Positions 1 through 52,669 of a stretch of 52,669 bases of DNA are shown here, piece after piece (within the stretch, counting starts at the first letter, position 1; each line of letters begins with the position of its first letter). The position numbers and the translations under genes were made by a program. The DNA comes from a virus (taxonomy: Duplodnaviria; Caudoviricetes): the IMG/VR virus record IMGVR_UViG_3300027969_002501, positions 1-52,669 of that record; one strand, written 5' to 3'. The notes beneath the pieces are model-generated. The model ran no database searches, was not told where the DNA came from, and saw only the letters and a list, made by a program, of their open reading frames with translations.

Positions 1-1379
1 AATGCTGTCATGTAATCATTCATGATTTGTGTTAAACCTTCTACGTCATCACCAAATGATTCACCCAACGTAGTAAAGCCACGCAAGTCAGTCATAACAA
101 TTGAAAGCTCTCGACGCTCACCGCCTAGTTTAATAAGCTCTGGATTTTTTTGTAGTCGTTCTACAATAGTTGGGTTAACATAACTGCCAAACTGTCGCTT
201 TATTTGTTGCTTTTGGAGGAACTCTGAAACAAACTTAACTCCGTAGGCATGCAAAGCGACCAAGACTGTGCAAACTGCAAAGGCAGTAGCATCAAATAAG
301 AATAAAAAGTTAGTGAAAGCATACTGACTACCAACGATACCGCCAGCAACCAATACAACAACCGACGCAAGTCCAACATAAGTCCACCTTGTTAAAAATA
401 GTAATAATAATCCTGCGGCTAAGATAGCAATGATCTCTAAACCGTCTGCATAGTCTGGACGTTGTATAACAACTCCGTTGGCCATAGTTGTAATAACTGC
501 GGCTTGTAACTGGTGTGGAAACACTGCACCTACAGCAGTTGGTACTGGATTACTGATACCGGCCGCTGTTGGACCCACTACAACAATAGCCTTGTCAAAA
601 TCTTTAGGCAAGTCCATCAAACTATATGACTTGTTTGTTTGACTCCAATCAATCCATATGCGTCCAAGATTATCTGTAGTAACAGGACCAAACTTAGGTA
701 TGCGCATTTTCTCAACGCCACCTTCAAATAGTTTTATTTGAAATGTTGAATCGCCTGCGGCTACCCGTAATGTTTCCATAGCCATACTAGGGTATAGTTT
801 ATCATTGACTGATACAATTAGTGGCATACGGCGGTTAACACCATCCACTTCTGGTAATGTGTTTACAATTCCAACACCCGCGGCATTATTTTCTAACTGT
901 GGTAAATTGGCAATTATGCCAGGATACTGTACAATTTGGTCTTGCCACTCTGGGCCTAACACTGCTGATCCAGGTGTACGTGGAGTATTTTTAGTCTTAT
1001 CGCTGGGAACGCTGGGAAGTATTACCGGATAATGTTTAAGAGCGGCGGATAAATCGCGATCCCCGCCAGTACGATCGCGATCAGCCATAAGCACATTGAG
1101 CACAATAAGGCCAGCGTTGCGACGATAAAGATCTTCAATAATTTCAGCATAGTTAACCCTCGGTAGTGGCCATTGGCCATATTTGTCCAGAGCGGCTTCG
1201 TCTATATTGACTGTAACAATAGTATCTGGTGCAGGAACAGCTCTTGGTTGTGTAACTAGTGTGTCAAAGTAACGTAGTCTTACGCTTTCAACGAATGAAG
1301 GATCTGCTACACGTATGCCCACTACCAACGCTAAGGTTAACAGTGCAGTCCATGGGCTTAATAAGATTTTTTTCAGCAT
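1..1379 (-). CDS. CHASE2-domain membrane class III adenylate/guanylate cyclase (runs off window start)
   Basis: Not in ORF track; translated by hand from ATG 1379: MLKKILLSPWTALLTLALVV...TVNIDEAALDKYGQWPLPR (CHASE2), TM helices, then QIKRQFGSYVNPTIVERL...LGGERRELSIVMTDLRGFTT (cyclase metal-binding motif). Confidence 0.93.
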   Translation of the reverse strand, partial: MLKKILLSPWTALLTLALVVGIRVADPSFVESVRLRYFDTLVTQPRAVPAPDTIVTVNIDEAALDKYGQWPLPRVNYAEIIEDLYRRNAGLIVLNVLMADRDRTGGDRDLSAALKHYPVILPSVPSDKTKNTPRTPGSAVLGPEWQDQIVQYPGIIANLPQLENNAAGVGIVNTLPEVDGVNRRMPLIVSVNDKLYPSMAMETLRVAAGDSTFQIKLFEGGVEKMRIPKFGPVTTDNLGRIWIDWSQTNKSYSLMDLPKDFDKAIVVVGPTAAGISNPVPTAVGAVFPHQLQAAVITTMANGVVIQRPDYADGLEIIAILAAGLLLLFLTRWTYVGLASVVVLVAGGIVGSQYAFTNFLFLFDATAFAVCTVLVALHAYGVKFVSEFLQKQQIKRQFGSYVNPTIVERLQKNPELIKLGGERRELSIVMTDLRGFTTLGESFGDDVEGLTQIMNDYMTA

Positions 1380-1397
1380 AACATATTTATGCTGTTT

Positions 1398-1556
1398 TTA
1401 CTTGATGATTTTACTTAAGATCCAAACTATAGGAAACCATCCTAGTAGAAAAACAGGTACTAAGATCATGCCCTGTATGAGTTTAGTTCGCTGTTCTGCT
1501 TCACGTTCTTTAACCCGTTGCTTTTCTGATTCTATTTGTCGTTGTGTTGAATACAT
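1398..1556 (-). CDS. 52-aa single-pass membrane protein
   Basis: Hand-translated MYSTQRQIESEKQRVKEREAEQRTKLIQGMILVPVFLLGWFPIVWILSKIIK; fills the gap between FecR and cyclase genes. Confidence 0.65.
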   Translation of the reverse strand: MYSTQRQIESEKQRVKEREAEQRTKLIQGMILVPVFLLGWFPIVWILSKIIK

Positions 1557-1559
1557 AAT

Positions 1560-2660
1560 TTATCGTTGTGTAATAGTTAATGTACTAGTGCTACCTTTAT
1601 TTACATTCTGTATGATAGTTTGCCCGTCTTGTACTAGTGTAAATGTAGCACTTCTAGTAGTGTCAAATGTTGCTGTGGCATTGTGTGTGCCTGCTTTGTA
1701 CAGGGTTACCTTGCTGGAATCATCGTTGAAATAATATAGTAGCCCTAGCGATTTATTAGCACTATATCCTGGAAGTACTGGTATATCCATTTCATTGCTT
1801 AATAAACTTGCGTTCTGCCTATCCAATTCATTTAATGCGTTGTATGCCAACAAGTCAACGTTAAGGTCGTTTCGATCCAGTTCTCGATTGTTGTCCAACT
1901 TATTTTCATCCAATGCTGAAAATTTCAACAAGTCAACATCCAGAGCATTAAAGTCTAAGATGCTTTTTTCTTTCTTATTGGCGCCTGCTTGACTATCGTC
2001 CTGTACTTCTTTGGGTTTGCTGATAATCAACATGTTGTTAATGTTGGCTTGATCCAGTTTGACTATGACAGGTTGAGTAGGAGGCAAGTTGGCAGAACTC
2101 ACCATAGTTGCTTGATAAGGCACATCTAACAATACCATACCTGCTAGACTGCTGACTTCAATTGCGCCTGTTACACAGCCTTTGTTGTCACAACTGGGCA
2201 ACAATATAACTAAGCTACGCCCAAGTTCATCCACAGTCATAGAGAAGTCTGTACCTCTTACGGCAATGGTTGCTGTGGGAGTTTTTATTGCGACCTGCTG
2301 TGGATTATTCTTGGCAATCTGCCCGCTGGCATAGCGAGCAGTTCCCATAGCCATGTTTAGTGCTAGCTTGCCTGTGCCTTTCTTTGGATCGTAGACAAAG
2401 TCATCTATGATCAGTTTGCTGTGCTCTGTGAGTTTAACTGTGGTCTTATCGTCAAAGGTCAGCTCTGCTTTACCTCTAGCAGTGCTGACCGTGTCGTTCA
2501 TTTCTACACCTGTGTTTACACTTGAAGGTATGCTCTTCTTTTCACGTAATATCTCTGTTGGTCCTGATTGTTCAGTGACTTTGCCTACACCAGCAAAGCC
2601 ATTAATCGGACTGAGTAACGATAACGTTGTTATTAGAACCGTTGCTGGTAATAACCGCAT
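1560..2660 (-). CDS. Exported FecR-domain protein
   Basis: Signal peptide; FecR pattern DTVSTARGKAELTFDDKTTVKLTEHSKL...IKTPTATIAVRGTDF. Confidence 0.88.
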   Translation of the reverse strand: MRLLPATVLITTLSLLSPINGFAGVGKVTEQSGPTEILREKKSIPSSVNTGVEMNDTVSTARGKAELTFDDKTTVKLTEHSKLIIDDFVYDPKKGTGKLALNMAMGTARYASGQIAKNNPQQVAIKTPTATIAVRGTDFSMTVDELGRSLVILLPSCDNKGCVTGAIEVSSLAGMVLLDVPYQATMVSSANLPPTQPVIVKLDQANINNMLIISKPKEVQDDSQAGANKKEKSILDFNALDVDLLKFSALDENKLDNNRELDRNDLNVDLLAYNALNELDRQNASLLSNEMDIPVLPGYSANKSLGLLYYFNDDSSKVTLYKAGTHNATATFDTTRSATFTLVQDGQTIIQNVNKGSTSTLTITQR

Positions 2661-3267
2661 TTTTAGTCAGTGCTCCGCTTTGTGTCAGTGTTACTGCGTT
2701 AGCCGCACCGCTTGTGCCGCTACCAGAAACTGTTATTTCACCTGAATGTAGTCCTGCACCCGTTGCGGTATGTGTTACATTGTTCCAATTTCCGTTAATG
2801 GCAATTGTACTTTTCACAACACCGCCAGTCAACATCTGTATTGTGTTGTTGCTGTTACCTGTGATTTGAGAACTGATTGTGCTGGCATTACAGCTAGCAC
2901 TCAACGCCGTACCACATCCAATAGTCTGCGTATTGCTACTACCGTCAGCTGACACTAACACAGTAGTTCCAGTACCGGGATTGTTAACAATGAGGCTAGC
3001 AATGTTACCAGAACCAATTTGACTTATAGTCACATCATTAAGATCGCCTAAAATTAGCGCAGGATCGTCAACATTTCCGAGTCCGCCAACGTTACCGTTG
3101 ACCATGTTGCCAGCGCCAGTTTGTGTGATAGAAACTATAGCATTATCTCCAATCTGTTCCACATAAACATCATTGGCCCAGGCTCCCGATGACAACATTC
3201 CAGATGCCATTAGTATTGCAAGTATTTTTCTCGACAACTTGCCACCGCCTTTTAAACTTTTGTTCAT
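2602..3267 (-). CDS. Curlin-like (CsgA/CsgB-type) repeat protein
   Basis: Signal peptide ending GAWA, then NDVYVEQIGD and repeated I/V-x-Q-x-G-x-x-N units, N/G/S/T rich; downstream of csgG; start uncertain (3267 or 3291). Confidence 0.78.
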   Translation of the reverse strand: MNKSLKGGGKLSRKILAILMASGMLSSGAWANDVYVEQIGDNAIVSITQTGAGNMVNGNVGGLGNVDDPALILGDLNDVTISQIGSGNIASLIVNNPGTGTTVLVSADGSSNTQTIGCGTALSASCNASTISSQITGNSNNTIQMLTGGVVKSTIAINGNWNNVTHTATGAGLHSGEITVSGSGTSGAANAVTLTQSGALTKNAVITSNGSNNNVIVTQSD

Positions 3268-3476
3268 AATTCTAAGATTTGGGTTGAACATCTTATTTGT
3301 AATTGTTTACAAACGCTTAGTTTATACCCCGCATCGCTCCTTGGCCGCTGGCCATTATTGTTGTTTACCTCTTTTATTTAAATACATCTACCACTTAATA
3401 ATACTCCGCTGTTATTTTCTCGTTACTCACAGGTGTAAAAAAATTTACACTGTTGAAAAATCAACACCGTGTACTA

Positions 3477-4619
3477 CTACTGCTGTTTGTTAGTCAGTAC
3501 ATCCTGCTTAACAAAACCTTTACGCATGTCTGCGTCTCTTACTAAATGCCAAAGTTCTGGGCCTGGTGAAATGATTATTAGTTCAGTTCCTTTCTTTAAC
3601 AACCAAGTTCTTTGACTTTTGTCGTTTGCTTCTTTATAAAGATATGCGTCTTCTTTCAATACTCGTGTACCAAATAAATCCACAGGGTCTTTAGGTTGCT
3701 CTTTCTTTACTACTGCCGGCACAACAGGCATAACCTTTGATACCAATTCTGTTTCTGGTTTAGTTTCAGAGATAGGTTGAGTTTGAACTACAACATCTTT
3801 CTTCTCCTCTACTTTAATTTCTTGTTTTATTTCTACTTGTCCAGCTTTTTTAAATCTCCAAATGCCTTTCTTTTCGCCTTCAACAATCATATCGTAAACT
3901 GCCTGTTCAATGGCCACACGTACCGCATAGGTTGTAGGCTCATTCAGTGCCATGCCATTTTCCAATTCTAATGCTTTGGTTCCTGCGTCCACAAAACGTA
4001 ACATGCCCACGTTGTGTTGTGTGCTAAAAATAGTCTTGCTTACAGCATTAGATAACAATACTTCGCCACTGTTAACACTAATCAATCGCATTGATATAAC
4101 AATTTCATCTACACGATACTGTTGACTGCCACCAATACCTAAAAATCTAGCACCGTTACCTCCCGACCTTATATTGCTATCATAACCAATAATACCACCT
4201 TCAATCATTACTCCTGCTACTGTCATTGGTTTAAGTGGTCTAGCATCCTTGCCTTCGTAAACTTCTCGTTGGTTGCGTATCAACTGACGTTCTTTAATTA
4301 GATTATCTAGTCCAACACGTTCAACTACTTTAAACCAATTTTTTGAATCTTGTAGTGATTTAATTAAAAATACTTCGGCGCCTTGTGTTACTGCTTTACT
4401 AAACACTGCTAACTTGTCGTTAGGTTTCATCTGTCCTGTTTTGTCTTGGAACCCATAAACGGCAATAGTTATAGGAGGTCCATCTAACTCTGGTATCTTG
4501 GTAGTTAAACTTTCCCTTGGTTGTAGGGCCACTGGTTCTTCCTTGCCCGCATCCATCTGCACATGGGCACAGCCAGATAATGCTGTTGCTATTACAAATG
4601 ATAATATAAGTCTTTTCAT
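3477..4619 (-). CDS. csgG: Curli secretion channel CsgG with C-terminal SH3-like extension
   Basis: Lipobox LSGC; AVYGFQDKTGQ, SKAVTQGA, WFKVVERVGLDNLIKERQLIR, EGGIIGYDSN, GARFLGIG motifs. Confidence 0.95.
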   Translation of the reverse strand: MKRLILSFVIATALSGCAHVQMDAGKEEPVALQPRESLTTKIPELDGPPITIAVYGFQDKTGQMKPNDKLAVFSKAVTQGAEVFLIKSLQDSKNWFKVVERVGLDNLIKERQLIRNQREVYEGKDARPLKPMTVAGVMIEGGIIGYDSNIRSGGNGARFLGIGGSQQYRVDEIVISMRLISVNSGEVLLSNAVSKTIFSTQHNVGMLRFVDAGTKALELENGMALNEPTTYAVRVAIEQAVYDMIVEGEKKGIWRFKKAGQVEIKQEIKVEEKKDVVVQTQPISETKPETELVSKVMPVVPAVVKKEQPKDPVDLFGTRVLKEDAYLYKEANDKSQRTWLLKKGTELIIISPGPELWHLVRDADMRKGFVKQDVLTNKQQ

Positions 4620-5071
4620 TAGAATGCAAAGCTCGCTATAGGTACAGTGATCTCAGTTCGGCCTCCGTTGGCGTCAAGTATGGTCAATGTAACATCAGTG
4701 GCTGATTTGACCCAACTGATAGTACTGCCTTGAAAGTTCATAGTTCCACTAGTAGCACTGCCTTCGGTAAACATCTGATCTGCTAGTTGTTTGGATAATT
4801 GTGCGTAGATACGTGCTTCCACGTTGACCAAGAACTTGGCCAAGTTGGTGCTTTTGGCCGCAGTTTCTGCTTTGGCTATGGCCGCAAGTTCTTCTGCTTT
4901 GATTTCTTTTTTCTTGGCTTCTTCCAACTGGTGAATAGTAAGAACGTGCTGACTGAATCCGTTGCCTGGTATAAAGGCTGGACTTTGAAAGTTATGTATT
5001 AACTCGGCAGAAAACGCTATTGATGTCAAAGACACAGTAGCTACAAATACTATTATTTGTGATTTGGACAT
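4619..5071 (-). CDS. csgF: Curli assembly protein CsgF-like
   Basis: Signal peptide then AELIHNFQSPAFIPGNG; ARIYAQLSKQLADQMF; C-terminal GRTEITVP; abuts csgG. Confidence 0.85.
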   Translation of the reverse strand: MSKSQIIVFVATVSLTSIAFSAELIHNFQSPAFIPGNGFSQHVLTIHQLEEAKKKEIKAEELAAIAKAETAAKSTNLAKFLVNVEARIYAQLSKQLADQMFTEGSATSGTMNFQGSTISWVKSATDVTLTILDANGGRTEITVPIASFAF

Positions 5072-5138
5072 GACGATTCGCTCCCGCTATAATCCTTATT
5101 AGTATTTACTACTAATAATGATTTTTTAAGTGTGCATA

Positions 5139-6698
5139 TTACACTTGGGGAATATGATCGTCTGGGTGTGTTACTTGGCTTAAAGTTGGATCGATTGTTA
5201 AGTCTATAGCAGGAGCTTGAGTTGCAGTTGACTTTTTAGCTAAAGGGCGGCCTTGATTCTTTGGTTTGATTTTATCAGGAGATTGTATTGCTGTTTTTGG
5301 TTCTTTGACAGTTTTCTTAGTTACTTCTGGTTCAAGGGGTAGTAACGCTAATTCGTCTAATAGCGGACCGCCTGCAACGTTTGTTCTAACGGTAGTGCCT
5401 GATTTTGTAGTCCACATTCTGCAAAGAGAAGTATCTTTAAATTTTACATTTCCTTTAGCATCGGTATACTGGATTCTTCCATGAATATTGATGCCCATAT
5501 TACTGGGAGGAGCACTACCCACTAGGTCAACTTTTGATAATGCTTCTACTAATCTGCTATCTATTTTCATTAATTTATAGCCTGGGCTATTAGGATCAAC
5601 AACTAGTTTTACAATGTCTACCGATTCAACAGCACCTGTTTTTTCATCATAGTTGTTACTGTATCGAATTAATCCGTTAGCAATGGATTTTACTAACGCG
5701 GCTTCTTTTTGGGCACTGTCTCCACCTGCTAGTCTTTGTACGATTGGAATAACGTTGGCCCATACTTGTCGAAGTGCTACTATATGTTGATCTGTTGTAG
5801 TTCCCCACAATCTTTGATATTGACTTGCATCATAACCAAATACTGTTTTAAAGAACGCTAATTGTTTACTCCATTCGTGGCCGCTAGCTTGTCCCAATTG
5901 GCTGTTGCCTGTTTTAACACTTAACAAGTTTATTTTCTTGTTATCAAGGTGTAAGACAAGATCTGCTTTAGTTCCTTTATTATCGCTTATACCGTCTGAA
6001 ATAACTTGTATGGTATTTGTATTAGGATCTTTAGAAGCTTGGGCTAAACCTGCTTTAATTTTTGCTTCTTCTCTGGAGTATCGTAATGCAGATAAAATAA
6101 CAGCTCTTGTTGCACCTTCAATTGACCCAGGATCGTTTACTAGTTTAATAAACTCTTTAACAGCTTCTCCAGGACATTTAATATCAATTTTTAATATATC
6201 TTCCTTGCCTTGCAAGTGTGTTAGCTTGCCAGTCCACGACAGTCTAAGTGCTGAACCTGCTTTACCTTTGGCATTTAAAACTTGCCCAAGTGTCAGTGCT
6301 TGTGCTAGATTCATAAAATCTATAGGATCAACATCTTTGCCACCACCTAAGAATCGTGTAGCTACTGCAACTCCTAGACTAATTTCTCCAATGTATCCAA
6401 GATTAGCTTTATCACCACCTTTGATAGCTAGAGTTTTTTCTAAGGAAGTTAAGTTGATAGGTTCACCGTCTTCTGTTTTTAATGTAATTGGCTGACCTGG
6501 TTCTGCGTTATTTAGAATATCGATTGAGGATTTATCTAATACTACAGTATCCCCAAATTTGTCTTTTTTGCCCGGTACAACTTCTAACGGTGTTCCAGCA
6601 TCAATCATCGCAATCATATTGGCGCGATAATTGTGGTTAGTTTTAAATATGTCTGCAACCTTTAGGTTGGTTTCGTTGATAATGTCTAATATACGCAT
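5139..6698 (-). CDS. Putative PD-(D/E)xK restriction-endonuclease-fold protein, probably virion-associated
   Basis: GYIGE...KADLVL...LLSVKTG pattern; N-terminus MRILDIINE; TAAATA 6 nt upstream. Confidence 0.5.
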   Translation of the reverse strand: MRILDIINETNLKVADIFKTNHNYRANMIAMIDAGTPLEVVPGKKDKFGDTVVLDKSSIDILNNAEPGQPITLKTEDGEPINLTSLEKTLAIKGGDKANLGYIGEISLGVAVATRFLGGGKDVDPIDFMNLAQALTLGQVLNAKGKAGSALRLSWTGKLTHLQGKEDILKIDIKCPGEAVKEFIKLVNDPGSIEGATRAVILSALRYSREEAKIKAGLAQASKDPNTNTIQVISDGISDNKGTKADLVLHLDNKKINLLSVKTGNSQLGQASGHEWSKQLAFFKTVFGYDASQYQRLWGTTTDQHIVALRQVWANVIPIVQRLAGGDSAQKEAALVKSIANGLIRYSNNYDEKTGAVESVDIVKLVVDPNSPGYKLMKIDSRLVEALSKVDLVGSAPPSNMGINIHGRIQYTDAKGNVKFKDTSLCRMWTTKSGTTVRTNVAGGPLLDELALLPLEPEVTKKTVKEPKTAIQSPDKIKPKNQGRPLAKKSTATQAPAIDLTIDPTLSQVTHPDDHIPQV

Positions 6699-6707
6699 AG
6701 TAAATAT

Positions 6708-7388
6708 TTAGCGTATTTCAGGAAACAAACATTCCTGTATGAAATGCTGTACATCCGCCTCACTTAACCCTAAACTAACCATTACACGGGGTGTATGGGG
6801 GTTGCACTTTTGATTTTGTGCGTAATAGTTCTGAGCTTCTGTAGTGTCTTGTGCTGTGTTGTTTGTTTCAGCTACTGTGCTTAGATAGTGTGCAACTGTG
6901 GTTTTTGCTAGATTTGTAATTTGTTCTAGTTCTTCTGGATCTTGTACATTGGCCGCGGCTACCATACTACCACTAAAAATGTTAGTAGCCCACTCTGGTA
7001 ATGCACGTTCTCTGCGCCATTCTAGTTTGGCTACTTCATCGTGAAACCATTGCATCATGGGATGGTCAGGATCACCTGCCTTGCTGTAATCGTGGAAACA
7101 GCCGGTAATCTTATTCTTACCAGCAATAACATCAAAGCCGTAAATTGGTGCTGGATTGTGTGTATGTGGAAAGATGCAACAATGCATCATCCAAAGTCCT
7201 TTAGACTCTCTAGCATCTACTACATCAACGTGTGCCCTACGATAACTATCGCTAGTCCACACACGATTAACCCAACCGGGCTGATTAAATCGATCCATCC
7301 CCGGTTCAAAGACTTCTTTGCCAGTAGCATCAAAACTATCTTCTAGTAACTGCTGTATACTTATTAGTGTATTCCAGACTTTACTCAT
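6708..7388 (-). CDS. pcyX: Ferredoxin-dependent bilin reductase, PcyX/PcyA type
   Basis: RRAHVDV, MMHCCIFP, PIYGFDVIAG, FHDYS, LPEWATNIFS, YAQNQKCNPHT, FIQECLFP; directly downstream of heme oxygenase. Confidence 0.88.
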   Translation of the reverse strand: MSKVWNTLISIQQLLEDSFDATGKEVFEPGMDRFNQPGWVNRVWTSDSYRRAHVDVVDARESKGLWMMHCCIFPHTHNPAPIYGFDVIAGKNKITGCFHDYSKAGDPDHPMMQWFHDEVAKLEWRRERALPEWATNIFSGSMVAAANVQDPEELEQITNLAKTTVAHYLSTVAETNNTAQDTTEAQNYYAQNQKCNPHTPRVMVSLGLSEADVQHFIQECLFPEIR

Positions 7389-7923
7389 TAACAGCCTTTT
7401 CTAAGTCGTCAAACATATCTGCCGCAAACTTAAAACATACTGCGGCTTCGTCTGCTAGACTATCATCCAGTTTAGCACGTAGGACGTTTTTAATTTCTAC
7501 AGGATCTCCGTCAAACTGATAATACTTACCGGAGCCTGGAACACGTTTGGCAATCATTTGTCCGCCTGACAAGTCACCAAAATGTCTAACATACAAATGC
7601 GCCAGTATTTTCTTAGGATCGTCTTTGATACTCATCAAATGATCATGATATACTTTTACGCTAGGAACTTCAGTAGGCATATCTTCGCCAGTCCATAACT
7701 CGTTAAAGTCTTCTAGGATAGCAGGAGCTCTGCGAATTGTAGGATAATCATTCATCAAGCCATGCATCATAGCAATAGCTTCTAACATGTCGTAACACTT
7801 GTGCTGATTATACAGATACGTAGCGTATGCTTCAGGCGTGATTTTACCTGAAAACAATACTTTGACAAACGGGCGTGTCTCAGCGTATTTGTGATGCTCC
7901 CATGTTAAGTCTTTTAAACTCAT
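7381..7923 (-). CDS. hemO: Biliverdin-producing heme oxygenase
   Basis: LKDLTWEHHKYAE proximal His region; AHLYVRHFGDLSGGQMI signature. Confidence 0.93.
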   Translation of the reverse strand: MSLKDLTWEHHKYAETRPFVKVLFSGKITPEAYATYLYNQHKCYDMLEAIAMMHGLMNDYPTIRRAPAILEDFNELWTGEDMPTEVPSVKVYHDHLMSIKDDPKKILAHLYVRHFGDLSGGQMIAKRVPGSGKYYQFDGDPVEIKNVLRAKLDDSLADEAAVCFKFAADMFDDLEKAVNE

Positions 7924-8222
7924 TCTTCTTCCAATTTAATTTGTAATGGAAATCCGTTAGCACGGGCAAGTTGTGTTGATTCAACAGCCTTTGCTTCTGC
8001 AATTTCAAAACTGTATACACCTGCAATGCCAGCGCCTGTTTCGTGTACAGTAATCATAATATCCCTAGCAGTTGTATCTGTGTGCTTAAAGATTTCAATA
8101 AGTACCCCTACCACAAAATCCATAGGGGTAGCGTCATCGTTCAATAGGATTACCTTCCAACGTTTAGGTTCCTGTACAGTAACCTTAATTTTTTCGTCTA
8201 GTTGGATATCAGTGCCTGCCAT
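7920..8222 (-). CDS. clpS: ATP-dependent Clp protease adaptor ClpS
   Basis: WKVILLNDDATPMDFVV...VHETGAGIAGVYSFEIAE...GFPL. Confidence 0.96.
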   Translation of the reverse strand: MAGTDIQLDEKIKVTVQEPKRWKVILLNDDATPMDFVVGVLIEIFKHTDTTARDIMITVHETGAGIAGVYSFEIAEAKAVESTQLARANGFPLQIKLEEE

Positions 8223-8239
8223 TTTGTTTCTCCGGGGTT

Positions 8240-8271
8240 AGTGGAAGGGTTGCCCCTTCCACTGTTATTTA
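8240..8271 (-). promoter_or_regulatory. Late promoter TAAATA followed by a 10-bp GNRA hairpin upstream of clpS
   Basis: TAAATA 8266-8271; AGTGGAAGGG-GCAA-CCCTTCCACT 8240-8263. Confidence 0.6.
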
Positions 8272-8273
8272 CA

Positions 8274-8705
8274 TTATTTAATTTCGATTTGACGTGGTTT
8301 TAAAGCTTCTGGTACTACACGTTGAATATCAATTTGTAGCATACCATGTTCAACTTTAGCACCTCTTACAATCATGTACTCGGCTAGAGTAAATGTTTGT
8401 TCAAAGTCACGAGCGGCCAATCCACGATGTAAGTATTCGATTTGTCCAGTGTCAACATTTGGACGATCCTTAATACCGCGAATTGTTAGCTGGTCTTGAT
8501 CTACTTCAACTGTAACTTCTTCTTTGGTGAAGCCTGCTACAGCAACTTCAATGCCATATGTATCATCACTATACTTCACAATGTTGTGTGGAGGATAGTT
8601 TCCGTTTTGGTGATGTGGTGCGCTGAAATAGCGATCAAATCCTACTAGTGCTTTGCTCAGTTGTGCTAGAGCGGCTGTGTCAATAGTTCTTAGTTGCATT
8701 GTCAT
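8274..8705 (-). CDS. hsp20: Small heat shock protein (Hsp20/IbpA family)
   Basis: NYPPHNIVK, IEVAVAGF, YLHRGLAARDF, GMLQIDI...VPEALKPRQIEI. Confidence 0.96.
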   Translation of the reverse strand: MTMQLRTIDTAALAQLSKALVGFDRYFSAPHHQNGNYPPHNIVKYSDDTYGIEVAVAGFTKEEVTVEVDQDQLTIRGIKDRPNVDTGQIEYLHRGLAARDFEQTFTLAEYMIVRGAKVEHGMLQIDIQRVVPEALKPRQIEIK

Positions 8706-8767
8706 AAATTTCTCCTTTATTAAGCAAGAACTTTGCAGGACCCATTTAGGCGTCCTGCATGTTTATA
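8706..8767 (-). promoter_or_regulatory. hsp20 leader: TATAAACA promoter, 5' hairpin and ROSE-like RNA thermometer
   Basis: UUCUUGCUU-AAUA-AAGGAGAA pairs over the SD with a bulged G; upstream hairpin TGCAGGAC...GTCCTGCA. Confidence 0.75.
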
Positions 8768-8772
8768 TTATA

Positions 8773-10683
8773 TTACTTTGCTGTCTGTGTGTCAACTTCT
8801 GTGAAGCTCGCATCAACAGTTTGGCCATCTTTTGGTTGTTCTGTTTGTGCGGCATTCTTTGCGGCCTCGGCGGCCTGTTTCTTTTCAAACACCGGTTTAC
8901 CTGATTCAAAAAGATTCTGTACTGACTTTTGGATAGCTTCTGGATCTTCTCCGGCAACTGCTTCGTCAACACTTTTAAGTGCAGTTTCAACAGTAGTCTT
9001 TTCTTCTTCAGTCAATTGTTCTTTAACTTCTTCAAAGTCTTTCTTAAAGCTATGAGTAGCACCGTCAGCTTGATTACGTGCTTCGATGAGCTCTTTAGCT
9101 TTCTTATCGGACTCTGCGTTTTGTTCGGCTTCTTGCACCATACGTTCAATATCTTCCTTGCTTAGTCCGCCATCACTCTTAATAGTGATTTTGTTTTCTT
9201 TGCCAGTAGTTTTATCTTTAGCACTGATGTTCATAATGCCGTTAGCATCAATGTCAAATGTAACTTCAATTTGTGGCATACCGCGTGGCTGTGGTTGAAT
9301 GCCGTCTAAGTTAAACTCGCCTAGTGCTTTATTAAATTTGTATAGTTCACGTTCACCTTGCCCAACTTTAATAGTTACAGCAGGCTGATTGTCTTCAGCA
9401 GTACTAAATGTTTGGCTAGCTTTGGTTGGGATAGTTGTGTTCTTTTGAATAACTTTAGTAAACACACCGCCCATTGTTTCAATACCCAAGCTCAATGGAG
9501 TAACGTCTAACAACAGTACGTCTGTCTTGTCGCCTGCTAGCACAGCACCTTGTACTGCGGCACCTGCGGCAACAGCTTCGTCTGGGTTAACGTCTTTACG
9601 TGGAGCCTTGCCAAACAGCTTCTCAACTGCTTCTTGTACTTTGGGCATACGTGTTTGTCCGCCAACAAGAATAACTTCATCAATATCGGCCGCTGTTACT
9701 TTAGCATCTGACATGGCAATCTTACATGGCTCGATTGAACGCTTGATTAAGTCTTCGACCATTTGTTCGAACTTAGCACGAGTTAGTTTAACATTCAAGT
9801 GCTTAGGACCACTTGCATCTGCTGTGATGTATGGCAAGTTAACATCTGTGCTGGCCGCACTAGACAATTCAATCTTGGCCTTTTCAGCTGAGTCTTTCAA
9901 ACGTTGTAGTGCTAGTTGGTCTTGTTTAAGATCAATGCCGTTTTCTTTCTTGAATACTGCTACCAAGTGATCCATAATTGCTTGGTCAAAGTCTTCACCA
10001 CCAAGGAATGTATCACCGTTTGTTGACAATACTTCAATTTGTTTGTCGCCATCAATGTTGGCAATTTCAATAATGCTGATATCAAATGTACCACCACCCA
10101 AGTCGTATACCGCAATCTTGCGATCCTTCTTGTCTTGTTTGTCCACGCCATATGCTAGTGCGGCCGCTGTGGGCTCATTGATAATACGCAACACTTCTAA
10201 GCCAGCAATCTTACCAGCGTCCTTAGTTGCTTGACGTTGGCTGTCGTTGAAGTAAGCTGGTACTGTGATAACAGCCTGTGTTACTTCGTGACCAAGATAG
10301 TCTTCAGCTGTCTTTTTCATCTTACGCAATACTTCAGCACTTACTTGTTGTGGAGCAAGTTTTTGATCATTAGCTTCAATCCATGCATCTCCATTGTCAG
10401 CTCGGACAATGTTGTATGGCATCAGGCCAATATCTTTCTGTACTTCTTTTTCGTCAAACTTGCGGCCAATGAGGCGCTTGCTTGCGTAGATTGTATTTTT
10501 TGGGTTTGTTACTGCTTGTCGTTTAGCTGTAGCACCGACGAGAATTTCGTCTTTGGTGTAAGCCACGATTGATGGTGTTGTTCTAGCACCTTCGCTGTTT
10601 TCAATTATTTTAGCAACTCCGTTTTCTAGGATTGCTACACAGCTATTTGTTGTACCTAAGTCGATACCGATGATTTTGCTCAT
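8773..10683 (-). CDS. dnaK: Chaperone DnaK (Hsp70)
   Basis: [48 protein letters not shown]; full length 636 aa. Confidence 0.99.
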
Positions 10684-10746
10684 ATTGTTCTCCTTTAATT
10701 AAGCAAGAATATGTAGGCCCTTACGGCGCACTACAAATTTATTTAT
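10684..10746 (-). promoter_or_regulatory. dnaK leader: ATAAATA promoter, 5' hairpin and ROSE-like RNA thermometer
   Basis: UUCUUGCUU-AAUUA-AAGGAGAA at 10688-10709, near-identical to the hsp20 leader. Confidence 0.72.
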
Positions 10747-10747
10747 C

Positions 10748-11032
10748 TCAGATATTCTCTGAATTAAAGATATTGGACCATTTTTTTAACTTTTCAATCT
10801 TAGCTATTTTTGCAGATTCCAAAGATGTGCTGGAAATAACTTGCATATCTAGCAAAATATCTATCATAGCCAATAAATCGCCAAGTTCTTCTTCTAAGTG
10901 TTCGCAATTAGTTTTGGGCTTGCCGGGCTTTAAATTATCTAGCCCAAACCTATGGCACTTGCTAACTGCTTGAATTACTTCTGCACATTCTTCTGAAAGA
11001 ATGTTCATTACTTCGCGTTCACGTTCGTTCAT
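10748..11032 (-). CDS. MazG-like NTP pyrophosphohydrolase
   Basis: ILSEECAEVIQAVSK...LEEELGDLL (EExxE / EExxD); start moved to ATG 11032. Confidence 0.85.
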   Translation of the reverse strand: MNEREREVMNILSEECAEVIQAVSKCHRFGLDNLKPGKPKTNCEHLEEELGDLLAMIDILLDMQVISSTSLESAKIAKIEKLKKWSNIFNSENI

Positions 11033-11033
11033 A

Positions 11034-11618
11034 TTATCTTTCGTTTTTAAAAGGTGTAATGTAATTACCTTCTCTTGTCGTACTGCTACGCAAAAGTGTA
11101 TATACATTTTGAATGCCAACTGCTTGATTGTATGCATCTTGTAACGCATGGTGAGCTGTTACAGTTGGACGGCGTGGATCAATGCCTAAGTCAAAGGCAG
11201 TACGTACATCACGTATTTGCCAAAAACTCCATGGGATCGCCTTGTTGAGTTTGCGATATGCTGTTTCGCAAATTGGAATGTCAAAGCAAGCACCGTTGGC
11301 CCACACACGCTTTGCGCCCCAGCAAAACTTATAAAGTTTTTCCATAGCGTCACGTATATGAATTCGGCCTTCTGTTCCAAAGGCTTCATCTTGTGCTTCT
11401 TGGCTTTGTTGTGCCCACCATGCTATAGTGTCATCGTTAACTGCGAGTCCAAGTTCGTCACAGCTATCCAAATCTACTCTAACATAGAAAGAATCCATTG
11501 CAGGTTCTTCAATGTCTTTCCCAAACGGGTCAAACTTTACAGCACCAATTGTTAGAATTGTAGCATCAGTTGAAGTTGCTAGCGTTTCCAAATCAATCAT
11601 AATATCCGTATTGGCCAT
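11034..11618 (-). CDS. DEDDh 3'-5' exonuclease/exoribonuclease
   Basis: MIDLETL, WANGACFD, RDVRT, HHALQDA. Confidence 0.9.
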   Translation of the reverse strand: MANTDIMIDLETLATSTDATILTIGAVKFDPFGKDIEEPAMDSFYVRVDLDSCDELGLAVNDDTIAWWAQQSQEAQDEAFGTEGRIHIRDAMEKLYKFCWGAKRVWANGACFDIPICETAYRKLNKAIPWSFWQIRDVRTAFDLGIDPRRPTVTAHHALQDAYNQAVGIQNVYTLLRSSTTREGNYITPFKNER

Positions 11619-11646
11619 TTAAATTCTTTCTTAATTGTGAACTTAA

Positions 11647-11675
11647 ATTATAACAGATACTATGCGCTACGTCAA
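11647..11675 (-). promoter_or_regulatory. sigma70-type promoter
   Basis: TTGACG-17 nt-TATAAT upstream of the exonuclease. Confidence 0.8.
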
Positions 11676-11908
11676 TACATTTTCTTAGGTAATTGCTCTT
11701 TTTCCAGCTTCTTTTTATATCGATTTATTGCGGCTGATTTTTTACGTTTGCGTTCAGTCGTTGGCTTTTCGTAAAACTCTTTTTTACGTAGTGTATCCAA
11801 AAGCCCACTGTCTTCAATCTTACGCTTAAATCGTCGTAATGCTTGTGTTATGTTTTCATTATCTTTGACAGTAACACGATTACCATCATAGCGTTTTTCT
11901 CTACTCAT
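11672..11908 (-). CDS. rpsU: Ribosomal protein bS21
   Basis: [26 protein letters not shown]...[18 protein letters not shown]. Confidence 0.95.
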
Positions 11909-12308
11909 CTGCTTCATCCTCGTTGTCTTCGTTTTTAACTTGTTGAACTATCCAATCCAAATCGTAAATTCTGTTTTTGTTGATTAAACCATAAGGTGTA
12001 ATCTCGTCGTTAGTTATATAGTGTGTATTTGGTTGGGCTAACAAATAAGTGACAAATTTATGAGTAATCATATCACAGTTATCTACGTCAATGATAATAA
12101 CATCACATTGGTTGGCTACACTTAATAACCAATCAATATCTTGTTCGTTGTCGTCGTATACAAACACATTAATTTCTTCCATAATATGACTTAATATGGT
12201 TTGAAACTGTTGCTTAACATATAGTGATGGTTTCACTAATAAGTAGCCTAAGTTCATGTTGAACAATTTATCAGGCGGTGTTATCAGATTGATCTTTCCT
12301 AAGCTCAT
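11901..12308 (-). CDS. Hypothetical phage protein
   Basis: ORF with AAGGA SD before ATG 12308, overlapping neighbours. Confidence 0.75.
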
Positions 12309-12612
12309 ATATCCTTCTTGCAAAATATTCTAATGTTTCTTCATCGTACCCGTAAAAACGAGCACCATTTACTTTACAATCTTCCACAAAATTATAAAGT
12401 TTAGGTTCTAAATCCTTGTTTACTTGTATGCTTTGAAATCCATCTCGACCGTATTCCACATGCAATTGACTACGGGGTTTTAGATCGGTGTTTCTTTCAG
12501 TGATCCTTGACCATAATGTACTAGCGCCTTGTTCAGCGTTTTGTACATAGTCATTACTTATGATCGGTTTCTGATCTGTATCGATCCGTCTGGAGCCTTG
12601 GTCATATAAGTC
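12271..12612 (-). CDS. -1 frame extension of the upstream membrane protein (no convincing own start)
   Basis: Open from the A9G site at 12612 (DLYDQGSRR...YVQNAEQGASTLWSR...) to the stop at 12271. Confidence 0.7.
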   Translation of the reverse strand, partial: DLYDQGSRRIDTDQKPIISNDYVQNAEQGASTLWSRITERNTDLKPRSQLHVEYGRDGFQSIQVNKDLEPKLYNFVEDCKVNGARFYGYDEETLEYFARRIYELRKDQSDNTA

Positions 12613-13802
12613 TTTTTTTTTGATTCGTCGGGTTCTATAACTTCTGTAAGATCAGGCTTAGTGCGCTCATTGTTATGTTCAACAAGTTCAGGAAGTATTT
12701 GATATTTACGAGCTTCCTTCTCGACTACCTCTTTGTGTGCCTCTGCTTCTGCCTCTGCAATCATATTGTTCCATTGCTCTATTGGCTGTGGAATTTCTTG
12801 ATCTGACGATTCCTGTCCAGTTATATCACCTCCTAGTGCTGTAACAGGCGTTTCGCTTGGTGCCTCAATTTGATTAATATTTGTAGTTTGATCTGCTGTT
12901 GTGATTGGCTCAGGATAATCCGGTTCGTGATGGTCATCCAAAATGGTATATTCAACTTCGGGTTCTTTGATTGCTTCTGCAACTTCTTGTATAGGTTCGT
13001 CTACAATTTCTTCCAGTTTGGCTGGTTCAATTACTGCGGGTTCTTCTTTGCGCCAACCAAAGGTCATTTGTGCGGCCAATAACATGATAACTGCTAGAGG
13101 ATCAAATACAACTACAATAAGAACAATGATCCATGTTACTGCTTTTTCCAACATGTTTTCATCTGCGCCAGAGTTGCCGTAGATAAACTTGGCAATGTAT
13201 TTGATTGGGCCTACTTCTGCCTCAACCTTGCGTACTTCTGCCGCGATTGGAGCACGTTCTTGGCTAACGGCGGCAATAGTTTTCTGTTCGGCTGTGATCT
13301 CAGACTGAAGCCTTGCACGTTCTTTTTGCTGACTACGTCTAATTTGAACAGCTTTCTCGGCACCCTTTTCGTCACTGCTTCGGCCCATGACTTGGTCCAC
13401 AGCTTCATCCATTTGTTTAAGAGCTTTGCGGTTTGCATCTATGTTGTCTCTGCTGGTTTTAATCTTTTCGTCGTAGATAGCAATCTTACTTTGAACATCG
13501 CCTGACACTAAGTTTTGGTCGTTGTGTGCTTTACTAAGGAATCCAAAGATACCCATTGAAGTAATGAGCATCAGCACCATGACCGCAGTGATCATGTAAT
13601 ATTTCATGAAACGTGGAGCACGTTCCCAATTGGCTTTTAGCCAGCTAGCGCATACTAACTTGCCTACTTCTAAAGCTGATCCCATAATAATGATTGGAAT
13701 AGCCGCGGCAGAAAATATTGCGGTCAAGCCTACTACAGAATAGTAGATTGCGACCGCAGATATTGTTAAACCAGTTAATAGGAGTAAGTACGCGAGTATC
13801 AT
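12558..13802 (-). CDS. Multi-pass membrane protein with coiled coil and acidic tail
   Basis: Three N-terminal TM helices, coiled coil, one more TM helix, E/P-rich tail; ends shortly after SKKK encoded by TCA AAA AAA AAG. Confidence 0.85.
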   Translation of the reverse strand: MILAYLLLLTGLTISAVAIYYSVVGLTAIFSAAAIPIIIMGSALEVGKLVCASWLKANWERAPRFMKYYMITAVMVLMLITSMGIFGFLSKAHNDQNLVSGDVQSKIAIYDEKIKTSRDNIDANRKALKQMDEAVDQVMGRSSDEKGAEKAVQIRRSQQKERARLQSEITAEQKTIAAVSQERAPIAAEVRKVEAEVGPIKYIAKFIYGNSGADENMLEKAVTWIIVLIVVVFDPLAVIMLLAAQMTFGWRKEEPAVIEPAKLEEIVDEPIQEVAEAIKEPEVEYTILDDHHEPDYPEPITTADQTTNINQIEAPSETPVTALGGDITGQESSDQEIPQPIEQWNNMIAEAEAEAHKEVVEKEARKYQILPELVEHNNERTKPDLTEVIEPDESKKKTYMTKAPDGSIQIRNRS

Positions 13803-13809
13803 CCAGTCC

Positions 13810-14409
13810 TTAATCGAATAAAGTTGATTCGTCGATTTGGGTTACAGTTAATACACCAAGTGTCTGTGCGGCTGTTTGGGCCGATGCTGTAACTGTAATT
13901 GATTGTTGCGTATCAACAGAATTGCCGCCATCGTATACACGAACTGTAGCTGTTGTGTTATCACGGATACCTTGAGCTACTGCATTTTTTACCACCAATG
14001 CAGTTGTAGTCATAGCCGCGCCGTTGATATCGTTGCCAACAGTAGTAGCACCTTGCACAGAACCTGTAATGGCCGCAAATAATGGACGCTCAAATAATAC
14101 TGTAAATTCTAAACTAGTTGCTTGAGCACTTCCGTTAGCTTCTGTAATTGTAATATTACGAACTTGGCAATCACTTAATGCTTGCAGGCGATTAACTATG
14201 TTGCGGAAACGCATGTTGCCTCTAGCACGGGCTTTACCCAATACTAGTGTAGTTGGCAACGTTGCAAAACTATCTGACGAGTTTGGTGTAACTCCGCCGT
14301 TATTATTACCGTCCGCTGTTGGGAAGTATGTCCCACTAGACATGTCGATAATAACTTTGTACATTTCAGCTTGTAGCTGATTGGTGTCTTGTTGAAATCC
14401 TGATGGCAT
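13810..14409 (-). CDS. Putative virion structural protein
   Basis: T/A/G/N-rich; ATAAATA at 14434-14440 and GGAG SD. Confidence 0.6.
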   Translation of the reverse strand: MPSGFQQDTNQLQAEMYKVIIDMSSGTYFPTADGNNNGGVTPNSSDSFATLPTTLVLGKARARGNMRFRNIVNRLQALSDCQVRNITITEANGSAQATSLEFTVLFERPLFAAITGSVQGATTVGNDINGAAMTTTALVVKNAVAQGIRDNTTATVRVYDGGNSVDTQQSITVTASAQTAAQTLGVLTVTQIDESTLFD

Positions 14410-14492
14410 TATTATGCTCCTATTAATATCATATATTTATCAGCAATTAGCCCTAATGTCTAATTCTACACTAGGGCTATGCTGAAAGCAAG

Positions 14493-14840
14493 TTATTTGA
14501 ACACTATTAATGCCAAAAGTGCGGCTTGTACAAAGAATCCAAATCCTATTGTAACAATATTTAATAGATCCTTTTGGATAGTTGCTTTAATAAACAAGGC
14601 AAATAATCCCGCCCAAACAAACAGGACTAGATCCACAGGAGGCATTTTTTCAGTCAGTCCTGTCAATACCGCTACCATAGTTGGGATTGTGGCCAGATGC
14701 ATTAGAATGCCTGCTATCCAGCCCATTGTTTCTGCGCTAACATGTGGTGCATGTTCTTTAACGTTTTTAACCCACAAATCTAAATTAAAAAGATCACTAA
14801 TGTTAGTTTTGATGCGTTCTGCTAAAATATTCAAATTCAT
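14493..14840 (-). CDS. Small multi-pass membrane protein
   Basis: About three hydrophobic helices; directly downstream of the cell wall hydrolase. Confidence 0.75.
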   Translation of the reverse strand: MNLNILAERIKTNISDLFNLDLWVKNVKEHAPHVSAETMGWIAGILMHLATIPTMVAVLTGLTEKMPPVDLVLFVWAGLFALFIKATIQKDLLNIVTIGFGFFVQAALLALIVFK

Positions 14841-14848
14841 GTTATCTC

Positions 14849-15379
14849 CTAATTATAAAAAATGTGTCGGCCGATTTTGGCCACGGGTTGTTTGCCCCAT
14901 TTAGGGTTGATATAATCGCCATGGAAGTAAAGTGCATTTTTAATTGATGGCAATCTAAATCCTTCAAGCAATACTTTTTTGGCTACTTCCATGCTTTCTG
15001 TGTATACAGGACCATTCATAGGCTTTTTAGCACTAGGGCCTTCGCAGTACCAGCTGAACTGGCAAAGCACTTTTTCATATACAACATTCTTTTGATATAC
15101 TACTTGGCAGATGTCACTGGGAAATTGTCCGCTTTCTGCACGATTGATTGTTACCTGAGCAACTGCGACCTTGCCTTCAAAAGACTCATAGCCTGCTTCA
15201 TGGTAGATATTACGAGCTAGACAGTCTAGTTGCTTCTGTCTCAATTCTGCTGTAATTGGGCTCACGTTTTCGCGAGCATGTCGTAGGGTGTCCAGTTTGT
15301 AATTTACTGCCTTAACCCCTGCTAGTCCTACAAGCATCATTGCTAAAATAAAGACTACTGTTTTGATAATGCGTATCAT
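14849..15379 (-). CDS. SleB-like cell wall hydrolase (Hydrolase_2) with N-terminal anchor
   Basis: CLARNIYHEAGYESFEGKVAVAQVTINR, CQFSW, ALYFHGDYINPKW, IGRHIFY. Confidence 0.93.
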   Translation of the reverse strand: MIRIIKTVVFILAMMLVGLAGVKAVNYKLDTLRHARENVSPITAELRQKQLDCLARNIYHEAGYESFEGKVAVAQVTINRAESGQFPSDICQVVYQKNVVYEKVLCQFSWYCEGPSAKKPMNGPVYTESMEVAKKVLLEGFRLPSIKNALYFHGDYINPKWGKQPVAKIGRHIFYN

Positions 15380-15555
15380 ATGATTTTTCTCCTTTACGCT
15401 GGATCACGGAATCGCTAGTTCCGTCATTATAAAATATGGCTCTGATACATCTCCTTGTGCGTTAAAAGCCTTACTGCTTTGTTGTACTCCAAACCTTTTG
15501 AGGTACAATATATAGTTATGCCATGATAGCCGGTATAAAAACATAAGTTTAATGG

Positions 15556-15948
15556 TTATCTACGCATTTTACTAATATCTACTGCTTGTTCGTCGCTAAA
15601 GACGGGTACAGCGTTGCTTTTATGCATAGTAGCAATGCCTTTTACCATAGTGCCTGTGTAAACTTTTGGTGTAGGCAATATACAAGCACCACCGCTAAAT
15701 GGTAAACTTGGGTGTTTGACATCAGTACCATATCTACTGTATGGTTTATTATCGGGTTTCCAAACTTCGCTGGTCATAGCACGATTGCGTTTCTTTTCTT
15801 CTGCTTCAATGCCCCAACGCTTCTGTAGCTCTTTCCAACTTTCTTCCTGCTCACGAGCCTTTCTAGCATGTTCTGCACTAGCGAATTTCTTTTTACCTTT
15901 TTTCTTGCCGGTGGTACTGAGCCACGGACCTTCTAAATGCATACTCAA
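15556..15948 (-). CDS. Basic conserved-type phage protein
   Basis: C-terminal YTGTMVKGIATMHKSNAVPV; sigma70 promoter upstream; start uncertain. Confidence 0.75.
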   Translation of the reverse strand: MSMHLEGPWLSTTGKKKGKKKFASAEHARKAREQEESWKELQKRWGIEAEEKKRNRAMTSEVWKPDNKPYSRYGTDVKHPSLPFSGGACILPTPKVYTGTMVKGIATMHKSNAVPVFSDEQAVDISKMRR

Positions 15949-15980
15949 AATAATCTCCAAAAGTTATAACATTAACTAGT

Positions 15981-16009
15981 ATTATACAGTTATCTGTAGT
16001 TAAAGTCAA
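15981..16009 (-). promoter_or_regulatory. sigma70-type promoter
   Basis: TTGACT-17 nt-TATAAT. Confidence 0.8.
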
Positions 16010-16020
16010 GTATTTTTGGT

Positions 16021-16347
16021 TTAAACTCTGAACGATTCGCCGCAACCACATCGATCACGTTCATTTGGGTTTTGGAAGTCAAACCCTTCATTGAGTCCAT
16101 TGCGGACCCAATCTACTGTTAGTCCATTTAAATATGCTTGTGACTTAGCATCTACCAACACAACAAAATCTCGTTGGGCATAATTGGTTACACCCGGTTC
16201 TGCGGTGTATTCGTCTACATATTCGATAGTGTATGCTAATCCACTACATCCAGTAGTTCTCACACCCAATCGAATGCCAACGCCTCGACCACGTTTTTCT
16301 AAATTCTGCTTGATTTTTTTAGTGGCTGTTTCGGTTACGGTAATCAT
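16021..16347 (-). CDS. iscA: Fe-S cluster A-type carrier IscA
   Basis: RLGVRTTGCSGLAY...FQNPNERDRCGCGESF. Confidence 0.96.
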   Translation of the reverse strand: MITVTETATKKIKQNLEKRGRGVGIRLGVRTTGCSGLAYTIEYVDEYTAEPGVTNYAQRDFVVLVDAKSQAYLNGLTVDWVRNGLNEGFDFQNPNERDRCGCGESFRV

Positions 16348-16705
16348 TTACAGCGGCCTTGATAGCATCTTCTGCAAGTATCGAGCAGTGAATTTTAACG
16401 GGCGGTAACGCCAATTCACTAGCGATATCTGAGTTCTTAATGGCCTGTGCCTCGTCCAAGTTCTTGCCCTTGAGCCACTCGGTGACAAGACTAGAACTAG
16501 CAATAGCACTACCACACCCATAAGTCTTAAACTTTGCATCTGTAATAATACCCGTATCATGATCTACTTTTATCTGTAGTTTCATTACATCGCCACAAGC
16601 GGGCGCACCGACCATACCAGTACCAATGTCAGGATCATCTTTTGAGAATGATCCAACATTCCTTGGATTTTCGTAGTGGTCGATTACCTTATCGCTGTAT
16701 GCCAT
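16319..16705 (-). CDS. iscU: Fe-S scaffold IscU
   Basis: YSDKVIDHYENPRNVG, GAPACGDVM, GCGSAIAS, LPPVKIHCS. Confidence 0.98.
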   Translation of the reverse strand: MAYSDKVIDHYENPRNVGSFSKDDPDIGTGMVGAPACGDVMKLQIKVDHDTGIITDAKFKTYGCGSAIASSSLVTEWLKGKNLDEAQAIKNSDIASELALPPVKIHCSILAEDAIKAAVNDYRNRNSH

Positions 16706-16720
16706 ACAGTATTTATAGTA

Positions 16721-16915
16721 TTATTTTACTTCTTTGCGTGTGTTTTTAACTGCTGTGACATCGTTACGAGTTTCTTTGCATAACTTAGCCAAATCTTGAC
16801 AATGCTTGCGCACACGAGTTCCTGCCGCACCGACTTCTTTGTCGTAAAACTTTTCAAAATCATTTTCCATTGCTTCGATGATTGCAGTGAATTCTGCGAA
16901 TTTATTTGTAGCCAT
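16721..16915 (-). CDS. Histone H1-like (Hc1-type) small protein
   Basis: DFEKFYDKEVGAAGTRVRK...LAKLCKETR pattern; AAGGAG SD before ATG 16915. Confidence 0.7.
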   Translation of the reverse strand: MATNKFAEFTAIIEAMENDFEKFYDKEVGAAGTRVRKHCQDLAKLCKETRNDVTAVKNTRKEVK

Positions 16916-16992
16916 ATATTTCTCCTTTAAGGCAAGTACCAAGTACTTATACCTAGTGTACAGGGGTAGAAAATAAAGGTCAACTAAATTGA

Positions 16993-17250
16993 TTAAGTTT
17001 CTTTAGGGACAGTATCTTGGATGCGCTTGCCGTCACCTAGTGAATTGCCAGTCCGTGCAGTTTTGCGGCCTTCGATGTATACTTGATGATCTGCTTCAGG
17101 CGCCAATATTGCATGACCTGAAGTGGATATAGAACCTTCCAATGCTACAGGTTTGCCATTGAGCGTTACAGTCTTGGCACCATTACCTACAAGATGTCCG
17201 CCGCCAGTTAACGTGGATATATCTATAATAGCAGTATCTCGATTTATCAT
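16993..17250 (-). CDS. PAAR-like spike tip protein
   Basis: TVTLNGKPVALEGS and VYIEGRKTARTGN repeats. Confidence 0.75.
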   Translation of the reverse strand: MINRDTAIIDISTLTGGGHLVGNGAKTVTLNGKPVALEGSISTSGHAILAPEADHQVYIEGRKTARTGNSLGDGKRIQDTVPKET

Positions 17251-17966
17251 ACTGCTAACGGATTGGCACGTCTTTGATAAATTGCGTTAATTTCATCTTT
17301 GATTTTACGTGCTGTTTTTTCATCTGCATAAAGCAATTGAGTTTGAAGTTTGCCTATAGCATAATAGTCTGTTACAAATTTACCAAATGCTGTTTGAGCA
17401 ATCCATTGCTGTGATATTGCAAAGCCTTTAGTTAGCGCACCAGTAACATACTCTTGTACTATATTTGTACCCGCTACCTGGGCATTAATTGTGCCTATTG
17501 CAACTACGCTTTTCTTCGTAGATGCTTCAAATTCTTCTGGTTCTACAACAATTGGGGGTTTGCCGGCTTCCATCAGAGCCTGGTTAGTAGCCTTTTGTTG
17601 AAATTGATTGTTATTTGCTTGATCAATAAATGCCATGGTTTGAATCGTTTTGGTTTCTATCGAAACATAGTGTATATTGGCTAAAGCTGTAAGCATATCT
17701 GCTTGACCTTTGTTTATTGAACTTATTGCGGTTTCTAAAGATTCAAATTTATCAGCTATTTTTGATAGCTTTTCATTCATTAACTCAATACTCTTTGCTT
17801 GTCCGGATACAATTTGCGTTAATCCTGGAGTTGCCGCGGCTGTAGGACCAAATAGACCTTCAAGGGCAAGCGTTTGCGCCGCAATGGCCGCCGCGGTAGT
17901 ATCGACAATAGTATATGTGCCAGTGCCGCCTATTGGTAATACTGTGGTTACTGTGACTATTGCCAT
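17247..17966 (-). CDS. Hypothetical (probably virion) protein
   Basis: 239-aa ORF with SD, coupled to the PAAR gene. Confidence 0.7.
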   Translation of the reverse strand: MAIVTVTTVLPIGGTGTYTIVDTTAAAIAAQTLALEGLFGPTAAATPGLTQIVSGQAKSIELMNEKLSKIADKFESLETAISSINKGQADMLTALANIHYVSIETKTIQTMAFIDQANNNQFQQKATNQALMEAGKPPIVVEPEEFEASTKKSVVAIGTINAQVAGTNIVQEYVTGALTKGFAISQQWIAQTAFGKFVTDYYAIGKLQTQLLYADEKTARKIKDEINAIYQRRANPLAV

Positions 17967-17989
17967 TTATACTTCTCCTAATATAATAT

Positions 17990-18280
17990 TTATACCAGTT
18001 TTATGCCTGTGGTATTTTGGATGTATGTATCCGAGGCATCTTTACCACACTGTGCAAGTACCATAATGGTAGTACGGGAAATTTGTATATCCGCATCAGG
18101 CTCTGTAGTAAACAAAAAGGGAACAAGGGCAATACCCTTTTGTCCTGCGGTTAGTACCAATGGTTTACTAACTGTAATATTCATTGGGTTTTCTTCAACT
18201 AGTTTGGCAACAATTTCCTCGCCCGCAGTTGTTTTAATTGTTACTACTTCACCTATTGCTATACCTTTGTTAATTAACAT
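17990..18280 (-). CDS. Sm/LSm-like small beta-barrel protein
   Basis: EVVTIKTTAGEEIVAKLVEE...ITVSKPLVL pattern; AAGGA SD before ATG 18280. Confidence 0.6.
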   Translation of the reverse strand: MLINKGIAIGEVVTIKTTAGEEIVAKLVEENPMNITVSKPLVLTAGQKGIALVPFLFTTEPDADIQISRTTIMVLAQCGKDASDTYIQNTTGIKLV

Positions 18281-18281
18281 A

Positions 18282-18524
18282 TTATCCTTTGAGTGTGTTA
18301 AAAAATTCTTCGTCTTTACCAGCAAGGCCTTGATAGCCGCCTGGAAGGAGTACGCCGTCCTTGAAAATTTGCGGAACTGAGCGCAGGCCTTGATCCATTA
18401 GGAACTCACGTGCATCTGGTTCGTCTTCCATTTTGATTACTCTAAATGGAATTGCTTTGCTTTCCAATAATGCCTTTGCTCTATCACAAAATGGGCAATT
18501 ATTTTTACTGTATACTGTAATCAT
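18282..18524 (-). CDS. Glutaredoxin
   Basis: VYSKNNCPFC, RSVPQIF, GGY. Confidence 0.95.
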   Translation of the reverse strand: MITVYSKNNCPFCDRAKALLESKAIPFRVIKMEDEPDAREFLMDQGLRSVPQIFKDGVLLPGGYQGLAGKDEEFFNTLKG

Positions 18525-18533
18525 GTTTCTCTC

Positions 18534-19634
18534 TTATAATGCTGGTAATGCGTCATAGTCTAACGTATCGCTCATAACACCAATAACATAATTAGTGCTT
18601 TCGCTTTCTTGTAGTGCAGTTTGTTTATTGCTTGTGTTAACGTGCTTGTTAAACCAAGGAATAGGTGTGGACTTTGGCGCAGGGTTATTATACTTAATAC
18701 CAATATCTTTTAGTGCGCCAACTGCTGTGTAGTCTACAAAGTCTTTGAGAATGTTAGCGTTCAATCCAATAACTGGACCTTTGTTAAACAAATAGTCTGC
18801 CCATTGTTTTTCTTCTCGAATCACATCCATGTACAAATTATATACTTCTTGTTCACATTCTGCTTTAATTTCGGCAAACCTAGTATCCTCTTTGACCACT
18901 TGATTAATCAAATAAGCAGTCCAACCCTTGTGTAGGATTTCATCTTGTAGGATCAATTGGATAATGTTACCATTGCCCATAAAGATTTTATTCTCTACCA
19001 TAGCTAGACTTGTAGCAAAACTAACCATAAAGCGGAATGCCTCTAAAGCATAGCTGGCATGTAGTGCCATGTAAATTGCTTTAATGTGTGTACGTTCGTT
19101 AATCTTCTCACCCATTTGCTTACGGCAGTTGACCATATGCAAGTCTTCATAGTAGTTACCTACACTAGATGCCATGTCAATAATTTCTTGTGTATCATGG
19201 ATTGTGTTGAACACATCTTTAGGTACGTTGTAGATATTACGAATGATATGACTGTAACTCTTGCTGTGAATGTTAGTTTCAAAGAATGTCCAGTTGTAAA
19301 TCAATGCTTCTAGTTCTGGCAATGACACTACAGGCATAAAGATCTGACTTGGTCCACGTCCTTGCAAACTGTCTAATGCTGTTTGTCTTAATAGGTTACT
19401 GGTAAAGATATGTTTGATAGCATCACTGGCATCTTTAAAGTCATTGCTGTCTTTGGTAAGACTAATCTCTTCTGGTTGCCAAAAGAAACCACGTGCCGTT
19501 GCTTCAAAATCTGCTATCTTTTTATACTTAACTTCTTCAAAACGTTGAATGGTAACTGGACCTGCTGGATCTAGAAACATCTTACGATTAAGATAGTCTG
19601 TCTTTGTTTTTAAATTATATTGTTCTTTACTCAT
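18534..19634 (-). CDS. nrdB: Ribonucleotide reductase class Ia beta subunit
   Basis: FFWQPEEISL, QTALDSLQGRGP, ETNIHSKSY, YALEAFRF, DEILH, ALQESE. Confidence 0.97.
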   Translation of the reverse strand: MSKEQYNLKTKTDYLNRKMFLDPAGPVTIQRFEEVKYKKIADFEATARGFFWQPEEISLTKDSNDFKDASDAIKHIFTSNLLRQTALDSLQGRGPSQIFMPVVSLPELEALIYNWTFFETNIHSKSYSHIIRNIYNVPKDVFNTIHDTQEIIDMASSVGNYYEDLHMVNCRKQMGEKINERTHIKAIYMALHASYALEAFRFMVSFATSLAMVENKIFMGNGNIIQLILQDEILHKGWTAYLINQVVKEDTRFAEIKAECEQEVYNLYMDVIREEKQWADYLFNKGPVIGLNANILKDFVDYTAVGALKDIGIKYNNPAPKSTPIPWFNKHVNTSNKQTALQESESTNYVIGVMSDTLDYDALPAL

Positions 19635-21973
19635 AGTTTGCAACTCTCGCAATCATCTTCCAATTCGTCATAATGGAACCCGTTAACTTGAACTCCATTG
19701 ATTTGTGTTTGTTCAGGAGTAGGTTCTTCTACTGCTTTACTGCCAGCTTTATTGATTAGGCTGTAGTAGAATGTTTTTAATCCCCACAACTGTGCTTGCA
19801 TCAAGTTCTTGGCAATCAATGTAGTTGGAACTTTACGTCCTGGAAAGTGTGCAGGATTATAAAAGGTATTTGTACTGATACTTTGATCAACATAGGCCGC
19901 TAATACAGCACTTGTCTTTAAGTAGCCGTCACAGTCTTTCTGCTCCCACATTAATTGATACTTGTTCTTGAGTTTATGATACTCAGGGACAACTTGGACA
20001 AAGGAACCTGCTTTGCTTTCCTTAACTGAAATAAGCGACATAGGCATTTCAATGCCATTAGTGCTATTAATAACAACACTAGAACTTTCAACAGGGGCAA
20101 TAGCCATAAGTGTAGCATTTCTAACTCCATGCAATTTCATTTGTTCACGTAATGGTTCCCAGTCAAGTTCTGGAGTAAAGTCCGCTAATTCGTTTGCGCC
20201 TTTAGCACGTAATTCCCAAGGAAATATGCCTTTGCCGTATCGTGTATGTGCGCTATGCAAACATGGGCCACGCTCACGGGCAAGTTCAACTGTTGCTTCT
20301 GTTAGATAGAACGCTTGATGCTCCATCCACGATTTAACATCTTGCAAAGCATCCTTCTCTCCATATTTGAGTCCACGCTTGGCATGCCAGTAGGCTAAGT
20401 TAGTAACACCAATGCCTAGTGGTTGGATCTCGTCATTGGATAATTTACTTTGTATTGACAAGAAGTCCTGGTAATCTAAAATATTACATAGGCTACGCTG
20501 TAGAATACGGCAAGCACGGCGCATGTCTTCTGGATTACGGAACGCTCCCCAGTTAATAGATCCTAATGTACATAACGCTATGCGGCCATCGGCATCATCA
20601 AGGCGTTTGAATGATTTAGTTGGTAATAGAATCTCGCAACATAAATTGCTTTGATAAATTGTATGGTACTCAGGATCAAACGGTCCTTGGTTCATCACGT
20701 TGTCAATAAACACTAGATAGATACGCCCTGTATCAGTACGCTCTTTCAATATGCCCGACTTGAATACTTCTTCAGCACTCATTGTTTTAGTACGCAAGTC
20801 TTTACGTTTTTCGTATTTTACATATAGTTGTTCAAACAAGGCGGTGTTTTTGTAAAATGCTTCGTACAAATCAGGCACTTCATTTGGGTCGAAAAAGGTG
20901 ATGTTTTCCTTATTTTTAAATCGTCTCCAAAAGAAAGCGGACAGGACAACTCCGTAGTCCATGTGTCTAACACGAGTCTCTTCAGTACCCTGGTTATTTT
21001 TAAGAACAATAAGATCATCAAACTGATGATGCCAAATTGGATAGAATACTGTAGCACTAGCGTTACGGATACCTCCTTGACTGCAACTACGTAGGTCGCC
21101 AAACCATTTCTTTAAGAATGGAATCATACCAGTGTGCATGATTTCTCCACCTCTGATGGGACTGCCTAATGGACGTAGACGGCCAATCTCCAAACCAATG
21201 CCAGCACGTTTGCTAGCATACTTGGCCATCATTTCTCCGGATGCAAATATGCTATCCAAATCATCGTCACTACGGATAAGAACACATGAACTAAACTGCT
21301 TAGTTGGAGTTCCCAAGCCAGCAAGAACAGGAGTAGCAAGAGTAAATAGCCCATCACTGGCCGCATTATAATACTCTTTAATATAGCGCATCCTTGCGCT
21401 GTTAGGTTCTTCTTTATGGAACACAGTAGCCGCGGCAACCATATATCTAATTTGTGGAGTTTCATACGTTTGTTTTGTACTACGGTTTTTAACCAAATAT
21501 TTCTCTATTAATTGTTCAATAGCCGCATAACCATACTGTTCATCTTTTTCATGATCCAGCATGTCATCCATTCGGTTCCAGTCTTCTTCTGTATACCATT
21601 CCAGCAGTTCGTTAGTGTACAAGCCAGTAGCCACATTCTTCTTAACAATTTCATACAAATGTGGAACTGTGTAACTACCGTATACATCTTTGCGTAGCAT
21701 ACTCAGTCGTTGTTTGCCTGCTACATATTGATAGTTAACATGTCCAACATCTGGATTTTGCTCCACGTCAATCAAGTCGACTATCGCTCTAAGTGTAATG
21801 CCGTCAATTTCTTTAGTTGTTATGCCATCATAAAAATGTAATTGGGCTTTGATTTCAATCATCGATTGGCTAACATCTGCAATGCCCTGGCAAACTTTTG
21901 CTACCTGCGCTTGCCATTTATCGATTGTTAACGGCTCTTTTTGTCCGTTTCTTTTAATTACTGTTATGTTCAT
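19631..21973 (-). CDS. nrdA: Ribonucleotide reductase class Ia alpha subunit with ATP cone
   Basis: VIKRNG, QFSSCVL, SCSQGGIR, QSNLCCEI, C-terminal CESCKL. Confidence 0.98.
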   Translation of the reverse strand: MNITVIKRNGQKEPLTIDKWQAQVAKVCQGIADVSQSMIEIKAQLHFYDGITTKEIDGITLRAIVDLIDVEQNPDVGHVNYQYVAGKQRLSMLRKDVYGSYTVPHLYEIVKKNVATGLYTNELLEWYTEEDWNRMDDMLDHEKDEQYGYAAIEQLIEKYLVKNRSTKQTYETPQIRYMVAAATVFHKEEPNSARMRYIKEYYNAASDGLFTLATPVLAGLGTPTKQFSSCVLIRSDDDLDSIFASGEMMAKYASKRAGIGLEIGRLRPLGSPIRGGEIMHTGMIPFLKKWFGDLRSCSQGGIRNASATVFYPIWHHQFDDLIVLKNNQGTEETRVRHMDYGVVLSAFFWRRFKNKENITFFDPNEVPDLYEAFYKNTALFEQLYVKYEKRKDLRTKTMSAEEVFKSGILKERTDTGRIYLVFIDNVMNQGPFDPEYHTIYQSNLCCEILLPTKSFKRLDDADGRIALCTLGSINWGAFRNPEDMRRACRILQRSLCNILDYQDFLSIQSKLSNDEIQPLGIGVTNLAYWHAKRGLKYGEKDALQDVKSWMEHQAFYLTEATVELARERGPCLHSAHTRYGKGIFPWELRAKGANELADFTPELDWEPLREQMKLHGVRNATLMAIAPVESSSVVINSTNGIEMPMSLISVKESKAGSFVQVVPEYHKLKNKYQLMWEQKDCDGYLKTSAVLAAYVDQSISTNTFYNPAHFPGRKVPTTLIAKNLMQAQLWGLKTFYYSLINKAGSKAVEEPTPEQTQINGVQVNGFHYDELEDDCESCKL

Positions 21974-22166
21974 TGTGTCCGCTTTTTGCAAGTTATATTG
22001 ATTAGGAAGTATTTAGTTGCCAGGTTATAACTTGCCATTCTTATCCGAAATGTTTGTTTTTCTAATTATTTCACTAGGTTACGCACGATTTTTTTAGGTG
22101 GCGATCCTATATCTTTCGTACATAATGAATTATATACGTAGTTTTAGTTATTGTCTATCGGATTGA

Positions 22167-24233
22167 TTATACTACAGCAGAATATGAATAAATCACAATT
22201 CCAGTGTCGCCTGAACTAGAATTCACATAAGACACATTCAAACTTCTATTTAAGATTTGTGCGCTGAATTGTAATAGTGTATCTTCTGATGTACTTGCAT
22301 ATTGCACATAATCATATTCATCACTAACTGAAACTAATCCATTAATAATATCTGCCATAATAGTCAATTGCCCACGGCGACTTTGTGCTCGATTTGTACT
22401 ACGGTATACATAATTAATGATGTAACCAACACCGTCTGTTGGAATTGGTAATCGGAATGCAAATGTAGGACTTGTAATATTGCTTATGGAAATTCGATTA
22501 ATACCGTAACTATTATAAGAAACTAAACCGCTAACTTCTGGATAATACGGAACACTAAACACCAGCGTTCCACTAGGTGTTGAGTTTGGAGCTGAACTTA
22601 TTGTCAATGTAGTTGAATTTACAACAGTACTTACAATTTGGCTACTAGTAAACCCAGTGCCTGATACTACCATTCCAACAGCAATACCTGAAGTACTGCT
22701 TACTACTAATGTTGTTCCAGCTGAACCGCCTGAGGTATATGTTGCGCTAACACTTGGGATTACAGTAGCTAGGTCTTGTGATCGTCTGCTTTGATCGTTT
22801 ATACTAGCATTGCCTGGCGTTGCATAATAAATTTGTGGGTAGGCCGCTGTTGTTATATTTGAGCCGCCGTTGTTACCAACATTGGCAATACGAGAACTTT
22901 GGCTAGTGTTACCAGTTCCATTATAAACATAAATTGCATGTTGTCTAACAGAATCAAAATAACATTCAATAATTTCATTATAACTTGGGCCATATAACTG
23001 GCCAGCACTGGCTAAATCTGTAGTTCGGCCAAATATAATACCGCTACGTGTATCAGTTATTGATAAACCTTTGAATTTATTATATTGAATATCAGTATTT
23101 GAATTCACCGCATAACTAAAACCAGTTATGTCTATGTTTTCAAATAAATTTCGTTGGCAAGATACTAATCTACTAAATGCTATTAAAAATATACCAGCAC
23201 TAGTTTCAGTAAATGTTCCTCCCCATGCTCCCTGTATGTACAAATTTTCAAACTGACTATCACGAACTCCGTCTAATTGTAGACCGGGTTGATCGACAAC
23301 AGTATTAATCATAGACAGATTTTTAATACTGATGTTGCGTGGTTGATTCAGGTAAGTTGCTTTTGGTGCTGGAGATGTTGTAAATGTTAACACGCCGCTT
23401 GGGCTGGTTGGTTGCGCACTAACTGTAATAGTTGTTGAATCAACTACTTCAATAACTGTTTGTCCAGTAAAACCTGTACCTGTAATTACCATACCTGGCA
23501 CAATACCAGTAGTTCCAGCAAGAGCATCTGCTCTAGTTAGTCTAACAGTTGTACCTGCTGATCCAATTGGATTGTATGTTGCTTTAGCTACAGTATCCAT
23601 ATCGCCGTAACGAGGTATACCAGGCAATGCTGTATCGTTTACAAATCGAAATACTGCACCAGGACTGCTGTTTGTATTATTAAACTGAATAATAGTTTTT
23701 TCTTTGCCTGAACCTTCAATAGTAGCATAACTAGGTAATTGTATTGTGGCAGAAATGATATACTTGCCTGGAGGGAATTTTAATGTTACACGGCCGCTAA
23801 CTGAAGACAAATTAAGATTGTTTAAGAATAACTGATTAATAGCAAGCTGGATAGCCGATGTATCGTCTGTAGCGCCATCACCTAATGCACCAAAATCGTG
23901 TACGCTGGATTGCAGTTCATCTAGCTTGTATTGCAAGCCTCGGACATACGGATAGTTTGCGCCCTGTGTTCCAGTAACGATTGTATAATCGTTTTTCTTG
24001 TATTGATATGAAATTAAGTCAAGAATATTACCATTAGAACTTAAATCATTTTGTGTAAGAATCTTTGTATTACCTACAAACGGTGCACCTTCTGCTACAC
24101 TACCGTTACCAATCCATAGGTTTTGTGCATCGACACTCCACGCCATTTCGCCACTAGCTAATTGTGGTAATCCACTGCCTGAATTTTCTTTACCACGTCT
24201 AACCTGGATTCTCGAGATTTGCACTACAGCCAT
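22167..24233 (-). CDS. Tail fibre/spike-like protein with pectate-lyase-type beta-helix
   Basis: ISRIQVRRG...LPQLASGEMAWSVD...LWIGNG anchor; SVHDFGALGDGATDDTSAIQLAI; late promoter upstream. Confidence 0.85.
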   Translation of the reverse strand: MAVVQISRIQVRRGKENSGSGLPQLASGEMAWSVDAQNLWIGNGSVAEGAPFVGNTKILTQNDLSSNGNILDLISYQYKKNDYTIVTGTQGANYPYVRGLQYKLDELQSSVHDFGALGDGATDDTSAIQLAINQLFLNNLNLSSVSGRVTLKFPPGKYIISATIQLPSYATIEGSGKEKTIIQFNNTNSSPGAVFRFVNDTALPGIPRYGDMDTVAKATYNPIGSAGTTVRLTRADALAGTTGIVPGMVITGTGFTGQTVIEVVDSTTITVSAQPTSPSGVLTFTTSPAPKATYLNQPRNISIKNLSMINTVVDQPGLQLDGVRDSQFENLYIQGAWGGTFTETSAGIFLIAFSRLVSCQRNLFENIDITGFSYAVNSNTDIQYNKFKGLSITDTRSGIIFGRTTDLASAGQLYGPSYNEIIECYFDSVRQHAIYVYNGTGNTSQSSRIANVGNNGGSNITTAAYPQIYYATPGNASINDQSRRSQDLATVIPSVSATYTSGGSAGTTLVVSSTSGIAVGMVVSGTGFTSSQIVSTVVNSTTLTISSAPNSTPSGTLVFSVPYYPEVSGLVSYNSYGINRISISNITSPTFAFRLPIPTDGVGYIINYVYRSTNRAQSRRGQLTIMADIINGLVSVSDEYDYVQYASTSEDTLLQFSAQILNRSLNVSYVNSSSGDTGIVIYSYSAVV

Positions 24234-24260
24234 AATAATATCCTCTATATAGGATATTTA

Positions 24261-24977
24261 TCAGTTTTGATTGTAGTATTGCTCCACTCGGTTCCACCAC
24301 TGTTTTTCCCAGTGTCCAAACATGTCTGGGGTTAGAATAAACTCTTGATAAGCAGGTTCGCCCCATATCATAGGCTTAATTTCGTGAGGTTTAACACACA
24401 TAAACACCACACCTTTTTGTATGTTAGTGCCATGTACTTTGTTATGTGCCAGTGCATAGGCTACCATTTGCAAGTAGTAGTCTTCAATCCACTCATCTTT
24501 CTTAGGCTTGTTAGTTTGCTTATGGTCCATGATAGCCGGATCATTTAAATGCAAGCCCACACAGTCTGTTGTACCTGCATACAATCCTGGATAATATAAG
24601 CCAACCTCTACACCCCATATTTCGTTCACATTCTTAAGCCCGTGTTCAATAATATGGTTAGCCATCTTATGGCTTTGTACGCTATATGGATTAGTACCTG
24701 GAGGATTGATAACACCCTGCACAATATAATCTTCTAGAAACTTGTGCATACGTGTTCCACGGCCGGCCGCTTCAGTTACAATTTCTTGTGCTTTCTTTTC
24801 GCCAACAGCTTTTTTCCAATTGAGAAGGGCTTGTACCTTTTCCCACGGTTTAGTCTTGTCTAGGATTGTTGTGACAGATGGTAGTTTACCTCCGTCTGGC
24901 GTTGCGTATAAACGCTTGCCTTCTACGCTCTCCCTATTTAAAGGAGTGTAGTCATATCGTTCTTTGAGTAGTGTCAT
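24261..24977 (-). CDS. PD-(D/E)xK exonuclease
   Basis: LPSVTTIL, GRGTRMH, YAGTTDC, IMDHKQ, YYLQMVAYALA. Confidence 0.9.
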   Translation of the reverse strand: MTLLKERYDYTPLNRESVEGKRLYATPDGGKLPSVTTILDKTKPWEKVQALLNWKKAVGEKKAQEIVTEAAGRGTRMHKFLEDYIVQGVINPPGTNPYSVQSHKMANHIIEHGLKNVNEIWGVEVGLYYPGLYAGTTDCVGLHLNDPAIMDHKQTNKPKKDEWIEDYYLQMVAYALAHNKVHGTNIQKGVVFMCVKPHEIKPMIWGEPAYQEFILTPDMFGHWEKQWWNRVEQYYNQN

Positions 24978-25012
24978 AGCGCAATTATACTATCAATTGC
25001 GCTATGTGTCAA
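24975..25012 (-). promoter_or_regulatory. Consensus sigma70 promoter, leaderless start, within a 12-bp inverted repeat
   Basis: TTGACA-17-TATAAT-6 nt-ATG; arms CATAGCGCAATT 24975-24986 and 24995-25006. Confidence 0.85.
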
Positions 25013-25015
25013 CTA

Positions 25016-25345
25016 TTATTGTGCTCGTTTTGTAGCAGACATTGCTGTACGGTCTAATACATCCGGCCCAGGTTGTCCTTGTACTTCTGGATTCTCTTCT
25101 GGACTGTTGGTATCAATGACTAATCCGTTTTTGTCGAATTTTTTAATTATTCCACTGGCTTTGAGCGGATCGTTAGGATCATTCCAACGTGCGACAAATC
25201 TTTTATATTCAATGCCAGGTGCGTGTCTTTGAGCTAATTCTTGACTCAGTGCGCTCCAACTTAATGGAGCGACTGAACCTTTGTTTATTGCACCGGCCTG
25301 TACAGCCTGAAGTGTTGCCAATAATGGATCTATGTCTTCAGTTAC
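25016..25345 (-). CDS. -1 frame extension of the upstream core-like protein
   Basis: Frame is open from the A9G site (VTEDIDPLLATLQAVQAG...); only a TTG start without SD otherwise. Confidence 0.7.
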   Translation of the reverse strand, partial: VTEDIDPLLATLQAVQAGAINKGSVAPLSWSALSQELAQRHAPGIEYKRFVARWNDPNDPLKASGIIKKFDKNGLVIDTNSPEENPEVQGQPGPDVLDRTAMSATKRAQ

Positions 25346-26370
25346 TTTTTTTTTGATTGCGCTAACATTATGCCTAGTTTACGGCTATAGTTTGATTCTC
25401 TCATTTCGCGGCCTGCTGGGCTTGCTGGTTCTTCTTCGCCTGCATCCATTCCTACATCCATACCTGCATCCATCTCTGGTTCGCCACCTGGCATGCCTGG
25501 AGTTGTAGGAGCTGATCCCATCATCTCTCCGCCGCCTTGGCCTGATGCAATTGACAATCCTGAGCTTAATGCACCACGTGCCTTTTCTAAGCCTGCATAA
25601 ATTTCTTCTAGTGCAGGACGAACTGCTTGTGTATATTGTTCAGCAACATCTGAACCTAATTCTTCTCTTATAGAGTCTAATAGTTGTAATAGTTGTTCGG
25701 CTTTCATAGCTGACACATCGTCAAGCCAGCCTGTAATACGATCAACCATGTCCTTTGTGGACATAATGATTTTGGCTTTTTCTTCTTCGCCTTCTTCTAG
25801 ATATACAATGTGGTTTGCTACGCTTTCTCGTAGATCGTATCGTGTTACTAATTCTGCGGCTAATTCGCCTTGGTCGCTTTCGCCTAAGTTGATGCGTCGG
25901 ATAGCATCAGCAATCCAACTAGTTGGAACTGAATGTTCTCTAGCTTTGATAGCTAGTTTACCTAAATAAATGTTATGGTCCATACTTTCCTCTGCTTTTT
26001 TCTTAAATTTGTTTTTGCGTAATGCCGCAAAGTCTGATTTTTCAAGTTTGCCGTTTTTATTAACGTCTAATTTCTCTTGCTTGCCTGGCAAATTATCTGC
26101 GCCTTCTTCCATTGCGGCTTCGCGTTCTAAAATTTCTTGATTGATAACATCATGTAGCATACGTACTTTTTGGTACTGTGGGCTAGAGTTAACACTGTCA
26201 AAGCTTTCGCTAACTTCAAACTGGCTCATTTCTGTGCGCATTTTGTTGCGGGCATCTTCTAACTGGGCATCGCTGAACTTTTCCAAGTTCAATTTGTAGC
26301 CCAACTGCTTGGCCATATTTTCGTTAAGTCTTTTACTTGTAACGGGTTGAGAAAGTTCTCTAATGTTCAT
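25342..26370 (-). CDS. Acidic helical prohead core/scaffold-like protein
   Basis: E-rich helical; many hydrophobic-x-E sites (VSES, LRES, MRES); ends SKKK* on TCA AAA AAA AAG TAA. Confidence 0.6.
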   Translation of the reverse strand: MNIRELSQPVTSKRLNENMAKQLGYKLNLEKFSDAQLEDARNKMRTEMSQFEVSESFDSVNSSPQYQKVRMLHDVINQEILEREAAMEEGADNLPGKQEKLDVNKNGKLEKSDFAALRKNKFKKKAEESMDHNIYLGKLAIKAREHSVPTSWIADAIRRINLGESDQGELAAELVTRYDLRESVANHIVYLEEGEEEKAKIIMSTKDMVDRITGWLDDVSAMKAEQLLQLLDSIREELGSDVAEQYTQAVRPALEEIYAGLEKARGALSSGLSIASGQGGGEMMGSAPTTPGMPGGEPEMDAGMDVGMDAGEEEPASPAGREMRESNYSRKLGIMLAQSKKK

Positions 26371-26398
26371 GATTATATCCTAAGCTATCATCTAATAT

Positions 26399-26875
26399 TT
26401 ATACAAAAGCCCAACGAAATAACTTGGAGATTTCCTCTTTGTAATGGTTGGCTTTCCATGTACTGTCTTCTAGCTTATTTAACAGAATCATGTACCTGTC
26501 ATTATCTTTAGCAAGTTTAATGTTGTGCTGATAAACACTGGTTCTATAGAAATTGCTCCAGTATTTGTTGTCCAAGGTCTTGATCTCATTAAAGCGTTGC
26601 AGTTGCATTTGACTTAATGCTTTGGCCGCTACTAGCGCACAGGTTTGTAAGTTGAACTCACCGTGCGAATAGTTAGTGGTTTGCTTGGAATAAATGTGCC
26701 AAGTGTCGTCTTTGTTCTTCTTAACAATATAGTCCTTATAAGCCACACTACCATCCGGTAACGGTATCAAAGGCACTATCTTTTTAAATTCAATATCAAG
26801 TACATCGGCTAGTTTTTTAACATCTGTCCGTGTTGCTTGTTGTTTATGTTTAGGCTTGTTTTTTGGCTTGTTCAT
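26399..26875 (-). CDS. Hypothetical protein
   Basis: 158-aa ORF in late cluster. Confidence 0.75.
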   Translation of the reverse strand: MNKPKNKPKHKQQATRTDVKKLADVLDIEFKKIVPLIPLPDGSVAYKDYIVKKNKDDTWHIYSKQTTNYSHGEFNLQTCALVAAKALSQMQLQRFNEIKTLDNKYWSNFYRTSVYQHNIKLAKDNDRYMILLNKLEDSTWKANHYKEEISKLFRWAFV

Positions 26876-27065
26876 TGGCTACCACTTTAGGATTAACTTG
26901 TCCTATCTTAGTTACCAGACTTTTGCGGATTAGGGCCTCGATCCTGAATTGATCATGTTCGCTTAAACTAGATAGCGGAACTGGTTTTGATAGCTTTCTA
27001 AGTATTTCAGCTTCTTCGTTAGTTGTGAAGATACCAAACTCTCCAATAAGCTCGTTTATTTTCAT
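26850..27065 (-). CDS. Small hypothetical protein (MKINELIGE N-terminus)
   Basis: Coupled ORF with shared N-terminal motif. Confidence 0.7.
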   Translation of the reverse strand: MKINELIGEFGIFTTNEEAEILRKLSKPVPLSSLSEHDQFRIEALIRKSLVTKIGQVNPKVVANEQAKKQA

Positions 27066-27748
27066 TTAAGACCCGATAACATTTTAATGCGTGACACTTC
27101 TGCTGATTCTTCTAACTTGTGCATATTAGCTGGGTTTGGACGCTGACCTGGCTGTGGCAACGGTTGGCTCCTGCTGTCAAAACTTGGAGCAGGATTTCTT
27201 GTTGCAGGCAGATGCATTATGCCAGTAATTTCAGCAAATGCGTTTGGCCCAATTTTCCATTTGTGTCCGGTGTTTAATGCTAGATATTTTTTGCCTTTAA
27301 AAACAACATAACCCATTCTGTTACCTGCATTAGCCGGATCTGCAATGTATGCCTGATCAACTTCTCTTCTAGTGCTAGTGATTTCAATAGGATCGCCATC
27401 TGATGCAAATAGTTGCGCACCTTTTCGTATTGCATTAACTGTGTTTGAAACGTTAGACGGTTCTTCTTGTACCTTAATGTCTTGCCCCATGGCAACTGGA
27501 GCTTGTCCAGGAGTGCCGGTTGGTGCTGGTGTTGGAGTTTGATTGGTTTGACTGTCTTGTTGTGTATTAATCATAGGCTTGCCATCCGGGCCTGTGCTGA
27601 TCATATTTGATGGAACCATTTGTTTAATACCATTGGACATTGTTACTGTCACCATACCCGGTGCACCACCCATACCCGGTTGTTGGGCAGTTATTTTACC
27701 CATTTGTGGCATTTGCCCGTCTTCACTTACAATGTCTTTAACTTTCAT
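27062..27748 (-). CDS. Putative internal head protein
   Basis: MKVKDIVSE start, Q/P/G low-complexity, C-terminal LEESAEVSRIKMLSGL. Confidence 0.6.
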   Translation of the reverse strand: MKVKDIVSEDGQMPQMGKITAQQPGMGGAPGMVTVTMSNGIKQMVPSNMISTGPDGKPMINTQQDSQTNQTPTPAPTGTPGQAPVAMGQDIKVQEEPSNVSNTVNAIRKGAQLFASDGDPIEITSTRREVDQAYIADPANAGNRMGYVVFKGKKYLALNTGHKWKIGPNAFAEITGIMHLPATRNPAPSFDSRSQPLPQPGQRPNPANMHKLEESAEVSRIKMLSGLK

Positions 27749-28439
27749 ATGTGTTCTCCAAACTTAATTTGGAATCCTTTAATTTAGTAATCTTGTTGTG
27801 TATTGCGCCAATCTTGCCACGACTGCGTAGTAATTTAAATGCTAGGTTCTCTACACTAAACTCGCCGCCTCGGGCTAATCCTGCTTGGCGTAACTTCTTT
27901 AAATCAGCCGCAACATCTTCTAGTGTATTTAAGTCATTTGACTTGAGAGCTTTGTTAATCATAATAGCATAACTGCGGGCTTTTTGACGTACTTCCTTGT
28001 CTGATACTTCTGGAGTCTTATGCTCAGGCTTGGTAATCCACTGATTGTTCAGCACACTGAATATGCCAGCTGAATGATGTGTTTGTTTGGCATCCTGCAC
28101 ATATACTTCTACATCAATGCCATGCAACTGTATCTTGTGTTTGAAATTGTAGTTGTTTTTCTTAGCATCAAACAGTTCACGCACAACAGGATCATCTGGC
28201 ATGGTAACTATTAGATGTAGGTCTACATCGCTGTATTCGCTGTAACCATAACTGGCGTTGCTTCCGCTAATGGTTATGTCTTTTAAATTGATTTGGGGAA
28301 GAGCAATAAAGTGGACGAAGTCTTTGGCTATTGCAAGTAATTTGTGACGCACATCTTGTTTTAAGAATGTGCCAGTCCACAGTTTAGGATTCAGTGTGCT
28401 GTGATATGTAACAGCTTTTACAAATTCGTTTATATGCAT
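27738..28439 (-). CDS. Pol-beta superfamily nucleotidyltransferase
   Basis: ITISGSNASYGYSEYSDVDLHL (GS...DxD) and distal DVEVYVQD. Confidence 0.8.
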   Translation of the reverse strand: MHINEFVKAVTYHSTLNPKLWTGTFLKQDVRHKLLAIAKDFVHFIALPQINLKDITISGSNASYGYSEYSDVDLHLIVTMPDDPVVRELFDAKKNNYNFKHKIQLHGIDVEVYVQDAKQTHHSAGIFSVLNNQWITKPEHKTPEVSDKEVRQKARSYAIMINKALKSNDLNTLEDVAADLKKLRQAGLARGGEFSVENLAFKLLRSRGKIGAIHNKITKLKDSKLSLENTYES

Positions 28440-28445
28440 TGTGCA

Positions 28446-28865
28446 TTATTTAAACAAAGCAAGTAAAGTGGTTGCATGACCTGATACAAATCCAAGTGCG
28501 GCAATTGCGCCAGCTGTCATATAAATCCATTTGGTTTTAAATTGCTCCAGATCTTTGACTTTCTTATCTAGCGCCACATGTGCTAGTTGATCTTCTGCAT
28601 GTAACTTGTCTGCGTGTTCAAAGAACTTTGTGCTGTTAGCACGATACTCATCTTGCATTTTTTCCAGCTTGTCTGCCAGCATCTCGCGGGTGTTGTCCAA
28701 ACAGTCATGCATGTCCTTGACGTCGGCGCGAATGTCTTTTTGAGAGTCTTTGATTGATTCGATGCAGACTATCATAGCATCTACTTTGGTTTCTACTACA
28801 GCTACACGTTCAGGCATAGTAGCCAATTGTGCTTGTGCTGATCGTGTGGTTTCTTTAACTGCCAT
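28446..28865 (-). CDS. Coiled-coil protein with C-terminal TM helix
   Basis: ERVAVVETKVD coiled coil; WIYMTAGAIAALGFV. Confidence 0.75.
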   Translation of the reverse strand: MAVKETTRSAQAQLATMPERVAVVETKVDAMIVCIESIKDSQKDIRADVKDMHDCLDNTREMLADKLEKMQDEYRANSTKFFEHADKLHAEDQLAHVALDKKVKDLEQFKTKWIYMTAGAIAALGFVSGHATTLLALFK

Positions 28866-28977
28866 TTATACGCTCATCCGTTAGTTATGTAAATTAATGT
28901 GTCCGGGCTTGTTCCCAGTGTATGATTAATTGCCTAATTGTGAGCCTAGTAGTAAATGACTTTACTATGAGTATTTA

Positions 28978-29379
28978 TTATTTTTGATGAAAAACAATAT
29001 TTCGGTTAGGACCGTCAGTGACAAACACAGCGTAGTTTTGTTCTATGTCTTCTGTAAGATTAGCAATATATGGAACACCGTTGAACATTTCCATCAAGTA
29101 GCCCACAGGGTCTTTGTTTTCTTCAAACACAAAATCTTGCTCTGTGTAAAAATCAAAACGCCATATGCGGGCAATATGGTCGAATTCAAAGCCACATGCT
29201 TTGCCACCAATGTCAAATACTTCGGGCCCGTGCCTGTATGTTATGTTGGAACGTATACCAATAGTTTGCACCACAGTATTGAAGTTTTGTTCTTGCCAAC
29301 GTTCAAGCTCGCGACCCGGCTCATTTCTAAATTGTCCAGTGTGCGTGATATCAACAGTTGTATAGAGTTTATATTCCAT
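28978..29379 (-). CDS. Hypothetical late protein
   Basis: Start moved to MEYKLYTTVDIT, 4 nt after TAAATA. Confidence 0.75.
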   Translation of the reverse strand: MEYKLYTTVDITHTGQFRNEPGRELERWQEQNFNTVVQTIGIRSNITYRHGPEVFDIGGKACGFEFDHIARIWRFDFYTEQDFVFEENKDPVGYLMEMFNGVPYIANLTEDIEQNYAVFVTDGPNRNIVFHQK

Positions 29380-29413
29380 CTTGTATTTAACTGCGTAGTT
29401 AATAGAGGCCAAC

Positions 29414-29434
29414 AAAAAAGGACCCGAAGGTCCT
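29414..29434 (-). terminator. Rho-independent terminator with cUUCGg loop
   Basis: AGGACC-TTCG-GGTCCT-TTTTT. Confidence 0.9.
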
Positions 29435-29467
29435 AATCTGCTTCCCATCCCTGAGAATGTTTAACTA

Positions 29468-29920
29468 TTAAGCAATTGAAACGCCTGTTGCTGTCAATGC
29501 AGTAACAGTAGTTGCGGCTGAACCACCTTTAGCTAATGCTGAAGTGATTGCGGCTTCCATTAAACCAAAACCTGTCAATGATTGTGTGTTACCACTATCA
29601 GCACCGTTTACTGTATCTGAAGATACTGCAACTGCAAAGCCAGTTGAATTTGGTGTTGTAGCATAGTAAACTTCACCGAAGTTTTGCAATGTACGTAATG
29701 CAATTGAATAATCGCTGTTGCTGTTACCATAAGTTGTGCTGAAGTTAACTGCTGTTGATCCGTCTGATCCAACTGCTGTAACTTTAACAAAAATTAAATC
29801 ACGTGTACCGAATGCACTGAATGGGCCTGCGTATGTACGTGCTTGTGATGATTCTGTGTATGATGGTCCAACAATACGACCGTAGTTTGTTGCGACTGTA
29901 GTTCCTAGTAATGATGGCAT
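29468..29920 (-). CDS. Putative virion structural protein
   Basis: T/A/S/G-rich, strongly biased codons, late promoter, GAGGAG SD and its own terminator. Confidence 0.7.
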   Translation of the reverse strand: MPSLLGTTVATNYGRIVGPSYTESSQARTYAGPFSAFGTRDLIFVKVTAVGSDGSTAVNFSTTYGNSNSDYSIALRTLQNFGEVYYATTPNSTGFAVAVSSDTVNGADSGNTQSLTGFGLMEAAITSALAKGGSAATTVTALTATGVSIA

Positions 29921-30006
29921 AATAATCTCCTCTGAATATGCTTATCAAATGACCACGACTCTGTGGCCTTTGTAATTTTATTTAGCCATTTTGGTAAAAA
30001 TGGCGT

Positions 30007-30933
30007 TTATAGGGTTATTTTTTGAGAGATAAGTCGGAACCAGTCTGCTGATCCTTCTTTAATGAAACGATCTGGATACTTCTTCTGCATATCGCCTTTA
30101 AACTGTGCTAAACGCGGGTTGTCTATGCCTTGCGGAATGTGTGCTAGTATACGATCCACTGTGGCTAGCCAGTCCTGATTAGCACCAGGATCGTTGAATA
30201 AACGCTGTGCTATTTTATGTATGTCGCGTTCTAACACTTCGCCATCCGCACGATTCTTTAATGACCCGCCCATGCCATAGTATAAGAATGTACGTTCTAA
30301 ATGATTAGGTACGCTGTTGGCTAGACTGGATAAGGCAAATTGTTGATCCTGCCCGTCCCACTTGTAGTCTTTAGCATAGTCGTGTTCATGATGTTTGACT
30401 GTACTGCTGGCATGTTCCGTGGTCGGAAAGTCCACTTGATAGTAAGATGGAACACTAGTACCCAGTGCTGGCACATCCACTTCCTCACCTGTTGGAATAC
30501 CCAAATGCACTTGTTCACCTGTTTGGGTAACTGCATCAAATGACTGTTTGAGATACTGCGCAAATGCCGCACGTACTTGGCCATCATCTGCACCTGCATC
30601 TAGTCCTAGCTTAGGAGCAATTTCTTTACTGCTGATATGAATGTCAATATCGCCAGCTGTGGTCTTAACACTGCCCATTTTGTAGTATGGATGGCTAGGA
30701 TGCCAACTGCCAGCCGAACCGCTGGTCCAATGTCCTTTGGTACCTAACTCATCCAATATGGGCTGTACTTGTTTAACAATGTTATTGTATGCTTCACGTG
30801 GGATACGTACAATAATGCCCCGAACATTAGTTGGATCAATCTTCTTTTTGGGTTTGGCTGAGTCGCCCAAACGTGTGTCGTTTAGTTCTTCTATTCCATA
30901 CAGGCCAGCTGGCTCTAATGCAAAACCACTCAT
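30007..30933 (-). CDS. Second Pol-beta-like nucleotidyltransferase
   Basis: WTSGSAG...TTAGDIDIHI (GS...GDxD) and distal YQVDF. Confidence 0.65.
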   Translation of the reverse strand: MSGFALEPAGLYGIEELNDTRLGDSAKPKKKIDPTNVRGIIVRIPREAYNNIVKQVQPILDELGTKGHWTSGSAGSWHPSHPYYKMGSVKTTAGDIDIHISSKEIAPKLGLDAGADDGQVRAAFAQYLKQSFDAVTQTGEQVHLGIPTGEEVDVPALGTSVPSYYQVDFPTTEHASSTVKHHEHDYAKDYKWDGQDQQFALSSLANSVPNHLERTFLYYGMGGSLKNRADGEVLERDIHKIAQRLFNDPGANQDWLATVDRILAHIPQGIDNPRLAQFKGDMQKKYPDRFIKEGSADWFRLISQKITL

Positions 30934-31181
30934 TCTTTGCCTTCTTGTATTTTTTTAATGCCGCGTTTGAATTTAGTAACATCGTTAGATTTGATGCTGT
31001 TGATAAAACGGCGTTCTAATTCAGCGGCCGTTTCCACATCATAGTTTTCACGTATAAGTTTCAATAAGTTAACAGCACTATCGATCAAATTGGAACCGCG
31101 ACTTTCTATGATCAAATCAGTGTCTCGTTTGACTCCTAAATCGCTTAGTTCTTGTAATATACTACGGGTGCTCTTACGCAT
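30930..31181 (-). CDS. Conserved-type hypothetical protein
   Basis: MRKSTRSILQEL...AELERRFINSIK; late promoter at about 31202-31208. Confidence 0.75.
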   Translation of the reverse strand: MRKSTRSILQELSDLGVKRDTDLIIESRGSNLIDSAVNLLKLIRENYDVETAAELERRFINSIKSNDVTKFKRGIKKIQEGKE

Positions 31182-31331
31182 ATTGTTAATCTCTCTTACT
31201 GTATTTATTTGATTGTAACATTTGTTGAAACGGAAATCAAGCGGGTTGGTTTTAATCTTAGTGTAATACTAACAGGGCTAAATACTCAGTAGAAACCATG
31301 AGTAGCTACACACACTTACAGAGGAAACACA

Positions 31332-31508
31332 ATGAAATTCTTATCAAACCGTATGATAGCCATTATGGAACGTTTAGCAGAAATGTTCCCAGGTTCATCA
31401 TATCAATCAAGTCTAGATGCTTATCTAGCAGACAAAGGCATTACCGATGCCGCACAATTAGAAAACTATATCCAACAGTTTAACTATCAAAAGGAAAAAT
31501 ACCTATGA
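31332..31508 (+). CDS. 58-aa protein, DUF3563-like
   Basis: Hand-translated MKFLSNRM...SSLDAYLADKGITDAAQLENYIQQF; GAGGA SD; family call from memory of the motif. Confidence 0.6.
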   Translation: MKFLSNRMIAIMERLAEMFPGSSYQSSLDAYLADKGITDAAQLENYIQQFNYQKEKYL

Positions 31509-31606
31509 AAATCATTAGAAACACTTGGGAATTTTTGATTGCCCTTGCTGAATCATTACACGAGTATCGTAGTCGTAAAGGATATCACAATGGCGGCTAT
31601 TATTAA
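31505..31606 (+). CDS. 33-aa hypothetical protein
   Basis: ATGA overlap, AAGGA SD: MKIIRNTWEFLIALAESLHEYRSRKGYHNGGYY. Confidence 0.55.
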   Translation: MKIIRNTWEFLIALAESLHEYRSRKGYHNGGYY

Positions 31607-31697
31607 ACAGCTAGAGTACTACGAACAACACTATGGTGAAAAGATAGCCGCTTGGGCTATTGCGGCCATGGTAGTTTATCTAGTCATAGCACAGTAA
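31590..31697 (+). CDS. 35-aa membrane peptide
   Basis: AAGGA SD: MAAIIKQLEYYEQHYGEKIAAWAIAAMVVYLVIAQ. Confidence 0.5.
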   Translation: MAAIIKQLEYYEQHYGEKIAAWAIAAMVVYLVIAQ

Positions 31698-31808
31698 ACG
31701 AACAGATAAGTTCGTAAATTAGTTGCTTTTTTAACGAAAGGCATATATAATAACTGTAACAGCAAAATGTTGTTACTGACACACAAACATTACACACAGG
31801 AGAATAAT

Positions 31809-32015
31809 ATGTTTAATCAAACTATCGACGCCATTCAAACTGGCAAGAAAACCATCGTTAACACATTCGTTACCGACAAAGAAATCCAATCAAAATTGGT
31901 CACACTGATTGAAGCACAAACTAAGTTTTATCAAGGTTGGGTTGACACAACTCTAACACTTGCACAAACACTAGTTGCCAATGCTAAAAACTCAGTTTAC
32001 AAAGGAGCAAAATAA
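31809..32015 (+). CDS. Phasin-like amphipathic helical protein
   Basis: MFNQTIDAIQTGKKTIVNTFV...LIEAQTKF; AGGAG SD before ATG 31809. Confidence 0.55.
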   Translation: MFNQTIDAIQTGKKTIVNTFVTDKEIQSKLVTLIEAQTKFYQGWVDTTLTLAQTLVANAKNSVYKGAK

Positions 32016-32281
32016 TGTCCTTTGATACGCCAAAACTACCAGAAGTTAAGTTCAGCAAGAACGGTTACGAAATTCGTTCAGACGTGTTGGCCATGGCCAA
32101 AGACGCTGTCATGGAAGAATATCATATGAAGTTTCGTGGCTGGGAAATGTCAGTTCAGAAAGATGAAAAGACAGGTCAAGTTGTTACCCAAGTAGGTATG
32201 CCAGAATTTCCAGGTCTAGACAAGATCATGGAAGCCGCGGAAAAGTTCTATGGGTTCGTAAATACGGGCACAAAGAAGTAA
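32015..32281 (+). CDS. Hypothetical protein
   Basis: AAGGAG SD; KNGYEIRSDVLAMAKD...AEKFYGFV. Confidence 0.8.
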   Translation: MSFDTPKLPEVKFSKNGYEIRSDVLAMAKDAVMEEYHMKFRGWEMSVQKDEKTGQVVTQVGMPEFPGLDKIMEAAEKFYGFVNTGTKK

Positions 32282-32317
32282 GCATAGCTTGTTCGCCAGA
32301 GTAGCGTAACACTCAGT

Positions 32318-32345
32318 AAAAAAGGACCTCTGGGTCCTTTTTTTT
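32318..32345. terminator. Bidirectional Rho-independent terminator
   Basis: A6-GGACC-TCTG-GGTCC-T8 between convergent genes. Confidence 0.9.
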
Positions 32346-32754
32346 ATCCTATTGCATCTTGTTCAAACAAGTCCGGATGTTCTTTGCCCCAATTGCGCAT
32401 GATAACAGCGGCCTTAGCATTGGCTTCGTTTTCTTGTGGGCTACCTGTGGCACCTGCATTTTCATCCATCAATTGATCTTCTAAGTCTTGTTTGTAATGC
32501 ACCATCTCATGTGCCAGTGTGCGACACACATCCATAATATGGCGATTCTTCACAGTAACATCAATGTGACGTTCGCCTGGCATATATCCGCCAAAGCTCT
32601 TACGGTCAACACTGGTATTACTGTCAAAGATAAAATGAAACTTTGGCAGTGTTTTGAGTTCCAATGACTCGGCCGCATACTTTACAAATTCATGCAGTAT
32701 GTTAAACGTGGCACGTTTGTCCAGACTTTCCGTTAATATGTGACGTACTTTCAT
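32344..32754 (-). CDS. HExxH zinc metallopeptidase-like protein
   Basis: RTLAHEMVHYKQ...ENEANA; N-terminus MKVRHILTES. Confidence 0.8.
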   Translation of the reverse strand: MKVRHILTESLDKRATFNILHEFVKYAAESLELKTLPKFHFIFDSNTSVDRKSFGGYMPGERHIDVTVKNRHIMDVCRTLAHEMVHYKQDLEDQLMDENAGATGSPQENEANAKAAVIMRNWGKEHPDLFEQDAIG

Positions 32755-33137
32755 TATACACCGTACCGGTTACGTTTAGGTTTAGCTACTGGACTGACTG
32801 CATACACATCAGTTTCTGTACTTTGACTACTGGCAATACGAGTGGCTTTGACACCCATCATCTTGTCGGCCAGTCGAATAGTTTCTTCATCTTCCACACT
32901 GAATGGTACTATTGCTAGATTCTCTGCCCATGCACTTTCTTGTTCAAATTCAACTTCGTGATCTCTATTGGCTCTTGCACCTGCTAAGGCAATGCCGTAA
33001 CGATATTGCATATAGGGATCAGTATTACGTAAGTCACGCTGTACAAATGCTCCGGGCAAACTGTTGCTGACCTGTGCGTCTACTTTGCCAAAAGTGCCGT
33101 GTAACTTAGTTTCTGGTAGGAATTCTTTTGCTCTCAT
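32754..33137 (-). CDS. Hypothetical late protein (MRAKEFLPE N-terminus)
   Basis: ATG 33137 lies 5 nt after TAAATA. Confidence 0.75.
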   Translation of the reverse strand: MRAKEFLPETKLHGTFGKVDAQVSNSLPGAFVQRDLRNTDPYMQYRYGIALAGARANRDHEVEFEQESAWAENLAIVPFSVEDEETIRLADKMMGVKATRIASSQSTETDVYAVSPVAKPKRNRYGV

Positions 33138-33142
33138 ATCTA

Positions 33143-33155
33143 TATTTAGTAAATA
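33143..33155. promoter_or_regulatory. Back-to-back divergent late promoters
   Basis: TATTTA-G-TAAATA, with ATGs 5 and 7 nt away on either side. Confidence 0.75.
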
Positions 33156-33162
33156 GCTTACT

Positions 33163-34356
33163 ATGATAAACAAAGAACCCTTTCAAAAACTGATAGCAGA
33201 TTTAAAAGACAACGGCAAATATCGTGTGTTCAACGATATTCTGCGTGAAAACGGCAAATTTCCACAGGCTATTTGGTACGGCCCGTACAACATTAAGAAC
33301 ATTACCAACTGGTGTAGCAATGACTACTTAGGCATGGGCCAGCACAAAGTTGTGCTAGATGCTATGCATACTGCCTTGGACATGACAGGTGCAGGATCAG
33401 GTGGTACACGCAACATTGCAGGCACCAGCCACTATCATGTGGCACTTGAACACGAGCTAGCCACATTGCACAAGAAAGAAAAGGCTCTGTTGTTTAGTAG
33501 TGCCTATGTGGCCAACGAGTGGACATTGATAGCACTTGCTAAGATTATTCCCAACATTGAATACATCAGCGATGAAAACAATCACAACAGTATCATTGTA
33601 GGCATCCAACATAGCAAGGCTAAAAAAGTTGTGTTTAAGCACAATGACTTAGAAGATCTAGATCAGAAACTTAAGATTAGTTTTGCACAAGGCAATACAC
33701 CTTGTGTAGTATTTGAAAGTGTTTACAGTATGGATGGTGATTGCGGACACATCAAAGAGATATGTCGCCTTGCAGAAAAATACAAAGCAATAACATACAT
33801 CGATGAAGTACATGCTGTTGGCTTGTACGGTCCAAAAGGCGGCGGCAAATTAGAACAACTTGGACTACAAGACAAGGTTGACATAGTCAACGGTACCTTG
33901 GGAAAGGCCTTTGGCGTCCAAGGTGGTTACATTGCCTGTGACAGCATAGTAGCAGATGCTATCCGTTCAGTGGCCGCGGGTTTTATCTTTACAACGTCAA
34001 TGAGTCCAGTTACGTGTGCTGGCGCATTGGCCGCCATTAAGTATCTTAAGGATCATAACGAAATACGTGAGAAACATCAAGAACGTGCTCGTAAACTAAA
34101 GCATCGATTGGGTGTTGCTGGTATTGAAGTTATGGCTTGTGCTACAGAACACATCGTTCCTGTGCTAGTTGGAGATGCTAAAAAATGTAAAGCTATGAGC
34201 GATGCATTATTAAATGATCACAACATATATGTACAGCCAATTAATTTTCCTACTGTGGATGTAGGAACGGAGAGGTTACGTTTTGCACCTACTCCGTTTC
34301 ACGATGATGGAATGATCGAAGATTTGATCAAAGCCCTTGTGGCTGTAAGTTTATAA
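33163..34356 (+). CDS. hemA: 5-aminolevulinate synthase (Shemin/C4 pathway)
   Basis: [47 protein letters not shown] (PLP Lys), [17 protein letters not shown]. Confidence 0.96.
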
Positions 34357-34714
34357 CTTCGTCTGGACTAAGTTTACAAACGTCATCTTCGTACTCTGCT
34401 GATCCAGACTCCATTAGCACACTGCCTGGAACTAACGCTTCAACTTGAAATGGTTTTAGTGGCGGCACAGCAATCACATCGCCTTGTTTGATTACATTCT
34501 CTTTGGCAACACCTGTGTCTGTATCAATCCAACGAACAATAAATGTTCCTTCGTGAACAAACCAGCTTTTGTGTCTTAACTTTTGAAATTGAATTGCAGT
34601 TTTTACGCCGCTGGCTTTAAAAATTAATAACTTGCCACAGTACTGTTCCGAACTACACCAAATTATCTCTGTGCCCCATGTTGTTTCTGTTGCACCGGTA
34701 TCACGAATTTTCAT
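34328..34714 (-). CDS. Cupin-fold protein
   Basis: WGTEIIW...YCGKLL...SWFVHEG; metal His residues appear degenerate. Confidence 0.7.
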
Positions 34715-34734
34715 ATAGTAGTCTCCTAAACTAC

Positions 34735-34911
34735 TTATACGTCACTCTTAGGCGGGCAACAGAATCTAGGATCACACCAATCATAATTTGGATCATAATC
34801 TTGGCCGTTGTAACCAGCATAGGCTAGGCTCATGCCGATGCCATAAATGGCTAGGCCTGTGATAAATTTATTACACAGGACTGTAAGGATTTTTCGGAGT
34901 GTCATAACCAT
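34735..34911 (-). CDS. Small membrane/secreted protein
   Basis: TM helix then YDWCDPRFCCPP; start uncertain. Confidence 0.55.
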   Translation of the reverse strand: MVMTLRKILTVLCNKFITGLAIYGIGMSLAYAGYNGQDYDPNYDWCDPRFCCPPKSDV

Positions 34912-34943
34912 CGTCCTCTGGGTATACTGGATAGTTGTTTGGA

Positions 34944-35756
34944 TCAGTCTTCTGACTTGCCACATTTAGCACGTTTAGCATTTGTAAGAGCTCCAAAGTT
35001 TACAGGCCATTCTTGTCCTGGTTGTAGTTCAACAGCGCCTGCTGGGAACTTATATTGTACACCGGCTTCTTTCTGAATGTCAGCTACTGGTACACGGAAC
35101 TTGGTCAAGTCGTTGCCAAGATTAACGTATGGCTTGGTGTGTGGAAATCTCCATCCAGCAATTTGTTTTGTTTGATTATTGATTACAATTTTGTAGTAAC
35201 CGTGTGGAACGATAACGCCATTACCAATGTATGGATCACCAGCGCCATATAATGCTCCCACGAATATCGTGTAGCTCTGGTTGCCCTGAACTGCCCAACC
35301 GCGGACTGATGTTTCCAGTAATTTCCAAATTCCACGATTCAATGATCCATGTTGTGGGTACATGTTTGTCATTAGGAACGATTCGTATTCTACGATCTCG
35401 CTCCACGAAAGGTCCCCGTCTGGTGCGGCATGGCCTTTATCGTAACCAGTGCCAGCATAATCTGACGGGGTAGCTCCTCCTTGAATTGATCGATCAGCAA
35501 CGAACGCATTGGTACGTGGCCAGCATCCTAGTGCATTTTGTGGTAGTAGTGTGTAGGCAACATAGGCAGGAATCTTAACAGGAGCATCGTATGCTACTAG
35601 ATATGCTTCGCGGCAAATTGGTTGTGCTGTACGAGCTGTTTGTGCCCAGCCATACGGACTATGTACTTTACAAGCATCAACTGGTAATGGAGCACGTTGC
35701 TCCCAAGCAAAGGCTTGTGTAGATAATAATGCTAATAGAACTAATAATTTCTTCAT
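34944..35756 (-). CDS. Secreted DNA/RNA non-specific endonuclease (NucA/EndoG family)
   Basis: Signal peptide; GYDKGHAAP, SFLMTNMYPQ, LNRGIWKLLE. Confidence 0.93.
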   Translation of the reverse strand: MKKLLVLLALLSTQAFAWEQRAPLPVDACKVHSPYGWAQTARTAQPICREAYLVAYDAPVKIPAYVAYTLLPQNALGCWPRTNAFVADRSIQGGATPSDYAGTGYDKGHAAPDGDLSWSEIVEYESFLMTNMYPQHGSLNRGIWKLLETSVRGWAVQGNQSYTIFVGALYGAGDPYIGNGVIVPHGYYKIVINNQTKQIAGWRFPHTKPYVNLGNDLTKFRVPVADIQKEAGVQYKFPAGAVELQPGQEWPVNFGALTNAKRAKCGKSED

Positions 35757-35791
35757 TGAGTAGTACCTTATAATTAAGTACTACTATTTAC

Positions 35792-36208
35792 CTAGAAACT
35801 GTTATTGAACCAACCTATCTTACGGCCTTCTGCAATGCGTTGATCGTGCTCTTCCACACTGCCGGGCCATCGCCATGCCCACACTGCTACAAACAACATG
35901 AAGATGCCTGTATAAATTACGCCTTTAACGGGAACAGTAAAGCTCATGATAAGCAAACTAGTACCCATCATGACTAACATAAAGTATTTCATCTTTGTAG
36001 GGAACACACGCTTGGTATTCCAGTTGGTTAGGAATGGCCCAAACAATGGGTGACTGTAAAGCCAACGATGCATACGTTCGTTGCCCTTGCTAAAACAATA
36101 GGCCGCCGCAACAATAAAACAACTATATGGAATGCCAGGAGTTATAACTCCGATATATGCCATACCTAAACTTAGAAATCCCAAGCAATTCCAAAATAGT
36201 TTTTTCAA
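35792..36208 (-). CDS. YbaN/DUF454 inner membrane protein
   Basis: IGVITPGIP...AAYCFSKGNERMHRWLYSHPLFGPFLTNW. Confidence 0.88.
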   Translation of the reverse strand: MKKLFWNCLGFLSLGMAYIGVITPGIPYSCFIVAAAYCFSKGNERMHRWLYSHPLFGPFLTNWNTKRVFPTKMKYFMLVMMGTSLLIMSFTVPVKGVIYTGIFMLFVAVWAWRWPGSVEEHDQRIAEGRKIGWFNNSF

Positions 36209-36714
36209 TTCATATACTCCGCCCAAATAGGGTGTTGTAGTTGGAATGGTTCCTTCTTACGCTTGCCTACCAGTTCATAGTAGTCAGGCTTGTAAGGCTT
36301 CTTCAATGGCTTCAATCCAACTTTGTCACTCTTGTGACTGTTACATGGACCACATGCTGTTACACAGTTGTCCCATGTAGTCTTTCCACCCTTACTTACA
36401 GGATGTACGTGATCCAATGTACTTACTTTTTTATCCACATGCTTGGCGCAATACTGGCAAACACCCTCGTCACGTAGGTATACGTTAGCACGGCTGAAAC
36501 GAACTGCGCTCTTGATTTTCATGTATTCTGTTAACATGATAACTGAAGGCACAGGTGTTTCCCAACGTGATGAACGCACGATCCAATCGTCGTGCCAAGC
36601 TAGCACACGGGCCTTTTCCAGGACCATGTATTTGATTGCTTCTTGCCAGCCAATCGTGCTTAAAGGAAGGTAGCTAACAGGAAGGCCGTCAGCGTTTAAA
36701 ACTAAAGTGCTCAT
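36205..36714 (-). CDS. HNH endonuclease
   Basis: LVLNAD, RDEGVCQYC, TLDHVHPVSKGG..TWDNCVTACGPCNSHK. Confidence 0.95.
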   Translation of the reverse strand: MSTLVLNADGLPVSYLPLSTIGWQEAIKYMVLEKARVLAWHDDWIVRSSRWETPVPSVIMLTEYMKIKSAVRFSRANVYLRDEGVCQYCAKHVDKKVSTLDHVHPVSKGGKTTWDNCVTACGPCNSHKSDKVGLKPLKKPYKPDYYELVGKRKKEPFQLQHPIWAEYMN

Positions 36715-36790
36715 AATTGATTCTCTTGATTGTGTTTACAGACCCAACCAAAAAGTATAACGAAGTCATCATTATACTAGAATATTTAAC

Positions 36791-37339
36791 CTAAGTCAAT
36801 ATGTTTTGTGCGAATTCCTGCCCGGAACGCTCTAATGTTTGCATCCATTGATCTTTAAGATCCACGCTGAAAATCATATCAAGGTCACTTTTGGCTGTAC
36901 ACCAACTAACACTTTGATCAAAAGGAGGAAGACCTTTGATTTCACTTATCAATTGATTTGGGCTCCAACCGCATACACCTAAAAACATGCGCCATTGTTT
37001 TGGGCGATCACCTAATGCCAATCTGGGTAGTATTTCTTCTGCACTACTAATACATATATCTTGATTAATACGCATTGTATTACTGCATGTCCAATCTGGT
37101 GTATGCAGGAAGCTGAGATTCTTTACATTGATTGGGCCGCCTAGATATAAAAATCCCGGCACATCCATATGGAAACCTAGTTGACTTGCAAACTCATTCA
37201 CAGTCATCTGACTGCGCTTGTTTAACACAAGTCCCATGCTACCATTGTCGTGATGTTCTGTTACAATAATAACTGTCTTGTACCAGAAGTTGCCTTTAAC
37301 TGAAGGCGGAGCGATTAATAAATTACCTGTTATATCCAT
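36791..37339 (-). CDS. YqgE/AlgH (DUF179) family protein
   Basis: GNLLIAPP, GSMGLVLNK, YLGGP, GVCGWSPNQLISEI. Confidence 0.9.
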   Translation of the reverse strand: MDITGNLLIAPPSVKGNFWYKTVIIVTEHHDNGSMGLVLNKRSQMTVNEFASQLGFHMDVPGFLYLGGPINVKNLSFLHTPDWTCSNTMRINQDICISSAEEILPRLALGDRPKQWRMFLGVCGWSPNQLISEIKGLPPFDQSVSWCTAKSDLDMIFSVDLKDQWMQTLERSGQEFAQNILT

Positions 37340-37354
37340 GAGGTATTTACATCC

Positions 37355-38776
37355 CTAGGCAGACAGTGTAGTATTAAAGTGACTTCCTGCGATTTGTTGA
37401 CCGCCTTGTTTTTGTAATTTATGTAACCAACCAATATCTGTTCCTGGACCATAGGCCGCAGGATTAGTAGCAGAGAAGTTTCGTTGATTGCGACTCACAC
37501 TTGGCAAATATTTTATTGCACCAGTACAAATGCCATGCAGTTGTCTAGCGTTAGGGCCACGAACAAAGTTTGCACTAGGTTTATGTCCATCTGCTCTAGT
37601 TCCAGTAACTGCTTGAAATTGATTACGTGCTTTCAATGCACCTATAACTCCATTCTTGCCGTAGTCTCTTGCACGATTAAGTATACTGCCCATGACCATT
37701 GCATAAGACTTTGCACTATAAGCACTTTCAGCACTTGTAGCTCTAACTAACCAATCCCACTCGCTATCAGTCATTGGCCTGCCAAGATAATCTTCTGCTG
37801 ATTTTCTAGCCTTTTCAGTTAATTGATCTTTTGGAATATTGCCATAATCTTCAATATCAGAATCATCAACGTCAGTTACTCCAGCAAGTTTACCTTTAAC
37901 ATCTGCTTGTGTACTCTTTTCAAATTTGATACCTTTACTAGCAATGAGTTTGTTTAAGGCACCAACTGTCTCGGGCCCCGGATCACCATCTACTTCTAAA
38001 CCGTTATCTCTTTGAAATTGTTTTACTGCTCCACTTGTTTCAGGACCCCGTACTCCATCTACTCCATGTCGAGGTAATTTATATCCTAATGCTAATAGTG
38101 CTCGCTGTATATCTGCCACAGCAATACCAACTCGTCCTTGCGGAACTGCTATAGATAATTGTGTATTAATATTTTGTTTTGGTTCAGCTTGTTGTGCCGA
38201 TTGAGGAACAATAGCTTGTACAGGTTTAACTGCCATACCAGCTTGTTTTAATTTTGCATAGCCGCCGTACGGATGTATACCATCTCCTTTACCGCTATGC
38301 ATTGCTGGATCAAAGTCTTCTAAAGGACCAAGAAAAGTTGCGCCCGAATCACTGGCCATTGATTCTAATTGTTGGTTAATACCTGTTAGGTCAACAACAT
38401 ATTTTTTACCGCCAGTCCAACTTGTACCAGGTTGTGGTTTTGATTTAGTACTGCCAGTACCAACTAATGCTACTGTAGCACCTGCATCTTTGAGAGCTTT
38501 TAACTGTTGAGCTACTGCACCAAGGCCGCCGTTGCCAGGCTTTCTAATACCACCTTCTAATTCAATAGGTGCGCTATTACTTGCTCCACTGCTAAGAATA
38601 ACTGTGGCACCTTTGGCTTTGCCTGACGCAACAAACGCATTAACTCTTCTCAACGTTTCAGTACAATTGATGCCGCCTTTGGCATAAGGTTCAGCGCCTC
38701 CAATACCAACAGCAATACTGTCGCCTATAATAACAACATTATTTGATGCTTCTAAAATAATATCTAATATTCTCAT
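37355..38776 (-). CDS. Modular protein: SGNH-like domain, peptidoglycan-binding domain, SleB-like hydrolase
   Basis: IIGDSIAVG...GDGIHP; VADIQRALLALGY...DGVRGPETSGAVKQFQRDNGLEVDGDPGPET; LVRATSAES...ILNR...NQFQAV. Confidence 0.8.
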   Translation of the reverse strand: MRILDIILEASNNVVIIGDSIAVGIGGAEPYAKGGINCTETLRRVNAFVASGKAKGATVILSSGASNSAPIELEGGIRKPGNGGLGAVAQQLKALKDAGATVALVGTGSTKSKPQPGTSWTGGKKYVVDLTGINQQLESMASDSGATFLGPLEDFDPAMHSGKGDGIHPYGGYAKLKQAGMAVKPVQAIVPQSAQQAEPKQNINTQLSIAVPQGRVGIAVADIQRALLALGYKLPRHGVDGVRGPETSGAVKQFQRDNGLEVDGDPGPETVGALNKLIASKGIKFEKSTQADVKGKLAGVTDVDDSDIEDYGNIPKDQLTEKARKSAEDYLGRPMTDSEWDWLVRATSAESAYSAKSYAMVMGSILNRARDYGKNGVIGALKARNQFQAVTGTRADGHKPSANFVRGPNARQLHGICTGAIKYLPSVSRNQRNFSATNPAAYGPGTDIGWLHKLQKQGGQQIAGSHFNTTLSA

Positions 38777-39129
38777 TTCTGACCTTTGCGGGTACCGTAG
38801 TCTGGCAATGGACCACCGTGCGCTTTTCCTTTAATTTTTTTGCCGCCAACGGTGACACGCACCTTACTGTCACCGTGGCCAATCAAATGACTCTTCTTAC
38901 CATCTCTGGCACGTAGGCCCTGGCTTTTACAACTGGCCAGCGCACTTGCGCCTAATGACTCATCGCTAACGTTACTCACGCACAATTTACGGCTGGTTGG
39001 GCCGTGTTCTTCAATTTCTATGTATGTAGGCACTGCTTCGTGCCCGCGGGCTGGTCTAGCACCTGGACGCTGGCTTCTTCTTTGGGCAGTACCAAAGGCT
39101 TCTTCTTTAATAAATTCGTTTGCTCGCAT
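38773..39129 (-). CDS. Hypothetical late protein (MRANEFIKEE N-terminus)
   Basis: TAAATA 7 nt upstream; basic C-terminal domain. Confidence 0.75.
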   Translation of the reverse strand: MRANEFIKEEAFGTAQRRSQRPGARPARGHEAVPTYIEIEEHGPTSRKLCVSNVSDESLGASALASCKSQGLRARDGKKSHLIGHGDSKVRVTVGGKKIKGKAHGGPLPDYGTRKGQK

Positions 39130-39139
39130 AGTAATGTAT

Positions 39140-39958
39140 TTATTGGTTTAGGTACTCGAATACATTTAACCATTTGCGTTTGCCCACAGTATCCTTTAAA
39201 TGCGTTAAATCGGCCTTAGTTTTGCTACGAAAACGTGCTAGTTCTTGTTGCGGAACTGGTTCAAACTCTATTTCTACACCTTCTTGTTCTGCTATTTCTT
39301 CTGCTATGTCCAAAAAACTGTGTGCTAGTCCTGCTCCGCAATTCCAGATTCCGGATCCTTTAACTGTTTTAATAAAATCAATGTGTAGACGACAAACATC
39401 GCCAACCCAAGTCCAATCACGCTTAACATGTTCTGCATTCTCCCATACAGTTATTTTACCTTCTTTTTGTGCTTGCTTGCGCCACTTGACGATAGCGTTG
39501 GCACGTTTCCCCCTAAGGTGCATATACTTGCCATATACATTAAAGTAACGGAAGCCTTGTACCATAATCTTTACATCTTGTTGTGGCCACCAACGATCAA
39601 ACAGATACTTACTCCAAGCATAAGGAGTTTGTGGTAAACATGTTGCTGTTTCGGTAAAGTCTTTATTATCGCCATATACGCTACTGCTACTGGCATACTG
39701 CAAGTTAACTCCGTGAGCATTGCACTCATTAAACAGCCATTGGCTAAACTCCAAGTTCTGTCGCATGATGGCTTCTACATCTGTACAGGTCATATCAGCA
39801 ATAGCACCCAGATGTATTACCCAATCGTACCCACTAACATTAGGGCGTTCAATTGGATGCCATTCATAGCCGTCAATATGCCATCCTTCTTCGGCCGCAC
39901 ACCATGCCAGCATGTTTTTGCCAATAAAGCCTTCGTGGCCGGTTACTAGTATTTTCAT
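39140..39958 (-). CDS. NAD-dependent epimerase, ADP-heptose 6-epimerase (HldD/RfaD)-like
   Basis: ILVTGHEGFIG, YASSSSVYG, YAWSKYLFD, GFRYFNVYG. Confidence 0.85.
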   Translation of the reverse strand: MKILVTGHEGFIGKNMLAWCAAEEGWHIDGYEWHPIERPNVSGYDWVIHLGAIADMTCTDVEAIMRQNLEFSQWLFNECNAHGVNLQYASSSSVYGDNKDFTETATCLPQTPYAWSKYLFDRWWPQQDVKIMVQGFRYFNVYGKYMHLRGKRANAIVKWRKQAQKEGKITVWENAEHVKRDWTWVGDVCRLHIDFIKTVKGSGIWNCGAGLAHSFLDIAEEIAEQEGVEIEFEPVPQQELARFRSKTKADLTHLKDTVGKRKWLNVFEYLNQ

Positions 39959-39988
39959 ATGGTATTTAATGTATAATCGCACAGTCGT

Positions 39989-40016
39989 AAAAAAAGGCCG
40001 CCTAAGCGACCTTTTT
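39989..40016. terminator. Rho-independent terminator
   Basis: Minus strand AAAAAGGTCGC-TTAG-GCGGCC-T7. Confidence 0.85.
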
Positions 40017-40034
40017 ATGGCTACACTTTAAAAA

Positions 40035-40307
40035 TTAAAGTGTGATGCCCAATGCCTTAGCTTTGTAGCCAAGTGCAACGATTTCACGTGATGGATTACC
40101 CATTTCGTATTCAGTAACAGTAACACCGTTACCAGCAATACGGCTCTTGCTGTAAACAGCATAACCTGATTGACGAATGCGTGATGCCTCAGCCGCAATG
40201 TTCTTGATACCGAAACGCTTTACAGCATCGGAAGCAGTTACCTTGTCGCCGTTGTACAATGCATTGAACAACTTATAGGTCTTAGTTTCTTTAGAGATGA
40301 ATTTCAT
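40035..40307 (-). CDS. Small winged-HTH-like DNA-binding protein
   Basis: VTASDAVKRFGIKNIAAEASRIRQSGYAVY; own promoter (TTGAGT-17-TATACT), SD and terminator. Confidence 0.7.
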   Translation of the reverse strand: MKFISKETKTYKLFNALYNGDKVTASDAVKRFGIKNIAAEASRIRQSGYAVYSKSRIAGNGVTVTEYEMGNPSREIVALGYKAKALGITL

Positions 40308-40380
40308 TTTAAGTTTCCTTTGTTATTGTGCAGGCAATAACCTGCTACATTTGTAAGTATATTACAATGTGCAACGGAAC

Positions 40381-40728
40381 TCAAGTAGTTTGAGTATCTT
40401 TAGTTAACTCAGGATGCCAAAACTTCTTACCAGGATGGCGTTTGGTAGCTTCAATCATGGCCAAGTGTATGCTTTGAGCTTGGGCTAGGAATTGTCCACT
40501 TACCTTTTCGTAAGCATAGACTACATTGTTTTCTTTCTCAATTCGAACTTCAACAGCATCCTCAGGCAGGCCAAGTTCTTCGTTGTCATTGATCGTTTTG
40601 ATTTGTTCCAGCATCTTGATAAACTTCTCAGGATGTTTGGCAATGTTGTTAAGGAATCTGATTTGAGCCCAATGAATACCTGCCCAAAATGCCACGCCTA
40701 ACGCAATAAAATAATATAGTATGTCCAT
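40381..40728 (-). CDS. Hypothetical protein with N-terminal TM helix
   Basis: ORF track, start moved to ATG. Confidence 0.7.
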   Translation of the reverse strand: MDILYYFIALGVAFWAGIHWAQIRFLNNIAKHPEKFIKMLEQIKTINDNEELGLPEDAVEVRIEKENNVVYAYEKVSGQFLAQAQSIHLAMIEATKRHPGKKFWHPELTKDTQTT

Positions 40729-40729
40729 T

Positions 40730-41023
40730 TTATACACTCACATGTTTAATATATTTAAACAAATCTCGTTTGTCTTTGGGTTCCCACCACTTACCAGCTT
40801 CGCCGCAACGATCATCACGACTAGGATTGCCAATACGGGCAACACCGCATGAATCATATTTGGCTGGCACTTTCTTTTCACCTAGCACCAAATCAGGTTC
40901 TACATGTGCCGGCTTGTAACTTTTACGGCAACTATAGGCAAACGATGCCGAGCCATGAGTTAGCCAATCTGTTACACGTCTAAAACTATGTTTACAATCT
41001 TTACATAATACAGTTTCACTCAT
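40730..41023 (-). CDS. Cys-rich hypothetical protein
   Basis: CKDCKH...C...C...CGEAGKWWEPK. Confidence 0.75.
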   Translation of the reverse strand: MSETVLCKDCKHSFRRVTDWLTHGSASFAYSCRKSYKPAHVEPDLVLGEKKVPAKYDSCGVARIGNPSRDDRCGEAGKWWEPKDKRDLFKYIKHVSV

Positions 41024-41489
41024 AATTTTCTTTCTGATCGATGGTTAATTTACAAATAAGCATGAAGTTATCATAGCTCTTCTTCACAGCAGGATGCTCC
41101 AATAGCTTTTCTGCTTCTATGCTCATGGCCGCAACTCCAGCTTGAACAGCCTCATACGCACTACCGTGTGTATACATATAACGATGTTCTTTTGGTATAC
41201 AACTTTTAATTGCGTCCCACATGCGTTTTTCTTTTTCTGTAAACTTGCTCCAATTTGCCGGGCGTAGTTCGCTAGCCTCCATTAGCTTCTTACTAATGGC
41301 TTCTTCAGCATAACGCCCTGCGGCCATCATTGGAGCAAAGTCTGGATTGATATGGTATCTGCGACTACTGCCGCCTGGATAACTTAGTACTAGATGTGCG
41401 CCTTTAGGTAATGAATCAAGTAGTGTACTGTCGTACTCACTCACAGGCACGTACTTTCGTCCGACCTTCTTGTAAAATACTTCTTTCAT
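41016..41489 (-). CDS. Hypothetical protein
   Basis: Coupled ORF, FYKKVGRKYVPVSEYD. Confidence 0.75.
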   Translation of the reverse strand: MKEVFYKKVGRKYVPVSEYDSTLLDSLPKGAHLVLSYPGGSSRRYHINPDFAPMMAAGRYAEEAISKKLMEASELRPANWSKFTEKEKRMWDAIKSCIPKEHRYMYTHGSAYEAVQAGVAAMSIEAEKLLEHPAVKKSYDNFMLICKLTIDQKENYE

Positions 41490-41749
41490 TACAAGCCTTT
41501 CTGTTTACGCTCGTAGAGTCCTTGGCAATAAATGCAACGGGTAATACCACGCATGGCTAATCTACGTTGCTCTGGAATGTCTTCACCACAATCTTCACAT
41601 TCGGATAGACTAGGCTGACTGCGTTGTTTGGCCAATATAGCCTGTACTTTGGCTACGGCATTTTGGTTAGTGATAATGCTATTAAGTTGAGCAACTTCTT
41701 GCTCTTCATTAACGCCCGATTCGTAATTGTAATTGTCTTTGTTATCCAT
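41489..41749 (-). CDS. TraR/DksA C4 zinc finger protein
   Basis: CEDCGEDIPEQRRLAMRGITRCIYCQ. Confidence 0.92.
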   Translation of the reverse strand: MDNKDNYNYESGVNEEQEVAQLNSIITNQNAVAKVQAILAKQRSQPSLSECEDCGEDIPEQRRLAMRGITRCIYCQGLYERKQKGL

Positions 41750-41755
41750 GTCGTT

Positions 41756-41784
41756 ATTATACTACCTTGTTCCTGTATTGTCAA
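41756..41784 (-). promoter_or_regulatory. Consensus sigma70 promoter, leaderless start
   Basis: TTGACA-17-TATAAT-6 nt-ATG(41749). Confidence 0.85.
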
Positions 41785-42124
41785 CTTGATCGGCCCACTT
41801 AAGGACCCAATATGTGTAATCTGCTCCTTGGAGCCAGGCTTGTACGCAATAGTCTATGTGATACTGCGCTGGATTTGAGTTTCTATGCCACATTGGTGTT
41901 TGAACACTCTTTTCCATAACAAACTTTCCCATTTCGCTAGATTGCCATTCCCAAAGTGGTTGAGCCGCGTATAGGTCAGGATCTTCAACATCGCCCATTG
42001 TGAATCTGTGTACTATAACTGAATGAACTTCGTCTACACGATCACCAACCATCATGTACTTATTCAATTTGACGTCTTTTGGCTCGCCTAGGTAGTTGTC
42101 AGCTGGATATTTGGTTATAGCCAT
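41762..42124 (-). CDS. Hypothetical protein (W-x-L-K-W C-terminal family)
   Basis: GDVEDPDLYAAQPLWEW...YTYWVLKW. Confidence 0.75.
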   Translation of the reverse strand: MAITKYPADNYLGEPKDVKLNKYMMVGDRVDEVHSVIVHRFTMGDVEDPDLYAAQPLWEWQSSEMGKFVMEKSVQTPMWHRNSNPAQYHIDYCVQAWLQGADYTYWVLKWADQVDNTGTR

Positions 42125-42369
42125 CTCAGTGCAAACCAATTGGCATCTTCTTCATCTTCAAAGATCCAAACCAGTCCCATTGTTTCAAAATGTCCTTTGA
42201 TGTGTTTGGCTGTCCAGGCGTCTAATTCGAGTCCTTGTTCCCAAGTCATTGGACTCAGTATAACTCGGCGCCATCCCAATTCGCACAGCATGTCTGAGAG
42301 TATGCCAAAGTCTATCTCATCCGCCATTCGTTTGCCGGCGCGGTTGATAATGTCTTGTTCTATATTCAT
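42115..42369 (-). CDS. Hypothetical protein (F-x-L-R-W family)
   Basis: WIFEDEEDANWFALRWL. Confidence 0.75.
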   Translation of the reverse strand: MNIEQDIINRAGKRMADEIDFGILSDMLCELGWRRVILSPMTWEQGLELDAWTAKHIKGHFETMGLVWIFEDEEDANWFALRWL

Positions 42370-42746
42370 TTACGTGCCAACTCCAACAGCATTATATATT
42401 TTTGATAGGCATTATCCACTGCGGGATTCCCATTGCGTACCATACTGTCCCTGCGTTCATGATCCCAACACTTCTTACCATACTCAGCATCTTTCATGAG
42501 ATGTTGTATGTGTTCCTGTTCTGCCACTAGCCTTGCCAAGTTGTCCGAAGTCAAATGTATGGCCTTCATGGGAATGATCTTGGTTTCCATTCGCCAATCG
42601 TCAATGGAGCAAACATCACGATAATAAGGTGTTGGTCTCACATACTGATTGTATTCGCGGCTGTCTTCGATACGGCACTCGAATTTGGAGATAAAATTGT
42701 CAAAGTCTTCATCACTGTCTTTTTGTTTGGCGTAGTTATGTCTCAT
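42366..42746 (-). CDS. Hypothetical protein
   Basis: C-terminal NPAVDNAYQKYIMLLEL. Confidence 0.75.
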   Translation of the reverse strand: MRHNYAKQKDSDEDFDNFISKFECRIEDSREYNQYVRPTPYYRDVCSIDDWRMETKIIPMKAIHLTSDNLARLVAEQEHIQHLMKDAEYGKKCWDHERRDSMVRNGNPAVDNAYQKYIMLLELARK

Positions 42747-43105
42747 GAGCTCCACCTAATTAAGAACATAGTGATTTGTTTTTCACTTTTAAACTTCCAA
42801 ACATTAAAACTAGTACGTGTACCACAGTTACACTCAGTAGTCCAGGCGTGTATTGGATCCATATCACTTTCATTTAGTCCACGTTCAAAGCCACGTGGCC
42901 CTACTTCATCTGTATAGGCCTGTAATTTAAGGCCAGGCAAACGTTGCCATTTGATCTTTGGCTTAAAGTTACGACCTAGGGTGGCGGCCCACATTTTATG
43001 ACCTAGGGTGGCGGCCTGCATGTTTGTATAGGTAGACTTGCCCATTTGCCGTCCTGTCAGTTGAACTAGACCGCGACCTTTGAAGCGAGTATTTGAGTCA
43101 ACCAT
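42743..43105 (-). CDS. Hypothetical protein (F-x-L-R-W family)
   Basis: WKFKSEKQITMFLIRWS; start uncertain. Confidence 0.7.
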   Translation of the reverse strand: MVDSNTRFKGRGLVQLTGRQMGKSTYTNMQAATLGHKMWAATLGRNFKPKIKWQRLPGLKLQAYTDEVGPRGFERGLNESDMDPIHAWTTECNCGTRTSFNVWKFKSEKQITMFLIRWSS

Positions 43106-43572
43106 GGCCTGCATCCTTCCCAAGTACGATAAATGTGTGCGTGTCCACCAGCCGCAGTCCATTCTTCACAGTTGCTGGTGCGATCATCAATTAAGATATC
43201 GCCAGGAGCGCAATGGCGCCACTTGTCATGACTGAATGGACCAAACAGCACAGGTATACGCTCAAAGCGTTCTATTGCCCACAACACTTTGTCCCAGGCC
43301 GCAAACGGCATACTGTAATCGTGTGGCAGTGCTGTGAGGAAACGTACTTCATCTGCTATCCCAACAGCCACAGCATTGCGACAGAATTCAACTAATTCGT
43401 GTGCGCCTTCTTTAATTGGCAAGTCACGATAGAAATGACTATTACGTTTAACACGGGCCCAATCTTCTTTGGGTATGCGTTCGCTGTCTTTGTTCCAACG
43501 CATCTTAAGAAAGTCTTGCGCGGCTGTGTGCCAATCGGCAACAACATCATCCATATCTAAATATATAATCAT
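43066..43572 (-). CDS. HAD-family 5'(3')-deoxyribonucleotidase
   Basis: IYLDMDDVVAD, FLTA, DK..W, ILIDDR. Confidence 0.88.
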   Translation of the reverse strand: MIIYLDMDDVVADWHTAAQDFLKMRWNKDSERIPKEDWARVKRNSHFYRDLPIKEGAHELVEFCRNAVAVGIADEVRFLTALPHDYSMPFAAWDKVLWAIERFERIPVLFGPFSHDKWRHCAPGDILIDDRTSNCEEWTAAGGHAHIYRTWEGCRPWLTQILASKVAV

Positions 43573-43790
43573 TCTTCTGCCTTTGGTTTAACTAAACTAT
43601 CACTCCAACGAAGTACAAACCAATCTCTATGTGCTTCTTTCTTAAAACTCCAAAGTGTTTCGGTCATACTCATACCAACACCTTCTGCTTCTGCCCATGC
43701 TTGCATTTCTTCCAACACTTCAGCAGTGATCTCTTCTTTAGTAAATGTTAACCCTGGCAATCGAAACATGCCCACTTCTACATGTTTCAT
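43569..43790 (-). CDS. Hypothetical protein (F-x-L-R-W family)
   Basis: WSFKKEAHRDWFVLRWS. Confidence 0.75.
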   Translation of the reverse strand: MKHVEVGMFRLPGLTFTKEEITAEVLEEMQAWAEAEGVGMSMTETLWSFKKEAHRDWFVLRWSDSLVKPKAEE

Positions 43791-44041
43791 TTAATGTCAT
43801 CCGATGTAGATGGAAAGTGACTGATAATCAAATCCAATGCCGCGATAGTTTGCATGTTAATGCCCACATCTCCAGGATGCATCCAATAGCCATTTGGGTT
43901 GCTGTCACTTTTGGGATTCTTCTTCCACTGTTTCAATTCTTTTTTAAGATACGCACGATAGTCTTTGAGATTGAGACTGGTGATACGATCCGCCGTTTCA
44001 CCATCAATCCATTGATAAGGTTTGTGTTTGGCTTTACTCAT
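43787..44041 (-). CDS. Hypothetical protein
   Basis: Coupled ORF, IDGETADRIT...YWMHPGD. Confidence 0.75.
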   Translation of the reverse strand: MSKAKHKPYQWIDGETADRITSLNLKDYRAYLKKELKQWKKNPKSDSNPNGYWMHPGDVGINMQTIAALDLIISHFPSTSDDIK

Positions 44042-44390
44042 GTCGTTTTCCTATAATTTCACTGTACTTCAATAAAAACATTGTGCGTTTACGTTCGTTG
44101 TAAAAGTCCAAATGTATTTGAAACTCGGAATAGCCTTTTTGTGGCTCCCAGTCCAACATTGTAAACGGATCGTTCTTTTTAGTCAAGGTGCTTTGACGTT
44201 GTTGATGTTCTCTGTACTCTCGTTCGTATTCGCCTTTGGGCTTTTCAAGCCAAGCTGTGTGTTCACGCACAGTAAATCCCAGCACTTGTTTCATTTTGCC
44301 ACGTATCATAAACACAGTGCGTGGATGTTCCTTATGCAAGTCTGCCAGGATGCTTTGCCATTGACTAGTTGATAAAACTATTGGTTTCAT
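44034..44390 (-). CDS. Hypothetical protein (F-x-L-K-Y family)
   Basis: LDFYNERKRTMFLLKYS. Confidence 0.75.
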   Translation of the reverse strand: MKPIVLSTSQWQSILADLHKEHPRTVFMIRGKMKQVLGFTVREHTAWLEKPKGEYEREYREHQQRQSTLTKKNDPFTMLDWEPQKGYSEFQIHLDFYNERKRTMFLLKYSEIIGKRHE

Positions 44391-44631
44391 AATCCCAGTG
44401 CCTTACATCATAAAAGTGTAGTTCGACTTCAAAACTTATTAGGCCAATCATAACCCTGACACCTGCATGATCTCCCGTTGGTTTGAATTGAAAATCCAAA
44501 GTGATAATATCACTGGTTCGATATCCGTTAAACTCTATGGCCTTGTGCTGTGTAAGCAGTTTGCTCTTGTTCCATAAGATAGTCCATCTATCACTCCATG
44601 GATTAGAGATATTGAAATTCAAATTAATCAT
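44365..44631 (-). CDS. Hypothetical protein
   Basis: Coupled ORF, DHAG...FYDVRHWD. Confidence 0.7.
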   Translation of the reverse strand: MINLNFNISNPWSDRWTILWNKSKLLTQHKAIEFNGYRTSDIITLDFQFKPTGDHAGVRVMIGLISFEVELHFYDVRHWDYETNSFIN

Positions 44632-44996
44632 ACTATCATCCAAACCAATCCTAAGTAAGTTAAACTATGTGCTAATTGATCAGCACCCAACCAAGCCCAA
44701 AACTTTGGGTTTTCAGTTGTGTAGTTGTATCGCTTGTTAATGTTAATCTTTGCCCAGTCAATATGATAGTGTAGCACAAAGTCTATAAAGCCTAGCATAA
44801 TAGCCATCAATGGATCCGAAATAAACAACCACATGACTAAAAATGTACCAATACCATGCTTTAGGCTGTGCATGACGCCATGTGCATTGCCATATATGCC
44901 CTTGCCCACAACTTCTTCCATGCTTTGGTTAACAAAGTCAATGTACCAATGCTTAATAAACAATAATGCCAATACTACAAATATACTATCAAACAT
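44628..44996 (-). CDS. DUF3307-like membrane protein
   Basis: KHWYIDFVNQ, HSLKHG, HYHIDWAK, FWAWLGADQLAH. Confidence 0.85.
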   Translation of the reverse strand: MFDSIFVVLALLFIKHWYIDFVNQSMEEVVGKGIYGNAHGVMHSLKHGIGTFLVMWLFISDPLMAIMLGFIDFVLHYHIDWAKININKRYNYTTENPKFWAWLGADQLAHSLTYLGLVWMIV

Positions 44997-45005
44997 TTTA
45001 AACTC

Positions 45006-45182
45006 CTATACCATTTCATCTATGTTAGCACCCTTGCCTGGATCCGGGGGGCGCATCTGTTTTATCTCTTCCTGCCTCGCCTCAATCACTTTCAGCTGTT
45101 GCTGTTTGATTGTTTGTTGCTGGGTCAGCTTGGCCAACTCAATATTATGAGCCATGGCTGGATCAATTCCGCCTACTTTCAT
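45006..45182 (-). CDS. 58-aa Gln-rich protein with YjfB-like C-terminus
   Basis: Hand-translated MKVGGIDPAM...PPDPGKGANIDEMV; ATGA overlap with upstream gene. Confidence 0.6.
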   Translation of the reverse strand: MKVGGIDPAMAHNIELAKLTQQQTIKQQQLKVIEARQEEIKQMRPPDPGKGANIDEMV

Positions 45183-45376
45183 TTGGCGAACCTCGGCATC
45201 ACATTGTGGCCTGTGTATTGAAAACTATCCAGCATGGGTAATAGGCCATGCAAATCATCAGCAGGATGTCGTTGTATCACGGGGTGACCATCACCATCAG
45301 TCAGCATGAAATACAGCTTCTCTGTGCCTTCTTCAATTTGATATTCAAAGATATATTCTAAATCTTCAAGAGTCAT
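45179..45376 (-). CDS. Hypothetical protein
   Basis: Coupled ORF. Confidence 0.7.
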   Translation of the reverse strand: MTLEDLEYIFEYQIEEGTEKLYFMLTDGDGHPVIQRHPADDLHGLLPMLDSFQYTGHNVMPRFAK

Positions 45377-45609
45377 GTTACTCGTCCTTGAGTTGTTTTG
45401 ATTTCAGCATCAATGCAAGTACCTTCCAAAATGGTAATATCACCTTTGGTGCCTTGTTTCTCTGCTTCTTTAACCAAATTGCGCATGTGCTGTTTTTGCA
45501 TGTCCAAACTGGCTACACATTGAGCTTCAATTTTGTAGTGTGTTTTGCCCTGCATGAATTCACAGTTGCCGTTAAGGCATATAAACAACACGGGTATAAA
45601 GATAGTCAT
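45373..45609 (-). CDS. Small Cys-containing hypothetical protein
   Basis: FIPVLFICLNGNCEF...C...C. Confidence 0.7.
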   Translation of the reverse strand: MTIFIPVLFICLNGNCEFMQGKTHYKIEAQCVASLDMQKQHMRNLVKEAEKQGTKGDITILEGTCIDAEIKTTQGRVT

Positions 45610-45845
45610 GATCGTAATCCTTTAATCTGTTTGTATGTGGCACGTATATTGTTGTGCCATACACTATCAATCTTAATTGGCAAGTCTAAATGTATGCTCA
45701 CCATAGGGCCTTCTGTTTCATTACGCATGTTGTCAGTGTAAGCTGAGCCTACATAAGGTATGCCTTTATATGTGCCTTCTACCCTATCACCAAAAGCATA
45801 CTTGGGTTTAGGACGATTGGCTGTAAAGTATTCATCTTGTGTCAT
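45606..45845 (-). CDS. Hypothetical protein (SH3/KOW-like barrel possible)
   Basis: PKYAFGDRVEG. Confidence 0.7.
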   Translation of the reverse strand: MTQDEYFTANRPKPKYAFGDRVEGTYKGIPYVGSAYTDNMRNETEGPMVSIHLDLPIKIDSVWHNNIRATYKQIKGLRS

Positions 45846-46078
45846 TCGTCAACTCCGAAATGTTCTTTAACAAACAATTTAATTTCCTGAATTGGTAACT
45901 CGTCATCGTCACCATATCGTTTTATCATACTATGAATTAAATCTTGCACAATCAACTCGGCGAACTTTGGCAAAAAGATTTCGTTATAGAGTCGTCTGTT
46001 TCTACGACTTTCATCTTCATATTCTGCCTTAATTTCTTCTTCAGCCCGTGACCAAAGTTCTCGAATTCGTTCGTTCAT
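45842..46078 (-). CDS. Hypothetical protein (MNERIREL...KFAELIV...KEHFGV type)
   Basis: GGAG SD before ATG 46078. Confidence 0.75.
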   Translation of the reverse strand: MNERIRELWSRAEEEIKAEYEDESRRNRRLYNEIFLPKFAELIVQDLIHSMIKRYGDDDELPIQEIKLFVKEHFGVDE

Positions 46079-46296
46079 AGTCGCTCTCCGCAATGTGGAC
46101 ACTTCTTAGCTGATGCTGAACGCATTTCTTTCAGTGTTTTGTTGAGCTTACGTGCATCACTAGTGAGCCTGCGCATGTTCTTACGGTCCCTGTCGCTTTT
46201 GGCCTTGCCCAGCTCTTCTTTAAGGTGTAGCTTCATTTTGGCCAGCCTGCCCTCGAAGATTTCAATAAAGCCTGTTATACCAGTTGACTCACTCAT
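46075..46296 (-). CDS. Hypothetical protein with C-terminal CPHCG
   Basis: Coupled ORF with GGAGG SD. Confidence 0.7.
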   Translation of the reverse strand: MSESTGITGFIEIFEGRLAKMKLHLKEELGKAKSDRDRKNMRRLTSDARKLNKTLKEMRSASAKKCPHCGERL

Positions 46297-46604
46297 ACAA
46301 CCTCCACTGCTTTAATATTACGGGCTTGAGTGGTAACATACACCCCTACCCTGCGATGTACTTGGTCAAAACCTGTTCCTAATTTTCCAGCATCTAATGG
46401 CAAGTTATACACACTTAACCAAGTTTTTATCACACTGGAAATATCAGCCACTGTTAAATTATTAGCCATCAATATCATAAGATCATCAACAGTCTTGTGA
46501 AAATCTTCATCATCTAGTCTAGACAATATTTTAGCTCGATCGTGGGCAAACCAATGTATATCACATTTTAATGTATCCCAAAATACTCGTTGTTCAGGTG
46601 TCAT
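46293..46604 (-). CDS. Hypothetical protein
   Basis: Coupled ORF with GAGGAG SD. Confidence 0.7.
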   Translation of the reverse strand: MTPEQRVFWDTLKCDIHWFAHDRAKILSRLDDEDFHKTVDDLMILMANNLTVADISSVIKTWLSVYNLPLDAGKLGTGFDQVHRRVGVYVTTQARNIKAVEVV

Positions 46605-46984
46605 ACTAACTCCTCTTCACCTTTAAGGGCCAGCCATGTTTCTTCTTGAGCTGTGTATATTAGCCTATTACGTTCCAATATGGCCCTACGTTCATCTGGG
46701 TCAAGGTCGCACCAAGCATTGACTCGATCGTAATTGCCGTATGCTTCGGGTGGTACATGACTGTACAGCCAACCTGCCAAGGCCTTGAACGCTTCAACTG
46801 TATTGCTAGGATGGCTACTGCGAATTGCACCAATAAAGTCATTGGCCAGTACAGCACCAAAGCATGAGCCAGGCTCATAGCCATACACCAAATAGTTAGC
46901 CATAGGGTCAGCAAAGTCCTGGGGTACTTCCCACTCTTTGAATGTTCTATACAGTCGCTCACGACTAAAATGTGTTATGTTCAT
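46601..46984 (-). CDS. Hypothetical protein
   Basis: NYLVYGYEPGSCFGAVLAND. Confidence 0.75.
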   Translation of the reverse strand: MNITHFSRERLYRTFKEWEVPQDFADPMANYLVYGYEPGSCFGAVLANDFIGAIRSSHPSNTVEAFKALAGWLYSHVPPEAYGNYDRVNAWCDLDPDERRAILERNRLIYTAQEETWLALKGEEELV

Positions 46985-47133
46985 TTTGTACTCATTTGGT
47001 GACGATATTCACGCTTTAACCAATACTTGTACATGGCAAAGTATTGCTCCTGTGTATAAGGAAGCTCACGGACTTCTAGATGTTCGTCGCAGTTCTGCAA
47101 CCAAAGTTCATGTACCCATTGTCTGAAACCCAT
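46981..47133 (-). CDS. 50-aa hypothetical protein
   Basis: Hand-translated MGFRQWVHELWLQNCDEH...YKYWLKREYRHQMSTK; GGAGG SD; promoter TTGACT-17-TATAAT just upstream. Confidence 0.7.
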   Translation of the reverse strand: MGFRQWVHELWLQNCDEHLEVRELPYTQEQYFAMYKYWLKREYRHQMSTK

Positions 47134-47169
47134 AACGCCTCCATTTAACATAGCACGATTATAGCAGGG

Positions 47170-47418
47170 TTAGACCGTGTAGTCAATCCAAGTGAGTGTC
47201 AAAAAGGTAACCCATTTGTTCGAACGGGCGTGTAGGGTATAGGCGCCACGGCTATTTGATGTAATGAACCAATCCTTGTATTTGACGCCCAAATGTGCTG
47301 TACACCAAGCACTGAACTCTTGATATTCAGTTGTGTACGTGGGCCCAAATTTAACTGTTATTCGATAGTCAAACCGTTTGAGATAGTCCCAATAGGCCTC
47401 ACTTTGGTGTGTGTTCAT
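47170..47418 (-). CDS. Hypothetical protein (related to F-x-L-R-W family)
   Basis: FSAWCTAHLG...WVTFLTLTW. Confidence 0.7.
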   Translation of the reverse strand: MNTHQSEAYWDYLKRFDYRITVKFGPTYTTEYQEFSAWCTAHLGVKYKDWFITSNSRGAYTLHARSNKWVTFLTLTWIDYTV

Positions 47419-47807
47419 GGGCTATTGAAATTATATCCCACAACAATACCATGCTCATCCGCTTCCACAAATTTGCTGAGTATGTCAAAGTTTTGCTCTG
47501 CACGTAGTATGGCCTTATATGCCTTTTCCAATGCAGGATTGTTTTCGATTAGGGTAGCACGATTTTGTTCCAATTGACGCTGGGTACGTGCCCATTGTAT
47601 GATGTCTAGTACGTCTTGATCTAGGGTCACAGTGGCATAACTGGTGGCAAGCTGTTGCCAGCTGGTGCCGTTGAACACTTCCAAGTCAGTATTGTTAACA
47701 CGTAGCATACCCTGGATAGGGTTGTTGGCATTGGGTCCAATATAGGGTAGGCTGGTGTTGCCTGCTGATACTGTGATCCCACATGTGCCCATTAAACCTT
47801 TAATCAT
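47415..47807 (-). CDS. Hypothetical protein
   Basis: GMLRVNNTDLEVFNGTSWQ; promoter TTGCTA-17-TATACT upstream. Confidence 0.75.
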   Translation of the reverse strand: MIKGLMGTCGITVSAGNTSLPYIGPNANNPIQGMLRVNNTDLEVFNGTSWQQLATSYATVTLDQDVLDIIQWARTQRQLEQNRATLIENNPALEKAYKAILRAEQNFDILSKFVEADEHGIVVGYNFNSP

Positions 47808-47860
47808 ATGTCAAATCCTTTCAGCCTAGTATAAAGAACTTTGTGGGCGTTAGCAATCGT

Positions 47861-48658
47861 TTAGAGCAAACGTATGCTGTCAGCTATGTCACGTGCCCAA
47901 AGGCCCAGGGTCAATGGGCCAGGGTGTCCAAAGTATCCACCTGCTCCGTTGGGCTGTAGGTCACGGGCATGATCTTTGACAGCTTCAAAGTAAGGAGCCA
48001 TTTGCATTTCCTTAGGGTCATGGTGCCAATGACGCATGACAACAGGCACGTTCTTAGTTTTCCACAAGGCCTCTGCACCCATGATGGCCATACGTGCGTA
48101 CAGTTCAGCATGATGTGGGGCACGTACCCAATACTCATAGAACTTGAGGATACCTTCATGGCGCCCGTTTAGCAAATGTGGTATTAGGCTATTGGGAGCC
48201 CCTTCATCAAAGTAAGTCATGCGTGTCAGCTCGGGTATAACAATGGTGACTGTTTTGGGTAGCCACCCCAGCTCTATCAAGCGCATGGTATTGTACATGA
48301 TGACTTGACAGCTACCCCCAGCATAGCCTAGATTAACTGTGGGCTCACCCAGCTGTTGGGCCAGCTGATGGGTAATGGTATCCTTTTCATCTACACCCAC
48401 TCCTGTAACATGGCTACAACCCATGACTGCATGGGTGTTGGGCCAATCAACGTCTGCCCAGTCTACACTGCGATAACCCTCTTGATTCCAGCGATACTCC
48501 ACAGGCCTGTTTTCCCAAACCCACCCGGGAGGCCTACGTTCAAGATTGGCCTTGTACAGTTCTTCTGTGTCACTGCCACACCAAGCACTGGATTGTTGCC
48601 AACGTGGTAGTAAGTTAGGACTATTTTGATATGCGAATGTTTTGCTGTATTTGTTCAT
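47861..48658 (-). CDS. SGNH/GDSL hydrolase-like protein
   Basis: VMGCSHVTGVG, NLGYAGGS, ARD...HPGP. Confidence 0.7.
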   Translation of the reverse strand: MNKYSKTFAYQNSPNLLPRWQQSSAWCGSDTEELYKANLERRPPGWVWENRPVEYRWNQEGYRSVDWADVDWPNTHAVMGCSHVTGVGVDEKDTITHQLAQQLGEPTVNLGYAGGSCQVIMYNTMRLIELGWLPKTVTIVIPELTRMTYFDEGAPNSLIPHLLNGRHEGILKFYEYWVRAPHHAELYARMAIMGAEALWKTKNVPVVMRHWHHDPKEMQMAPYFEAVKDHARDLQPNGAGGYFGHPGPLTLGLWARDIADSIRLL

Positions 48659-48701
48659 GCCAGTATTTAATCTCCCACTGCACTCGCGGCATAATTATTG
48701 T

Positions 48702-48980
48702 ATGATTACCAATACCATAGCCTACATAAAGACTGACTACAATGAAAGACCCATGCGTTTCCTTTTGGAACTAACAGCATGGGCCATGAGCATTGGCTGT
48801 ACCATATGGATGGGCATGACCTTACCCAACCCTCCGTTCATATACCTATATCCCCTGTTTATGATACAGTGCTCAATATTTGGATGGGCGGCATGGACAC
48901 GTGGTTCAACAGGCATGGTGGCCAACTATGCACTAATAACAACCATAGACATAATAGCTTACATAAGGATGATCACATAA
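48702..48980 (+). CDS. Small multi-pass membrane protein
   Basis: Three hydrophobic segments; start moved to ATG 48702. Confidence 0.7.
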   Translation: MITNTIAYIKTDYNERPMRFLLELTAWAMSIGCTIWMGMTLPNPPFIYLYPLFMIQCSIFGWAAWTRGSTGMVANYALITTIDIIAYIRMIT

Positions 48981-49168
48981 TGGCATTACCCCGTGGAATG
49001 AGCAAGTACTGGAGTACAACACAAGGGCATGAGTTTGAACTGTTAAGCGTGTACACTCCCTTTGAAGATACAGATGAATGGGCACGTTATAGGGACATAT
49101 TGAACGATAAGATATACCAATGCAGGCTTGAAGCGTTTCTCAGCCGATTTCGAGCCCAACCAGATTAG
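48980..49168 (+). CDS. Hypothetical protein
   Basis: TAATG coupling, AAGGA SD; MALPRG...YQCRLEAFLSRF. Confidence 0.7.
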   Translation: MALPRGMSKYWSTTQGHEFELLSVYTPFEDTDEWARYRDILNDKIYQCRLEAFLSRFRAQPD

Positions 49169-49278
49169 CCCCAGCCGCGAAGCGGTAGCGACAAAAATTT
49201 TGAGCTATCAGCCCCGAATATCACCAACTCCATGCGCTAGTCAGTACAAGGTCCCGACTAGCTTTGGGTATTGACTGA

Positions 49279-49307
49279 TTGACATAGTTCCGTTATTCTG
49301 TTATAGT
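49279..49307 (+). promoter_or_regulatory. sigma70 promoter, leaderless start
   Basis: TTGACA-17-TATAGT-6 nt-ATG(49314). Confidence 0.75.
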
Positions 49308-49313
49308 ATGTGT

Positions 49314-49562
49314 ATGAAAACTTACCTAATCAAAAGAATAGTCTTTATCACCCTAATACTGATTGTATGTGCATACCTACAGGGCTGTGCGTATACAGTA
49401 GTGTCAACAGCCAGTTTTGTCACTACAGGCAAAAGTGTGGGCGACCATGTGCTCAGTAACACAATACCTAACGCAGATTGCTCCTTGCTGAACGTAAAGG
49501 ATGATAAGTACTATTGTGAAGTGCGTGACATCAGTAAAACTTACAATAGGACGGGCATATGA
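49314..49562 (+). CDS. Putative lipoprotein
   Basis: Signal with LQGC lipobox. Confidence 0.75.
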   Translation: MKTYLIKRIVFITLILIVCAYLQGCAYTVVSTASFVTTGKSVGDHVLSNTIPNADCSLLNVKDDKYYCEVRDISKTYNRTGI

Positions 49563-49657
49563 ACACAACAACTGAAATCATAGTATTAACAGTGCTGACA
49601 GTGGTTTTGGGCGTGGCCTGCTATACTATAGCACACATTATACTCAGAATAATTTAG
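49559..49657 (+). CDS. 32-aa membrane peptide
   Basis: ATGA overlap; MNTTTEIIVLTVLTVVLGVACYTIAHIILRII. Confidence 0.5.
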   Translation: MNTTTEIIVLTVLTVVLGVACYTIAHIILRII

Positions 49658-49665
49658 GATAAACA

Positions 49666-49938
49666 ATGACAGAACTAGAACCCAATCAAATATGGTGGAG
49701 TGGAGCATACAGCCCAAGCCGTGATGTATTTGTACCACATGCAGTGATTAACGAACAATACCCACAAGGCCGCCGTACAGTGGACAAGCGTCAAGCTGAA
49801 ATTTGGGCTAACGACGATGCTGAACACTTTAATAACGATGCCAACAGTGGTGCTACAGATTGGGTACCGCATGTGGAAATTGGTGATGATATATGGACTA
49901 GCAGTACTGATGATACAGTACATGCTAACCCAACTTAA
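49666..49938 (+). CDS. Hypothetical protein (ATDW paralog 1)
   Basis: AGGA SD; AEHFNNDANSGATDW. Confidence 0.75.
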   Translation: MTELEPNQIWWSGAYSPSRDVFVPHAVINEQYPQGRRTVDKRQAEIWANDDAEHFNNDANSGATDWVPHVEIGDDIWTSSTDDTVHANPT

Positions 49939-49947
49939 GGAGCGACT

Positions 49948-50190
49948 ATGCAAAAATACACAATATGGGCGTGGAGTAACAGCCAACAACAAAAACAGCA
50001 TCAAATCAATTTGGATGCTATGCCACCAGATGCTACACTAGCACAAGCACAACAACGTGCTGATGCATTTGCCATGACACTAAACCAACAACAGCATTTG
50101 ACAGCGACTGATTGGACAGGTGAAGTGCTACTGGAAGAAGTTGGATATCATACTATGCCTGGATACGCATTCAACGATCCCAACAAGTGA
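49948..50190 (+). CDS. Hypothetical protein (ATDW paralog 2)
   Basis: AAGGAG SD; AMTLNQQQHLTATDW. Confidence 0.75.
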   Translation: MQKYTIWAWSNSQQQKQHQINLDAMPPDATLAQAQQRADAFAMTLNQQQHLTATDWTGEVLLEEVGYHTMPGYAFNDPNK

Positions 50191-50329
50191 TATGATTAGC
50201 AGTACATTGGCTGTTAATACACTAATAGAAGCGTGTAAAGGTACATATACTGAGCGCACATCAAGTACTATAGTTAAAGACTTTAAACCCAGTTATGATA
50301 AGGATCAAGCTGGGTTTTGTCATGATGAA

Positions 50330-50521
50330 CTATTCAATAAAGTCCTTAGTACGTATGTGAGTCATGAATGGATCAACAAGTAAAGCAAAACTTAGTCTGT
50401 CTTCACGTATATAGAACTCACATACACCACGAACACTATATGCATGTACATAGCTAGCCAACTGCCATATTTGCTCTTGAATATCTTCACTAGCCCAACT
50501 ACGATAACATTTGAATAACAT
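50330..50521 (-). CDS. Small hypothetical protein
   Basis: 63-aa ORF, EFYIREDRLSFALLVDP. Confidence 0.55.
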   Translation of the reverse strand: MLFKCYRSWASEDIQEQIWQLASYVHAYSVRGVCEFYIREDRLSFALLVDPFMTHIRTKDFIE

Positions 50522-50524
50522 AGT

Positions 50525-50807
50525 AGACCCCGCTGTTTGACATAGTACTTAGCATGAGGATCATATATAGGCCCCGCTGTACAGTCGACTAGCAAGCATG
50601 AACGTTTCACTTTGCCGGGGTTAAAACATATACCACAATAGACCCCGCTGTAGCAAGGCCTGCACGTATTAACAGTAAGGGAACTGCTTATATCCATAAT
50701 GGAAGCTAGACCCTTGCATGCCTATACAGTGCGTATAAGCTATAGTACAATAGACCCCGCTGTAGAGTCAAGGGGTATTGAGTGTATGGACCAAAAGACC
50801 CCGCTGT
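50525..50807 (+). repeat. Five dispersed direct repeats AG(A/G)CCCCGCTGT
   Basis: Copies start at 50525, 50569, 50640, 50752, 50796. Confidence 0.9.
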
Positions 50808-50910
50808 ACAGAGTATGTATTAGAACTATGCCTCTGTCTCGCTCGGGACTCACCATTCTAGAACCCTGTGCGCACGGTCAAGAGAACCATTTCCGGCTCA
50901 TTCTCCCGAT

Positions 50911-51032
50911 TCTGTCACACTTTATCACACTTTGATACACTTTTCCACACTTTTGTCAACCTGGCACCCCTATAGATCTCCCTACAAGCAAGGTGGGGAG
51001 ATCTATTTCACACTTTGCCACACGATAGATCT
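50911..51032. repeat. 10-bp tandem ...ACAC units, 11-bp inverted repeat and three AGATCT
   Basis: tctgtcacac tttatcacac tttgatacac ttttccacac; ATAGATCTCCC/GGGAGATCTAT at 50972-50982 and 50996-51006; two further units at 51004-51023. Confidence 0.85.
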
Positions 51033-51095
51033 AATATACAGTACGGCTTCACATTCGTCTAACCAAGTCAAGAACCCCGAACCGTTAAATATAGT

Positions 51096-51284
51096 ATGAC
51101 ACTAAGCTTCATCACTGTAGCTAATATATACGTGAAAGATCGTAACTACACTGTGCATGTATCCATATGCCGTACTAATGGACATGTACATGTATTCAAG
51201 TATGATGAACAGCGTGTTACTTGCCAATATGAAATATTTGCTAATTACAATGAGGCCGCGGACTATTTAGAATTATTGCTTTAA
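51096..51284 (+). CDS. Small hypothetical protein
   Basis: TAAATA 4 nt before ATG. Confidence 0.65.
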   Translation: MTLSFITVANIYVKDRNYTVHVSICRTNGHVHVFKYDEQRVTCQYEIFANYNEAADYLELLL

Positions 51285-51541
51285 AGTGTTAAGGCGGTTC
51301 AAACCAATATATTACAGCATTAGGGGCCGAGACGCCCAGCCCAAAACCCGTTTTGTCAACCGGGTTTTCTTTTATTCTCTATAACCATTTTGTCAACCAG
51401 GTCTTTATGTTAGTGCTCACTAACTTAAGAAATGGCGCCCAGCCTCCACGTCCACCCCAGCTTGCTTTCGAATACAGTAATTATAACACCTTTTGGGCAG
51501 GCAGTCAAACGGCTGGGAAAGACCCGCCAAAAAGTATGTTA

Positions 51542-51570
51542 TTGACAAAGTTCTCAAAATGCGCTATAAT
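51542..51570 (+). promoter_or_regulatory. Consensus sigma70 early promoter, leaderless start
   Basis: TTGACA-17-TATAAT-6 nt-ATG(51577). Confidence 0.9.
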
Positions 51571-51576
51571 ACACAC

Positions 51577-51900
51577 ATGATGAAAACAAAGCGAACAGCA
51601 CGTAAAGACAGCAACTATATCATATATGCGGCCACCCACAACGGGCAGTCGTATATAGGGCTTACCCGTAAGGGCACCGTATCAGTCGCTAAAGCAGTCA
51701 AAGAGCGTTGGCGCAAGCATATCTCACGTGCAAAGCATGAGGCACGTGAGTGGGCCCTGTACAAGTACATTACAGCGGGCGCATGGGACGGCTGGGAGCA
51801 TACAGTGTTAGAGGTAGTGCGGGGACGGGCAGAGGCCTATGCATACGAGCGCGAGCTTGTCAAGCACATACAGCCCGAGCTTAATGACCAGTACCTTTGA
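51577..51900 (+). CDS. GIY-YIG nuclease-domain protein
   Basis: YIIY...SYIGLT...ERWRKH...AYAYERELV...PELN. Confidence 0.88.
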   Translation: MMKTKRTARKDSNYIIYAATHNGQSYIGLTRKGTVSVAKAVKERWRKHISRAKHEAREWALYKYITAGAWDGWEHTVLEVVRGRAEAYAYERELVKHIQPELNDQYL

Positions 51901-51920
51901 AGGGTCTTTGCATTTTGAGT

Positions 51921-51949
51921 TGACAGTTTGGGAAATCGGCGTTATAATA
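51921..51949 (+). promoter_or_regulatory. Consensus sigma70 early promoter
   Basis: TTGACA-17-TATAAT. Confidence 0.9.
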
Positions 51950-51978
51950 AACACATACACAAACACACAAGGACTAAA

Positions 51979-52203
51979 ATGTTTACAAACTGCATTGCTC
52001 GCGCTAAACTAAACTACAACAAAAAACTCAAAACTTACAAATTGCTAGTAGCATTTTGCAACGCAAACGAAAGCATTACACAACGCAACAGCGCATTTGT
52101 AAGCGGAGATTTGTGTGCAGAAACTATTGCAACAGACATTGTGCGTGTACTTGCTACAGCAGAAAAAACACTACGCACAAACAACATTGTATTTGTAGAG
52201 TAA
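51979..52203 (+). CDS. Early hypothetical protein
   Basis: AAGGA SD before ATG 51979 (MFTNCIARAKL). Confidence 0.8.
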   Translation: MFTNCIARAKLNYNKKLKTYKLLVAFCNANESITQRNSAFVSGDLCAETIATDIVRVLATAEKTLRTNNIVFVE

Positions 52204-52229
52204 TTTAGTAAACTAATACATAGCGCATT

Positions 52230-52258
52230 TTGACACTTTTGCCAAAGTGTGCTATAAT
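52230..52258 (+). promoter_or_regulatory. Consensus sigma70 early promoter
   Basis: TTGACA-17-TATAAT. Confidence 0.9.
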
Positions 52259-52279
52259 TAGTTTTTTAAAAGGAAGCAA

Positions 52280-52546
52280 ATGTTAGAGATTACAAAATTT
52301 GACGGCGGGTTTAGTGCCCAAAACAACGATGTGCGCAACTGCGAGGCAATTGTGTTTGCAGAAAGTGTACGCACAGGCCGTACAATGTTGCAAGTAATTA
52401 ATTACGTGCTAGAAGAAGACGACAGCGATACTAATTTGCTTTGCGCTTGCGAGACGTTACAAGAACAGATTGTTAACGCATACACTAACACAATACTAGA
52501 GAGCTACTTAGACGCGGAACTGTACAAAGTACAGCACAACAAATAA
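52280..52546 (+). CDS. Early acidic hypothetical protein
   Basis: AAGGA SD, own promoter and terminator. Confidence 0.8.
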   Translation: MLEITKFDGGFSAQNNDVRNCEAIVFAESVRTGRTMLQVINYVLEEDDSDTNLLCACETLQEQIVNAYTNTILESYLDAELYKVQHNK

Positions 52547-52552
52547 CCCTAC

Positions 52553-52570
52553 AGCCCGTAAGGGCTTTTT
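52553..52570 (+). terminator. Short Rho-independent terminator
   Basis: AGCCC-GTAA-GGGCT-TTTT. Confidence 0.7.
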
Positions 52571-52577
52571 ATAGCGT

Positions 52578-52606
52578 TTGACATTTTGGCAAAAGTGCGT
52601 TATAAT
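52578..52606 (+). promoter_or_regulatory. Consensus sigma70 early promoter
   Basis: TTGACA-17-TATAAT. Confidence 0.9.
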
Positions 52607-52625
52607 AAGTTTTTAAGGAGCAGTA

Positions 52626-52669
52626 ATGTTAGCAACAACAAAACAAGTGCGGGCACTTGTACACGGACT
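52626..52669 (+). CDS. Early gene, truncated at window end
   Basis: AAGGAG SD, ATG 52626: MLATTKQVRALVHG. Confidence 0.7.
   Translation, partial: MLATTKQVRALVHG

Follow-up and report, generated by a model that had tools for sequence, protein, structure and literature searches.

The two products of the Escherichia coli dnaX gene, tau and gamma, share their N-terminus and arise at a slippery A_AAA_AAG heptamer with a stop codon nearby. Shifting yields the shorter protein in this case, as the new frame stops almost at once, and the site is accompanied by an upstream Shine-Dalgarno (SD)-like element and a 3' stem-loop. In phages, -1 frameshifting adds a C-terminal extension to the T7 capsid protein (10A/10B) and to lambda gpG (gpGT). 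A C-terminal extension made by -1 frameshifting is also cited for the major head protein of Lactobacillus phage A2 in the PRFect article (PMC10885494). For dnaX of Thermus thermophilus, transcriptional slippage on a 9-nt homopolymer has been described (PMC5009743), with one extra base in the mRNA leading to the alternative product. The capsid targeting sequences of T4 are N-terminal propeptides of 10-20 residues, described as carrying internal proteins to the core of the prohead and as being removed by gp21 (PMC5694885, PMC3012670).

The window, i.e. the whole stretch of DNA analysed here, is an entire IMG/VR record (52,669 bases, linear). Its completeness as estimated with CheckV is 14%, and the window is therefore a fragment of the genome of a very large phage. 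Almost all genes of the window lie on the minus strand. One of them encodes a protein of 342 aa and ends, read 5' to 3', in GCG CAA TCA AAA AAA AAG TAA, with an open -1 frame that continues beyond the stop. This junction is referred to as site 2, and a similar one in a 414-aa gene as site 1.

Similar to E. coli dnaX, site 2 has A_AAA_AAG in the same phase, a stop nearby, and an N-terminus common to two predicted products. However, the shifted product would here be the longer one, neither an SD-like element nor a 3' stem-loop is conserved, and the run consists of nine A's, which form two overlapping heptamers. Thermus dnaX also has a run of nine, where one additional mRNA base yields the other product. 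Site 2 differs from it by a conserved phase and an adjacent stop, which slippage does not need, and its transcripts are known only as assembled contigs with A9. As in T7, A2 and lambda, a slip near the gene end would add a C-terminal domain to a fixed minority of the protein. In contrast to these phages, site 2 belongs to an uncharacterised family without Pfam entry, has a different slip site, and its extension corresponds, as a positional orthologue, to a tagged gene that stands alone in relatives. Short N-terminal tags like those of T4 internal proteins were found in several window proteins and in the free-standing homologues of the extension, and relatives encode a Peptidase_S77. However, unlike the T4 proteins, the extension is itself untagged and would be carried by another protein via recoding. 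In the main texts of the open-access literature, no description of the 342-aa family or of an A9-plus-stop site was found. Site 2 works like the known phage slips that extend a C-terminus, in an uncharacterised family and with an unusual A9-plus-stop site.

The slip sites and their conservation

Features of both sites, together with other features of the window discussed below, are listed in Table 1. In the -1 frame of site 2, IKKK is followed by VTEDIDPLLATLQAVQAG..., with 109 codons after KKK, which gives a predicted fusion of 451 aa (342 + 109). The first-pass annotation had read the gene end CAA TCA AAA AAA AAG TAA at 25345-25358 and a -1 frame of 109 codons, about 451 aa in all, and sequence and translation agree with both. 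It had also reported an identical 14-mer at the two sites. This 14-mer, AATCAAAAAAAAAG, indeed occurs exactly twice in the window, at 12612-12625 and at 25345-25358 (both minus strand, the latter read from 25358 to 25345), against an expectation of 0.13, and none of 100 dinucleotide shuffles of the window gave two copies. There are two A9 runs in the 52,669 bases of the record, and these are the two recoding sites. Runs of A8 or longer within the window genes also number 2, both of them recoding sites, against 10.7+/-2.4 expected under synonymous-codon shuffling.

Table 1. Coordinates in the window of the recoding sites and of related features
Feature	Positions	Strand	Details
Zero-frame gene of site 2, short form	25342..26370	minus	342-aa ORF, MNIRELS start, ...LAQSKKK end, then TAA
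Slip site TCA AAA AAA AAG	25345..25356	minus	A9 at 25354-25346
A_AAA_AAA heptamer	25354-25348	minus	in phase X_XXY_YYZ, overlaps the second heptamer
A_AAA_AAG heptamer	25351-25345	minus	in phase X_XXY_YYZ, overlaps the first heptamer
Stop TAA abutting the slip site	25342..25344	minus	sequence reading
Extension in the -1 frame, 109 codons (VTEDIDPLL...KRAQ)	25019..25345	minus	stop at 25016-25018; translation
Junction V-T-E, first three extension codons	25337..25345	minus	candidate head-protease site (inference)
RNA-library contigs across the run	X16 25216-25424; X8 25296-25514		A9, no gap
Site 1, AATCAAAAAAAAAG in the 414-aa gene 12558..13802	12612..12625	minus	sequence search; A9 at 12613-12621
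Phage IscU and IscA genes	16319-16705 and 16021-16347

The first search for relatives yielded 13 separate loci from 12 relatives, two of the loci (L006 and L016) sharing one contig. In 11 relatives, with 49-87% identity, the gene ends in TCAAAAAAAAAGTAA with an open -1 frame. The locus L015 (27% identity) is without this end. An ORF downstream in L015 resembled the extension by eye and was ruled out as its counterpart (hhalign probability 0.5%).

For a wider search, an alignment of 33 homologues was used as query, and 80 of the 137 confirmed loci were kept, one of which runs off its contig. All 79 assessable site-2 loci (52-87% protein identity; 53 non-redundant junctions) possess NCA-A9-[G/A/C]-TAA, and after the slip site the -1 frame stays open for 100-121 codons. 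The base after A9 is G in 58 loci, A in 12 and C in 9; written out as variants, there are 57 loci with TCA...G TAA, 12 with ...A TAA, 9 with ...C TAA and 1 with CCA...G TAA. The run is extended to A10 in 12 of the 79 loci. The same signal was also present in a more distant contig of 275 kb (L193). The zero-frame stop is TAA in 79/79 site-2 loci, while TAA, TAG and TGA all occur among the relatives at site 1. GTG-A (stop TGA) would equally encode Val, yet the stop of site 2 is always TAA.

Homologues of the 342-aa protein number 2041 at E<=1e-3; the 120 top-ranked ones are 305-361 aa long, and 120/120 end in [S/A/T]KK[K/N]. Two RNA-library contigs from two other studies span site 2 and read A9 with 0 differences and 0 gaps; this RNA evidence at A9 consists of assembled contigs, and assembly discards minor variants. 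DNA cover of the exact site in the window comes from one run (X1), which is possibly the window's own source; reads of the second DNA run (X2) do not reach the site. In the alignments, slip site, phase and stop are shown to be maintained across the family. Judged by this comparison, site 2 is a real programmed signal, by which one gene is predicted to give two proteins.

Similar to site 2, site 1 has the TCA-A9-G 12-mer in the same phase. Its zero frame continues for 17 codons and its -1 frame for 113 codons, up to a stop at 12271-12273. The 414-aa protein has a weak tetraspanin-like N-terminus (Pfam) and distant relatives among isolates, the best being from Pelagibacter phage Mosig (44.6% over 58%). 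Eighty loci were obtained for site 1, five of which run off, leaving 75 assessable. The run is TCA-A9-G in 61 of them, CTA-A9-G in 2, TCT-A8-G in 7 and A11 in 1; no such run near the ORF end was found in 4. The -1 extension has 105-115 codons in 63 loci and 39-42 in 8. Among the four loci without the run, three (L073 and L074, both with A10, and L077) have one ORF of 481-500 aa that continues straight into the extension; L055 is different. These natural fusions show that the two parts of site 1 are meant as one chain.

Genome G002, a relative of the window phage, has two A9 runs only, which are sites 1 and 2. In the relative G001 (356 kb, 96% complete), A9 or a longer run occurs four times. 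Two of these runs are the recoding sites, one looks intergenic, with short open frames around it, and one lies within a 546-codon ORF. The signal marks two genes only, and the first-pass suggestion of a genome-wide recoding signal was overstated with respect to the A9 runs of the window, G002 and G001.

Ribosome or RNA polymerase as the slipping machine

Programmed -1 recoding by ribosomal frameshifting is the mechanism that we favour, with moderate confidence. Most ribosomes would stop at the UAA and release the 342-aa form, and a minority would enter the -1 frame on the A-run, giving the 451-aa form ...LAQSKKK-VTEDIDPLL..., whose C-terminus would gain a domain of about 80 residues. Lys-tRNAs would slip back by one base on the overlapping heptamers A_AAA_AAA and A_AAA_AAG, with the same product SKKK-V, and the adjacent UAA may assist by pausing the ribosome ('shifty stop'). 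Slippage of RNA polymerase on A9 probably adds some transcripts with one more A, which would encode the identical fusion.

At both sites, the slippery heptamer stands in the shift-prone phase, and at site 2 this phase is kept in 79/79 loci. The seven A8 variants of site 1 (TCT AAA AAA AAG) have lost the 5' A, and A_AAA_AAG is still in phase. In the window, A_AAA_AAG occurs in phase at the two recoding sites only, whereas phase 0 has ten copies. Codon usage around the two genes was analysed in 404 neighbouring genes of related loci, from which the two recoded families were removed, with 300 codon shuffles. In the shift-prone phase, A6G was observed 12 times against 39.8+/-5.8 expected, a 3.3-fold depletion reached in 0/300 shuffles; in phase 0 it was not depleted (76 observed, 77.2 expected). 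The depletion of A6[ACT] is also strongest in the shift-prone phase (59 vs 179). According to Atkins 2016 (PMC5009743), no heptamer is more shift-prone in E. coli than A_AAA_AAG.

The principal alternative is programmed transcriptional slippage, which we regard as only slightly less likely. The polymerase would stutter on A9 (template T9), some mRNAs would receive one extra A, and ribosomal slipping would be minor. Such an mRNA would read TCA AAA AAA AAA GTA ACT, and standard translation would give the identical 451-aa protein. In E. coli, heptamers ending in A or C shift far less than A_AAA_AAG, and the base after the run at site 2 differs (G, A, C), with A or C in 21 of the 79 loci, which is in line with slippage by the polymerase. 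The A9 itself also fits, being invariant in 79/79 loci, including the A at a synonymous third position. This 5'-most A is explained by the first heptamer and equally by selection on the length of the run. Nine A/T is the run length given for efficient slippage of bacterial RNA polymerase (PMC5009743), a threshold that fits the 9-10 bp hybrid. Long A and T runs are depleted in the neighbouring genes, where A8-or-longer runs were observed 9 times against 50.6 expected and T7-or-longer runs once against 10.3 (404 genes). At site 1, L073 and L074 have A10 and one long ORF, and the short-tail frame is still conserved. Genome G001 encodes tRNA-Lys(CUU) in addition to tRNA-Lys(UUU), and slipping on AAG should therefore be lower, which also favours the polymerase. 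In the window, the tRNA scan found nothing.

However, a slipping polymerase does not need the constant phase that the two sites share with the A8 variants. The depletion of A6N is phase-dependent and strongest in the shift-prone phase, and the invariant adjacent TAA has no role in such a model. The A9 run within an ordinary 546-codon gene of G001 also speaks against transcriptional slippage, as do the RNA-library contigs of two studies that were assembled as A9, a weak point, as contigs drop minor variants.

With respect to stimulators of ribosomal frameshifting, RNAalifold predicted 0 pairs for a structure 5-9 nt downstream of the heptamer (52 sequences). The window possesses a downstream stem of its own (6 bp, CUGAAG/CUUCAG, z = -2.0). 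A covarying 7-bp hairpin, 17-29 nt from the heptamer, was present in 26 of 52 relatives and absent from the clade of the window. SD-like stimulators of the dnaX type are placed about 10-14 nt from their site; in a reading of the sequence, none was found at this spacing at site 2, the nearest AGG lying 18-21 nt upstream. The Rfam search gave no match.

The first-pass annotation had named site 2 a programmed -1 frameshift. Its recoding part is supported by the 79 of 79 loci; the ribosomal part is only moderately favoured, as polymerase slippage would give the same protein. Ribosomal and polymerase slipping probably both occur. We infer a ribosomal slip and a long form made in the smaller amount.

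The extension and its free-standing homologues

The 52 non-identical extensions align from their first residues, with 26-73% identity to the extension of the window. In this alignment (n=52), P7, L8, Y47, F50 and A101 are invariant, and E3, D6, L12, W30, R53, W54, D71, G74 and A104 are near-invariant. AlphaFold modelled the extension with pLDDT 76. Residues 1-80 (mostly 75-91) make up a small alpha/beta domain, which a floppy linker connects to a C-terminal helix. The -1 frame of the window contains two canonical starts only, TTG as codon 9 of the extension (25321) and ATG as codon 102. Ahead of the slip, this frame is free of ATG, GTG and TTG in 53/53 non-redundant junctions, in accordance with the first-pass claim that the downstream ORF has no SD or ATG of its own. 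The extension was also said to open with hydrophobic-x-E, and [LIVMF]-x-E is indeed present inside the first 12 residues in 52/52 extensions, three residues before [DE]PL in 44 of them. Alignment and model together show the extension to be a conserved, foldable coding sequence without its own start.

Searched by fold against PDB, the extension had no match at E<=1e-3, the top rows being weak and winged-helix-like (probability <=0.44). The same search against BFVD gave one match, an uncharacterised phage protein of 117 aa, and the ESM Atlas search gave unnamed viral clusters only. No match was obtained in Pfam with the extension, nor in PHROGs with the extension and its long homologues. A profile of the extension retrieved 421 relatives at E<=1e-3 from 1.84 billion representatives. 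In four long matches among the best 150 of the 421 (P0161, P0166, P0182, P0267), the domain is N-terminal in proteins of 261-771 aa. The 342-aa profile had no real similarity to the extension profile or to P0182.

Among the same best 150 matches, 36 start with M-x(2,3)-[ED]-[LFIVM], and about 33 of these were judged by eye to be true free-standing proteins of 106-134 aa. The free-standing homologues have their own ATG and a short N-terminal tag, M-x-hydrophobic-x-E; in an alignment of 13 of them, M1 and E5 are invariant (13/13). In three contigs (L189, L190 and L192), the tagged gene stands directly behind a homologue of the 342-aa gene (BLASTP 1e-32), after one base or with an ATGA overlap. 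Over its first 110 aa, the product of this downstream gene aligns with the profile of the extension (hhalign 99.2%, E 3e-19). Similar to the window locus, an exonuclease gene follows 3' of the tagged gene in all three contigs, and L189 and L192 also share the tailspike-like gene of the window locus. Because the gene order is shared and both parts are homologous, the window extension is, on comparative grounds, the positional orthologue of the separate tagged gene. In the recoded clade, as read from these alignments, the domain has lost both tag and start, and KKK-[VIL]-x-E precedes it.

The free-standing form of the domain, which abuts the upstream stop in other lineages, and the TTG at the 9th extension codon of the window would be in line with a separate gene that is read from TTG 25321 or reached by reinitiation once ribosomes have terminated at the TAA. 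However, conservation of the extension is highest in the residues ahead of the TTG ([VIL]-x-E and DPL), and the first extension codon among the relatives is GTA, ATA or CTA. Most relatives also lack a canonical start near the stop. In the 53 junctions, the position of the first -1-frame start varies between codon 2 and codon 108, and in 25 of them it is beyond about codon 26, past the invariant DPL helix. Initiation at TTG 25321, which the first-pass annotation had named as a possible refutation, is therefore rejected, and a separate gene is considered very improbable.

A homopolymer error, the other refutation named there, or a recent frameshift mutation that split one 451-aa gene is hardly credible and effectively refuted by the comparison: homopolymers are prone to error and the DNA evidence of the window is one possible source run (X1), but A9 and stop were retained, with the -1 ORF, in the 79/79 loci of the homologue alignment that had been proposed as a check, from many separate assemblies at 52-87% identity, the best 120 homologous proteins all terminate at the same point, RNA-library contigs of two other studies read A9, and protein searches found no single-frame form of 450 aa. 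A single-frame fusion of the two parts of site 2 was likewise not found in extension, alignment and profile searches, which is weak evidence.

The carrier protein and a possible route into the prohead

The AlphaFold model of the 342-aa protein (pLDDT 70) consists of helices only, with disorder at residues 90-127 and 279-319; these two linkers are rich in Gly, Pro, Met and Glu. The Pfam search gave no family. PHROGs gave one weak match, phrog_14154 'virion structural protein' (E 1.8e-8, 86 residues). Nucleotide and protein searches with the 342-aa gene in isolated phage genomes gave no match. Fold matches were limited to uncharacterised phage proteins; the weaker rows include the jumbo phages RaK2, Atu_ph07 and PaBG, all three above E 1e-3.

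Eight of the 86 window ORFs start with M-x-[ILVFM]-x-[ED]-[LFIVMY], including three upstream neighbours of the 342-aa gene. The N-terminus of the 342-aa protein itself is MNIREL. A Peptidase_S77 of the T4 gp21 type was found in the relatives G001 (E 6.5e-27) and G003; it was not found in the window, a 14% fragment, nor in G002. In T4, gp21 cleaves after Leu/Ile-x-Glu.

Helical carrier, PHROG match, Peptidase_S77, tags and the T4 precedent together make the first-pass idea of delivery to the prohead and release there a reasonable one. It is plausible, on circumstantial grounds from sequence, model and analogy, that the 342-aa protein is prohead-core-like and that a putative head protease releases the extension. 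The fusion would then be a substitute for the N-terminal tag, with a gp21-like cut after the junction [VIL]-x-E.

We further consider a joint reading, in which recoding replaced a targeting tag in a clade of uncultured freshwater jumbo phages. A cargo domain without start and tag would be frameshifted onto the C-terminus of an upstream scaffold-like protein, a fixed sub-stoichiometric dose of the cargo would be loaded into the prohead, and a gp21-type protease would free the domain at the [VIL]-x-E junction. The signal is shared by a second gene (site 1), and the IscU and IscA genes of the phage, together with tRNA-Lys genes, could tune the slip rate via thiolation of tRNA-Lys. A precedent for such a link with tRNA-Lys thiolation is described for the lambda gpG/gpGT network by Maynard et al. 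2012 (PMC3296357). With all its parts taken together, we regard this reading as unlikely.

With these results, a large phage group that is abundant in lake metagenomes gains a recoding signal that is very well conserved and used by two genes, and a recoded protein family with more than 2000 homologues. Gene callers now split or shorten the long forms, and databases list the extension as many small ORFs with starts at codons inside it. For telling ribosomal from polymerase slippage, the arrangement of A9 and stop is well suited. The tagged separate gene and the frameshift fusion, found at the same genomic position, form a clean natural experiment, and this contrast bears on why phages set protein ratios by recoding.

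A second recoding site and A-runs in ordinary genes

The site at the end of the 342-aa gene (site 2) is not the only one of its kind. The 414-aa gene harbours a second conserved recoding site (site 1), in which TCA-A9-G lies in a phase identical to that of site 2. Past the slip, the zero frame of site 1 continues for 17 more codons, which are conserved (TYMTK...), while the -1 frame provides 113 further codons and would yield a fused product of about 510 aa. Relatives are not all alike at site 1: some carry A8 or A11, and in others the two parts are naturally fused in a single frame.

Across this group of phages, ordinary genes strongly avoid homopolymer runs and in-phase A6N heptamers. Counts were made in 404 genes of loci L003-L176 from related phages and, likewise, in the window genes, with the expectation obtained by synonymous-codon shuffling. 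Runs of A7 or longer numbered 62, against 169 expected, and A6G in phase 1 was observed only 2 times against 16.7 expected. An A9 run in a shift-prone phase, CAA AAA AAA ACT, was found within a 546-codon ORF of the near-complete relative G001, and no alternative-frame ORF was found at this run. The run is either slippery but tolerated, or a regulatory site that has so far gone unnoticed.

Coordinates of the features discussed
Feature	Position	Strand	Basis
Site 1 gene	12558-13802	(-)	
Site 1 slip	12612-12625	(-)	TCA-A9-G
Site 1 -1 ORF	to 12274	(-)	
A9 run in 546-codon ORF (L183)	G001:C1:163015-163023		
Extension hairpin, examples	L127:3496-3525; L165:3508-3537		alignment A4 of relatives
Tagged ORF starts	26370, 27065, 27748, 28439, 38776, 6698, 7923, 45376	(-)	start-motif match
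Endolysin-like tagged protein	37355-38776		
Hsp70/DnaK, full-length	8773-10683	(-)	PF00012, E 1e-258
CsgG curli-channel homologue	3477-4619	(-)	PF03783, E 5.5e-53
IscU	16319-16705	(-)	NifU_N, E 6e-55
IscA-like gene	16021-16347	(-)	Fe-S_biosyn domain match
tRNA-Lys(UUU) and tRNA-Lys(CUU)	L196:1011-1165 (G001)		ARAGORN

A hairpin in the extension of relatives

In relatives, the Pro-Leu codons of the site 2 extension carry a 7-bp hairpin, CCNTTRR-N8-YYAANGG, located 14-26 nt 3' of the TAA. This distance from the slip site exceeds that of classical stimulators. Among the 52 aligned non-identical extensions the hairpin is perfect in 26, and it is absent from the window's own clade. Covariation links the third, silent position of the Pro codon to a non-synonymous change on the opposite side (pair types CG 22, UA 5, AU 4, GC 3, UG 3); its value is 0.213 versus 0.143 in shuffles, none of 500 reaching 0.213.

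Tagged proteins and other genes of the window

Eight of the 86 window ORFs start with M-x-[ILVFM]-x-[ED]-[LFIVMY], and several of them, by eye, also show hydrophobic-x-E at residues 7-9. Such N-termini may form a tag family that serves for head targeting or as propeptides. A peptidoglycan-binding, endolysin-like domain is present in one of the tagged proteins. The window also encodes Hsp70/DnaK, a CsgG homologue, the large and small subunits of RNR, a glutaredoxin and an NAD-dependent epimerase.

Fe-S genes and tRNA-Lys

Besides IscU, which relatives G001 and G002 encode as well, the window possesses an IscA-like gene. The tRNA scan detected no tRNA genes in the window fragment. Rfam gave 29 tRNA matches in G001, most of them covered by the seven loci analysed with ARAGORN, and its tRNA-Lys(UUU) and tRNA-Lys(CUU) genes adjoin each other. 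In E. coli, according to one study, IscU and the tRNA-Lys thiolation pathway compete for IscS, altering Lys-codon frameshifting in lambda (PMC3296357). Speculatively, the phage IscU and IscA-like genes might be linked to the two Lys-run sites.
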